Positions 1-64,000 of a stretch of 64,000 bases of DNA are shown here, in pieces. The DNA comes from Anolis carolinensis (taxonomy: Eukaryota). The stretch is taken from contig NC_085841.1 of NCBI RefSeq assembly GCF_035594765.1, positions 173,833,574 to 173,897,573 on the forward strand, written 5' to 3'. How positions within the stretch are numbered: the stretch's first letter is position 1; each line of letters starts with the position of its first letter. The notes beneath the pieces were generated by a model. It was not told the DNA's origin, searched no databases, and was given only the letters and a program-made list of their open reading frames with translations. The position numbers and the translations under genes are program-made.

Positions 1-13818: not shown

Positions 13819-13957
13819 GGCCCCTTCCACACAGCTGTATGAAATTCACATTGAACTGGATTATATTGCAGTGTGAACTCAGATAACCCAGTTCAAAGCA
13901 GAAATTGTGGATTATCTGCCTTGATATTCTGGGTTATATAGCTGTGTGGAAGGGCCC
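13819..13957. mobile_element. Harbinger-like palindromic MITE
   Basis: ggccccttccacac...gtgtggaagggccc flanked by taa/tga. Confidence 0.85.
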
Positions 13958-15983
13958 TGAGTCTCCACTGTCAGATAATCTAAGATAAGAAGATAATCTG
14001 GGATATAGGGGCAGTGTGGAGGGGGCCAGAGATAGTTGGAGTGGCATCTCAAAGGTTAAATGGAACATGTGTTGTGAAAACTGAATGGATATTCAATCAA
14101 GGAAAAAGGTAGAAGTAACTGGGGATATGTTGCTGAAAACCTTTGCTAACAATGTACCTATTTGTTTATTTAGGAAAGCTAATTTTCAAAGGCGCCATGC
14201 TTCCCATTTGAAGCCACACCTCTCAACTCCACACAGGAGTCCCCCAAGCTATCTGAAAATGTTACAAAAGGACGTTGCTGAATGAGTAGGAATGGGAAGT
14301 CCCTGAAAATCAGATAGAGGAATCATCCACTGAGGGGCTTTATTCTAAACATTGAGACATTTCCCAGTCATAGGACACTCTTTTCAAGCATGGAAAGGCA
14401 AGGAGCTCATCACATGAGTTAAACTACTACTGGCTGTTATACATAGCCCTCTGTGGTTGAAAAGAGGCAGAAATGTCCTGAAAGGCGGGAACTCCAGCAA
14501 TCCACCTCCTCACATTGAGAAATGTCCCCCTGGTAGTAAACTTCAGCCTCTTTTCAAGCATGGGGAGACAGATGTTCCAGGGATGAAAAGAGGCAGAAAT
14601 GTCCTGAAAGGTAGGAACTCTGAACACGGGCCAGAAATCATGTTCAGAGCTCCTATCGCTTATCACACTTTACTCCCATGCTTACAACTGAAAAACAGGT
14701 GGTATGGGAACCATGAAATGTTTCTAGTCCTGTTTCATTGTCCAACTGTCAGGAGTCTTTTGTATCCTATGGGGTTTGATGCAGAACCATAGGATCCCAT
14801 GGAAAGAAATCATTTTAACCTGGATCACTATCTCTTGTGTCCTATGGGGTTTGGAGCAGAACCATTGGACCTCATGGAAAGAAGTGGTTTTAAACTGGTG
14901 TCATTCCCGTTTAATGTAAGGGGCTTGGACTGGGCAAAGGGTATCTTTGTTTTCAGATACGGTTATGTCTCCTGATTCTTAAAAAAAGTACTACTGACAT
15001 TGTGATGAATGTAAGATGAATGTACTGCCAGCTCTTAGGTTTCCACGTGTGAGTGTGATGGGGAGGCAGAACTCGAAAGGGGACTGCTGACGATATAAGA
15101 GGGGTGATTCTCTACTCTTTAAGGAATGGTCACCCATGCTTTCTCCTCCTAATGTGATGAGGTAGTAGGTTGACATATATGACATGCATCTTAAGAAACT
15201 ATTAATTGGTGGAATAAAACTAGCCAGACATATGCAATCCCAAAGTTTAAAAAACTTCTAAGATTTCAGCACTTCCTGTGGTGGTTTCCTTAAAAGATAC
15301 TGAACAAATAACAGGCAGGATGCAGTTAATCTGCGGTTTTTTCCCAACAAAATGTAATATAGGTCACTACCATAGATTGCTTTTAAAAGCAGATTCATTC
15401 AGTGAAGACACATTCGGTGAGGATATCATTAATAGTTTCACATCATGCAAGCTTTATAGTGCTTCCATATCTGAAGCACTATAGCTAGCAAATCCTCTTG
15501 CTTGAGAAAGCTAGTGGGAACATCAAATATACACTTGCTGCATTTGTGGGTTGTTTTGCTTGCCTGCATGGTATCTGGTTGACCTAGGTGGATATAGAAA
15601 CCTGACCTGGTCAGACCTTTGGTCTCAACTACCATGGCTCTTCTTCTGTTCTTAAAATGGTCATGCATCTGTAACACATTCATCTCTAAAATCTGTTGGA
15701 GGACATAAAACAGCATGTAAGATCTGTATTTCACAGCATATTATGATATTGCAATAGCCATGTGTATAAAGAAATGAATTTTTAAAATGGAAATAAGGAA
15801 TAGAAGCCATATATTCCACCTGGATTCCTAAAACCTTAGTACAGAATGGGAGTGTTTTTACTGTTATTATGATGGGTGCTATGGACCATAAGCAAATAAC
15901 TTATTGTCCATATGGGAACCAATATTATTCTACAACTATATGAAAAAGTAAAATGCCACAATCGTTCTAAAGAATTAAAGGTA

Positions 15984-16535
15984 CAGTAGAGTTCCGGTTA
16001 ACCGACTTCCGGTTAACCGACACTCCGTATTATCTGACGTCCCAGGCCCCTTGGGAGGCGCTCATGCACGTTGCTAGGTAGCTTGCTATCTACCTAGCAA
16101 AGCGCACAGGCACCTCCCAAGAGACAGGACGGCGAGCAGAGAAGCGCCCGTGCGCATTACTAGGTAGATAGCAAGCTACCTAGCAACGTGCACAGGCGCT
16201 TCGCTAAGCCGAGTGCTCGTTGCTCTGCCCCTTGGGAGGCGCCTGTGCGCGTTGCTAGGTAGGTAGCAAGCTACGGTGAGCACTCGGCTTAGCGAAGCGC
16301 CTGTGCGCGTTGCTAGGTAGCTTGTTATCTACCTAGCAACGCGCTGGGCACCTCCCAAGAGGCAGAGCAGAAGTGCTCCTGCACGTTGCTAGGTAGCTTG
16401 CTATCTACCTAGTAACGTGCACGGGACACTTCCTTCAACCAGCTTGCTGGATAATAGGGCCTCCCTATTATCCGTCAGATCCAGTTATTCGACATTCGGC
16501 CCGCCCGTTTATGTTGAATAACTGGGACTCTACTG
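15984..16535. mobile_element. Tc1/mariner MITE with an internal array of GC-rich hairpins
   Basis: TA|CAGTAGAGTTCC...GGGACTCTACTG|TA; five internal copies of GTTGCTAGGTAG-loop-CTACCTAGCAAC (one truncated). Confidence 0.85.
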
Positions 16536-16865
16536 TATTGATAAAAATTGGACTATGGTGCTTGTTTAATGCTAATCATACCACACAATTATATGCTTAA
16601 ACACCCTGAAATGATGTCTTTATACATTTCATGAAATATTATGCTATGTATGTCTACTGGACAGAGTGCTGGAGACAACCTGGAGAAATCATATAGTACC
16701 TAATGTCTCTTTAGGTGGGATATATTGATATTGCCAACTTTCAGTTAAATGAAAACAGTTTTGACACATGGCATATGAAATATATAAATAAATGCATGAA
16801 TGCACTAATTTACATACCCTCATGATACCAGTGAAAGTGTTTCATTGCAGTTCACTACACTATAA

Positions 16866-17060
16866 CTTGTTGTGTGCCATTAAGTAATTTTTGACCTATG
16901 TTGACCTTAACAGTGACCTCATCACAAGGTTTTCTTGGCAGAATTTGTACAGCAGGGTTTTGTGTTCTTCTGAGGCTGAGAGAGTATGATTTGTCCAAGC
17001 TCACTCAGTGAGTTTCCATGCTTTCCAGGAATTGTCCAATGCTAAAGCCACTATACCGTC
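16866..17060 (-). mobile_element. Old tRNA/CORE-type SINE with RTE-like tail
   Basis: ttgttgtgtgcc...gaggctgagagagtatgatttgtccaag...; related copies at 28533-28680 and 33607-34147. Confidence 0.65.
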
Positions 17061-17179
17061 TTACACTAAAATTACTATAGTAAAAATATTAGCTACAAGT
17101 GCAAACAGTGTTAAAGGCCACCAATGTGTGAGTGTATGGGTGACCAATAGTCTAAAATAATGTAAAACTGGTACTTTTC

Positions 17180-17478
17180 GATTTGTGAAGCCTGAGGATG
17201 TCGACAGGATCTTTGGAGAGTTGAGAGCAACCACATGTGTTCTAGATCCTTGTTCTTCTGGTTTATCAAACAGGACAGAGGCGAATGGGCGGAGAGGGAG
17301 AAGGGTGTTGCCAGCGCCTCCTAGAACAAGGCAGAATTCCAATTTGACTAAAGGAGAATGCTGTGAGGTCTCTGTTTAAAAAGTCCATACCCCACCCCTT
17401 TAAAATAGACAAATATCAGCTAGTGTCCATTTAAAGTATTGGAGCATGTAGTAGACTCTCAACTCCAAAGGTTTCTTA
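17180..17478 (+). mobile_element. Degenerate L2 LINE ORF2 fragment
   Basis: PEDVDRIFGELRATTCVLDPC and LEHVVDSQLQRFL match L2 RT-region motifs. Confidence 0.7.
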
Positions 17479-17642
17479 ATGAGAAACTGGGAAAGATAGC
17501 TAATACTCCAGAAGACAGGATCAGAATTCAAAATGACCTTAAAAGATTAGGAAACTGCGCCAAAACTAATAAAATTAATTTCAATAGGGAGACATGTAGG
17601 ATACTAGACTTAAGCAGAAAAAATGAAAGACACACATACAAG
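17479..17642 (+). mobile_element. CR1 LINE ORF2 fragment
   Basis: KLGKIANTPEDRIRIQNDLKRL...NKINFNRETCRIL, homologous to the CR1 copy at 58410-58560. Confidence 0.85.
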
Positions 17643-18439
17643 AAACAACCACAAAACTTCAAACTGAGCAATGACAGTTTTTTTTCAAATTCCCTCCAGA
17701 TCAGGGGACCAACCAGCAATAGTGGCAGTCGGTTTGCATCAACCAACCAGCACATGGATTTTGGCAGCCACAGCCGAAGCCAATTAGCACCTGGAGTGGA
17801 AAAAGTCCATTGTTTTGAACTTCTGTCAAACTCCTATAAAGTTTCTGTATATTCCCATTGCCTTTGTCAGAATGAATGAATTGTTTATTGTACCACACAT
17901 CAAATAATATATAACCTTTAAAAGTACAAAAAGGACTTTCCAATATAAACATTAAAACCTATTCCATATACTGGCTCTTTAAAATTACAGTAGCAGTGAT
18001 GTGATAACAATACAATGTCTGATTTGTAGCATCCCAAACTATCTCCATTTCCATTTCTAGCCTCTGCTTAGACTAATTTAGCTCTGGTTTTTTTTTTTTT
18101 GGGCTGCAACTGCAAATGTGGCAACCCTTAATGTTATATTTTTGGAATAATCTGCTAACAGGTCTCAAATAATTGCTGACTCTTGCCCTTGCCTTATATC
18201 AGTTTTGAGAGTGCAGACTCTCCTGTATCCACTTTGGCTGACGTGAATAAAGCCTCTGTTCCTTTGCCATCAACCCTTCTGTGTCTCATTCGATATTTGG
18301 AGGTAGGCATGTCAGGCCCTGAACCTGTGATTTTTGTAGAGTTGAAATCATATAACACTATCATAAGTGTGGATTGTGGGGATATGAGAGAGAACATTCT
18401 CAGTGGATGTCCCTGGATTTTGGCAATCCCTTCCCAGAA

Positions 18440-18745
18440 AGGCTGGAATCCCCCTTCTCTGTTGTCTTTCTGATGGCAGACTAAAATCCTTTTATTCAGG
18501 CAGTTTTTAAAAAGCAGATAATTTTGAAGAACTAGCTTGGAATGTTGTAAAGCCCTAATAATTTGATTGTGTTTTATTTGTTTTAAGTGATTACGATTTA
18601 TTTTGATAATTGTAGGTTTAATTCTGTTTTAATATGTATATATTTTTGCTTTTAAATTGTCTTCTTTTTAATATTGTGATCCACGTTGTGTCTTGATCAA
18701 GAGAGAAAACTAAGGTATAAATATGAAAATAGTAGTAATAATAAT
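18440..18745 (+). mobile_element. L2 LINE 3' end
   Basis: Similar to 7620-7790 (ttgtctttctg...aaaatc...ttcaggcag); ends in an AAT-rich tail. Confidence 0.55.
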
Positions 18746-19589
18746 ATCTGCTTTCGTTAAATGCTTCAGAAGAAAAGAAAAGAAAGAGAGGGAGAAAGAA
18801 AGATGCTAGTCCTTTAAACATTTCCATACTGTGAGCCTGTTATAACTGCAAATAGATTAAAGTCATGTTTAAAGTTATACCTTTAAATAACTACAAATAA
18901 CTGTTTTACGTGAGTTGCCTGGGGTACATCAGTAGCCCCCTAAATGATCAAAAGCAATAGCTTCAGGCAAGGTCCAAAACCACCTGCTTATACAAAAGAT
19001 TTATATGAGGCAGCTGATATTCTACATTTGCATTGATCTCTCTTTAAACATTGCAATAGAATCAGTATCCAAATGCTGTTAAAATAATCTTTTGTCTCCC
19101 TTAAAAGATGAAGAACAGAGATTTCAATAGCAATGTATTATTTCTGCATCCCTGTCTTTTCCACACCTCCACCCCCTTTGCTTCCTCATCCTAGATTCCC
19201 TACATCTTCCTTTCCAAAAAAAAAATTCAGTTACCTGCGAGTCCTTCCTGTTTAGTGGAAAATTAATTCAACAAGCAATGGAGGGATTAGGGTCAAAGTG
19301 ATCACATCTCCAAATTGAGCAGCATGTTATTTTGAAGACATACCTTCCTGGGCATGCTTAGGGATCTAGAAGCCTGCTGATCAAATCACAATATGCATGG
19401 CATACAAAGAAAGCTAAATCTCCATAGGTCTCCTTAGTGATAGGAGGCATCTTACCTTATTTGGAATATGATTGTATATGAGAAAATCACATGACTCAAT
19501 GCAAGGAAAGGATGTGATGTGCAAGATGTGGCCCAGAATATTTTAGTGTTGATAATAATCTCTCCGCGAGGGGACTTTTTTTGCCTTTT

Positions 19590-19752
19590 CGTGCCTATCT
19601 ATTTACCCCCATTTGCATATTTTCGAACTGCTAGGTTGGCAGGAGCTAGGGTTAACAGCAGGAGCTCACTCTGTCCTACAGATTCAAAAGGCCAACCTTC
19701 AGGTCAGCAGTTCAGCAGCACAAGGGTTTAACCTATTGCGCTACTGTGGCCC
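19590..19752 (-). mobile_element. Sauria SINE, 5' half
   Basis: catttgcatattttcgaactgctaggttggcaggagct...ggtttaacc; homologous to 24480-24640. Confidence 0.8.
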
Positions 19753-19812
19753 CTTTCAAGGGAGATTAACTGTTCCCAAAGAAATATCTGTATTCCTCTT
19801 GTGATTACCGAG

Positions 19813-20740
19813 TGTTACACCTCAAGACTACAGAGACACCGTAAAACCACACTGGAGCCCCAAGCTACAAGTAATGCAAACTGTTTATTAAAGATAATAT
19901 GTAAGCATTAGCAAATCAAAGTTCAAAGTCACTAAAACAAGGCTATAGTCCACAAGGTATGACACACTTAGAAATCTTGAGGCAAGGATCCATAGAAATC
20001 CAAACAGAAGAATAAACTTCAATCAAGGTAGTCAAAATTAGTCTAAGGAACAGGGTCATGAACTGGAACAAAGAACAGGAACATGAACTGGAACAGCAAG
20101 GCTTTTAGGAACATGACATGATAATCCAAAATACCCAGGAACAGGAACAAGAACTGAAACAAGGCTCGAGGTACAAGGCTTACAGGAACAAGGCATGAAA
20201 ACCCACAGGAACAAAGCATGAAAGTCCAAAGGAATCAAGAGTCCATGAAGCAGGATCAGACCTCTCGATGAGCAAAGTTATCACCTCTGATCTCACTCTC
20301 AGAAGCGGTTCTTCTTAAAGCTAGAATCAAGGCCCCTTTCCATGGGAAGTTTCTTCAAAACCTTTTCTCATCAGTAACCATTTGCTCCTTCTCAAAACCT
20401 CCCTTTCTTTTCTTTGTTGACATATTGCTTTCTTTCTGTCAACCTCATTAATCTTATCAAGACTGAAACTCCCATCTGCCAAGGGATAACTTGACCTTGA
20501 CTCTCCCAAGGAAGGCAGTTCAAGCTGCTTGCTTGAAACCATTGTATGCCTGCTCCCAGAATCCTCAGGAACAGCAGACTCATCTAACTCTGGCTGTACA
20601 GAATCATCTATCTCTGGCTGTATGGGAATCCTAGGCCCAACCCAGATTCATCTGACAGGTCAGGTGCAGGTACAATCACAGGCTGAACAGGCTCAACCCC
20701 AGGCTCACCTGATAGCTCAGATACAGGCTGGAATACAACA
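19813..20740 (-). mobile_element. Gypsy-type solo LTR
   Basis: TG...CA ends, 5-bp TSD ccgag/tcgag, minus-strand AATAAA near 19885, U3 reading frame with one frameshift. Confidence 0.85.
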
Positions 20741-21063
20741 TCGAGCCTTTTTCAACACAACTATGAAAGCATTTGACACAGGTTTTTTTGTTTTTCGTGG
20801 TACCTCTATCTCTGAGTATCATGTTCGTGTTGATACTCTGTTATTACAGGATAGAATGTTGGCCCATGTTACACAGATTATACCGAGAAATGCCTCCTTC
20901 ATTGTGTCGTTGCAAAATAGCAATGATAACAGTAATAAAAATAACAATATAATTGCTTAATTAATTTTTTAAAATATTGTTATGAAACACCACACACACA
21001 CAAATAACAATGTTAAACTATATAAAACACACGTATGGGATGATATATGCCTTAATACATTTT

Positions 21064-21121
21064 AGGTAAAGGTAAAGGTTAAGGTTTTTCCCTGACGTTA
21101 AATCTACTTGTATCCGACTCT
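21064..21121 (-). mobile_element. Sauria SINE 3' tail fragment
   Basis: ggtaaaggtaaagg...ccctgacgttaa...tccgactct, the (ACCTTT)n tail on the minus strand. Confidence 0.8.
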
Positions 21122-21482
21122 TTCTGTTATTTAATTTTTTAGATTATTTTAATTTTTGTATATTTTTTAAAAAGGAAAGAGATACAGCAGTAGAGTGAGG
21201 CTGTGTGGAGGGAAAACATTGTTTTGGTTATTTTATTTTGTGTGTTTTGGGGGAAGTTTAATTGGGGGATTTGAGCTGTACCTTTTTGAACATTTAATAA
21301 ACATTGTAAAAAGGAAAGGAAAGCAAGGAGAGGGAAAGGGATATTAGTCAGCTAGAGAACTCACTCTTCAATCTTCAAATTGGATTAAGTCTAAGCTAAT
21401 TAAGAAGTAAAAAATTACCTTCAATTGAGGATGTTCCCAGTGTATTCTCTTCTTTTAAATTGATTTATTATCTCAATTTTTA

Positions 21483-21740
21483 TTGTGTCAGAAGCAAATT
21501 GAGAATATACTGCAAGTTGCTTCTGGTGTGAGAGAATCGGCCATCTACAGAGACATTGCCCAGGGGATGCCCGGATGTGTTACCATTCTGTGGGAGGCTT
21601 TTCTCATGTCCCCGCATAGAAGCTGGGACTGACAGATGGGAGCTCACCACATCTTGCGGATTTGAAGAGCTGACCTTCAGATCTTCTGGTCAGCAGTTCA
21701 TCCTGCACAAGGGTTTAACCTATTGTGCTACCACGGTTCC
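21483..21740 (-). mobile_element. Anolis SINE2-type tRNA-derived SINE
   Basis: Homologous to 59660-59944 and 61703-61945 (gcttctggtgtgagagaa...ttgcccaggggatgcccgg). Confidence 0.8.
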
Positions 21741-22114
21741 TATCCATGGGAAAGTGGTTTTCCTTGGGTTGGTGGGGGGAGATTCATCTTAAAAATTAAT
21801 GTAGATTCTGCAAAGAGGCTAAGATAGCACCTAAGTCACTGTCTTGTCTGTGACCGCTACTCCATTCTAGACTCGCAGATCACTAAAATAAATATTGGGT
21901 CATGTAGATAGTTCTTCACATCCAGTTATGCCTGAAAGGAGTAAACAGCTGATTTTGAAGTCACAAGACCAGTCTTTCTCTACAAATTGCTTCTCTTTTA
22001 CATACATTCAGAGAGAAATGTTCATTCCAAGCCATGTTCCCAAAGTCCTAGCCTTCTGTTTTGATTTTAGCTCCAACATGATCACATAACGAGTCTCCTT
22101 GTGGAGAGAAAAAC

Positions 22115-22185
22115 AGAAGAAGAAGAAGATGAAGATGAAGAAGAAGAAGAAGAAGAAGAAGAAGAAGAAGAAGAAGAAGAAGAAG
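22115..22185. repeat. (GAA)n microsatellite
   Basis: Long GAA run with a few GAT variants. Confidence 0.95.
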
Positions 22186-22375
22186 AGAGCCATGATAGAT
22201 CAAATTCAATATTCTGGTCCGATATCGTTCAAACAGATGATTTGTTTATACTCATGAATAGAATGTGTGTTACCTATGTGATATTGACAGCTAAACTCTT
22301 TCTGACACTGGATAAATGTGTAACCATTTCACAAAGCAGCCACACCAAATTATTTCCATTGTTGTCTCTGTAGAC

Positions 22376-22775
22376 CGTGGTTCTCAACCTGCAGGTCCCC
22401 AGGTGTTTTGGTCTACAACTCCCAACAGGGCCATAGCTAGAAGAGGGGAGGGGGTTGAAACTTTTTAGCGAATCATGAATCGTAGTTCCATAATGCAAAA
22501 TAATGTAGAAATCAGGCTCCATCGATAAACTTCAGTGGCCACTCAAGACAGATAAACTTCAGTGGACACTCATGGGGATTTGGTTAATCAGGTTTTTTTA
22601 ACTGGGTAAACCAGTTAAAAAAACCCTGAAAATTTGGGGGGGGGGGTTGAACCCCTACCCCCCCCCCCTTGGCTACAGTCCTGACTCCCAGAAATCCCAG
22701 CCAATTTACCAGCTGTTAGGATTTATGGGAGTTGAAGGCCAAAACATCTGGGGATCCACAGGTTGAGAACCACTG
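22376..22775. mobile_element. hAT MITE (family of 69-203) split by a nested insertion
   Basis: Both halves present; TSD ctgtagac/ctgtagat. Confidence 0.85.
22426..22683. mobile_element. Nested hAT MITE
   Basis: TIRs cagggccatagc / gctacagtcctg; 8-bp TSD actcccaa/actcccag. Confidence 0.8.
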
Positions 22776-24311
22776 CTGTAGATGATGGGCCATCATTTAC
22801 TTTTTCAGAGTATCCTATAACCTGAAGAAGTAGCATTGCAGGATGCCAAGCTTCTAATGAAGGAAGTGATAAGAAAGATCTCATTGTCTAAACAGGATCC
22901 AGTCACCTCTTTCTGATCCAATTTCACCACTGCATGGAAACTAGTCCGGAAGCCAGTGTTAGAGTTGCTACTATCATCAATTTCAATGTAGTGGAGTTTC
23001 TAGAGAGTATTCTTTTTTACATGTCGAGCTTAATTTTCCTCTAAAGTCTGAAATAATAAGGATAACATAGTGTTCATCTATAGCCAGGCAGCTGTACGTT
23101 TGTCAATAGATTGGATATTCTGACCGCCTCTCTCCCTCTCCACTCTCTGCCTCCACACATACACACACATACACACACCTCACTACAGACCTGCTAGAAA
23201 AGCTTTTTGGCTCATGAAGAGCATGAAATAGAACTCCGAGAAGAATCCTAAAGGATAAACCTGAAACAGAAATTGATCATTTTTTCTTCTCCCCTGTGGC
23301 CACATGCACAATAGAACCCTTTTAAAGTGACCTTATTGTCAAAGAAATTTACCCTTTAATAGGAAAAAAATCGACATTCTTGTGCTCCTCATTTATTCCT
23401 CATCCGTAACTTCCATGGTTGAAAAAAAAAAAAGATTTCTCACTTTTGAAAAAGACAGAAGGTATTTCTAATAAAAGGATAGGACGTCCCCACAATTATG
23501 TGTGTTGTGCATAGCCTAGGAAAAAATGTTTACAATGTCTGGGGAAGGGGAAAAAAAGCCACAGCCAACCTCAGGGCCTGAAAGCCCCTTTAAAGATGTC
23601 ATCTTTCTCTCCAAGGTGCTGAGCCAAAGTCAATAAAAGACCTCTCTTTGAGAATAAAATGCAAAAAGTCAAAACAGTTTTTCCCCATTTCATTTTAGAT
23701 AGCTTTTCATTGTGTTGTGCCTATTGCCCCCTATTTCAATGTCTTTTGTTCCTCTATCAGCTGTCAGCATGGAGGCATTACATTAATGAAAAGAAAATTG
23801 CTGGAAGCATAATACCCAGGAGCTTTTTGAGAGGAAAAAAATTAAATGACAATATTCATAAAAATATACATAAGATCTGTCTTCAGGACAGGATAGTAGA
23901 ACAACTCTCTAGGTTACAACTTGTGTCTCAAGAGATTTAAGACAATTTCATCCCTCCCTCTCCCCCCCCCCCCGCCCCAATGTTGGCCAAACTCAAATAG
24001 GGACATGGCAAGCTAAGGCGTTTGAAGCCGTTTTCAGTCATCCTGCTCTGGGGATTATTCCTCTCTTTCTGTTGGGGAGGGACTTCAGTGCCTGTGCTTT
24101 ACTTCTTATATTAATGCCCCACCAACTGCAAGTAGAGTAGCAATTTACTTTGTATAGTTCTACTGTTAAGATTACATCTTGGATTTTATGTTGTGGAGAT
24201 TAGTGGGGATGAGGGTTCTTAATCAATAACAATAACCGAGTTGGTTTCCTCACAGTAAAGCATAGAAAATTGGGGGCAGGGAAATTATTCATATGATACA
24301 AATCAGTATAA

Positions 24312-24642
24312 AAAAGTAATGGTTTTCTCCTGACATTTAAGTCCAGTCATGTACGACTCTGGAGATTGGTGCTCATTTCCATTTCTAAGCCGAAGAGCCG
24401 GCGTTGTCCGTAGACACCTCCAAGGTTATGTGGCTGGCATGACTACATGGAGCGTTGTTACCTTCCTGCCGAAGTGGTACCTGTTGATCTACTCACACTT
24501 GCATGTTTTTGGACTGCTAGGTTGGCAGAAGCTGGGGCTAACAGTGGGAACTCACCCCGCTCCTCAAATTCGAACTGCCAGACTTTTGGTCAGCAAGTTC
24601 AGCAGCTCAGTTGTTTAAGCTGTTTCTCCACCAAGGGCTCAC
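24312..24642 (-). mobile_element. Sauria SINE, near full length
   Basis: Characteristic body (ctaagccgaagagccggcgttgtccgtagacacctccaagg); TSD aaatcagtata at 24301-24311 and 24643-24653. Confidence 0.9.
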
Positions 24643-24846
24643 AAATCAGTATAGAATGGTAGATAACTGAGATATGGGATCAAATTTCTGTTCAGTTAGG
24701 GCTCTTACTTGTCTGGTCAAAAGTTTTCACACAGAAGGGGAAAATATGCTCCATTGGGAGTAATTGTAGAAAATGGTACAGTAACTGCCATTGCTGTTGT
24801 GGTGTTCCTTCAATTTCAGACTTATGGTGACTCTAAGGGCGCTTCC

Positions 24847-25680
24847 TGTTCCGTCCCCCAGAGGTTTGATTTGCATTGTTCCATAGTTGTAGGAAATAGC
24901 ACCTTTTTTTTTTTTGCATTTCTTTCAGGGTTGCTACAGGCTCAGCAGGACCCTGATAGTTGATTATTAACAGAGGTTTGTAACCAGCCTGCAAAGCCTT
25001 TGCTGCTTTCAGCTTGCAAAAGTATCCTTTTGTTCTTGAGACCACCCCTTTTTCCTGGGGATGAAATCTCCATTTTGAGAAGCCCTTTTTGCCTTTTTTC
25101 TGAAGAGAAAAGAACTCAGATCTGCTTGTGTGGTCAAGCCAGGCCAGGTCAGACAAGCCATCGTAAGTACTAACCTCTTGCCTTTAAAACTGGTTCTGAG
25201 TTTAGATAGAAAAAGACCTGCTCTTTCTAAAAATAGTAACTCAGCACTGGGGCAGAAAGTATCCCAGGATTTTTCTGCCATTGGAAGAAGCTCTAACTAC
25301 TTCGTCTCCAAACTAATTTTGAGTTTGGATAGGGAAAGACCAGCTCTTTCTGATATAGCAACTCAGGGTTAGGGCAAAGAGCATCTCAGGATCTCTTCAC
25401 CTTTGGAGGAAGTTAACCCAGCAGCTAAAAGGAAAAACAAAAAGGAACATCTGCATGATTTTATAAGTTGATTTTATAAGTTTTATAAGTATTTGTAACC
25501 TCAACAACTTGTGCCAAGCCTATTAAGAACTTTCAGAAAATAAAAATTTTGTTTGATGTTCGATTTGGAGTGGCTTTAGCGGCTGGGACTCCTGAGTTTC
25601 AACGTAAGGCCCCCGCAATTCACCCGGCAAAGAAAGGAGCACATCTTAATTTACCACAGGTGTCCGGGTGTGATGGCACA
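24847..25680 (+). mobile_element. Solo LTR (BEL/Pao- or Gypsy-type)
   Basis: TGTTCCGTC...GATGGCACA ends, exact 5-bp TSD cttcc, AATAAA near 25539, internal ~55-bp direct repeat. Confidence 0.85.
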
Positions 25681-25736
25681 CTTCCAGACAGGAGTTAAAC
25701 CTGCATCAAAGCTTTTTAATAGCTGATTTTAATTTT

Positions 25737-26225
25737 TGTTGCTGTTTATTCATTCAGTCGCTTCTGACTCTTCATTACCTCATGGACCAGTCTACACCAG
25801 AGCTCCCTGTTGGCCGTCACCACCCCCAGCTCCTTCAAGGTCAAGCCAGTCACTTCAAGGATACCATCCATTCACCTTGCCCTTGGTCGGCTCCTCTTCC
25901 TTTTCCCTTCCATTTTCCCCAGCATCATTCTCTTCTTCAAGCTTTCCTGTCTTCTCATTATGTGGCCGAAGTACTTCATCTTTGCCTCTAATATCCTTCC
26001 CGCAGTCTGGCATTATTTTCTGGGGTATGGACTGGTTGGATCATCTTGCGGTCCAAGGCACCCTTAGCATTTTCCTCCAACACCACAGTTCAAAAGCGTC
26101 TATCTTCCTTCACTCAGCCTTCCTTATGGTCCAGCTCTTGCATCCATAGGTTATTATGGGGAATGTCATTGCTTTAACTATGCAGACCTTCGTTTCCAGT
26201 GTGATGTCTCTACTCTTCAATATTT
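25737..26225 (-). mobile_element. BovB (RTE clade) LINE, 5'-truncated 3' end
   Basis: Typical BovB 3' sequence (ctccaacaccacagttcaaaagc; aagtacttcatctttgcc; cagtcg...gactct) with a simple-repeat tail. Confidence 0.9.
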
Positions 26226-26505
26226 TAATGTGTTCTAATTTTTATTTTTAATGTTTTACATTTATGTATATGGTATCGGTTGTTCTTTGTATTGCATTGA
26301 ATATTGCCCTCTTGGAAGCTGCTCTGAGTCCCCTTGAGGGTGAGAAAAGTGAGGTATAAGTAAGTAAGTAAATAAATAAGTTCCCACAAGCCCCCCCCAA
26401 AAAACCTAGGCTTTCCTGGGGAGTGTGGCTACATGTCATTCCAATTACTTACTGGGATGGCATGCAGTCACCCCTAAGCCCGCCAAAAGAATATCTAAAA
26501 AGTTT

Positions 26506-26692
26506 TTAAAACTTACCTGGCCACCATTACATTCCTCCACACATCCTCCTGGTGTGAGGAAGTGATGTGCCAGGAGATGGGGGTGAAGAGGAAAATCCCT
26601 TCTCACCCCACACCCCCATCTCCTGATGTGTCATTTCCTAATACCAGGAGGGAGTGAGGAGGACTGTAATGGTGGCCAGGTAAGTTTTTTTT
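26506..26692. repeat. Imperfect palindrome, core of a probable MITE
   Basis: aaaacttacctggccaccattac...gtaatggtggccaggtaagtttt with further internal pairing. Confidence 0.7.
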
Positions 26693-27139
26693 TTACTTTT
26701 AAAAGGTAAATGGGGGGGGGGGGCTGGGAGGAGAGGGGGGGCACTATCCCAGACCTTTGGGTTCCAAGAGCCCAAAAGGTTCAGGATGGCAAATGGGGAC
26801 GCACCCTGAATAGTCCCAGCACTATCCGGCAGTGAGTCCCTACAGGCCCAATACTTCAGTAGACCTGGGCCTTTCAAGCAGCATTTAATTAATTCGAAAT
26901 AACTGAGGTCTCGAGTTTTGGGCCTGTCCACCAGGTGAATTTCCAGGTCAGAGCAGGGACTTTGGAGATGAGGGTTTGAATTCCCGCTGCATCACATTTA
27001 CTAAATTCCACTGACTTAAAATCCAGGAAGCCACTCTTCTCATCACATTAGTTTGGCTTCAAGTGTAGGGTAGAGCATTCTTTGTGTATTCCATGATATG
27101 TTTCTGCCTTGTGTTGCATGAGAAAGATGGGAGAGAAGG

Positions 27140-27140
<1 letters not shown>

Positions 27141-27183
<43 letters not shown>

Positions 27184-27200
27184 AGTATTATTATTATTAT
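27141..27200. repeat. (TTA)n microsatellite
   Basis: Direct inspection. Confidence 0.95.
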
Positions 27201-27400
27201 TTAATTACCATAGCTCCATACTATGAGATCTTGGGAGTTACAGTTTCCCAAGGTCCATACCCTTCTCTGGATGCATCTGCACTGGAGAATAAATGCAGCC
27301 AGGACCCATTTTATATGCTATTATTGTTGTTGTTGTTGTTGTTGTTATTTGTCTCTATGCTGTGCAGTCCTAGGAGTCATAGTTTTCCAAGGTCCATACC

Positions 27401-28116
27401 TGTGCCGTCCGCCGGACAATAAAAAACTATAAAACTGAAACGTGCTGTCCTTTATCCGGGCGAACTGCAAATCCCTATAAGCTGTCCTATAGATATTGAA
27501 CGACTGAGTCTGGATAACTTCAAAAAAGGATGTTTATTCATACAAGGTTGTAAACCTGGCACAGATCTTAAAGTTGCAGAAAATGAAACAAATTTCTATA
27601 GGTTTTAGGTACAGAATTATCCCTGGTTCCAGAAAGCAAAGGTGATTATAAAACCACTATACCCTAATCACGCTGCCTATATTAGAAGGAGAAACTCTTT
27701 CCTTCCCTACCTTTACAGCAAAGATTAGTTCTAGAAGCGACAGAATAACCCTGCTCCTCTAACTAGATTTCCTATTCCAGATCAATATAATTCAATACTT
27801 ATCTAATTTGGATAGGCTTAGATTGGCCTGGTTTTGAGGATGATTTGTCCCAGTTAGCTTTGCACAGCTCCAGCACGTTGGAAGACTATAGCCAGAATGA
27901 AGCTCTAAAATGGAGACTAGACCCTGGTAAAAAGGGCGGTCCTAAGATGTTGCACTCTTTGACCAATCACTGCAAAGAAAACTGCAGCCAGCTCTTGCAG
28001 ATTCCAAGCCACTTTTCCTAGGCTTTTGCAGCCAGAGGCTCAAACAAAATGTAAAGGAGGGAAAACAAACAAACGACCAATAGGTAAGGCAAACCATCGT
28101 CCTGGGGGACGGAACA
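27401..28116 (-). mobile_element. Solo LTR sharing termini with 24847-25680
   Basis: Exact 5-bp TSD atacc; minus strand begins TGTTCCGTCCCCCAG and ends GACGGCACA; minus-strand AATAAA near 27533. Confidence 0.85.
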
Positions 28117-28741
28117 ATACCCTTCCCTACAGTAGGGAATGAATGCCCTTGCACCCCACTTTAAATGCCATGGCTCCATGTGATGTTGTCCTCCTGGGAG
28201 TTATAGCTTCCCAAGGTTCAGACTCTTCTCTTGGTGCATTTACACTATGGAATGAATGCAGCTGGACCTTACTTTAAATACCATAGCTCCATACTACGCA
28301 GTCCTGGGACTTATAGTTTTCAAAAATCCACATCCTTTTCTGTGGAACAGCCAGGAAGCGGGGGGGGGCATTGCTGCCTTCCCTCCCTCCCTGCTTCCTT
28401 GCTTCTTGAATTGAATTGAATTGACACATAACAGCTGACATTTCAAAGGGAGGTTTTTTCTCCACAATGAACGGGGGGGGGGGGGGGGTTGTGCCTAGCA
28501 ATTCAAGTGTGATGGCAAATGTACTGAAAGAATGCTGGGCAAGTCACAGTCTTTGAGACTCAAAGGAAGGCAGTTGCAAGTCCCCTTGAACAAACCTTGT
28601 CAATAAAACCCCATGATTAGCTTGCCTTAGGGTTACCATAAGTTGGAAGTGACTTGAAAGCAAGCAGTAGCAGCAACAACAGGCTATTTGGTCAAATACA
28701 TTAAATGTTAAGTATGTAATTCTACCTACGCTTACCTAATA

Positions 28742-29064
28742 CAGTATAGTTTCACTTATCCAATCTAAACGGGCCGGCAGAAGCTTGGATAAGCGAATAT
28801 CTTGGATAATAAGGAGGGATTAAGGAAAAGCCTATTAAACATCAAATTAGGTTATGATTTTACAAATTAAGCATCAAAACATCATGTTATACAATAAATT
28901 TGACAGAAAAAGTAGTTCAATACGCAGGAATGTTATGTTGTAATTACTGTATTTACGAATTTAGCACCAAAATATTACGATATATTGAAAACATTGACTA
29001 CAAAAATGGCTTGGATAATCCAGAACCTTGGATAAGCAAGGCTTGGATAAGTGAGACTCTTCTG
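28742..29064. mobile_element. Tc1/mariner MITE
   Basis: TA-flanked, nearly identical to 44988-45304. Confidence 0.9.
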
Positions 29065-29922
29065 TAGTACTTCCACTGGACACAATGGGATTTTGAAGAA
29101 ATGGGTATTCTGTGAGTGATATTTTGCATGGAGCTAATGTAAGAAATTATATCAAAATCTAAGAAAATATGGGTGTGGAGTGCTTAAGGTAGACCTAAAT
29201 AGGCAAATAACAAGGTATGTATGGGTGTACAGAGAACAAAGGCACATTCCCCTGCTTAGGTTCTACCATGGCATCAAATTAAGTGGAATATTTCCTGCAC
29301 TCCCTACAAATAGTCAATAAACAAGACTTTGGTCCTGTGTCTTGGTACTGGAACTATTGGGCATCCTTAATCACTTGTTACTTCTTACTATTTTATACAT
29401 GTAAATAATCAAACATCCCACTGAATACTTCGCAGCCAGTAAAGAGAAGCTTGTAAAGTGAAGCTTAGCAGCTTCTTTTAAAAAAAAAGTCAATGAAGGA
29501 ACCAGTGGTGGTTTTTAGCAAGAGGAGGGGGAATTTCCTGCAAGTAAAGGCACCACCCATCACCTGCCTTTATGGAATGTGGGAGACCAAAATAAATATC
29601 TATTGTCAACACCTAGAAGTAAAAGACCCCCTGCAGAGTTTGATTGACAGGAATTGCCTTTAAGAAGAGCTGTCTTACAAGAGGCAGAGACAAGCAAGCA
29701 GCATTCAGAAGGCAACTTAAGAGAATCATAGACTCCCCGAGACAGGAATGTAATGCTCTAATGCTCAAAGCTAGTACCTCTGTAGTTTCTAATTCACAAC
29801 TTACTAAAGCCTTTAAGAACTGAATATGAAAAGGAGAAAAGAACAAGGAAACTCTGGGGGGGGGGGGGGAGTCATAGATTTCCTCACCAATAACCTGTTT
29901 CACATTAGCTGATTGAAGCTAT

Positions 29923-30115
29923 ACAGTCAGTCAGTCTTCTGTATCTATGGATTCAACTTTCCATGGCTTGAAAATATTTTTACAATTTCCCAAAAGTGAA
30001 CTTTGATTTTGCCATTTTATATACACACCATTATATATAATAGGACTTCATCATCCAAGGGTTTTGGCAACCATGTTCTGAAATCAAACTTCATTTGATA
30101 CCAAGGACCCACTGC
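29923..30115. mobile_element. Degenerate Tigger/MER2-like MITE
   Basis: tacagtc...gtatctatggattcaac...gataccaaggacccactg. Confidence 0.55.
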
Positions 30116-30162
30116 ATAGGGTAGCATAATGAAGTATCAGCTTATTTTGCATCCAATGCTAA

Positions 30163-31278
30163 AAAAAAGCTGAAAACTGGCTTTTGAAATTCTACAATCA
30201 ATGCTTGGCACACAAACAGATTCCCAGAGCATGGAGGAAAACTAAGATCATTGCCATTTTAAAACCTGGTAAAGATGCCCCCAATGCCAGGAACTACCGA
30301 CCAATCTCCCTCTTATGTCATCTATATAAAGTCTATGAGAGGATGCTATTAAATCGACTAGGACCTGTTATTGAACCCAAGCTTATTGCACAACAAGCAG
30401 GGAAAAACTATACAGGTCAAATTCTTCATCTGACTGAGCATATCAATGAAGGCTATGAGAAAGGCTGCATTACGGGAACAGTTTTTGTGGACCTTATGGC
30501 AGCCTATGACATGGTGCAACATAGAAAAATGCTGCATAAAGTCTACCATATCACCTGGGACTTTGACTTTACAAAAACTGTCCAGACCCTCCTAGAAAAC
30601 CGCAGCTTCTATGTGGAGTTTCAGGGCTGGAAAAGCAGATGGAGGAGGCCAAAGAATGATTACCCCAAGGCAGCGTTCTTGCACCGACCTTATTTAACAT
30701 CTTCACGAATCATCAGCCACTACCACCACTTACAAAGAACTTTATATATGCTGATGACCTTGGCCTTACAACACAAGTGAAAGATTTTGAAACAGTTGAA
30801 AACCATCTCACTAATGTCTTGAAAGATCTCTCCAGCTACTACAAAGAGAACCACCTGAAGCCTAACCCTGCCAAGACACAAGTGTGTGCTTTCCACCTAC
30901 ATAACCGTGAAGCCAACAGGAAACTGAAAGTTACTTGGGAAGGCCAAGAGCTCGAACACTGTTTCCATCCTAAATATCTTGGTGTCACCTTAGATCGAAC
31001 ACTAACATATAGGAAACACTGCATGAACACCAAGCACAAAGTAGCTGCACGTAACAACATCCTGCGGAAACTGACTGGCAGCGCATGGGGTGCAGACCTA
31101 CAAGTAATAAGAACTTCAGCCCTGGCCTTGTCTTTCTCAACTGCTGAGTACGCCTGTCCTGTCTGGCACAAGTCTGCACATGTGAAGCAGGTGGACATAG
31201 CACTAAACGAAACATGCAGAATAATCACAGGATGCCTTAAACCTACATCTGTTGATAAACTCTACAAGTTAGCTGGCA
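30163..31278 (+). pseudogene. Vingi/Ingi (I-group) LINE reverse-transcriptase fragment, frameshifted
   Basis: KPGK...NYRPISLLCHLYKVYERMLLNRL; FVDLMAAYDMV; out-of-frame FIYADDL at about 30741-30761; KYLGVTLDRTLTY...STAEYACPVW. Small deletion and a frameshift; truncated at both ends. Confidence 0.9.
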
Positions 31279-33606
31279 TTAACATAGAAGAGAAATGCTA
31301 TGATTGTCATGTGTGATTTAAATTTTTTAGTGTCATTACCTGTAGCAACAGGAGATGCAACTAAAAAGTGCTTGACACCAACATTTCTAGGATGACTTTA
31401 CTCCTTCCACCTTACAGACTTAGTGATTTGGATTATTTATCAACCTTTGTAAATTATACTATGTCGAATGTTCTTTTGAACCAAGCTGGTGATGTATATA
31501 ATTTTTTTAAAAAATTTTTTTCCAGGTATGTGAGTGTGTATAAAATCATAAATATTTTACAAATCTAGTATTTCACATTAGTGGTAAGGTTCAGCTGGAA
31601 GTAAAGTATTACCTTTGTTGAAGGTAATACTGTACATTCTCAAAATATATTAAAATATATGAGCAAAGGTGCTTTATCATGTGTTTGAGAATGGTGATGG
31701 AACCCCTCTATCAATATCCTCACTGGTCTTAGCATTTTCACTTTTATAGTATCTCTTCATCCAACCCTGAAGTCTTCTGCAAAGTATCCACAGATTTTCA
31801 GAAGCAGATTTCTAGGTGACACAGAAGGCTGTTATCAAGAGGGCAGGCATGGTTCAGAGAGGCCTTTTGTATAAGTATTGCTCTGTGTACAGCTCTTGGG
31901 ATCCCTCCCACCAAAGAAAAAAAAATAGTAAACAGAATACAGTTGTGGGCTGTACATGTGGGACAAGCCTAGAACCTTCAGCAAGGCAGAATAACCGGTC
32001 TTCATTTTGCTTATCTTATAATATCTCCATTTGGGTTGCCTCCATCACCTTCAGCACTATTATCATAAGGATGTTGGTTTTTCATATCTTTTTTAGTATC
32101 TGTATGAAAAATAGAATAACACATAATCTCATGATAGTAATAGATCATTACCTTCCTCCCCTTCCGTCTCATTTTCTTGAGTGACATATTCTGAATATTT
32201 CAGATCATAGCTGGAAATGGGTGGAATCTTTTCTTGTGGATACTTTTCTATTTTGCTTTAAAATATTTTTATTCCAAATTTGGTATATTTCCAAAACCAA
32301 ATAATAGAGATTAAAGCGTAATAATTTGTGGAAAGGTTTATTTCATAAGATACAACTGTCTGATTATGCCGAATTTTCAGCCAAGAATTAAAGGAGGTTT
32401 GCAGTTCCAACCAAATATAGCATTTTTCTTATTTTGTTTTTAATGCCTCCTCTTGGTTGATGAGACATTGTTTATGAAGTGTGCTTAAAAGCAGTTGCTG
32501 AGAATTAACACGGAGATGCATTTACAGCTAATTAACCTATTCTCAAAGAAAGCAACTGGGAGATGGCTGATTAATGTTTCAGGCTTGAGCTACGCACACG
32601 TACACGCACTCCTGAAATGTAGGCAAAACTTCATTCTGGAACCCAAGAGACCTGTGTGTGACACAAGTTGGAGCCTGAGTGCAGCCTGCTCTCCACAGGA
32701 ACTAATTTTGAAACACCAGAATGCTGTGGATTGTCTGTGAAAACACGGCAGAAGAAACTCAACACAGAACAGAAGGCAATGCTTTCCTTAGGAAGAATGC
32801 TGATAAAATTTTAATGAAGTAACATGTTGCCATGGGGATTTGTTGCTATTCATTAATTCATTGTGCTTCAGCCTCTATAGTTTTGCTGAAGCTGAGTGAC
32901 AAATTGTCAAGAAGCAGTTTGCGGAGGCTTAAAGTTTACTCATTGATAGTCTAACTTTTCTGCAAATTGCACAGAGGGTGTTGTATTGGGATAAACAACA
33001 CTGGGATTATTGTGTATGTGTATACACATAGACATAACACAATTTTATATGTATAAACTGTGAGAAGTAGACAACGTATGCATTTATTCTGCCATTCCTA
33101 ATAGTTTCAACAGTGATTTATCTCCTAATCTTTTCATTTCTTGGCCAAATATTGTGAATCTGGCTGTCTTGAGCTTCTCACCTCTCGGAAGTCAGGGGCA
33201 CATAATATTAATTTCAAACTTTCTTCAGTTTCTTTAGGAAGCTCGGGTGCTAGTGAGAGGAAAACAAAGCATAAGCCAAAATCCGGTACTATTTTCTTTT
33301 GCTGCAAACATGGCTTCACAATTCTGAGTCTTGGTTTACATGAGCACAGCAACATACACAGCACGCTGACCTTGACCATCTTATTATGTGCCATGTTTTT
33401 GTTTCCCAGGGCAGAAAGCATCCAATGTTCCTTTTCATTGCAACTCGTGATCAGAGTCAGGGGGTCCTATATTTCCTTGTCTTGACTGTGAACTGAAACT
33501 AATATATGGATGATGCAAGGTATGGGAGGAAATGACTGAAGGGGGAATGATAGGAACAGAGCAAAGTAATTATGCCAATCATTTTGTAGAACCTCGAGGA
33601 GGCATG

Positions 33607-34147
33607 TTGTTATTGTTGTTGTGTATCTTCTGACTTATGGACCCTTAAGGCAAACTTATCTCAAGATTTTCTTGGTAAGATTTATTCAGAGAGAGGGTTT
33701 GCCTTCCTCTGAGGCTTACAACCTTATCAGAAAGGCCAGGCCTGTTTTGCCTGGCTTCTGGGGAGGAAGGAGGGAGCCGCAGGATGAATCTGTCACTCCC
33801 TCTCACGACACTTTCCCCATCATATAGGGAAAGCTTTGCTCTCTTGGGGAGGCCCCATGTTGACTCCATTGGAGCCAGTGCAACACAGAATGCTTCCCAT
33901 ATTACCGGGGAAAGCATCTGGCAAAGCTTTTGTCCCAGTTGGTGGAGGTTGGGATTGGAGACACAGGTGACATCATCTGATGGCTGCAGTAAGGCTCCAT
34001 CCCCAAAGCTAGCGCTCAGCATCCTGGGACACCTATTTGGAACTGTGTGATGAGGTCATAAGACTTGCCTAAGGCTAGCCAGTGGATTTCCATGTCTGAG
34101 CAGAGATTCGAACCCTGTTCTCCTATTGTCCTAGCCTAACACTCAAA
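33607..34147 (-). mobile_element. tRNA/CORE-type SINE interrupted by a ~340-bp probable MITE (about 33716-34057)
   Basis: SINE halves end at cctctgaggct and resume at gacttgcctaagg; the insert ends tgtgtgatgaggtc. Confidence 0.6.
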
Positions 34148-35709
34148 TGTTTTAGAGAAGGCTTATGATCTTTTAATCCTTATCATAATACCAAGCCTGT
34201 TGCAATTGCTTAGAATTTTACATAAAAATGTTTTGATGAAAGAATGCAAATTAAACATAAGTTATTTGTAATGTATTCTCTTTTTGAATAACAAGTCTCA
34301 ACATCATCACGTTTTAAGGTAAGGTGGTTTATTGTGACCCTCTGGCTGTGTACGGTGAAGACGGGCCTTTGATGTCCTCAAGATCCCTACAGAAATCCCA
34401 AAACCACTGTATCCCCTCCCCAGTGATTTGACCAAACTGGTTAGTCCTAGGGTCAGTTTGGAGGCAGTTTGGCAGAAACCATTTTGTTGTTTGGATGATT
34501 GGACTGATATGTCTGAAACAGGTTCAAGCCAGGAATATGAACCACAGAATGCAGTATCAAAATTGATTCCAGATTCACACTATATATGTCAGCTGCCAGA
34601 GAATTACCTGTTTCCCAGTGCTCCAGAGGCATAAGAGGTGTTTGTGTGTGTGTGAGAGAGAGAAAGAGTGTGTGTGTGTGTGTGTGGGGGGGGGGGGGGG
34701 TGTTAGCAGTAGAGGTAATCACTTACCTCTTCCAAGGGGTCAATTAGCCCCTGCTGCCCAGCTTTGCCCTTGGGGCATTTTTTGGCAGTCCTTGTCCACG
34801 TTTTACAGCTAGGTGTATCTACAATGCACTAGCTGATTTCACTGTGCAATCTGTTTACATTTGAGGCTAGCTAATGTGCATTAAGGGGCTCATTTCAGAC
34901 TTTCCCCCAACTTTACTTAATGTGCTTTATTCTCCTTAATCTACACTATAGCATGTTTTCGTGGTGTGCTTTCTGTAACCGCTGCAATTTGAAGCTACTA
35001 TGTAAAATAAATACTAAAATAAATACTAAAATACTGCTGGAGCCCATCCATTTTTTTCTCCCATAACCATGCTCCCCCCTCACAAGCTGCTGACATTATT
35101 TTTCTGTTATTGGCTGACACTTCTGTGCCTGGAGTATTTCTCTCGCTGTAGGGTTAGTAGGATAATTGACAAACCACAGAGACCAGATCCCTGGATTAGG
35201 TTGACCAGACTGTCAAAACAGCCATGACAAACTCTCACATCAACTTCTACTGCAAGTCAAGTCTATGAGGAAAAAATGCACCTTGGCAGGTCCAGGAGGA
35301 AAGTCTTTAGTTGAAATATTTTCCCACCTCAGAGAGAGCTTCACCTGGGACAAGCTGGGGGAGGAGCAGGGAGGCAGAAATATTATTGTTTAATTCATAG
35401 CAAACTCTCCTACCAAGAGTCACTATTAATTATAGAATTTGTATAAACATTTAGTGGATCTTATTTGTAGAATATGTGACATATTTGTCGAAAATCTGAC
35501 ATACTGTCATTTCTGTTTCTTATTAGAGGAGTGACATTTTATTGTACAGTATATTCCATCTCTGTGCATATCTGTGTGAGCTCATGAATATATTCCATTC
35601 ATAGAATATGTAATCTGTGTTTTCCCTTTTCAGACTTCTGTTATTCAGGATTGCCCTTGAATAACAGAATCTGGTTGAAGATGGGATTTAGGACCCAACG
35701 TTCTTGAAA

Positions 35710-37072
35710 TCTATACACATAATAAAAGTGAAAATATGTATATATGTGCATGGCTGCGGTACAGATAAGCTCCAACGTCCACAAATAACTATAGCTCCCA
35801 CTACTCAGGAGACACCAATGGCCCTCTCTCCAATGACATTGCAGGTTATAGGGAGTGCCGTAAACATGTCCCAGAGCCCTGCCAATATCCTCCACAAACA
35901 TCATACTGCCCACCACTCAAGTGAAGGCTTTCATACAGGGACAATTTCATCCTAGATTTTCTGTTATTCCTCCTCCACAAGCATCCCAGTATTTCTTACT
36001 CTCTCCATTGGTGTGGAATTTGCATGACCCCGCCCACTGCCTCTCCCATAACTCTTTCCTATTCTTTTCTATGGCACACAGCAAACAGAGGAATTGATCA
36101 GCAACTGAACATACTAGAGAGGTTTGGGGAGAATTCACAATGATTTATAGGAGTTGTAGGTACTGGAATGTATAGTTCACCTGCAATCTAAGAGCACTCT
36201 GAGCTCCACCAATGATAAACCTGGAACTAACTTGATTCACAGAACCCCCATGACCAACAAAAATATTGGAGGTCTTTGGAGGGATTTATAGGAGTTGTAG
36301 TTCACCTACATCCAGAGTGCACTAAGAACCCAAACAATGATGGATCTGGACCAAACTTGCCATGCATACCTGATATGCCAAAATTTGAATACTGGTGGGT
36401 TTTGAGGGGAATTGGCATGGACATTTTGGAGTTGTAGGTACTGGGATTTATAGTTCACCTGCAATCAATTAGCACTCTGAACTCCACCAAAGATGTAATT
36501 GGACCAAACTTGGCACACAGATCCCCCATGACTAGCAAAAAATACTAGAGGTCTTTGGGGAAAATTCACCTTGATTTGGGGAGTTGTAGTTCACCTACAT
36601 TCAGAGAGCACTGTGAACTCAAACACCAATGGATCTGGACCAAACTTGGCACACATACCTGATATGCCGTAATTTGATTACTGGAGGGGTTTGGAGGGAA
36701 CTGACCTTCCCTTCTGGGAGTTGCAGTTCACACACAACCAGAAAAACTGTGATCTCCACCAATGATGGACCTGGACCAAACTTGACGCACAGAACACCCA
36801 TGACTAACTCAACCTGCTGGAGGGGTTTGAGGGGACTGTCTCACCATAGTGGGAGTTGTAGTTTACTCTACAGCCAGAGAGCACACTGAACCTCATTGAT
36901 GATGCATCTAGAGCAAACTTACTCAACATAACAAACTTTAAGTACTAATGTAGTTTCTTGGGGTTAACCTGGCATGATGTCAGTTATAGTTAATCTACAA
37001 CCTTATGCATTTTGTACAATTTAAAAAATGACATTTTCAAATAACATGGGCAATGCAGGGTACCCAAGCTAG
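35710..37072 (+). mobile_element. Non-autonomous Helitron with internal ~120-130-bp tandem repeats
   Basis: A|TCTATACACATAATAAAAGTG 5' end; degenerate GC hairpin then CTAG|T 3' end; no TSD; repeated ggagttgtagttcacct...ggaccaaacttggcac units. Confidence 0.85.
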
Positions 37073-37241
37073 TTCTTAATATATTTTTTAGCTCCAGTCT
37101 CTATGGTTTATCCAGTGTAGTAGAGGCACTGGGAATGTATATACATTTTGATGTCCTAAAGCAAGGTCTTTAAAAAAGGTCTGTATGTTGGTGAGCCCCT
37201 TCCATTTATTCATTCATTTTAAAACCTTTTCAAGATAGCTA

Positions 37242-38193
37242 TGATAGCGAGCTAGGATTTGGGGGGGGGGGTGGTCCCCTTCTTTAGGAGGGAACCCTAG
37301 CTCCGGTCCCCGGCCATGGGTCCGAGGATCCTGGCAAGGGGGGAGCCGCTAAAGATCAAGATTTCTCGCTACAAAATCTCACTCTCAGACGTAAAGAAAG
37401 AAGTCTGAGTTGTTTATTCAGTTCAGCTGAAAAGGATGACACCCACGATCGTTCATCAAGGAGCCATAACATGCAATACAGAACAACAACTTTTATAATA
37501 CAGAAAAATGGGAGGCGCGATTTGAATTTCGCGCCATTCATTCCCCCGCCCCCTGCACACTGATTGGCCCTTGAGGGAGCGGCGTGAACCCTGTCCAATC
37601 AGGGAGCTCCTGTCGTCTCAGTTCCTCCACCAATCAGAGGCGAGGAGGCAGGCTGATTCAAGAACAATGGATTTGCTAGGGATTATGATTGAGTCATTGA
37701 GTTAATATGCAAGAAGGAAGTACCGAGAGCCTTGACAAGTCCTCAAGGTAGATTCCAGATTGCTTCTTGGGGTGCAAATATACATATTTGTCTGGCAGGC
37801 TTGCCAGATTCCGGTGAACCAATGCTGATCAGATGGGCAGGATTTATTTCTGAATGAGTCCAGTTCATTTTGACAGCCGGGACAATCATGGGCTCTGATT
37901 GTCCCCATTGTAAGTGGTCCGAGAACCAGATAGTCATCTTTCCATTAAATGGGCCAGCTCCGACATTTAATGGGGGGGAAGACTATATCTATTGTCCATG
38001 CAAGATGAGCGTCTGACAGTCATCTGGTGTGAGGGATAATCCCCTCCGGACAGTGTTGCAACTATCTGTTCATTGATTCCTAGGTCAGATCTCGGTCATT
38101 CTTTAATATGAAATATATTTCATGGTAATAAAGGGAAAGGGGAACATGCAGGGTACGCAGGACACATATAGGAACATAATTCATCTTGTTTCA
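37242..38193 (-). mobile_element. ERV-like LTR (3' LTR of a truncated provirus)
   Basis: Minus strand TGAAAC...CTATCA; three CCAAT boxes, GC box, TATAAAA at about 37492-37498 and AATAAA at about 37413 in correct order; preceded by purine-rich GGGATAGG. Confidence 0.75.
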
Positions 38194-38706
38194 CCTATCC
38201 CAAAGCCCAAGTTTTAATGTAGGGAATTCATAAAGTAATAAAAGTTCAGAAAGGGGGTTGAATCTGTGGCAATCCAGGTGAAACGGCCCCACTAGGTCAA
38301 AGGTCAGCGGGAGGGGGCACTCCAAAGATGAGGGCAGTTCATGAATGGCAGGTAGGGAGCCCTGGGTAGCCCCCTCTGCACCCAGCATGTAATCCAAATC
38401 TTTGTGAGTCCGTTCCTGCAGAGAAAATCGTGCCGCAGCGCGAGGAAACTCCATTTTAGCAGTTTGACAGGTTTTGACAATCAGCTGATTTGCTTCTAAA
38501 AACTTTATTAATTTGAGAACAGGTGGTCTCCTCGTGACGGGGAAGCCTTTTGAGTTAGGGGTATGGAAGATGGTCATGCTTGGGGTCAAAATGGGAAAGA
38601 TATGACTGGAAATAGAGGCTGGGGGGTAACCCGCAGTTCCGCGGTTCACCCAGAGAGAGAGAAAAGGAGGAGAAGGCAGAGTGGCTAAGATCGCGAGGGA
38701 ATTCAT
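38191..38706 (-). CDS. 171-aa ORF abutting the ERV-like LTR; possible env remnant or accessory ORF
   Basis: ATG-initiated; its stop codon is the first TGA of the LTR; LQERTHKDLDYMLGAEG loosely resembles the env immunosuppressive domain, but no CX6CC or TM anchor is seen. Confidence 0.35.
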   Translation of the reverse strand: MNSLAILATLPSPPFLSLWVNRGTAGYPPASISSHIFPILTPSMTIFHTPNSKGFPVTRRPPVLKLIKFLEANQLIVKTCQTAKMEFPRAAARFSLQERTHKDLDYMLGAEGATQGSLPAIHELPSSLECPLPLTFDLVGPFHLDCHRFNPLSELLLLYEFPTLKLGLWDR

Positions 38707-40221
38707 GCTTCAGTGCAGGGAAAGATACAAAATAGCCATAAGGAGGGATGTTAGAGTATGGAGATTCTTTTATTAGAGGTTTGTTACATAGTTAAAAGTT
38801 TGAAAGGCACAGGGAAGGAGCAGAAAATACATCTTAAGTTGCTGCTGGGACATGCAGGCATGGCCGGATTGATCCCAGCATGGCTCCTTCTGATCGGCAG
38901 AATTCCCTGCTGCAGGTCAGATTAAGCTGAATGCAGATGGCCGCCCGGGTTCGACCACAGCTATTCGTTTTTATTGTTTGCCAGTTTAGTAAATGGAAGA
39001 ATATGGTTCTGGCTCTCTTTTGCAATATACAATTTCTGTAGTTTACTTATAACACAAGGGAAGATGCAAGATTGAGAATGATCCTTAATTTGAATGTGTC
39101 TAGAAATAGCATACAAATTTCATGCAAATCCATATAATCTTTTCTCTACACAAAATGAATTCTCAACCATGATTTTACAAATAAATACAGTTTTCAGAAG
39201 TTTTAGTTTCAAGGCTAAAGGCTGTGCTTAACCTTTTTGAGTTTGTAGCTGTAAGCAAACATAAGCAATCCTATGGCAGGTATCCTGAAACCCTTCAGTA
39301 AGAAAAGCAGGTGGGTCACATTTGAACAAAAAACATCTTGAAAAAGAAATGGTTAAGCTTACGACCCCATTTCTACCATTCACAAATGCAGCCTCACAAG
39401 GTTTTGTAAAGCACTTGATGGCCTTTATTTACAAAACAAGCAAGGCCAATTTTGACCTGAGTTCAGGCCACTGATATATCTGCTGCCATACGTGTGGAGA
39501 ATGAGTTGATTGGATTCACCCTGAGTATATCATGTTTAAACATTCTTTACCAAATATAATTAGAGCTTAAATATATTAATAATTTCAAGCACTTTGGAGA
39601 TTTAGATTCTACAGAAGTGTTTGCAGTTCTTATGACTCACTGCTTTCCTCAGTTTTCACTCATTTAAATGAAAGAAGTTCAAATAATAATCCTCATTTGC
39701 TTTACCTTCTGGCATTTCTTAAGCATTTCTTCTGGATTTTAACACAGTCACCACAGATCTTTGAAATGACAGCTTGAGTGACATCTATTTATACAAATAT
39801 AAGGAAAAAAAGGGTTCCCTGTATGAATATCTATATTAAAGAAAATTAAAATGCAAATGCCAAAGAGAGTTATTTACTTAGTTCTGCCGGCTAGCACATG
39901 GGAAAGTCTCACATAGGAGTAGAAAGATCTAATTATTTTTAATATTTAAAAAAAACCATAAAGATTGTTCTTCATATCTCACTTGGGTTTTGAAATATGA
40001 TCAAAAAGCTTTTAGAATAATCAGTGTTTCTATCTCTGTCTGCTTTTTTAATGAAAAGTTTTTTTTGGGGGGGGGGGACATAAATTCATGAGCCTTTTAC
40101 TTCACGTTAACGTCTGCACAATGATGTAGATGTTGTGTTTAAGAAACTCTGATTGAAAAAAACCATGCTAGGGAGCTGTGGCATATCTTCAGTTGCAGAG
40201 TTTGGCACATCGTGTTGACCA

Positions 40222-40830
40222 TTGTTATTGTTAACTGCCCTGAAATTGATTTTGACTGTTGATGACCATTTGAATGAGAGACCTCCAAGTCATCCTATCC
40301 TCTACAATTCTGTTCAGGCTTTGAGGACTAAGGACCCTTCTACACTGCCATATAATCCAGAATATCAAGGCAATTAATCCACACTATCTGCTTTGAACTG
40401 GATTATCTGAGTCTACACTGCCATATACTCCAGTTCAGAGCAGATAATCTGGATTTTATACCGCTGTTTAGAAGGGGTTTAAGGCTTGTGGCTCACCAGA
40501 TTCAGTCTACCCACTTGGACTGTGGGTTTCCTCTTGTCCTTCCACTGTACTGAGCATTATTGTCTTTTCTAGGGAATCAGGTCTTCACATAATATGTTCA
40601 AAATATGACAGTCTCATCTTGGCTTCTGGGGAGTGTTCTGTCTAGGCCTGATTTGCTAGAAGACATTTATTTGTCTTTTTAGCTGTCCATGGTGTTCTAT
40701 ACTCAGTATGCAAATTATACAGATAGCTTAACCTAATTTTTGATTTTTGCAGAGCAATTGGACCACCTTCATCTTCTGCATCCAATTCTGTAGTCTATTC
40801 CATTGCTTCTTAAACTTTTCAGCTTCTGAA
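40222..40830 (-). mobile_element. Old RTE-clade LINE 3' region, interrupted by a MITE
   Basis: cttcacataatatgttcaaaatatgacagtct and agcattattgtcttttctagggaatc read on the minus strand as an RTE ORF end. Confidence 0.6.
40332..40479. mobile_element. Harbinger-like palindromic MITE
   Basis: taa|ggacccttctacac...tagaaggggtt|taa. Confidence 0.85.
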
Positions 40831-41387
40831 AGATGAAATTATTCATATTGGTGATGAAGTGAGAAGAGGGGAGACTGGGCTGAAAGCACTCCTCTGCTCT
40901 CTTTACCAAAACAGCAGGGTTTCAGCCCCAGATGCTAGAACAAAAATTGTTCAAATCATTGGCTACCATCATCACCTGTACAGATTTCAGCCACATTCTT
41001 GTGGTGTACAAATGGAAAAAAAACTCATCATATTAGGAGAAACAAAGGCCACAGTTATATCCAGGAGACCCATATCAGCTGGCATCCAATTGGCATGGAT
41101 ACAAGCTCTTTATTTGTGGTATTGTACATACTGGATATAGACTTTGAGTTTTCTTGCAAACCAATAAAAAAGCTCTACTGCACAACTCTGTGAAGACACA
41201 AAAGTGGCAGAGAAGAATGATGGCTGGAATTAAACATCAGGATTATGGTTGCATAGTATGGTTCTGCAATGCACTTTGCATAGGACTACTTTTGAACCAG
41301 GTTCGGAAACTCCAGTAGGTTCAAAATACGGCAGTCAGATTGATTACAAGAACATCTAGGAATGAGCATATTACACCTATCCTATAG

Positions 41388-41500
41388 TCATTCCACTGGC
41401 TGCTAATTCGTTTCTGGGCAAAGTACAAGTTCTTGGTGTTGACCTTTAAAGCTCTACATGGTTTGGGTCTAGGTTACCTAAAGGATCACCTTCTCCTGTT
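41388..41500 (+). mobile_element. L2 LINE ORF2 fragment
   Basis: HWLLIRFWAKYKFLVLTFKALHGLGLGYLKDHL matches the L2 HWLP...FKxLxLTFKALHGLxPxYL motif. Confidence 0.8.
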
Positions 41501-41778
41501 TCAAATAATAATCCATAGTTATGCATCTATAGCTGTTTCATATTAATGATAAAATAACTCAAAGTACAATCTTGATGGCATTTTGGTCAGTTGCATCTAA
41601 TTATATTATGGTTGCCTTTTTTGTGCCATATTGTCAGTATAAACACCTCCATGGAATTTGGATTAGTTAGGTAATATGCAAGATTCTTGATATCCTAGTC
41701 TGATGTTACAACCAAAGGCCAGCATCTTTATTTTTATTTTTTAAATATGTATGGTACACTAAGTTAATTGGTTAGTTA

Positions 41779-42156
41779 CCATATAAACATGTATAAGTCA
41801 ACCTCATGTATCAGTTGAGAGCAGGTTTTGGGACCAAAATAATGAATGTGGATGTGAGCCATGGATAAGTTGAAAGTCATTCTTCATCAAAGCTACTGTA
41901 GCTGTCGCCACCACCATTTTCCTGCGCAGGCATTCAAAAAGTCCAGAGGTAGCACCATGGTGGAGAAAGTAGAGAGGATTGCTGCTTCTTTTAGGTTCTT
42001 CCAGAATTGCCTAAGCTCTTTCTGCTCAAAAAAGGGCATGGTTCTTATTTTGATAAGAGATAAGGTGGAGTACTCACATTGTCCCATTGATTCAATTTTT
42101 GTGGCTTGATTTTTTTTAACTAAAATGTCTAAATATATAGATAAGAGTATATAGGG
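41779..42156. mobile_element. Degenerate Tc1/mariner-pogo MITE
   Basis: ta|ccatataaacatgtataag ... gagtatataggg|ta, resembling CCGTATATACTCG-type TIRs. Confidence 0.6.
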
Positions 42157-42683
42157 TAGTTGATTTAGAGAGGCCGGGGTTTTCAGGGAAAAATATAAAT
42201 AAGTCTGGGGAATGGATAAATAACCCACAGGGAAAGATGTATACAAGTCTGGCAAACTGTCTAAACCTGAAGGATATGAAGTATGCATATATGAAACTAG
42301 CTGGTGGGAGATTCTTAATTCAATGATTCCTCTTTGTAAACAAGGTCAGGCAGCAAAATGGAGTAATGGGGGGAAATCTCTACTTTTATAACATCACCAT
42401 CCTCAATAGAGGGGTGGGGTTAGAGAAAGAGCACATTCTTGAAAGGATCTTGAGTGTGCTGATGCTGTCAGTTTCCACTAAACACAAAAATATCACATAT
42501 ATTCTTATGTAAAAAATGAAAATATTGGATAAATTCAGCTAGATAGCAAGCACTGTAATCTTCTGGAAAGCTGTAGTCATCTGGCTCAGTCGACCTAGGT
42601 AGTAGGTGAACTCACAGAGGAAGCAGAGTGTGTGCTGGTCTTGAAATGCCTCATTCTATTTTAGCTGCTTTTATGGTCTAGAG

Positions 42684-43014
42684 CAGGGTCTCTTAAACTT
42701 TTTACATAACCCCAAGTATATAAAATAGGTATAAAATCAAAAATTTTCTGATAATAAATCAGCATTTGCAAGGATTGTGAAACTGGCGGGTTTTTCTTTC
42801 TGTGGAATGAGGCTAAAACATTTTCTGAAGAGTCCACTGTAAATACTGACCATTGTTCCTAACAGATGTGTGTAAATGAGTGGCATTTAGAAACCTTTTA
42901 CTGTTACCAAATATTTGGTAATAGTAAATAAATAATAAAATAAATTTTACTGTTACCAAATAATTTGTGACCCCAATATTGAGCTAAGGGGATCCCACAG
43001 TTTAAGAAGCAGTA
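42684..43014. mobile_element. hAT MITE
   Basis: cagggtctcttaaact / agtttaagaagcagta termini; TSD gtctagag/gtctaaaa. Confidence 0.7.
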
Positions 43015-44844
43015 GTCTAAAAAAAAATACTGTAGCTCTAGTATACTCCTTATTTATCTATTTTGGCTATTTATCAATATAAAGAAAACTCAGAATAATA
43101 TATGAAATGCCTCCAACACCCCAAAACCTGCTTGTAATTACTAGCCCTTCTTTATTATTAACACATATGCCACACTATTAACAAATGAACAGTAATTCTC
43201 AACAGTCACACAAATACAATGATATTGCATGTACCAAGTCCCAGGTGCATTTTATGCAATTAGCACAACATTTAGAAGCATACCTGGTAGCTGTCAGAGT
43301 ATATCAAGTTTGTATAGTTGTAGGTAGCCTGATTCCAGAAATTGATGAGCCTGCTGTTAATACTAGTCACTAGTGACCAACCATTCTCTAGTTGGGACGT
43401 TCACCCATGCCGCCTCTGTAGAACCATGTAATCTGTCAAAGCAATACAAAACTTTACTGCTTCAAGGAAGAGTTTTGCATATCCACTCATGTTCTATGGC
43501 TATGTTCTATTCCCGGGAGGATAAAGGGTTCAGCTGAATGAAAGCGGGTATTTACTGAAGTCGCCTCTAATAGAACATGACTGAAACCTCCAGGTTAGTA
43601 TGATATTAATAACACTAGAGAGTAATAAATATGCTTTATGAACAAGGTGGAAGGAAACACAATAATATCTTTATTTAAAAACAGTTTTATAAAATATGCA
43701 TAATGGGGATAAGTAGACTAAGAATTAAAATTGCATTTTTTATCAATTGAAATGAAGTATTTGGTTTGCAGCTAATTAATTAATTCACTTAATCTATAAT
43801 CTCATGATCTCTGAGACACTATTTTTGGGGCTATCACATAGACTCTCCCCTTGAGGCCAAAAAAGATATCTCTGATCTTAGAGTGGGAGGTCTGGCCTGA
43901 TTTCCCACCTCCCAACCATCTCAGATATTTTTGCAGCCATCTCCTGTAAGTCCACTGAGTAACATGAGGAGATCAGGAGCATGGGAAGTGGAGGGCTTTA
44001 TGTGTTTCTCTCCATCATAAGCAAAATAATTAGATACATCCTAGCTTTTGAGCACCACAAAAATGTGGGGTGGAATAGCGGGCCGCACTGCCTAAAAACA
44101 GCTTTCGGGAGCTATGGCTCCTTGGCTTCATCTCCCAGTACAGGATCTCAGCTCTAATTTTTATCATTTCTATTCATATTCATGTCTGTCACTTTTTAAA
44201 TCTGTGCTTGCGATGAAAGTGGGAAATTGTTCTCTATCTGCTTCATGGCGTCTATTTAAATATCGGAAAACCATTATCAACATGTCACCCTCACTTCCCT
44301 GGCTTAGCTGCCTGTTCATTTGAACATATTCACTTCAATACCCAGAGAGATGTTTCACAAGCAATAAGTTACAATAAAACACAAGTGCAGAAAAGCTGTT
44401 TCCTGAAAGAAAGAAGAAAGGGCATTTGGCTGATACAAACTCCATTTGGATATGTGTTATTTAATTCCTTGCAGAAGTGTTTATTGGTTTGGTTCAGGAT
44501 AATAGACTACATAGAGAAAAGGCAGGTATAGGTTCATGCTCCAAAATGAAATTTGCAGGTTCTATATAAAAATTCAAATGGGCTTTCACTTTTACAGCCT
44601 TAAAAATAATGGGTAGATGGAAAGGTAGTTCAACAATGCCCAAAGGAGCAAACAGTTGCTTAATGAGGATGCACAGAATGGAATTAAATTACAGGCTAAT
44701 AAAGATAAATTCAAGGTGGGATGTTGCAGGAATCATATAATTTCAATAGCACTTTTATCCATCAAGATGTGTCTATTGGAAAAATAAGCATGGACCAATA
44801 CATTTTGATTTCTCATGGCATATCTAGCCACCAGTATGCCAATA

Positions 44845-45611
44845 CAAGCAGTTCCCAAGTTACGGACAAGATAAGTTCTGTAGGTTTGTTCTTAAGTTTA
44901 ATTTGTACGTAATTCGGAATGGGTAAATTTTAAAATATAACTGCAGCTACACACACACATGCACAAACACACGCACAAACAGATATACAGTAGAGTGTCA
45001 CTTATCCAAGCTAAATGGGCCGGCAGAAGCTTGGATAAGCGAATATCTTGGATAATGAGGGATTAAGCAAAAGCCTATTAAACATCAAATTAGGTTATGA
45101 TTTTACAAATTAAGCACCAAAACATCATGTTATACAGCAAATTTGACAGAAAAAGTAGTTCAATACGCAGGAATGTTATGTAATTAATGTATTTATGAAT
45201 TTAGCACCAAAATATCATGATATATTGAAAACATTGACTACAAAAATGGCTTGGATAATCCAGAACCTTGGATAAGCGAGGCTTGGATAAGTGAGACTCT
45301 ACTGTACATACATATTTTGGATAGCATAGGGACGGCTTAACATCTCTGTGGTGTTTGTTTTGCTCTCTGTTCAGAAGATTTCACTTCACTTTCTGTCCCT
45401 GTGATAATTAGATTTTGAAAAAAAAATGGTTTATTGTGGAAACAAGGATTGGTGGTAAAGTTTCAGTGGAGACACCTTTCCCCCATGATAACTGTTCCAG
45501 GAGTGCATTTCCCTTCCGAGGGGTAGATTTCTCTCACTTCCTGTTGACTCTCCCCCATTCTTAAATATGAGTCATTTGTAAGCCAAATTTTTGTAACTCT
45601 GGGACTGCCTG
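44845..45611. mobile_element. Tigger-like MITE hosting a nested mariner MITE
   Basis: TA|caagcagttcccaagttac ... gtaactctgggactgcctg|TA. Confidence 0.8.
44988..45304. mobile_element. Tc1/mariner MITE (nested)
   Basis: TA|CAGTAGAGTGTCACTTATCC...GGATAAGTGAGACTCTACTG|TA. Confidence 0.92.
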
Positions 45612-45779
45612 TATAGTCAAACTAGTGAGGTGATTGTCATCGTTAGAACAAGTCAGAATTTTGTATAAGTTGCACAAAGCTGACAGTGGAGAGATGTTAA
45701 AGAAATGGAATTGTTGTGAGCTGCTGGATTTTTAAAATCTTAAAATTCATAATTTCTTGTCTGTGCTTGCATCCTGCTT

Positions 45780-46414
45780 GCTCACCAGCACTGAAGACAA
45801 GGACAGAGGCTTTATTTTCAATTTGCTGAAGGGATGCAATGTACAGCAAAAGATGCCAAAATGTACAAGCATAACCATATTAGAATGTGTAATCATTTTT
45901 ATAGAGTAAAAACTCATGCATTAACATTGTTTTTATTTAATTTTCCCTCACCTGTCCATGATTGGTTAAACACAGAAGCTGGCTGGCCACACCCCCGCTT
46001 CTGATTGGTGCAGGCTCCGGTGACGAGGCTGGGGATCCCTTCCCTGGTGGGCAGGGAAGCCATGGGGTGGCCAATCAGCTGGCTGGGAGTGTCTCCTTGG
46101 GTGGAGGGAGTTTCCAGGAAATACAATCTATATTTGGAAGGCTTGAGTTTAAATTTTAAAGACAATTGATGTCCAGGTATGGAGATGACAAGATTATGCA
46201 GATACAGATTCCAGGATACAAGGGACAATGGGAAATGATTCTCCGAGTCTGCTCTCAGGCTGGTCAAATAAATAATTGTCCATTTTGGATATTGGAGTGA
46301 TCAAAAGTCCTTTGTGCTGGATTTGTATAGCTGATGGATCAGTCACACTGGGGTGACTTCAGATGGGAATCATAAGCTCACCAGCTGGAGTTGTTTGTTC
46401 CTGTTTAACTTTCA
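45780..46414 (-). mobile_element. Second ERV-like LTR (left boundary approximate), with probable internal sequence to about 47300
   Basis: Minus strand starts TGAAAG after GAAGG; CCAAT boxes; TATAAAAA at 45896-45903; AATAAA at 45811-45816. Confidence 0.6.
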
Positions 46415-49400
46415 CCTTCTGCTTGAGGAACAGTGGGACATTCTTGGGGGGTTGTGGTCTCTGCCCTGGGTCAGACAGAGTTGAAGAAGTCAGTGCTGGT
46501 TGCCTTTATTTAATGTTCTCAAAATATAAAGTATATTTCATAAAAGAGGTGGGGAAGGGAGATAACAGATAAGGTAAATCATATTAGTTACATTTGAATA
46601 TTGTCCATTTTTAACGAGTGTCCAACTTATGTGCATGTGCGCATGTGAGGATCAGCAGAGGTATTTTGTAATCAATGAATCGTTGATAGTCTTCTGTCAG
46701 CAGATTCGCCCATCCAGAGAGTTCAGGAAATTCCTCCAGGAGGTCAGCTAGGGATGACGACCCTGGTGGCTTGTTCAGGCAGAAAGCATAATTTGATTAA
46801 TATATTAGATCAGATGGGCAGAGACATAGAGGAGAGGCTACGACAGAGGATAAAAGCCTACAGAAGGCTGCAGAAATGGAAGCTGCAGAAATGTGAAAAA
46901 AGACACATTGGGGAGGAAAAAAAATACAATTTATCAAAAGGGGAAATTGGGGCTGTTTTATGTGATAGATAAACTGCTACAGATCCCATTTGGATGTGTG
47001 CCAATACGGATCAGCAAATATCTGTGGGTTAATAGTAAAAAGGAATAAGGGTGTATATATGAAGGATTGACTTTTGGAGATCTGTTGCTGTTGGTTTATC
47101 ATGGAGGTCGAGAGGACCTTTGGAAGGGAACAATTTGCTTTAGCACAGGTGTCCTTGGTGGACTATAAGCCCCATGGGTCCAAAGCCCCATCCTAGCATG
47201 CTGTCACATGACACAGGGCTACTTCTGACGAAGCTCCGCCTGGCTCTGTGCACTCTGCATCTCAGCAGCGTGCTAAGAGGTTGCCCTGAGAAAACAGGTG
47301 ACTACCTGTGTTGTCATAGAGTAAGCCGGAGACAACACAGGACCAAGCCAGGGACAAACAGAAAATTGTGTGATAGTAAGGGGGCAATGTGGGGTGCTGC
47401 CCCACAAATTCTCCCACTGTCCCCTGGCATCAGGACCGCCATGTGATGAGGTCCTATGAGTCAGACTTTAGTTTTCTCTAACAGGAACTTCAAAGGCAAG
47501 CTTTCCCACCCACAGAAATCTTCTTGCAAGAGAGAAGTGACTTCTATACATTTGTGTCTTGACAACTTGAAATTTGAGTCTTCATTTCACATTAGCAGCA
47601 ACATTTATTATAGAAGAACGATGGTTGTTAGAGCAAGGAGAAAAAATGCTGGGAACAATTCTCTCTCTGGCAAAATGGTACATTCACATACTGATAACTG
47701 CCGTTAGCACAGCAACATTCGGCATGTACAGCTGCAAGGCTTATTAGAATTCCAGTGAACAAGCTTCTACAATTATGATTTGATTTTAATTAGTTTAGAT
47801 ATTAGCAGAATGAGCCCCAGCAGCCTTTAAATGTCACTGAGTTTCCCAGAATGCCAAGGGGACATCAACTATCTTAACTGGCACAATCCAAAGGCCCTCA
47901 GGAAAACCAAGTAAAAGTCAAGGAATATCAAAGATTCATATATACTGTGGTCATCCACACTAATCACCACTGAGTCTGTTACATGTCTCCTTGACTTACA
48001 ATTCCAAAAACCCTTTAACAGAAGCACATTTTAATGATTTCCAGAAATTATCTACTAAGGGCATGTGTAACATGTAGACATTGCACTGCCCACTGCCATG
48101 GTGTCTATCGGTTGTCTATGGAATGCAATTTGCATGGTTGCAAGATGTACCTTTTCTGGAATTCTTCTGTGCAGTCCTGTGGAGCACAATATTCTGAGCT
48201 GCTTGGGCAATGATTAGCCGAAAAAGTGGTGATTTGCATGACTGAAGCACAGTAACCAGAAAGCTCTTTTTGACTAAAAGTGGCCATTACGTTGCTCCAA
48301 TAGATCTTTCTTGCTTTTGACAATTGGAGGTTATTACAAATTCTTCAAAGTGTTTAAAATAGTGTTGGTGATTTATTTATTTATTAAAATGGTACAACAA
48401 TGTTTGGTTGATTATTTAGCAGAGTTTAGAAAAGTACGTTTTTGGACAACATTTCCCAAATCCGTAGCTAGCATGCTCTTACTCACAGAATCATGGAGCC
48501 TGAGTGCTGGAAGGTACTACAAGGTAGTCCAGTCCCCTACCATTCAGGAATGCATAACTAGATCTATTCCTGTAATTTGAATCCATTGGTTCATGTTCTA
48601 GTCTTTGGAGCATCAGAAAACTATAGGAATTGTTTGGTTTTATATATCAAGCAAATGGAGCATAGTCAGCACAATATGACTTTGTGGTAGAAAACAGAAT
48701 GCTTTGTTTAAAAGTATGTTTATTGTTGCAGGAAATCAATTTTGGATAGAAAAGAGAATAGACAAAAATGTACCTAAACCTTAGCATAAGAGTCCCTAAA
48801 GCTGATTTTCATGTGTGGGTTGAAACCATTCTGAAGCTAAAAGCCTCATGAATGATTTGATCTGAGACAAAGGATCATAGAAGAATAAGGAAATTATCAC
48901 ACCAGTCAGATTGCCATGTTGGAGATCCCTAGACATGAATAAAAACATGTTTACAGCATGGTGTTGACCTAATCTCATCTCAAACCAAGCTTCAAGTCAT
49001 GTCAAAATTGTATTAAATGAAAATTATTACCGTCCATCTTTTGTTGTCTCTTGACTTCTGAATGTGCTTTCTATCAGCTTTAGAAAATATATATTACATT
49101 GTAGTAAGAGCAACCAACTTAAGCAACTCATTTTTGGAGATGTGGTGTCTACTGTGGGCTGTCCTTCCTGGTCACAACTGGAAAAACACAATCCTCCCCC
49201 GCCCCCAATCTGATTGCTCTACTTCTCAGCTGCAAAGGAAAAGTTTGACACTTTCTCCCCCTCCTTTCTTTTAAACACATTTAAATAGAGGAACTCTAAT
49301 GTTCCTTACTTGCAACAAGCCTTGTTAATTAAATGTTTGCTTTTCTTTCAAGCCAAGAACATTTTGCAGAACATCTTACTCTTGCCTGCTTTTGTCTCAT

Positions 49401-49459
49401 TGCAAAAGCTTAAAAACTAAAGCACACCTCAATGGCTAAATAAAAATCAACATTGCAAA

Positions 49460-49463
<4 letters not shown>

Positions 49464-49505
<42 letters not shown>
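49464..49505. repeat. (TA)n microsatellite
   Basis: Direct inspection. Confidence 0.95.
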
Positions 49506-49508
<3 letters not shown>

Positions 49509-49911
49509 TATAAATCACCAGAAATTAGAAATTGTGATAATAGGAGAGTTAAGAGGGTGTGCAGTCTTATCTAAAAATAACAGAAAAGGAGGGCGTGTAT
49601 AAAGATGGGCATCTGGAAAGAAGAGAAAAGTGGCAGGGGCGAAAAAGACAGATAACAGTTAAAGAAACTAAGTGAAAAGGGAAGTCATGCACTTTAGAGC
49701 TCTCTTTGTCCATAATTACTGCATACAATGAATGCTTCTTCATTCCCAACAAAAACAATCTTGCTCCATCTTCTACATGACATTTCTTCAGAAATTTAAA
49801 GATTGTTATTATGTCACTTGCCAGGCTCCTTCAAACATTTGCTTTTCATTTGTATTCTTTTTTTTCTTTTTCTTTTTTGCAGTTTCCTCCTTCTTTCTGG
49901 GCCTGAAAGCC

Positions 49912-50379
49912 TGTTAGGGATTCCTCTTCTTCAGAAGAGGAAGGAGAGCAGGAAAGTGTTCATAAATCTGAAGGTGAGTTGGGATCTGAGAAGGAGACTT
50001 TGCAAGTACCCTCATTTCAGGAGAGGCGAAGGGAAACAGAGCAGAGATGTCGTTTAGCTAGATTATCTGCCAGAAATGCAGCTGAGTAATTAGGAACTGC
50101 CCTAGCAGCTGTGAGAGGACCCAGGGCTATAAAACAGAACCAGGTGCAGCCAGCTCTTGCTGGTAACAAACTGACTCTAATGCCTTTGCTCTACGTGTGC
50201 CTGTTCTGAGTCTGCATCTGGATTTATTGCTGTTTCTTTGTCTGAAGTAAGACTTCCTGGCTTTTTTTTTTTGCATTATTCCACTGAGTGTGCTGTAGTT
50301 TATGTTTTGCTGAAGTAAGGCAGTTTTTATTTACTTACCACAATATCTTAAGGCTCTTCTTGAAAGACAAAACAGGACA
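49912..50379 (+). mobile_element. Short Gypsy-type solo LTR
   Basis: TGTTAGG...AGGACA ends; exact 5-bp TSD aagcc; TATAAAA near 50128; 58-codon U3 frame. Confidence 0.85.
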
Positions 50380-50465
50380 AAGCCACACATGCATAGTCCT
50401 TGGAAAGAGAGTGTGTACATGGTGTGCAGGCCCAGAAAGCACGCATGCCTGCCAGTTTCTGCGGC

Positions 50466-51439
50466 TGTGATGACTCATGGGCCTTGTAGTCCTGCTCAGG
50501 ACATTGTAATTCCTGATGAGGAGGAAAACTTGGGTTTTTTACCTTCCCAGTCAGAACTGGATTCCTCTCAGCCAGATCTTTCCCAGGCAGATCTGGGAAC
50601 CTTGCACCTGCAAGAAAGTTGTCTCCCAGAAGTATGTCAAACAACCCCAGAGCCTACTTCTCCCGTGTTCTTGCGCCGGGAGTTTTGTAAACAACAGAGA
50701 AGTTTGGAATCAGCTTCGCGCAGGAGTGCGAGGATTGCAGCTAAGAATGTGGCCAATTAAGACTGCTTCTCGTGAGAATCTTTGGGGAGTCTCACATCTG
50801 GTCTCAGACTTTAGCTTTCGGTTCTGATTCCCAGAGAACTGCTTCGGCGGGAAAGTTAGACTCTATTTAGGTGTTTTACCCGCGTAGTAACTTCGCGGAG
50901 TCAATTCGTCAGCCTACGGAGCGAGTTGTGTCTGGACAGCGCGCTCCGATTCAAGCCTCGCTCCTGCTCAAGCCTTGCCTTGCTATCCAGCCTTCGCCTT
51001 GCTTCCCAGCCTTTGTTTATCTACGGACTTTGCCTTGTTTCCCAGGACCAATCCTTGCCTTGTTCCACGGATTTTACCAAGTTATTCCACGGACCTTGTT
51101 CTTGTTCTTAGTTACCTTGTTCCACGTTTTAAGCCTTGTTTCAAGTATCAAGTTATTTCCTAGCCTTGCTCAAGTTTATGGACTAAAGGACCTTGTCATC
51201 TCCCCTCACTTTGCTTGGCAAAGTGAGTGTTTCGGTTATTGGATTACAACTTTGGACCTTAATATTTCATATTGGACATTATTTCTTTGGACTAATTTTG
51301 ACCTTTCCTGAAAGGTCTGCTTCTGGACTATCTTTTACATTTGCTTTTACTAACCTTATATATTCCTTCAATAAAGATATTAGTTAGATTCTGGCCTCTG
51401 TGTTTGGTTATTGGTGCCTTTGCAACCTGGGTCGTGACA
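50466..51439 (+). mobile_element. Young Gypsy-type solo LTR
   Basis: TGTGATGAC...GTCGTGACA inverted ends; exact TSD gcggc; CpG-rich; AATAAA at about 51370. Confidence 0.92.
50467..50760 (+). CDS. LTR U3-encoded 97-codon frame, putative Pol/integrase C-terminal tail ending in RRSARIAAK
   Basis: Open from LTR base 2 to a stop upstream of the TATA region; acidic linker followed by a basic motif. Confidence 0.5.
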   Translation: MMTHGPCSPAQDIVIPDEEENLGFLPSQSELDSSQPDLSQADLGTLHLQESCLPEVCQTTPEPTSPVFLRREFCKQQRSLESASRRSARIAAKNVAN

Positions 51440-51789
51440 GCGGCCAAGTTGTCACAATACAGACCCCTCTTAAAGAGCCACACACAATAAGTAAAGTTAA
51501 CAAATGTTTATTAAATAATGTTTTGAACTCAGAAACACTTAACTTCAGTGTTTCAACCAAAAGGAAATGTATTTGCTTCAAGAAACGGCACTAAGCAGGA
51601 ACAGAAAGATAACCCAGATTATCTATCTTGATAATCTGGTTCAAATGCAACCAAAAGGTTCACTGGAACAAGCGCCACGCTGTGCTGTGGCACAGAGAGT
51701 CAGGGAAGAGCCAAACACTCTCAAATAAAGAGTGTAAAATGATACCGTTGTCAAAAGCCAAAAGGGGAGCCAAAAACGCCAAGCTAGGA

Positions 51790-52220
51790 GCAAACTCTGT
51801 TGTTGTCAGGAAGCAGACCGGATTCAGGAGCCAGTGGAAGCCAGAAACACCAAACCAGAAATGCCAAGTCGGAATCGTCAAGCCAGGAGCAAAACGCTGT
51901 TGTCAGGAGCCAAACTGGATGCAGGAGCCAGAGAAAGCCAGGAACGCCAAGCCAGGAACGCCAAGCCAGAAACACCAAGCCAGAAACGCCAAGCCAGGAA
52001 CGCCAAGCCAGGAACGCCAAGCCAGAAACGCCAAGCCAGAAACGCCAAGCCAGAAACGCCAAGTCAGGAACACCAAAGCAGAAACTAACGCTGTCGTCAG
52101 GAGCTAAACTGGATTCAGGAGCCAGAGGAAGCCAGGAACGCCAAACCAGAAACGCCAAGTCAGGAACGCCAAAGAAGAAAAGAACACTGCCGTCAGGAGT
52201 CAATCCGGATTCAGGAACAT
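51790..52220. repeat. Minisatellite inside the LTR (14-bp CCAGRAACGCCAAG units within larger repeated modules)
   Basis: About ten 14-bp units at 51938-52070 and 3-4 repeats of a ctgtYgtcaggag...ggattcagga module. Confidence 0.9.
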
Positions 52221-52328
52221 GAAGCTGTACAGTCAGGACCCAAGGAGAACAGGCAGCGACAAAGCAATGTCCCAAAAACGACACCTTGCCTACTGCAAGG
52301 GATCTTCACTTTCCATTCCACTTTTAAC

Positions 52329-52907
52329 TTACACCTCGGAGTTTGACGATGATGAGGGCTCCGCCCTGTCATAATTATCCACAGCTGATCTTGATCTCAT
52401 ATGTGAACCTCTCCCATCCACCCACCAATCACTCCATCTTTGTTCAAGACTTAGATCTCCCCATGTCCCTGGTGTACCAGTAGTTTGCCAGTCTCCCGAT
52501 GCACCCTCAGAAACTGGTGCTGCACACACATTTACTTGAGTCCAACTTGCAGCTTCTTCCATCCCACTCTCAGACCCATCATCCCCAGAAAAACCCTCAA
52601 ACGTTTCATCTTCCATGGGAGCAGTAAGTATATCACGAATCTTCTTTCTTTCCCTTTCCTCATCTGACTCTTGCTCCCGAGTTGACCTCTTAGTTCCTCT
52701 ACTTTCTGTTAATCCTTCATCTTCCTCCATTGAGTCCTCTTCACTAGAGAAGCCTTCAAATGTCTCATCCTCAGTAGAAGCCATAAGTATTTCCCAAACC
52801 CACTTTACTTGTTGTTCCTCATCAAACACCTGCTCAACATTATCCCTTTTCCTCCTACTAGCAATTTTACCAGTAGTACCAGAACTGCCCCTTGGCGCAA
52901 CTACAAC
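52329..52907 (-). CDS. LTR U3-encoded 192-codon frame with two EDETFEGF motifs, putative Pol/integrase C-terminal tail
   Basis: Open from LTR base 2; the duplicated motif differs only at synonymous positions; stop lies beside the TATA-like TTAAAAG. Confidence 0.6.
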   Translation of the reverse strand, partial: VVVAPRGSSGTTGKIASRRKRDNVEQVFDEEQQVKWVWEILMASTEDETFEGFSSEEDSMEEDEGLTESRGTKRSTREQESDEERERKKIRDILTAPMEDETFEGFSGDDGSESGMEEAASWTQVNVCAAPVSEGASGDWQTTGTPGTWGDLSLEQRWSDWWVDGRGSHMRSRSAVDNYDRAEPSSSSNSEV

Positions 52908-54305
52908 ACAAGTACCTTCCCTAGAGTAAGAAATTGTTACTCTAGAGAAGTTGCTCTGCTGCAGGTGACACTGGCAGGCACCCACCCATTTTCTCCTAGG
53001 CTACACCAGGTAAGGAAGAGCGATGTCCTCCTGGAAGAGGAGAGTAGTTTTCAGAGAATGAGACTTTATTTTTTGTGTGTTGGGGGATTGATAAAAATTA
53101 TTAAACTTTGATGCCAAAAAGTAGACTTGGAGCCGGGATTGGCTCCTACTTGCTTTCATTTCAAGCTGATTTTTGTACCAGGAGGGGGTTCCCGTTACAT
53201 CCTCCTGAAGTACTGAAAAAAATGAAGGAAATGAGAGAAATGGATTCCGCACACAACTCTATTTACAACTGTTCCTTCAATATCTCACCTTTAGGAAATT
53301 CCCATGCACAATCCTTTTGAGCATTTCTGAAGTTGGTATTTTCCTAAGTTTATTGGAATAAGTGGTTTTTTTTATTACCAGAGTGTGCTCCTGACTATGT
53401 TTGGCTTACTTTTTCCATTATTTCCTAAGAGACATAGGTACTCCTACCAAAAAATCCTAATGTTGCCAACCCACTGAGTTGATCAAATCCAACATTGCCA
53501 ACACTGCTAAGGCCTGAACCCAGTCTCTTCCTGGACCTGAATGCTCTCCTGAGAGTGAAGTATTATCAAAAAAGGCTGTATTTATTCTGAATTCAAGAGC
53601 AATCATGCACTCAGTATGTCCAGACAAGGCAGACTACAAACAATGTGAACTGTACTAAGCAACAGAGAACTGGTAACAGGCATGTGTGTATTTAAGAGCA
53701 GCAGCAGCATCTACTGTGTTGTTTCCTTCTCTTGGTCCTGCGCACCAGGCCTAGTATCCCTTATTAATGGAAATTCCTAGAATTTAAGCTATTTCTGAGT
53801 AATAGAACAAGCAGTGTGTCTGACGGGATGTGTTTAGGCCAAAGAAGAGGTCCTGCCTCTGTGTTGCAGATTGAAAGACTGAGCAAAAAGCACATTCAAT
53901 CACACAGTATACAGTACTTCTTGAAGAGAGCACAGTGTGACAGAGGTGTGAGAAAGAAGTCTCTGGGTTTGAGGCCAGTGCCAGCTGGACATTATGGAGT
54001 ACCTTCAAGCAAAATGGGGCCTTTGCTCTTCCCACACACACTATCTGTGTGTGTGGGGGGGGGGGGTTGATGAAGGATGGAAGGATAAGGGAGCAGGAAT
54101 AGAAGCAACTTTCTCTTACTTTCATCAATCACTTGTTTGTCCATCTAGGAGTAAAATAAGAGGGAAAGCAAGGAGGCAGTAAAGTCCTCTTATTACCTCA
54201 TGGATTCCAGCAAGTGAGTAATAATTCTGGCATTAGATGCCAACACTGATAAAGCCTAAACCTTCCTGAATGCTCTCCTGGGGATGAAGCATTGTGTGAA
54301 AATGT

Positions 54306-54721
54306 GGGCCCTTCCAGGTCATGGATTTACCTGTCCAAACAATACCTCAGATAAACCCAGATTAATTTAACACCTGAAAAGATCTGGACCTTACTGAAAG
54401 GTCTGGATCTTTCCAAGTGTGGACCTGTGGTGATTGATTCCTGGGACTGCATCCCGCAATCCCAGTGGTTAATCCCCATTGCCAAGAGCAGGAGGGCACC
54501 CCCACCCTCCCTTCCCAGTCTTCTTTCCAAACCTCCCGATGTGTCATTATGATGCATCAGGAGCTTTCACCAAGGGGCTGAGCATACAGCCAGGCCCCAC
54601 AGGTAAGTATTGAGGGAAAATGGCAGACCAGGGGCTGGCTGGATGCCCTGCTAGGTCAACTTCCCCAACCACCACCCCAGCAAAAACATGGTGTGATATT
54701 TGGTCCTGTCTGAAAGGGCCC
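54306..54721. mobile_element. Harbinger-like MITE
   Basis: TIRs gggcccttccag / ctgaaagggccc; 3-bp TSD tgt. Confidence 0.65.
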
Positions 54722-54873
54722 TGTATTCAACAATAACCATGCATTAATAACACACAGTAGAACTGGTATTTCTCTTCATACACCCATCTGGAGAAATTAG
54801 TACAAAAATACATGGTTGCTGGAGGTGTATGTACATTTTTGTATTTATCCTTTCAGTATACATTTACTAATAA

Positions 54874-55147
54874 CACAGTCCAACAAAAAAAATCTTGGTG
54901 TCTTAGGTTTTTGGAGTTATCTGGGGCACTGATTTAGAAATTTGTATTGGATAGACCAAATCAACTCTACTTTCTTAGATATGATTATCATGATTCTTTA
55001 TGGGTGAGCAAATAAAGACTGATATATGGTATAGGTTCTGTATCTCAAGATCTCGAGTGGAGAAGGGAAAACTTGTGCCATTTTCGTAATCGACAGGTCA
55101 AATGTACCCAAAAACAGTTGAGGCACCAGAATGTATATTGGCTAGTG
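54874..55147. mobile_element. Chapaev3-like non-autonomous DNA transposon
   Basis: taa|CACAGTCCAAC...TTGGCTAGTG|taa; CAC/GTG termini with 3-bp TSD. Confidence 0.6.
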
Positions 55148-55401
55148 TAATGCATCTGATTTTGTGTCAATTTCTTTATAAAATAACTATATCACAAGAG
55201 TTGGATCAAGTTAGAAAGCCAGTGTAATTCTGTTCTGGTTTGCATGTCAGTTTGGGAAATGTGGATTTGCTCTCTTCCATCTCTAAGAAGAATACAGCAG
55301 CTTCAGTTCAATTGGTTAGTTTCAGAGAGTAGATCACTCAGTATCCAAGTAAATTCCATTGATCCCTTTAGGACAACTTCCTGTACTTGGAGTGTTGTTA
55401 G

Positions 55402-55402
<1 letters not shown>

Positions 55403-55433
<31 letters not shown>

Positions 55434-55797
55434 TCCAGCCGTTCTCCCTGTGGGGACTCAAGGCGGCTAATAATCCCCACTAGACAAGTTTAAAAACAGC
55501 AATACTAAAATTAAAAACAATTAAATAGTAACAGTGTGGTAAAAACAGAATTAAAATACAGTAAAATGGCCTTTAAAACTCATATCCCCCCCAATCCTCC
55601 CCAACCACCCCAGAGACTTCCCCAAATGCCTGTCTTGAAGAAGGTCTTGACATGCTTGCAGAAGGCCACCAGGGATGGGGCCTCCGGGTCTCCTTTGGGA
55701 GAGAGTTCTACAGTCTGGGAGCAGCCACCGAAAAGTCCCTCTCCTGTGTCCCCAACTGCGCTTGAGTGGATAGTAGGACAGGGAGAAGATTCTCCCT
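55403..55797 (-). mobile_element. L2 LINE 3' end with (ATG)n tail
   Basis: ggggactcaaggcggct terminus; gggagagagttc...gggagcagccaccgaaaagtccct reads as xFSVAAPxLxNSLP on the minus strand. Confidence 0.8.
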
Positions 55798-57781
55798 AAT
55801 AGATTGTAGATTACTGCACTTTGACACTGCTTTAACTGACACCACTCAGTGCTATGGAATAAAAGAAATTGCAGTTTTGCAGGTTTTTAACCTTCTCTGC
55901 TCACTAATGCTGGTTTCTCACTAAACTACAACTCCAATGATTTCATAGCATTGAGCCATGACAGTTATAGTGGTGTCAAACTGCATTAATTCAACAGTGT
56001 TGAACCACACTTTGACTTATTTCAGCATTCAGGGAGGGGGAAAAGGAGGGGCAAAAAGAATACATTTCCTTGTAACAGAGATACACAATCTGTATCCCGC
56101 TGTCTATTATTCTGGTTGCAAACAACATAAGTGTTAAACATGAACTGAGGGTAAGCTTAACAAAGATTCCCTTTGCTAAAAAGTACTTTCATAAATCTAC
56201 AGGTGAAAAAAGGCTGCTTATGACAGAAGTTAATGGCAACAACTTTGTGTGAATTAACAGTCACTTTTGTGTAGTTATCATACCCCAATTCCAGTAACAA
56301 TACTTTGATTTCTGAAGCTGCAGGATATGGGTGACAGACTTACAGAGTGCAAAGTAGGTCTACAGCGTAGTGCTTTCTTCTGTTCTTTTTGGGTGTGCTT
56401 GTGCCTTTTCTTTGTGAAGTTTATTTGATACAAAGAGAAAGGAAACCCACGATATGTTACATTAAAGGCTTCCTTATTGACAGTGCTTTATATTTAATTA
56501 CAGCTTTGATTCCTGCTTGAAAATAGCTATAAGGCATCTTATTGTTTACAGTCACCTCTGTCTCATTAACAGCAGGAAAACTTTCACTTCAAGTTTTTTT
56601 CTCCTTCTGGTGTTGCTACTGCTGCTGCTGCTAAACTGTACAGCAAGATGCTTCTGATGATGCCTAAAATCTTCCAGGTTTTATAGCACCTGATACGTGT
56701 CTCGGTGACTGACAGAGGAAAGGCTGGGTTTTTTCCTATCAAACATTGCGGGAAAAGTAAGCATTCACAGCTTGATGTGCAGAGAAGCTCTGCTTTTTAC
56801 TGATCTGACAGTTTTGTCATGCATCTCTCTTACATTCCTTTGCCATTTGCTATTGTTCTTGATCACTCTTTTACCCTTTCTCTTCTTACTTTACCACAAG
56901 ACAAAAATAGCAACTCAGGATTATCTCTCCTAAGAAAGACTTGCCCTCCAGGCGGTCTGCCTGAACTCAAGCTACATGTTACTGGCTATTAACATCCGAA
57001 GTGGCACATGGTGTCTTTGCTTAGGAGTTAGATGCCACAAAATGAGATTTAGAAGTCGTTTCATCTCCATCTCTGTGCTGCACCTGCCCAAGGTTCTCAC
57101 TTTCTAGAGGAGATTTTTAGGAGAGAGGTGGCTGGTTGTTTACCCCTCATTTCCATGGGAGAAAGCAGTTTCTGCCTGCAGAACCACTCCACTGGATATT
57201 GACCTGGGTCTAAGAGCTTTCACACTAGATGATTGTAAACCATTCAGTTTTCCAGGTCAGCAACCATCCCACTATCTTGTGATGCCAAGTTGCAGGACTG
57301 CATCACATTAGGAAATACTCCATTTCTGATACAGTTTGAGAATGATTTAAAACTGGTCCCATCATATAATGTTCATCCCATCCCATTCTGGAAAAGATCA
57401 TTAAGGAAGTGGTCTGCAAACATTTAGAAACAAATGCAATCATTGCTAATAGTCAACATGGATTTATCAAAAACAAATCATGGCAGACTAATATGATCTC
57501 TTTTTTCGATAGAGTAACAAGCTGGGTAGATGCAGGGAACACAATGGATGTAACATATCTGGACTTCAGTAAGGCCTTTGACAAGGTCCCCCATGACCTC
57601 CTGGCAAACAAACTAGTCAAATGTGGGCTAGGCAAAACTACAGTTAGGTGGATCTCTAATTGTTAAGCGAACAAACCCAACAGGTGCTCACCAGTACTTC
57701 CTTTTCATCCTGGAAAGAAATGATGAGTGAAGTGCTATCAGCAGGATTCCATCCTGGGCCTGGTTCCTTCAACATCTTTCT

Positions 57782-58344
57782 TTTAAAAAAATATTTTTGT
57801 TGAAGTTTTTTTAACCAAAATTAAAATGAATAGGGATAGAGTGAGTGAAGGGGGAAAGGTAAAAGGGAGAAAGAAAGAGAGAAAGGGGGGAAGGGAGAAG
57901 GAATGGAAAAAGAAGGGTAAGGAGTAAAAAGAGATAGAAATTGGGGTAATTTTGAGTGCTTCCAATCTTCTACATCGCTGCCGTGGTTGTTTCTCTGTTT
58001 CTATGTCCATTTCCCCACTTCCCTTAATTCTGTTAATTTCTTTGTGGGATCAGATTTCTTGATGTAATAGGACTGGCTATATAATTATGTTTCTTTTCTC
58101 TGATATTAAAAATTCTTTAAATGGTAGACAATCCATTGCTTTTTCCGGTCTTTCTTGATGTTTCTTTAATAATTGAGTCAATTTGTCCATAATTTTGAGT
58201 AGCCGTTCGTCTATGGTGGGTATTACTTTAGTTCTCTACTGTCTTGCATAGATAATTCTTGCCACCGTTACCAAGTAGTTGAAAATTGCTTCTTTGTTTA
58301 CATCCATTGTCATATCCAGTAAGCCCAATAGGACATATTCCTAC
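57782..58344 (-). mobile_element. 5'-truncated L1 (ORF2 C-terminus and 3' UTR) inserted in CR1
   Basis: 13-bp TSD tcaacatctttct (57769-57781 and 58345-58357); minus strand reads EYVLLGLL...YLVTVARIIYARQ*RTKVIPTIDE..MDKLT. Confidence 0.85.
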
Positions 58345-58721
58345 TCAACATCTTTCTAATGACTTAGATGAAGGGTTAGAAGGCATGATCATCAAGTTTA
58401 CAGATGACACCAAACTGGGAGAGATAGCCAATACTCCAGAAGATAGGAGCAGCATTCAAAATGATCTTAACAAATTGGAAAGATGTGCTGAAACTAACAA
58501 AATGAACTTGAACAGGGACAAATGCAAAATGCTCCACTTAGGCTGAAAAAATGAAATGCAAAGATACAGAATGGGGGATGCCTGGCTCGACAGCAGTACG
58601 TATGAAAAAGACCTTTGAGTCCTTGTGGACAACAAGTTAAACATGAGCCAACAATGTCATGTGGCGGCTAAAAAAGCCAATGGGATTTTGGCCTGCATAA
58701 ATAGGAGTATAGTGTCTAGGT

Positions 58722-58856
58722 TAGTGGTTCTCAACCTGGAGTCCCCAGATGTTTTTGGCCTACAACTCCCAGAAATCCCAGCCAGTTTACCAGCTGTTAG
58801 GATTTCCGGGAGTTGAAGGCCAAAAACATCTGGGGACCCCTGGTTGAGAACCACTG
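58722..58856. mobile_element. hAT MITE (family of 69-203) within CR1
   Basis: tagtggttctcaacc...ggttgagaaccactg. Confidence 0.9.
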
Positions 58857-59060
58857 TCATGCTACCCCTCTATTCTGCTTTGGTTAGACCACACTTGGAA
58901 TACTGTATCCAATTCTAGGTGCCACAATTTAAGGGAGATGTTGTCAAGCTGAAATGTGTCCAGAGGAGGATGACTAAAATGATTAAAGGTCTGGAGAACA
59001 AGCCCTATGAGGAGAGGCTTAAAAAGCTGAACATGTTTAGCCTGCAGAAGAGAAGGCTAG

Positions 59061-59190
59061 ATGTTGGATAATAAGGAGGGATTAAGGAAAAGTCTATTAA
59101 GAATCAAATTACATTGACTTTAAAAACATTGACTACTAAAAGACAGACTGCGTGAATAATACAGAATGCTGGATAAGCGAGACTCTACTG
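59061..59190. mobile_element. Partial Tc1/mariner MITE
   Basis: ggataataaggagggattaagg...ggataagcgagactctactg|ta. Confidence 0.8.
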
Positions 59191-59650
59191 TACTACAGAG
59201 TTCTCCATCACTGAAGAGCTGTTTTTGTTTGTGATCGGGAAATTAATATGTATCCCGCCAGCAATGATATGACTTGAAATTTGGGTGCATGTCTGGAGGC
59301 GGAGTCTTGTGACCCTAGATTGTTCATGATGGAAGCAGCTGTCATTTCTGTTTGGTAATTGGAAGGGGGGAAAGCCATATGTAATGAATCAATACTCTAT
59401 TGTTTAGACATCCAATAAGATTAGATTCCTCAGAATTCCTTATTTTCCTCCAAAAGGTAGTGATCAGATGAATGTATTTACACAGACACGAGAACGTTTT
59501 TAAATCTTGCAAGAGCAGTAGTTCGAGACGTTACTGTGCAGTTTTAGATTTTTTTAAAGGTCATAGAGTGATGTAGGGAGTCTTCCAAACAGATTGGAAG
59601 GAGCCAGCTTTCCATGATGTGATGAGTCTAAGTAGAATATTTTCTGAAGG

Positions 59651-59944
59651 GTTTTTTTTTTGTGTCAGGGGTGACTTGAGAAACTGCAAGTTGCTTCTGG
59701 TGTGAGGGAACTGGCCATCTGCAAGGACATTGCCCAGGGGATGCCCGGATTTTTTTTTTATGTTTTACCATCCTTGCGGGAGGCTTCTTTCATATCCCCA
59801 CATGGAGCTGGAGCTGATAGAGGGAGCTCATCCACGCTCTCCCCGGGTGGGATTCAAACTGGCAACCTTCAGGTCAGCAACCCAACCTTCAAATCAGCTG
59901 TCCTGCTGGCACAAGGGTTTAACCCATTGCACCATTAGGGGCTT
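59651..59944 (-). mobile_element. Anolis SINE2-type SINE
   Basis: Poly-T (A tail on minus), body homologous to 21483 and 61703; ctgaagg on both flanks. Confidence 0.85.
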
Positions 59945-61098
59945 CTTTTGCTGAAGGTAAAATCATAGTATTGGGGTGTGACGGGGTCAATATGCATCCC
60001 ATCTCAAAACAGTATGTAATAAGTCAGAAAAAACAACAAAATACATACTGTCATAACAAATTATATTTCAATGTGATAAGTTGAATAAGTTGAATGATAT
60101 TATATCATTCCTGTTTAGGTTGAAATCAGTGCTTATTCTAAACATAAATATGGTTTAAGAGGGTTCCACTTTTCTTTTGAATTAGTACATTTCCCCCCAC
60201 TCCCCAATTTTTCAAGACTTACTTGAGTTTGTCATTGAATGCATCAAAGATTTATCATATTAATTAGGATTTGGATTGATTACACCAATTTCCCAATTTG
60301 AAGCATAGGCAAATAATAATCGAAAGATTGTTTTTAGTAGGAAAGAAAGAGGTATTTAATCAACCTTTGTACCACAATTAATCTTGTACCATTTAGCCAG
60401 CACTAACTCTCTAATTAATGATAATACCAGCATTTTAGAGATCAAAGGCATGCAGGCAGGCTGATTTGTTTTTAAAGTTCTGATTTGTACCCTGCTAGTG
60501 TCAGACTTAGGACAAATGAGGCCTTGTGCTAGTTAAGTTATGAGACCCCTTACTTACTTGGGCCATGAAGGAGGTTGGCCTGGTAGGACTATGCTGCCTG
60601 CTTTGTGGCACACTCCCATAGACTATCAAGTCTCTCATTATGTCTGGAATTCCTTTGAACCAGAATGCCTTCAAATTTACAACTGCATTACATAAGCAAA
60701 ACCCATGTACAAAGACTTTTTGGGCAGGAAGTTCCCCGTCCCCACCCCCCGGCCAACGAGGTCCTATGTTTAAGCACAACTAAGCACAATGTTGTAATGT
60801 TAACAACAACAAAAATACAAACTATCCAAACATTTATCACAATCTTTGTATTGTTGGGCGGCTTTCATGTCCTTGGATGGGGTTTAGTGAAAACTTTCAA
60901 ATGAGTTGTTAATGATGCTGAACCCAATCCTTAAAAATAACTTGAGTACTTTGGGTAGTTCCTTTAAAATTCAGAATAAACCCCAGAGTGGATTCATAGC
61001 CTCACTAACATGGAAGCTACTAATTTCCAGCTTTTTCATTAGTAAATATATAAAACTTTAGAGCCCTTTTCACAACTACTGTTCTTGATCTTTTCAAA

Positions 61099-61232
61099 CA
61101 GTGTTCTCAACCCGGGGTCCCCAGATGTTTTTGGCTTACAACTCCCAGAAGTCCCAGTCAGTTTACCAGCTGTTAGGATTTCTGGGAGTTGAAGGCCAAA
61201 AACATCTGGGGACCCCAGGTTGAGAACTACTG
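61099..61232. mobile_element. hAT MITE (family of 69-203)
   Basis: TIRs present; TSD ttttcaaa/ttttaaaa. Confidence 0.9.
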
Positions 61233-61267
61233 TTTTAAAAACATATGCTGGAAATCGTTGAATGACA

Positions 61268-61343
61268 GATTGGGTTGCTGTGAGTTTTCTGGGCTGTATG
61301 GCAATATTCCAGAAGCATTCCCTCCTGATGTTTCACCCACATC
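61268..61343. mobile_element. Penelope-like element terminal fragment
   Basis: gggttgctgtgagttttctgggctgtatgg...ttccagaagcattc...cctgatgtttcacccacatc resembles the anole Penelope terminus as I recall it. Confidence 0.7.
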
Positions 61344-61702
61344 TTCGACAACAAAATGTTTGGACAACTTCACATTGAAAATTATGAAGAATAAAGGCTG
61401 GATCTACACTGCCAAATCAGTCACAACACCATGGGAGCATGCAACTACATTCACAGTTTTCTCATCTCCTATTGATCGCAAACAGCCAAGAAGTTTCACT
61501 AAACAAGGTGTTTACTAGTAACCATTCACTTGGTTCCTATGGGATATCCACTAAATGTTGCCAATCTGCAGTGATATCTTCACATTTGCATCTTTATTTT
61601 TGGTTTTTTAAAATGTTATTAGATTGATTTTGCTTCTCTTTTCTTTCTCTGTTCTCCCCTTCTTGTCAAAAGAGAGAACTATAGTGCAGTTGACACTATA
61701 GT

Positions 61703-61945
61703 GCCAGATGGCGTAGTGAACTAAGTGACTTGAAGGTTGGGTTGCTGACCTGAAAGCTGCCAGGTTCGAATCCCACCTGGGGAGAGTGTGGATGAGCTCC
61801 CTCTATCAGCTCCAGCTCCATGCGGGGACATGAGAGAAGCCTCCCACAAGGATGGTAAAAACATCAAAACATCCGGGCGTCCCCTGGGCAATGTCCTTGC
61901 AGACGGCCAATTCTCTCACTCCAGTTGCTCCTGACGCGAAAAAAA
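61703..61945 (+). mobile_element. Anolis SINE2-type SINE
   Basis: A box (tggcgtagtg) and B box (ggttcgaatcc); A-rich tail. Confidence 0.88.
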
Positions 61946-64000
61946 AACAAAAAAACAATGCAGAGTTCCTATCATTATTGCCCAGTGTTATACCATATCC
62001 TAATGCAAAATCCAATGTGGAATAAGGAAAGTCCATGAGACTCCTCAAGGGCCAACATAGACATCTCTTCATGGTGACATGTAGAAGGTTTTGTTCTAGA
62101 ATTGAGTTGTAAATTAGTCCCAAAATTGCCTGGCCTGTAGTTAAATCTGACAATGTATGTATGGCAAGTTCTTTCTATAGATGTCATTTCATATTCAGAC
62201 CATTAAGTTCTTTGTTCAAATTCTTTTTTGTCATTGCCATTTTCATTATCCTACATACAGTACACTGTGAAAAGGTTTTCTCTCTCACTCCCTGCTTTTT
62301 TCCTTTACAGTGAAAGTTTTAGGAAGTTTATATAAATTAATAAAATCCTGGGTTCTATGAAGCCAATCTAGCTTTGAACATGCTTTTATTGATCTTTCAG
62401 GTAAATCTACTGTGAAAGTTATGAGCCAAGCCCAGCTCACTGACTTCAAACGGAATTGGAGGTACCTGTAGAGAGTTACCCTGGCAGACGAGCTTTCACT
62501 AAAGCCAGCAGAGCAGAGGTGAGAGGAAGGGGGAAAGTTGCTTAATTAACATTTCACATGTATTTCAGGTTGTGATTTAAGGGGGCTTAAACTATCCCTA
62601 TTGCACACATAAGAATGCCTTTCTTTTTCACTGGTATAGGTACTAAACTTTATACCACAAATGGCTGGATATAGTTTGTGTGCACTAAACACACAAGAAA
62701 AAACTCAACTTGGTCAAGAATTTTAATAACCTGACAACAAGGCATTGTAAAATAAACCACAAGCTACAATGGGCTTCACTTTCAGAGTGAACAGAAAAGA
62801 AAGAGGTTTATATCCAGCCTGCAAACCTACATTGGTTTTATGCCAATCTAAATATCATGGTTTCCATGGGAATTAAAAATTCTTTGTTCAAACTTAATTC
62901 CAAATAGAGAGTTTGATGAAAATTGAGAGACTGACACATCATCTTCAGAAATCCTTTAACAGTATAGAGCAGCCTTCCCACCAGACATCTATACACATAT
63001 AGGGTCCTGTGTGGTGGGTAAGCTCTGAATCCAGTTTAGATCTAGTAGAGTAGACATGCTGTTCAATAGGTATACATGGAATCTACATTCTAAGTGTATC
63101 CCAAGATGATAAATGAGGATGGTGAAGTGGGGAGAAGAGAAGGAAAAGGGAGTACCATATTTTACCAGCTTTGCTTGCAGTGGAACTTCCAAAGGTCCTA
63201 AGCAAGTGGAGATGACAAGACTGATATATGAATGAATAGATACTAGGCTTGTGCAAAATTTCCTTTTTTAATTTGTCTTTTGGAACAAATTCATTAAATT
63301 TGTGCATACAAAGCACTTATTAGAAACATGCAGGAAAGGTGGGAGGAGATTTAGAAATTGAAACACTCACCAATCATTTTCTTTAAGATTCTGTCACATT
63401 TGGATGTCTCCCAAGGAGAGTTTAATTTTCAGTATAAGCATTAAGCAAATTTGGCAAAGCCAAAGAGGCCATTGCTAGTGTTTAAATTAAACCCAGGCTG
63501 CTTGCCGGTCTTTGGCCCGATCACCATAAGGAAGGCACTGTGGGCAGGACTACATTTAATGGGCGGGAGACTGAGAACATAGCCATCTTAAATGTAGTTT
63601 GGGAAGGTGAGGCCTCCTGAGGCAGAGAATGCAAAAGGCCCTGCCCTAAACTACATTTCTCAGAATACAATGATCACTTGCTTAGCATCTGAAGGATCCA
63701 AGCCATTTAGAGTCAGTCTAATAATTAATAATAAATAAAATTATTGAATCTGCAAAGATGGCTAAAGTAAATAGGTAATCATTTAAATCTGTGCTAAGTT
63801 AAAGTTATATGGTTGTGTTTCATAAAGACAGACAGACATTCAAAGGAATTCCCGTTGTCGCTTTTTGGGGGATAAATTGTTTTGGTCTAAACATTTTAAA
63901 ATTCTCAAAAATCTGTAGATGTGTGAATCTTTCTGAAATTTCTGGGGATTGATGCCCTGGTTATCTTGTGCATTATATATAAAATTCAAGTAGTTAGCTC

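Follow-up and report, generated by a model that had tools for sequence, protein, structure and literature searches.

An HMGN-like motif at the LTR-encoded C-terminus of an Anolis chromovirus integrase is a candidate nucleosome anchor

The sequence RRSARIAAK, encoded in a solo long terminal repeat (LTR) of Anolis carolinensis, was found to close the C-terminal tail of the integrase in full-length copies of a young Gypsy chromovirus family, and comparison of these copies indicated that selection acts on the motif peptide, not on the U3 DNA that encodes it. By analogy with known nucleosome-binding proteins, we consider it probable that the motif is an HMGN-like arginine anchor that, together with the chromodomain of the same protein, tethers the integration complex to nucleosomes. 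The LTR lies in a stretch of 64,000 nucleotides (the window), whose features are collected in Table 1.

Table 1. Positions and strands of the features located in the window.
Feature	Position	Strand	Remarks
Start of 5′ LTR of a full-length element of a sister subfamily	1..46	-	extends past the window
Left target-site duplication GCGGC	50461..50465	+
Solo LTR, 974 bp, young Anolis Gypsy chromovirus family	50466..51439	+	TG...CA ends; target-site duplication on both flanks
96-codon frame, LTR-encoded C-terminal tail of Pol/integrase in full-length copies	50470..50760	+
Conserved acidic block DEEENLGF	50515..50538	+	18 divergent copies
Second conserved block SPVFLRR	50659..50679	+	13 residues ahead of motif
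HMGN-like motif RRSARIAAK, candidate arginine anchor	50719..50745	+
TATA-like box, ~30 nt ahead of putative transcription start	50863..50869	+	putative function
Complement of the family's primer-binding site, 10 nt	50895..50904	+	marks putative RNA 5′ end
AATAAA polyadenylation signal	51370..51375	+
Right target-site duplication GCGGC	51440..51444	+
Second solo LTR, 1459 bp, target-site duplication CAAGT	51450-52908	-	abuts the first LTR's target-site duplication
192-codon acidic frame in second LTR	52329-52907	-
EDETFEGF, two copies	52749-52772 and 52590-52613	-	different codons

Translation confirmed that the motif ends a frame of 97 codons (96 residues and a stop), as a sequence-only reading of this DNA had stated, running from an ATG at 50470, five bases into the LTR, to a TAA at 50758–50760. 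U3 occurs only at the 3′ end of the RNA of an LTR element. LTR position 430 (window position 50895) is complementary to the family's primer-binding site over 10 nt, and this complement, together with the TATA-like box at 50863, places the frame in U3, given the putative transcription start. Over its first 334 bp, the LTR was 99.7–100% identical to its 40 best genome matches, many of which formed pairs spaced 5449 bp apart; the window LTR differed at only 1–4 positions from same-length LTRs of other copies. The 5′ and 3′ LTRs were identical in all three full-length copies examined, and the lack of any difference within the pairs indicates that the family is very young. The solo LTR itself is likely a by-product that encodes no protein here, since it is without pol and its frame lies upstream of the putative start site. 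The LTR of the element cut at positions 1–46, a copy that the sequence-only reading had singled out for comparison, showed ~93% DNA identity to the solo LTR, and that element carried a 1261-codon open frame with the motif unchanged.

The origin of the frame became clear from the full-length copy L031, in which a pol frame of 1261 codons (2180..5965) overlaps gag (1194–2225) in the -1 frame and encodes protease-like, RT, RNase H, integrase zinc finger, rve, SH3, and Chromo domains, the last matched at 37 bits against a cut-off of 25.1. A slippery-site pattern was not found at the gag–pol overlap, so it is from the -1 overlap that we infer a frameshift. The chromodomain of the Anolis chromovirus was most like those of HP1 proteins, and the L031 pol frame was free of stops through the chromodomain and the polypurine tract into the 3′ LTR, with the motif at its end. 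Among 11 loci with an LTR after the polypurine tract (taken from L001–L028; L029 and L030 failed to match the search string), ten were open for at least 500 codons upstream, and the remaining one for 159. Since pol runs stop-free into the 3′ LTR in full-length copies, the 96 codons constitute the C-terminal tail of the integrase, and a stand-alone, LTR-initiated U3 ORF was rejected; the location in U3 and the length proposed by the sequence-only reading held, whereas the frame proved to be the end of Pol and not a separate gene. The entire extension after the chromodomain comprises 120 residues, of which 96 come from the 3′ LTR.

By structure, with the pol order taken from L031 and the window holding the LTR only, the Anolis element is a Tf1/Sushi-type chromovirus. 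Like the vertebrate chromoviruses of that Ty3/Gypsy group, it has gag, a PR-RT-RH-IN-chromodomain order, a self-priming site, as described for the group in part of PMC6317226, and 5-bp target-site duplications; an env-like frame was not found in the Anolis element, as in the Tf1/Sushi group. Unlike that group, it carries the 120-residue post-chromodomain extension ending in the motif.

The tail is sharply divided in charge, with 12 D/E and no K/R in the first 66 residues and eight K/R in the last 30. No match was obtained within the tail in Pfam, and no usable match in the ESM Atlas. A structure prediction of the chromodomain plus tail was of low confidence (mean pLDDT 52, with the chromodomain not folded); in this model, the spacer scored below 50, and the motif closed a weakly predicted 28-residue helix. 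Two further blocks were conserved among 18 divergent copies: DEEENLGF, in which N20 and F23 are invariant and D16, E17, and G22 nearly so, and SPVFLRR, in which S, P, F, and R are invariant and whose spacing to the motif is 13 residues in 51 of 52 copies. Blocks of the DEEENLGF type end in N-L/M/F-G-F, and Crotalus tails contain an acidic run ending in FEGP at a like place; the block is possibly a degenerate FxGF-type site. The pattern RRSxR[IL] was seen at one of the window's 127,996 six-frame positions, and shuffling the tail residues 200,000 times produced it in 54 cases; conservation across copies is stronger evidence against chance than such frequency counts.

This conservation was evaluated from a chromodomain search of the genome, which returned 150 places, of which 90, plus L031, were read: 30 supplied and 60 hand-picked from the other 120, leaning to long open frames. 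Six loci lacked the element-type chromodomain pattern and one locus gave two rows, leaving 86 rows. Of these, 65 belonged to the motif-bearing clade and the other 21 to a second Anolis clade of chromoviruses, in which pol generally stops within ~15 codons and has almost no tail. The tail reached at least 95 codons in 55 of the 65 clade rows, and 52 of the 65 3′ ends closed an open tail with R-R/W-S-x-R/C-I/L-A; the 13 rows left out had the motif damaged or in another frame (10) or absent (3). The absence from the family that would have spoken against the sequence-only reading was thus not seen. Tail length ranged from 107 to 120 residues, and the motif stood four residues ahead of the stop in 51 of the 52 copies.

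In the 18 copies less than 88% alike, mean pairwise protein identity was 0.82 in the motif, between the 0.93 of the chromodomain and the 0.61 of the LTR spacer. The dN/dS value was 0.07 in the motif, 0.09 in the chromodomain, and 0.33 in the spacer, the motif figure being rough because synonymous sites there are near saturation. The motif ranked first in protein identity among 70 well-covered nine-codon windows of the LTR frame, whereas its DNA identity was 0.71, against 0.83–0.86 at the LTR start. By parsimony, 26 of 99 codon changes in the motif altered the amino acid, compared with 289 of 535 in the spacer. The R, R, S, and R of the motif were kept in 52, 49, 52, and 51 of 52 copies, in a set filtered for the motif, and CpG decay would produce exceptions such as the three W and one C. 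The three arginines were encoded by three, five, and five different codons from both families, the serine by AGT, AGC, and TCT, again from both families, and the stop by TAA, TAG, and TGA in 27, 24, and 1 copies. Lysine was found at the three arginines in none of the 52 copies, with AGA or AGG in 30 and 40 copies at two of these positions, and position 9 was K in 28 copies and R in 24. The copies were picked by the motif pattern, which somewhat inflates the conservation; the nine codons tested, however, had been set in advance by the sequence-only reading. The highest protein identity coinciding with a lower DNA identity, the switches between codon families, and the use of three stop codons together indicate selection on the motif peptide and not on U3 DNA.

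Outside the A. carolinensis copies, homology searches and a profile search yielded 295 proteins, of which 278 not known as Anolis carry a chromodomain; 175 of these have at least 40 residues after it, and many of the 278 are gene-model chimeras or cellular proteins. The closest named proteins to the tail were A. carolinensis entries (P0042, 98% over the tail), and a tail-only profile search gave 12 matches, to Anolis proteins only, so public Anolis entries already include the tail, unannotated. Two Anolis gene models ending in the motif tail, P0043 (a cation-transporting ATPase) and P0044 (an RT-domain protein), are likely annotation chimeras, or else exonised LTRs giving host proteins the motif. 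Elements of Rhineura, Vipera, Crotalus, Podarcis, and Salvator shared the chromodomain, the polypurine-tract residues, and the acidic stretch, together with a basic end in those that are complete; their ends are basic runs, with near-matches to the motif at most. Near-matches at other places were noted in P0198, P0066 (Salvator), and P0201, including RQSSRL exactly where the LTR-encoded part of P0198 begins and RYSLR near the end of the acidic tail of P0201. Since RRSxR[LIVM] was present in one of the 278 non-Anolis proteins, since the squamate tails held near-matches only, and since the second Anolis clade is almost tailless, the motif is dispensable for chromoviruses in general.

The single exception, P0219, is a distant chromovirus integrase end on an ENA contig that finishes RRSARIAARV, ten residues into an LTR-like end and without an acidic spacer. 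It has a basic triplet 11–12 residues upstream of the motif, a spacing of 12 compared with 13 in Anolis. The chance expectation for this match was 0.4 for a loose pattern and 2e-5 for a tight Anolis-type pattern, the pattern having been chosen afterwards. In a tree of integrase ends, P0219 fell outside the Anolis clade and clustered with frog elements, at a support of 86/89 that is below the tool's mark; because backbone support is weak, the data are consistent with shared ancestry and with convergence alike. A different basic sequence, RGRPR, was found in 38 of the 278 non-Anolis tails, many named fish entries among them, and the basic run at the end of Rhineura P0062 contains RGRP. Fish chromovirus tails (P0007–P0032 and others) bear RGRPR after the chromodomain and frequently close with S-P-x-Y/F once the frame has run a few dozen residues into the LTR, a further case of a conserved integrase end encoded by an LTR.

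The HMGN-like motifs of HMGN (RRSARLSA), Dsup (RRSSRLTS), Dot5 (RRSARIAT), and APC3 (PRRSSRL) share RRSxR and a hydrophobic residue. The lizard motif is identical to that of Dot5 at seven of eight residues and to the HMGN core at six of eight, including all of RRSAR; the same residues are invariant, the motif varies at positions where HMGN-like motifs vary, and it likewise lies in a low-complexity tail. Passages of PMC12487698 describe cryo-EM structures in which HMGN2 via RRSAR and Dsup via RRSSR bind the nucleosome acidic patch, with the last arginine anchored in H2A E61/D90/E92, and the kept R, R, S, and R of the lizard motif correspond to the contact residues of those structures. The same passages report that serine phosphorylation was modelled to repel patch binding and that AlphaFold 3 failed on HMGN2. 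Binding by yeast Dot5 is described in part of PMC13347269 as needing the three arginines and the acidic patch, and an excerpt of PMC11445581 describes the same mode of binding for APC3. Unlike these proteins, the lizard protein is a retrotransposon integrase whose motif, an anchor candidate only, is LTR-encoded and at the extreme C-terminus, and whereas HMGNs are small stand-alone proteins, the lizard frame is fused to Pol. The description of the motif as a near copy of the HMGN core was therefore borne out for the residues and not for descent: Pfam HMG14_17 gave no match in the tail at E up to 10, and a DNA comparison with three host HMGN-like loci gave one 21-nt match of chance level, away from the motif, so that capture from a host HMGN gene was unsupported.

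In the mechanism we propose, the genomic RNA, with U3 at its 3′ end, would be translated as Gag-Pol to the stop at 50758–50760, and the protease would free an integrase in which the chromodomain is still followed by ~85 flexible acidic residues and the basic segment at the terminus. The chromodomain, ~105 residues upstream of the motif, would read a methylated H3 tail, and the motif would dock on the H2A-H2B acidic patch, its third arginine occupying the pocket of H2A E61/D90/E92 as it does in HMGN2 and Dsup. Such a two-point nucleosome contact would raise integration efficiency, and phosphorylation of the invariant serine could switch it off, as proposed for HMGN. The sequence-only reading had suggested a tether for the integration complex, an idea that gains much support from the position of the motif at the integrase C-terminus and from its protein-level selection, whereas the solo LTR on which it was noticed likely encodes nothing. 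Several points weigh against an anchor: the motif is short, its arginine-specific conservation would equally fit binding in the DNA minor groove, it stands at the end of a weakly predicted 28-residue helix, while the modelled HMGN and Dsup peptides are short stretches lying across H2A, and most chromoviruses lack it. The fixed 13-residue spacing to the upstream basic pair, moreover, suits a longer unit, and this conserved block would also fit a bipartite import signal or a DNA-binding helix.

A basic end that grips nucleic acid (DNA of the target or a linker, or cDNA or RNA of the element itself) would be the lizard counterpart of the fish RGRPR stretch, which resembles an AT-hook. The frequency of RGRPR among non-Anolis tails, the RGRP of Rhineura, the predicted basic helix, and an arginine specificity fitting the minor groove all agree with such a grip, yet it leaves unexplained the invariant serine, the free fourth position, and I/L-A-A, a pattern common to HMGN, Dsup, Dot5, and APC3, and sits poorly with the exact recurrence of the motif in P0219; we regard it as fairly unlikely. 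The motif could also be the second half of a bipartite nuclear-import signal consisting of the upstream R-R/K, 13 residues, and RRSAR. Classical signals of this kind have two basic clusters about 10–12 residues apart, and the major site of importin-alpha needs a lysine. The constancy of the spacing and the basic triplet of P0219 suit an import signal, and the C-terminal bipartite signal of the Ty1 integrase, described in part of 10.1101/2019.12.18.879569, is a precedent; nevertheless, the lack of lysine at the three arginines in all 52 copies weakens this alternative, which the sequence-only reading had raised, and import would not fix S, I/L, and A. In part of 10.1101/2024.07.11.603080, moreover, a plant CMT2 construct without its RRSxR repeats is described as keeping its nuclear-localization signal, and we consider this explanation unlikely.

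The invariant serine after two arginines and the strongly acidic spacer in the same chain would suit a site controlling Pol/integrase activity, be it a kinase target, a degron, or a latch pairing with the spacer. P0219, which has the motif without any acidic spacer, argues against such a site, as does the usual acceptance of lysine by basophilic kinases. The destabilising N-terminus of CMT2 is where its RRSxR repeats sit, according to part of 10.1101/2024.07.11.603080, which would favor regulation; we nonetheless judge this account quite improbable, and phosphorylation of the motif serine can be compatible with an anchor. Finally, the motif could be a side effect of a U3 element acting at the DNA level, or of chance. 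Its location in U3, ~120 nt upstream of the TATA-like box, agrees with this, but the codon-family switches, the three stop codons, and a DNA identity below that of the LTR start where protein identity is highest largely refute this explanation, which we find scarcely credible.

The LTR adjoining the first one in the window is unrelated in sequence, and the two insertions stand back to back with only two 5-bp duplications between them (51440–51449), a junction that is a possible insertion hot spot. Its acidic frame continues the integrase frame of the chromodomain-less relatives L166 and L168, which have the same polypurine tract, and at least one acidic FxGF was kept in 17 of 17 loci checked. 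Part of PMC9987994 describes FxGF with an acidic linker and a helix as the way in which partners bind LEDGF/HRP2; by analogy, this family possibly encodes a LEDGF-recruiting retrotransposon integrase. A 14-bp tandem array lies inside the second LTR (51893–52180), and broken reverse-transcriptase-like frames of a non-LTR element, its class judged by eye, were seen at 30343–31316.

A polyprotein frame that enters the 3′ LTR, as in the Anolis element, has been described in part of PMC3059260 for the plant CRM group A, in which it encodes the targeting end; there, a CR motif replaces the chromodomain, whereas the Anolis element has kept the chromodomain and added a different motif. According to passages of the acidic-patch review PMC9040877, foamy virus Gag, KSHV LANA, CMV IE1, and probably MLV p12 are acidic-patch tethers, and the arginine anchor of foamy virus shapes integration; those passages name no transposon. 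The lizard candidate resembles these anchors as a means by which a genetic parasite reaches chromatin, and differs in being on the integrase, whereas the viral tethers are on Gag products or DNA-virus proteins. Full-text searches of literature outside subscription journals, repeat databases, and supplements, judged by titles and abstracts among the matches listed, found no report of an HMGN-like motif on a retrotransposon integrase or of the Anolis tail.

More broadly, and only tentatively, the U3 of the vertebrate Gypsy 3′ LTR may serve as a rapidly evolving module through which the integrase acquires chromatin motifs that mimic those of the host: an HMGN-type acidic-patch anchor in the Anolis clade and a frog-like lineage, RGRPR in fish, and, in the neighbouring family without a chromodomain, tandem acidic FxGF of the LEDGF/HRP2-binding type. 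The Anolis integrase would then be a two-point nucleosome reader, combining a chromodomain with an arginine anchor. Beyond the chromodomain, little is known of the means by which LTR retrotransposons of vertebrates find and select chromatin. The genome's own copies provide a natural mutational scan of the motif. If the anchor reading is true, a selfish element joins the short list of HMGN-like motifs, LTR sequence would be serving both as a promoter region and as an evolving protein tail, and acidic-patch mimicry, known from viral Gag and proteins of DNA viruses, would also be found on the integrase of a transposon.
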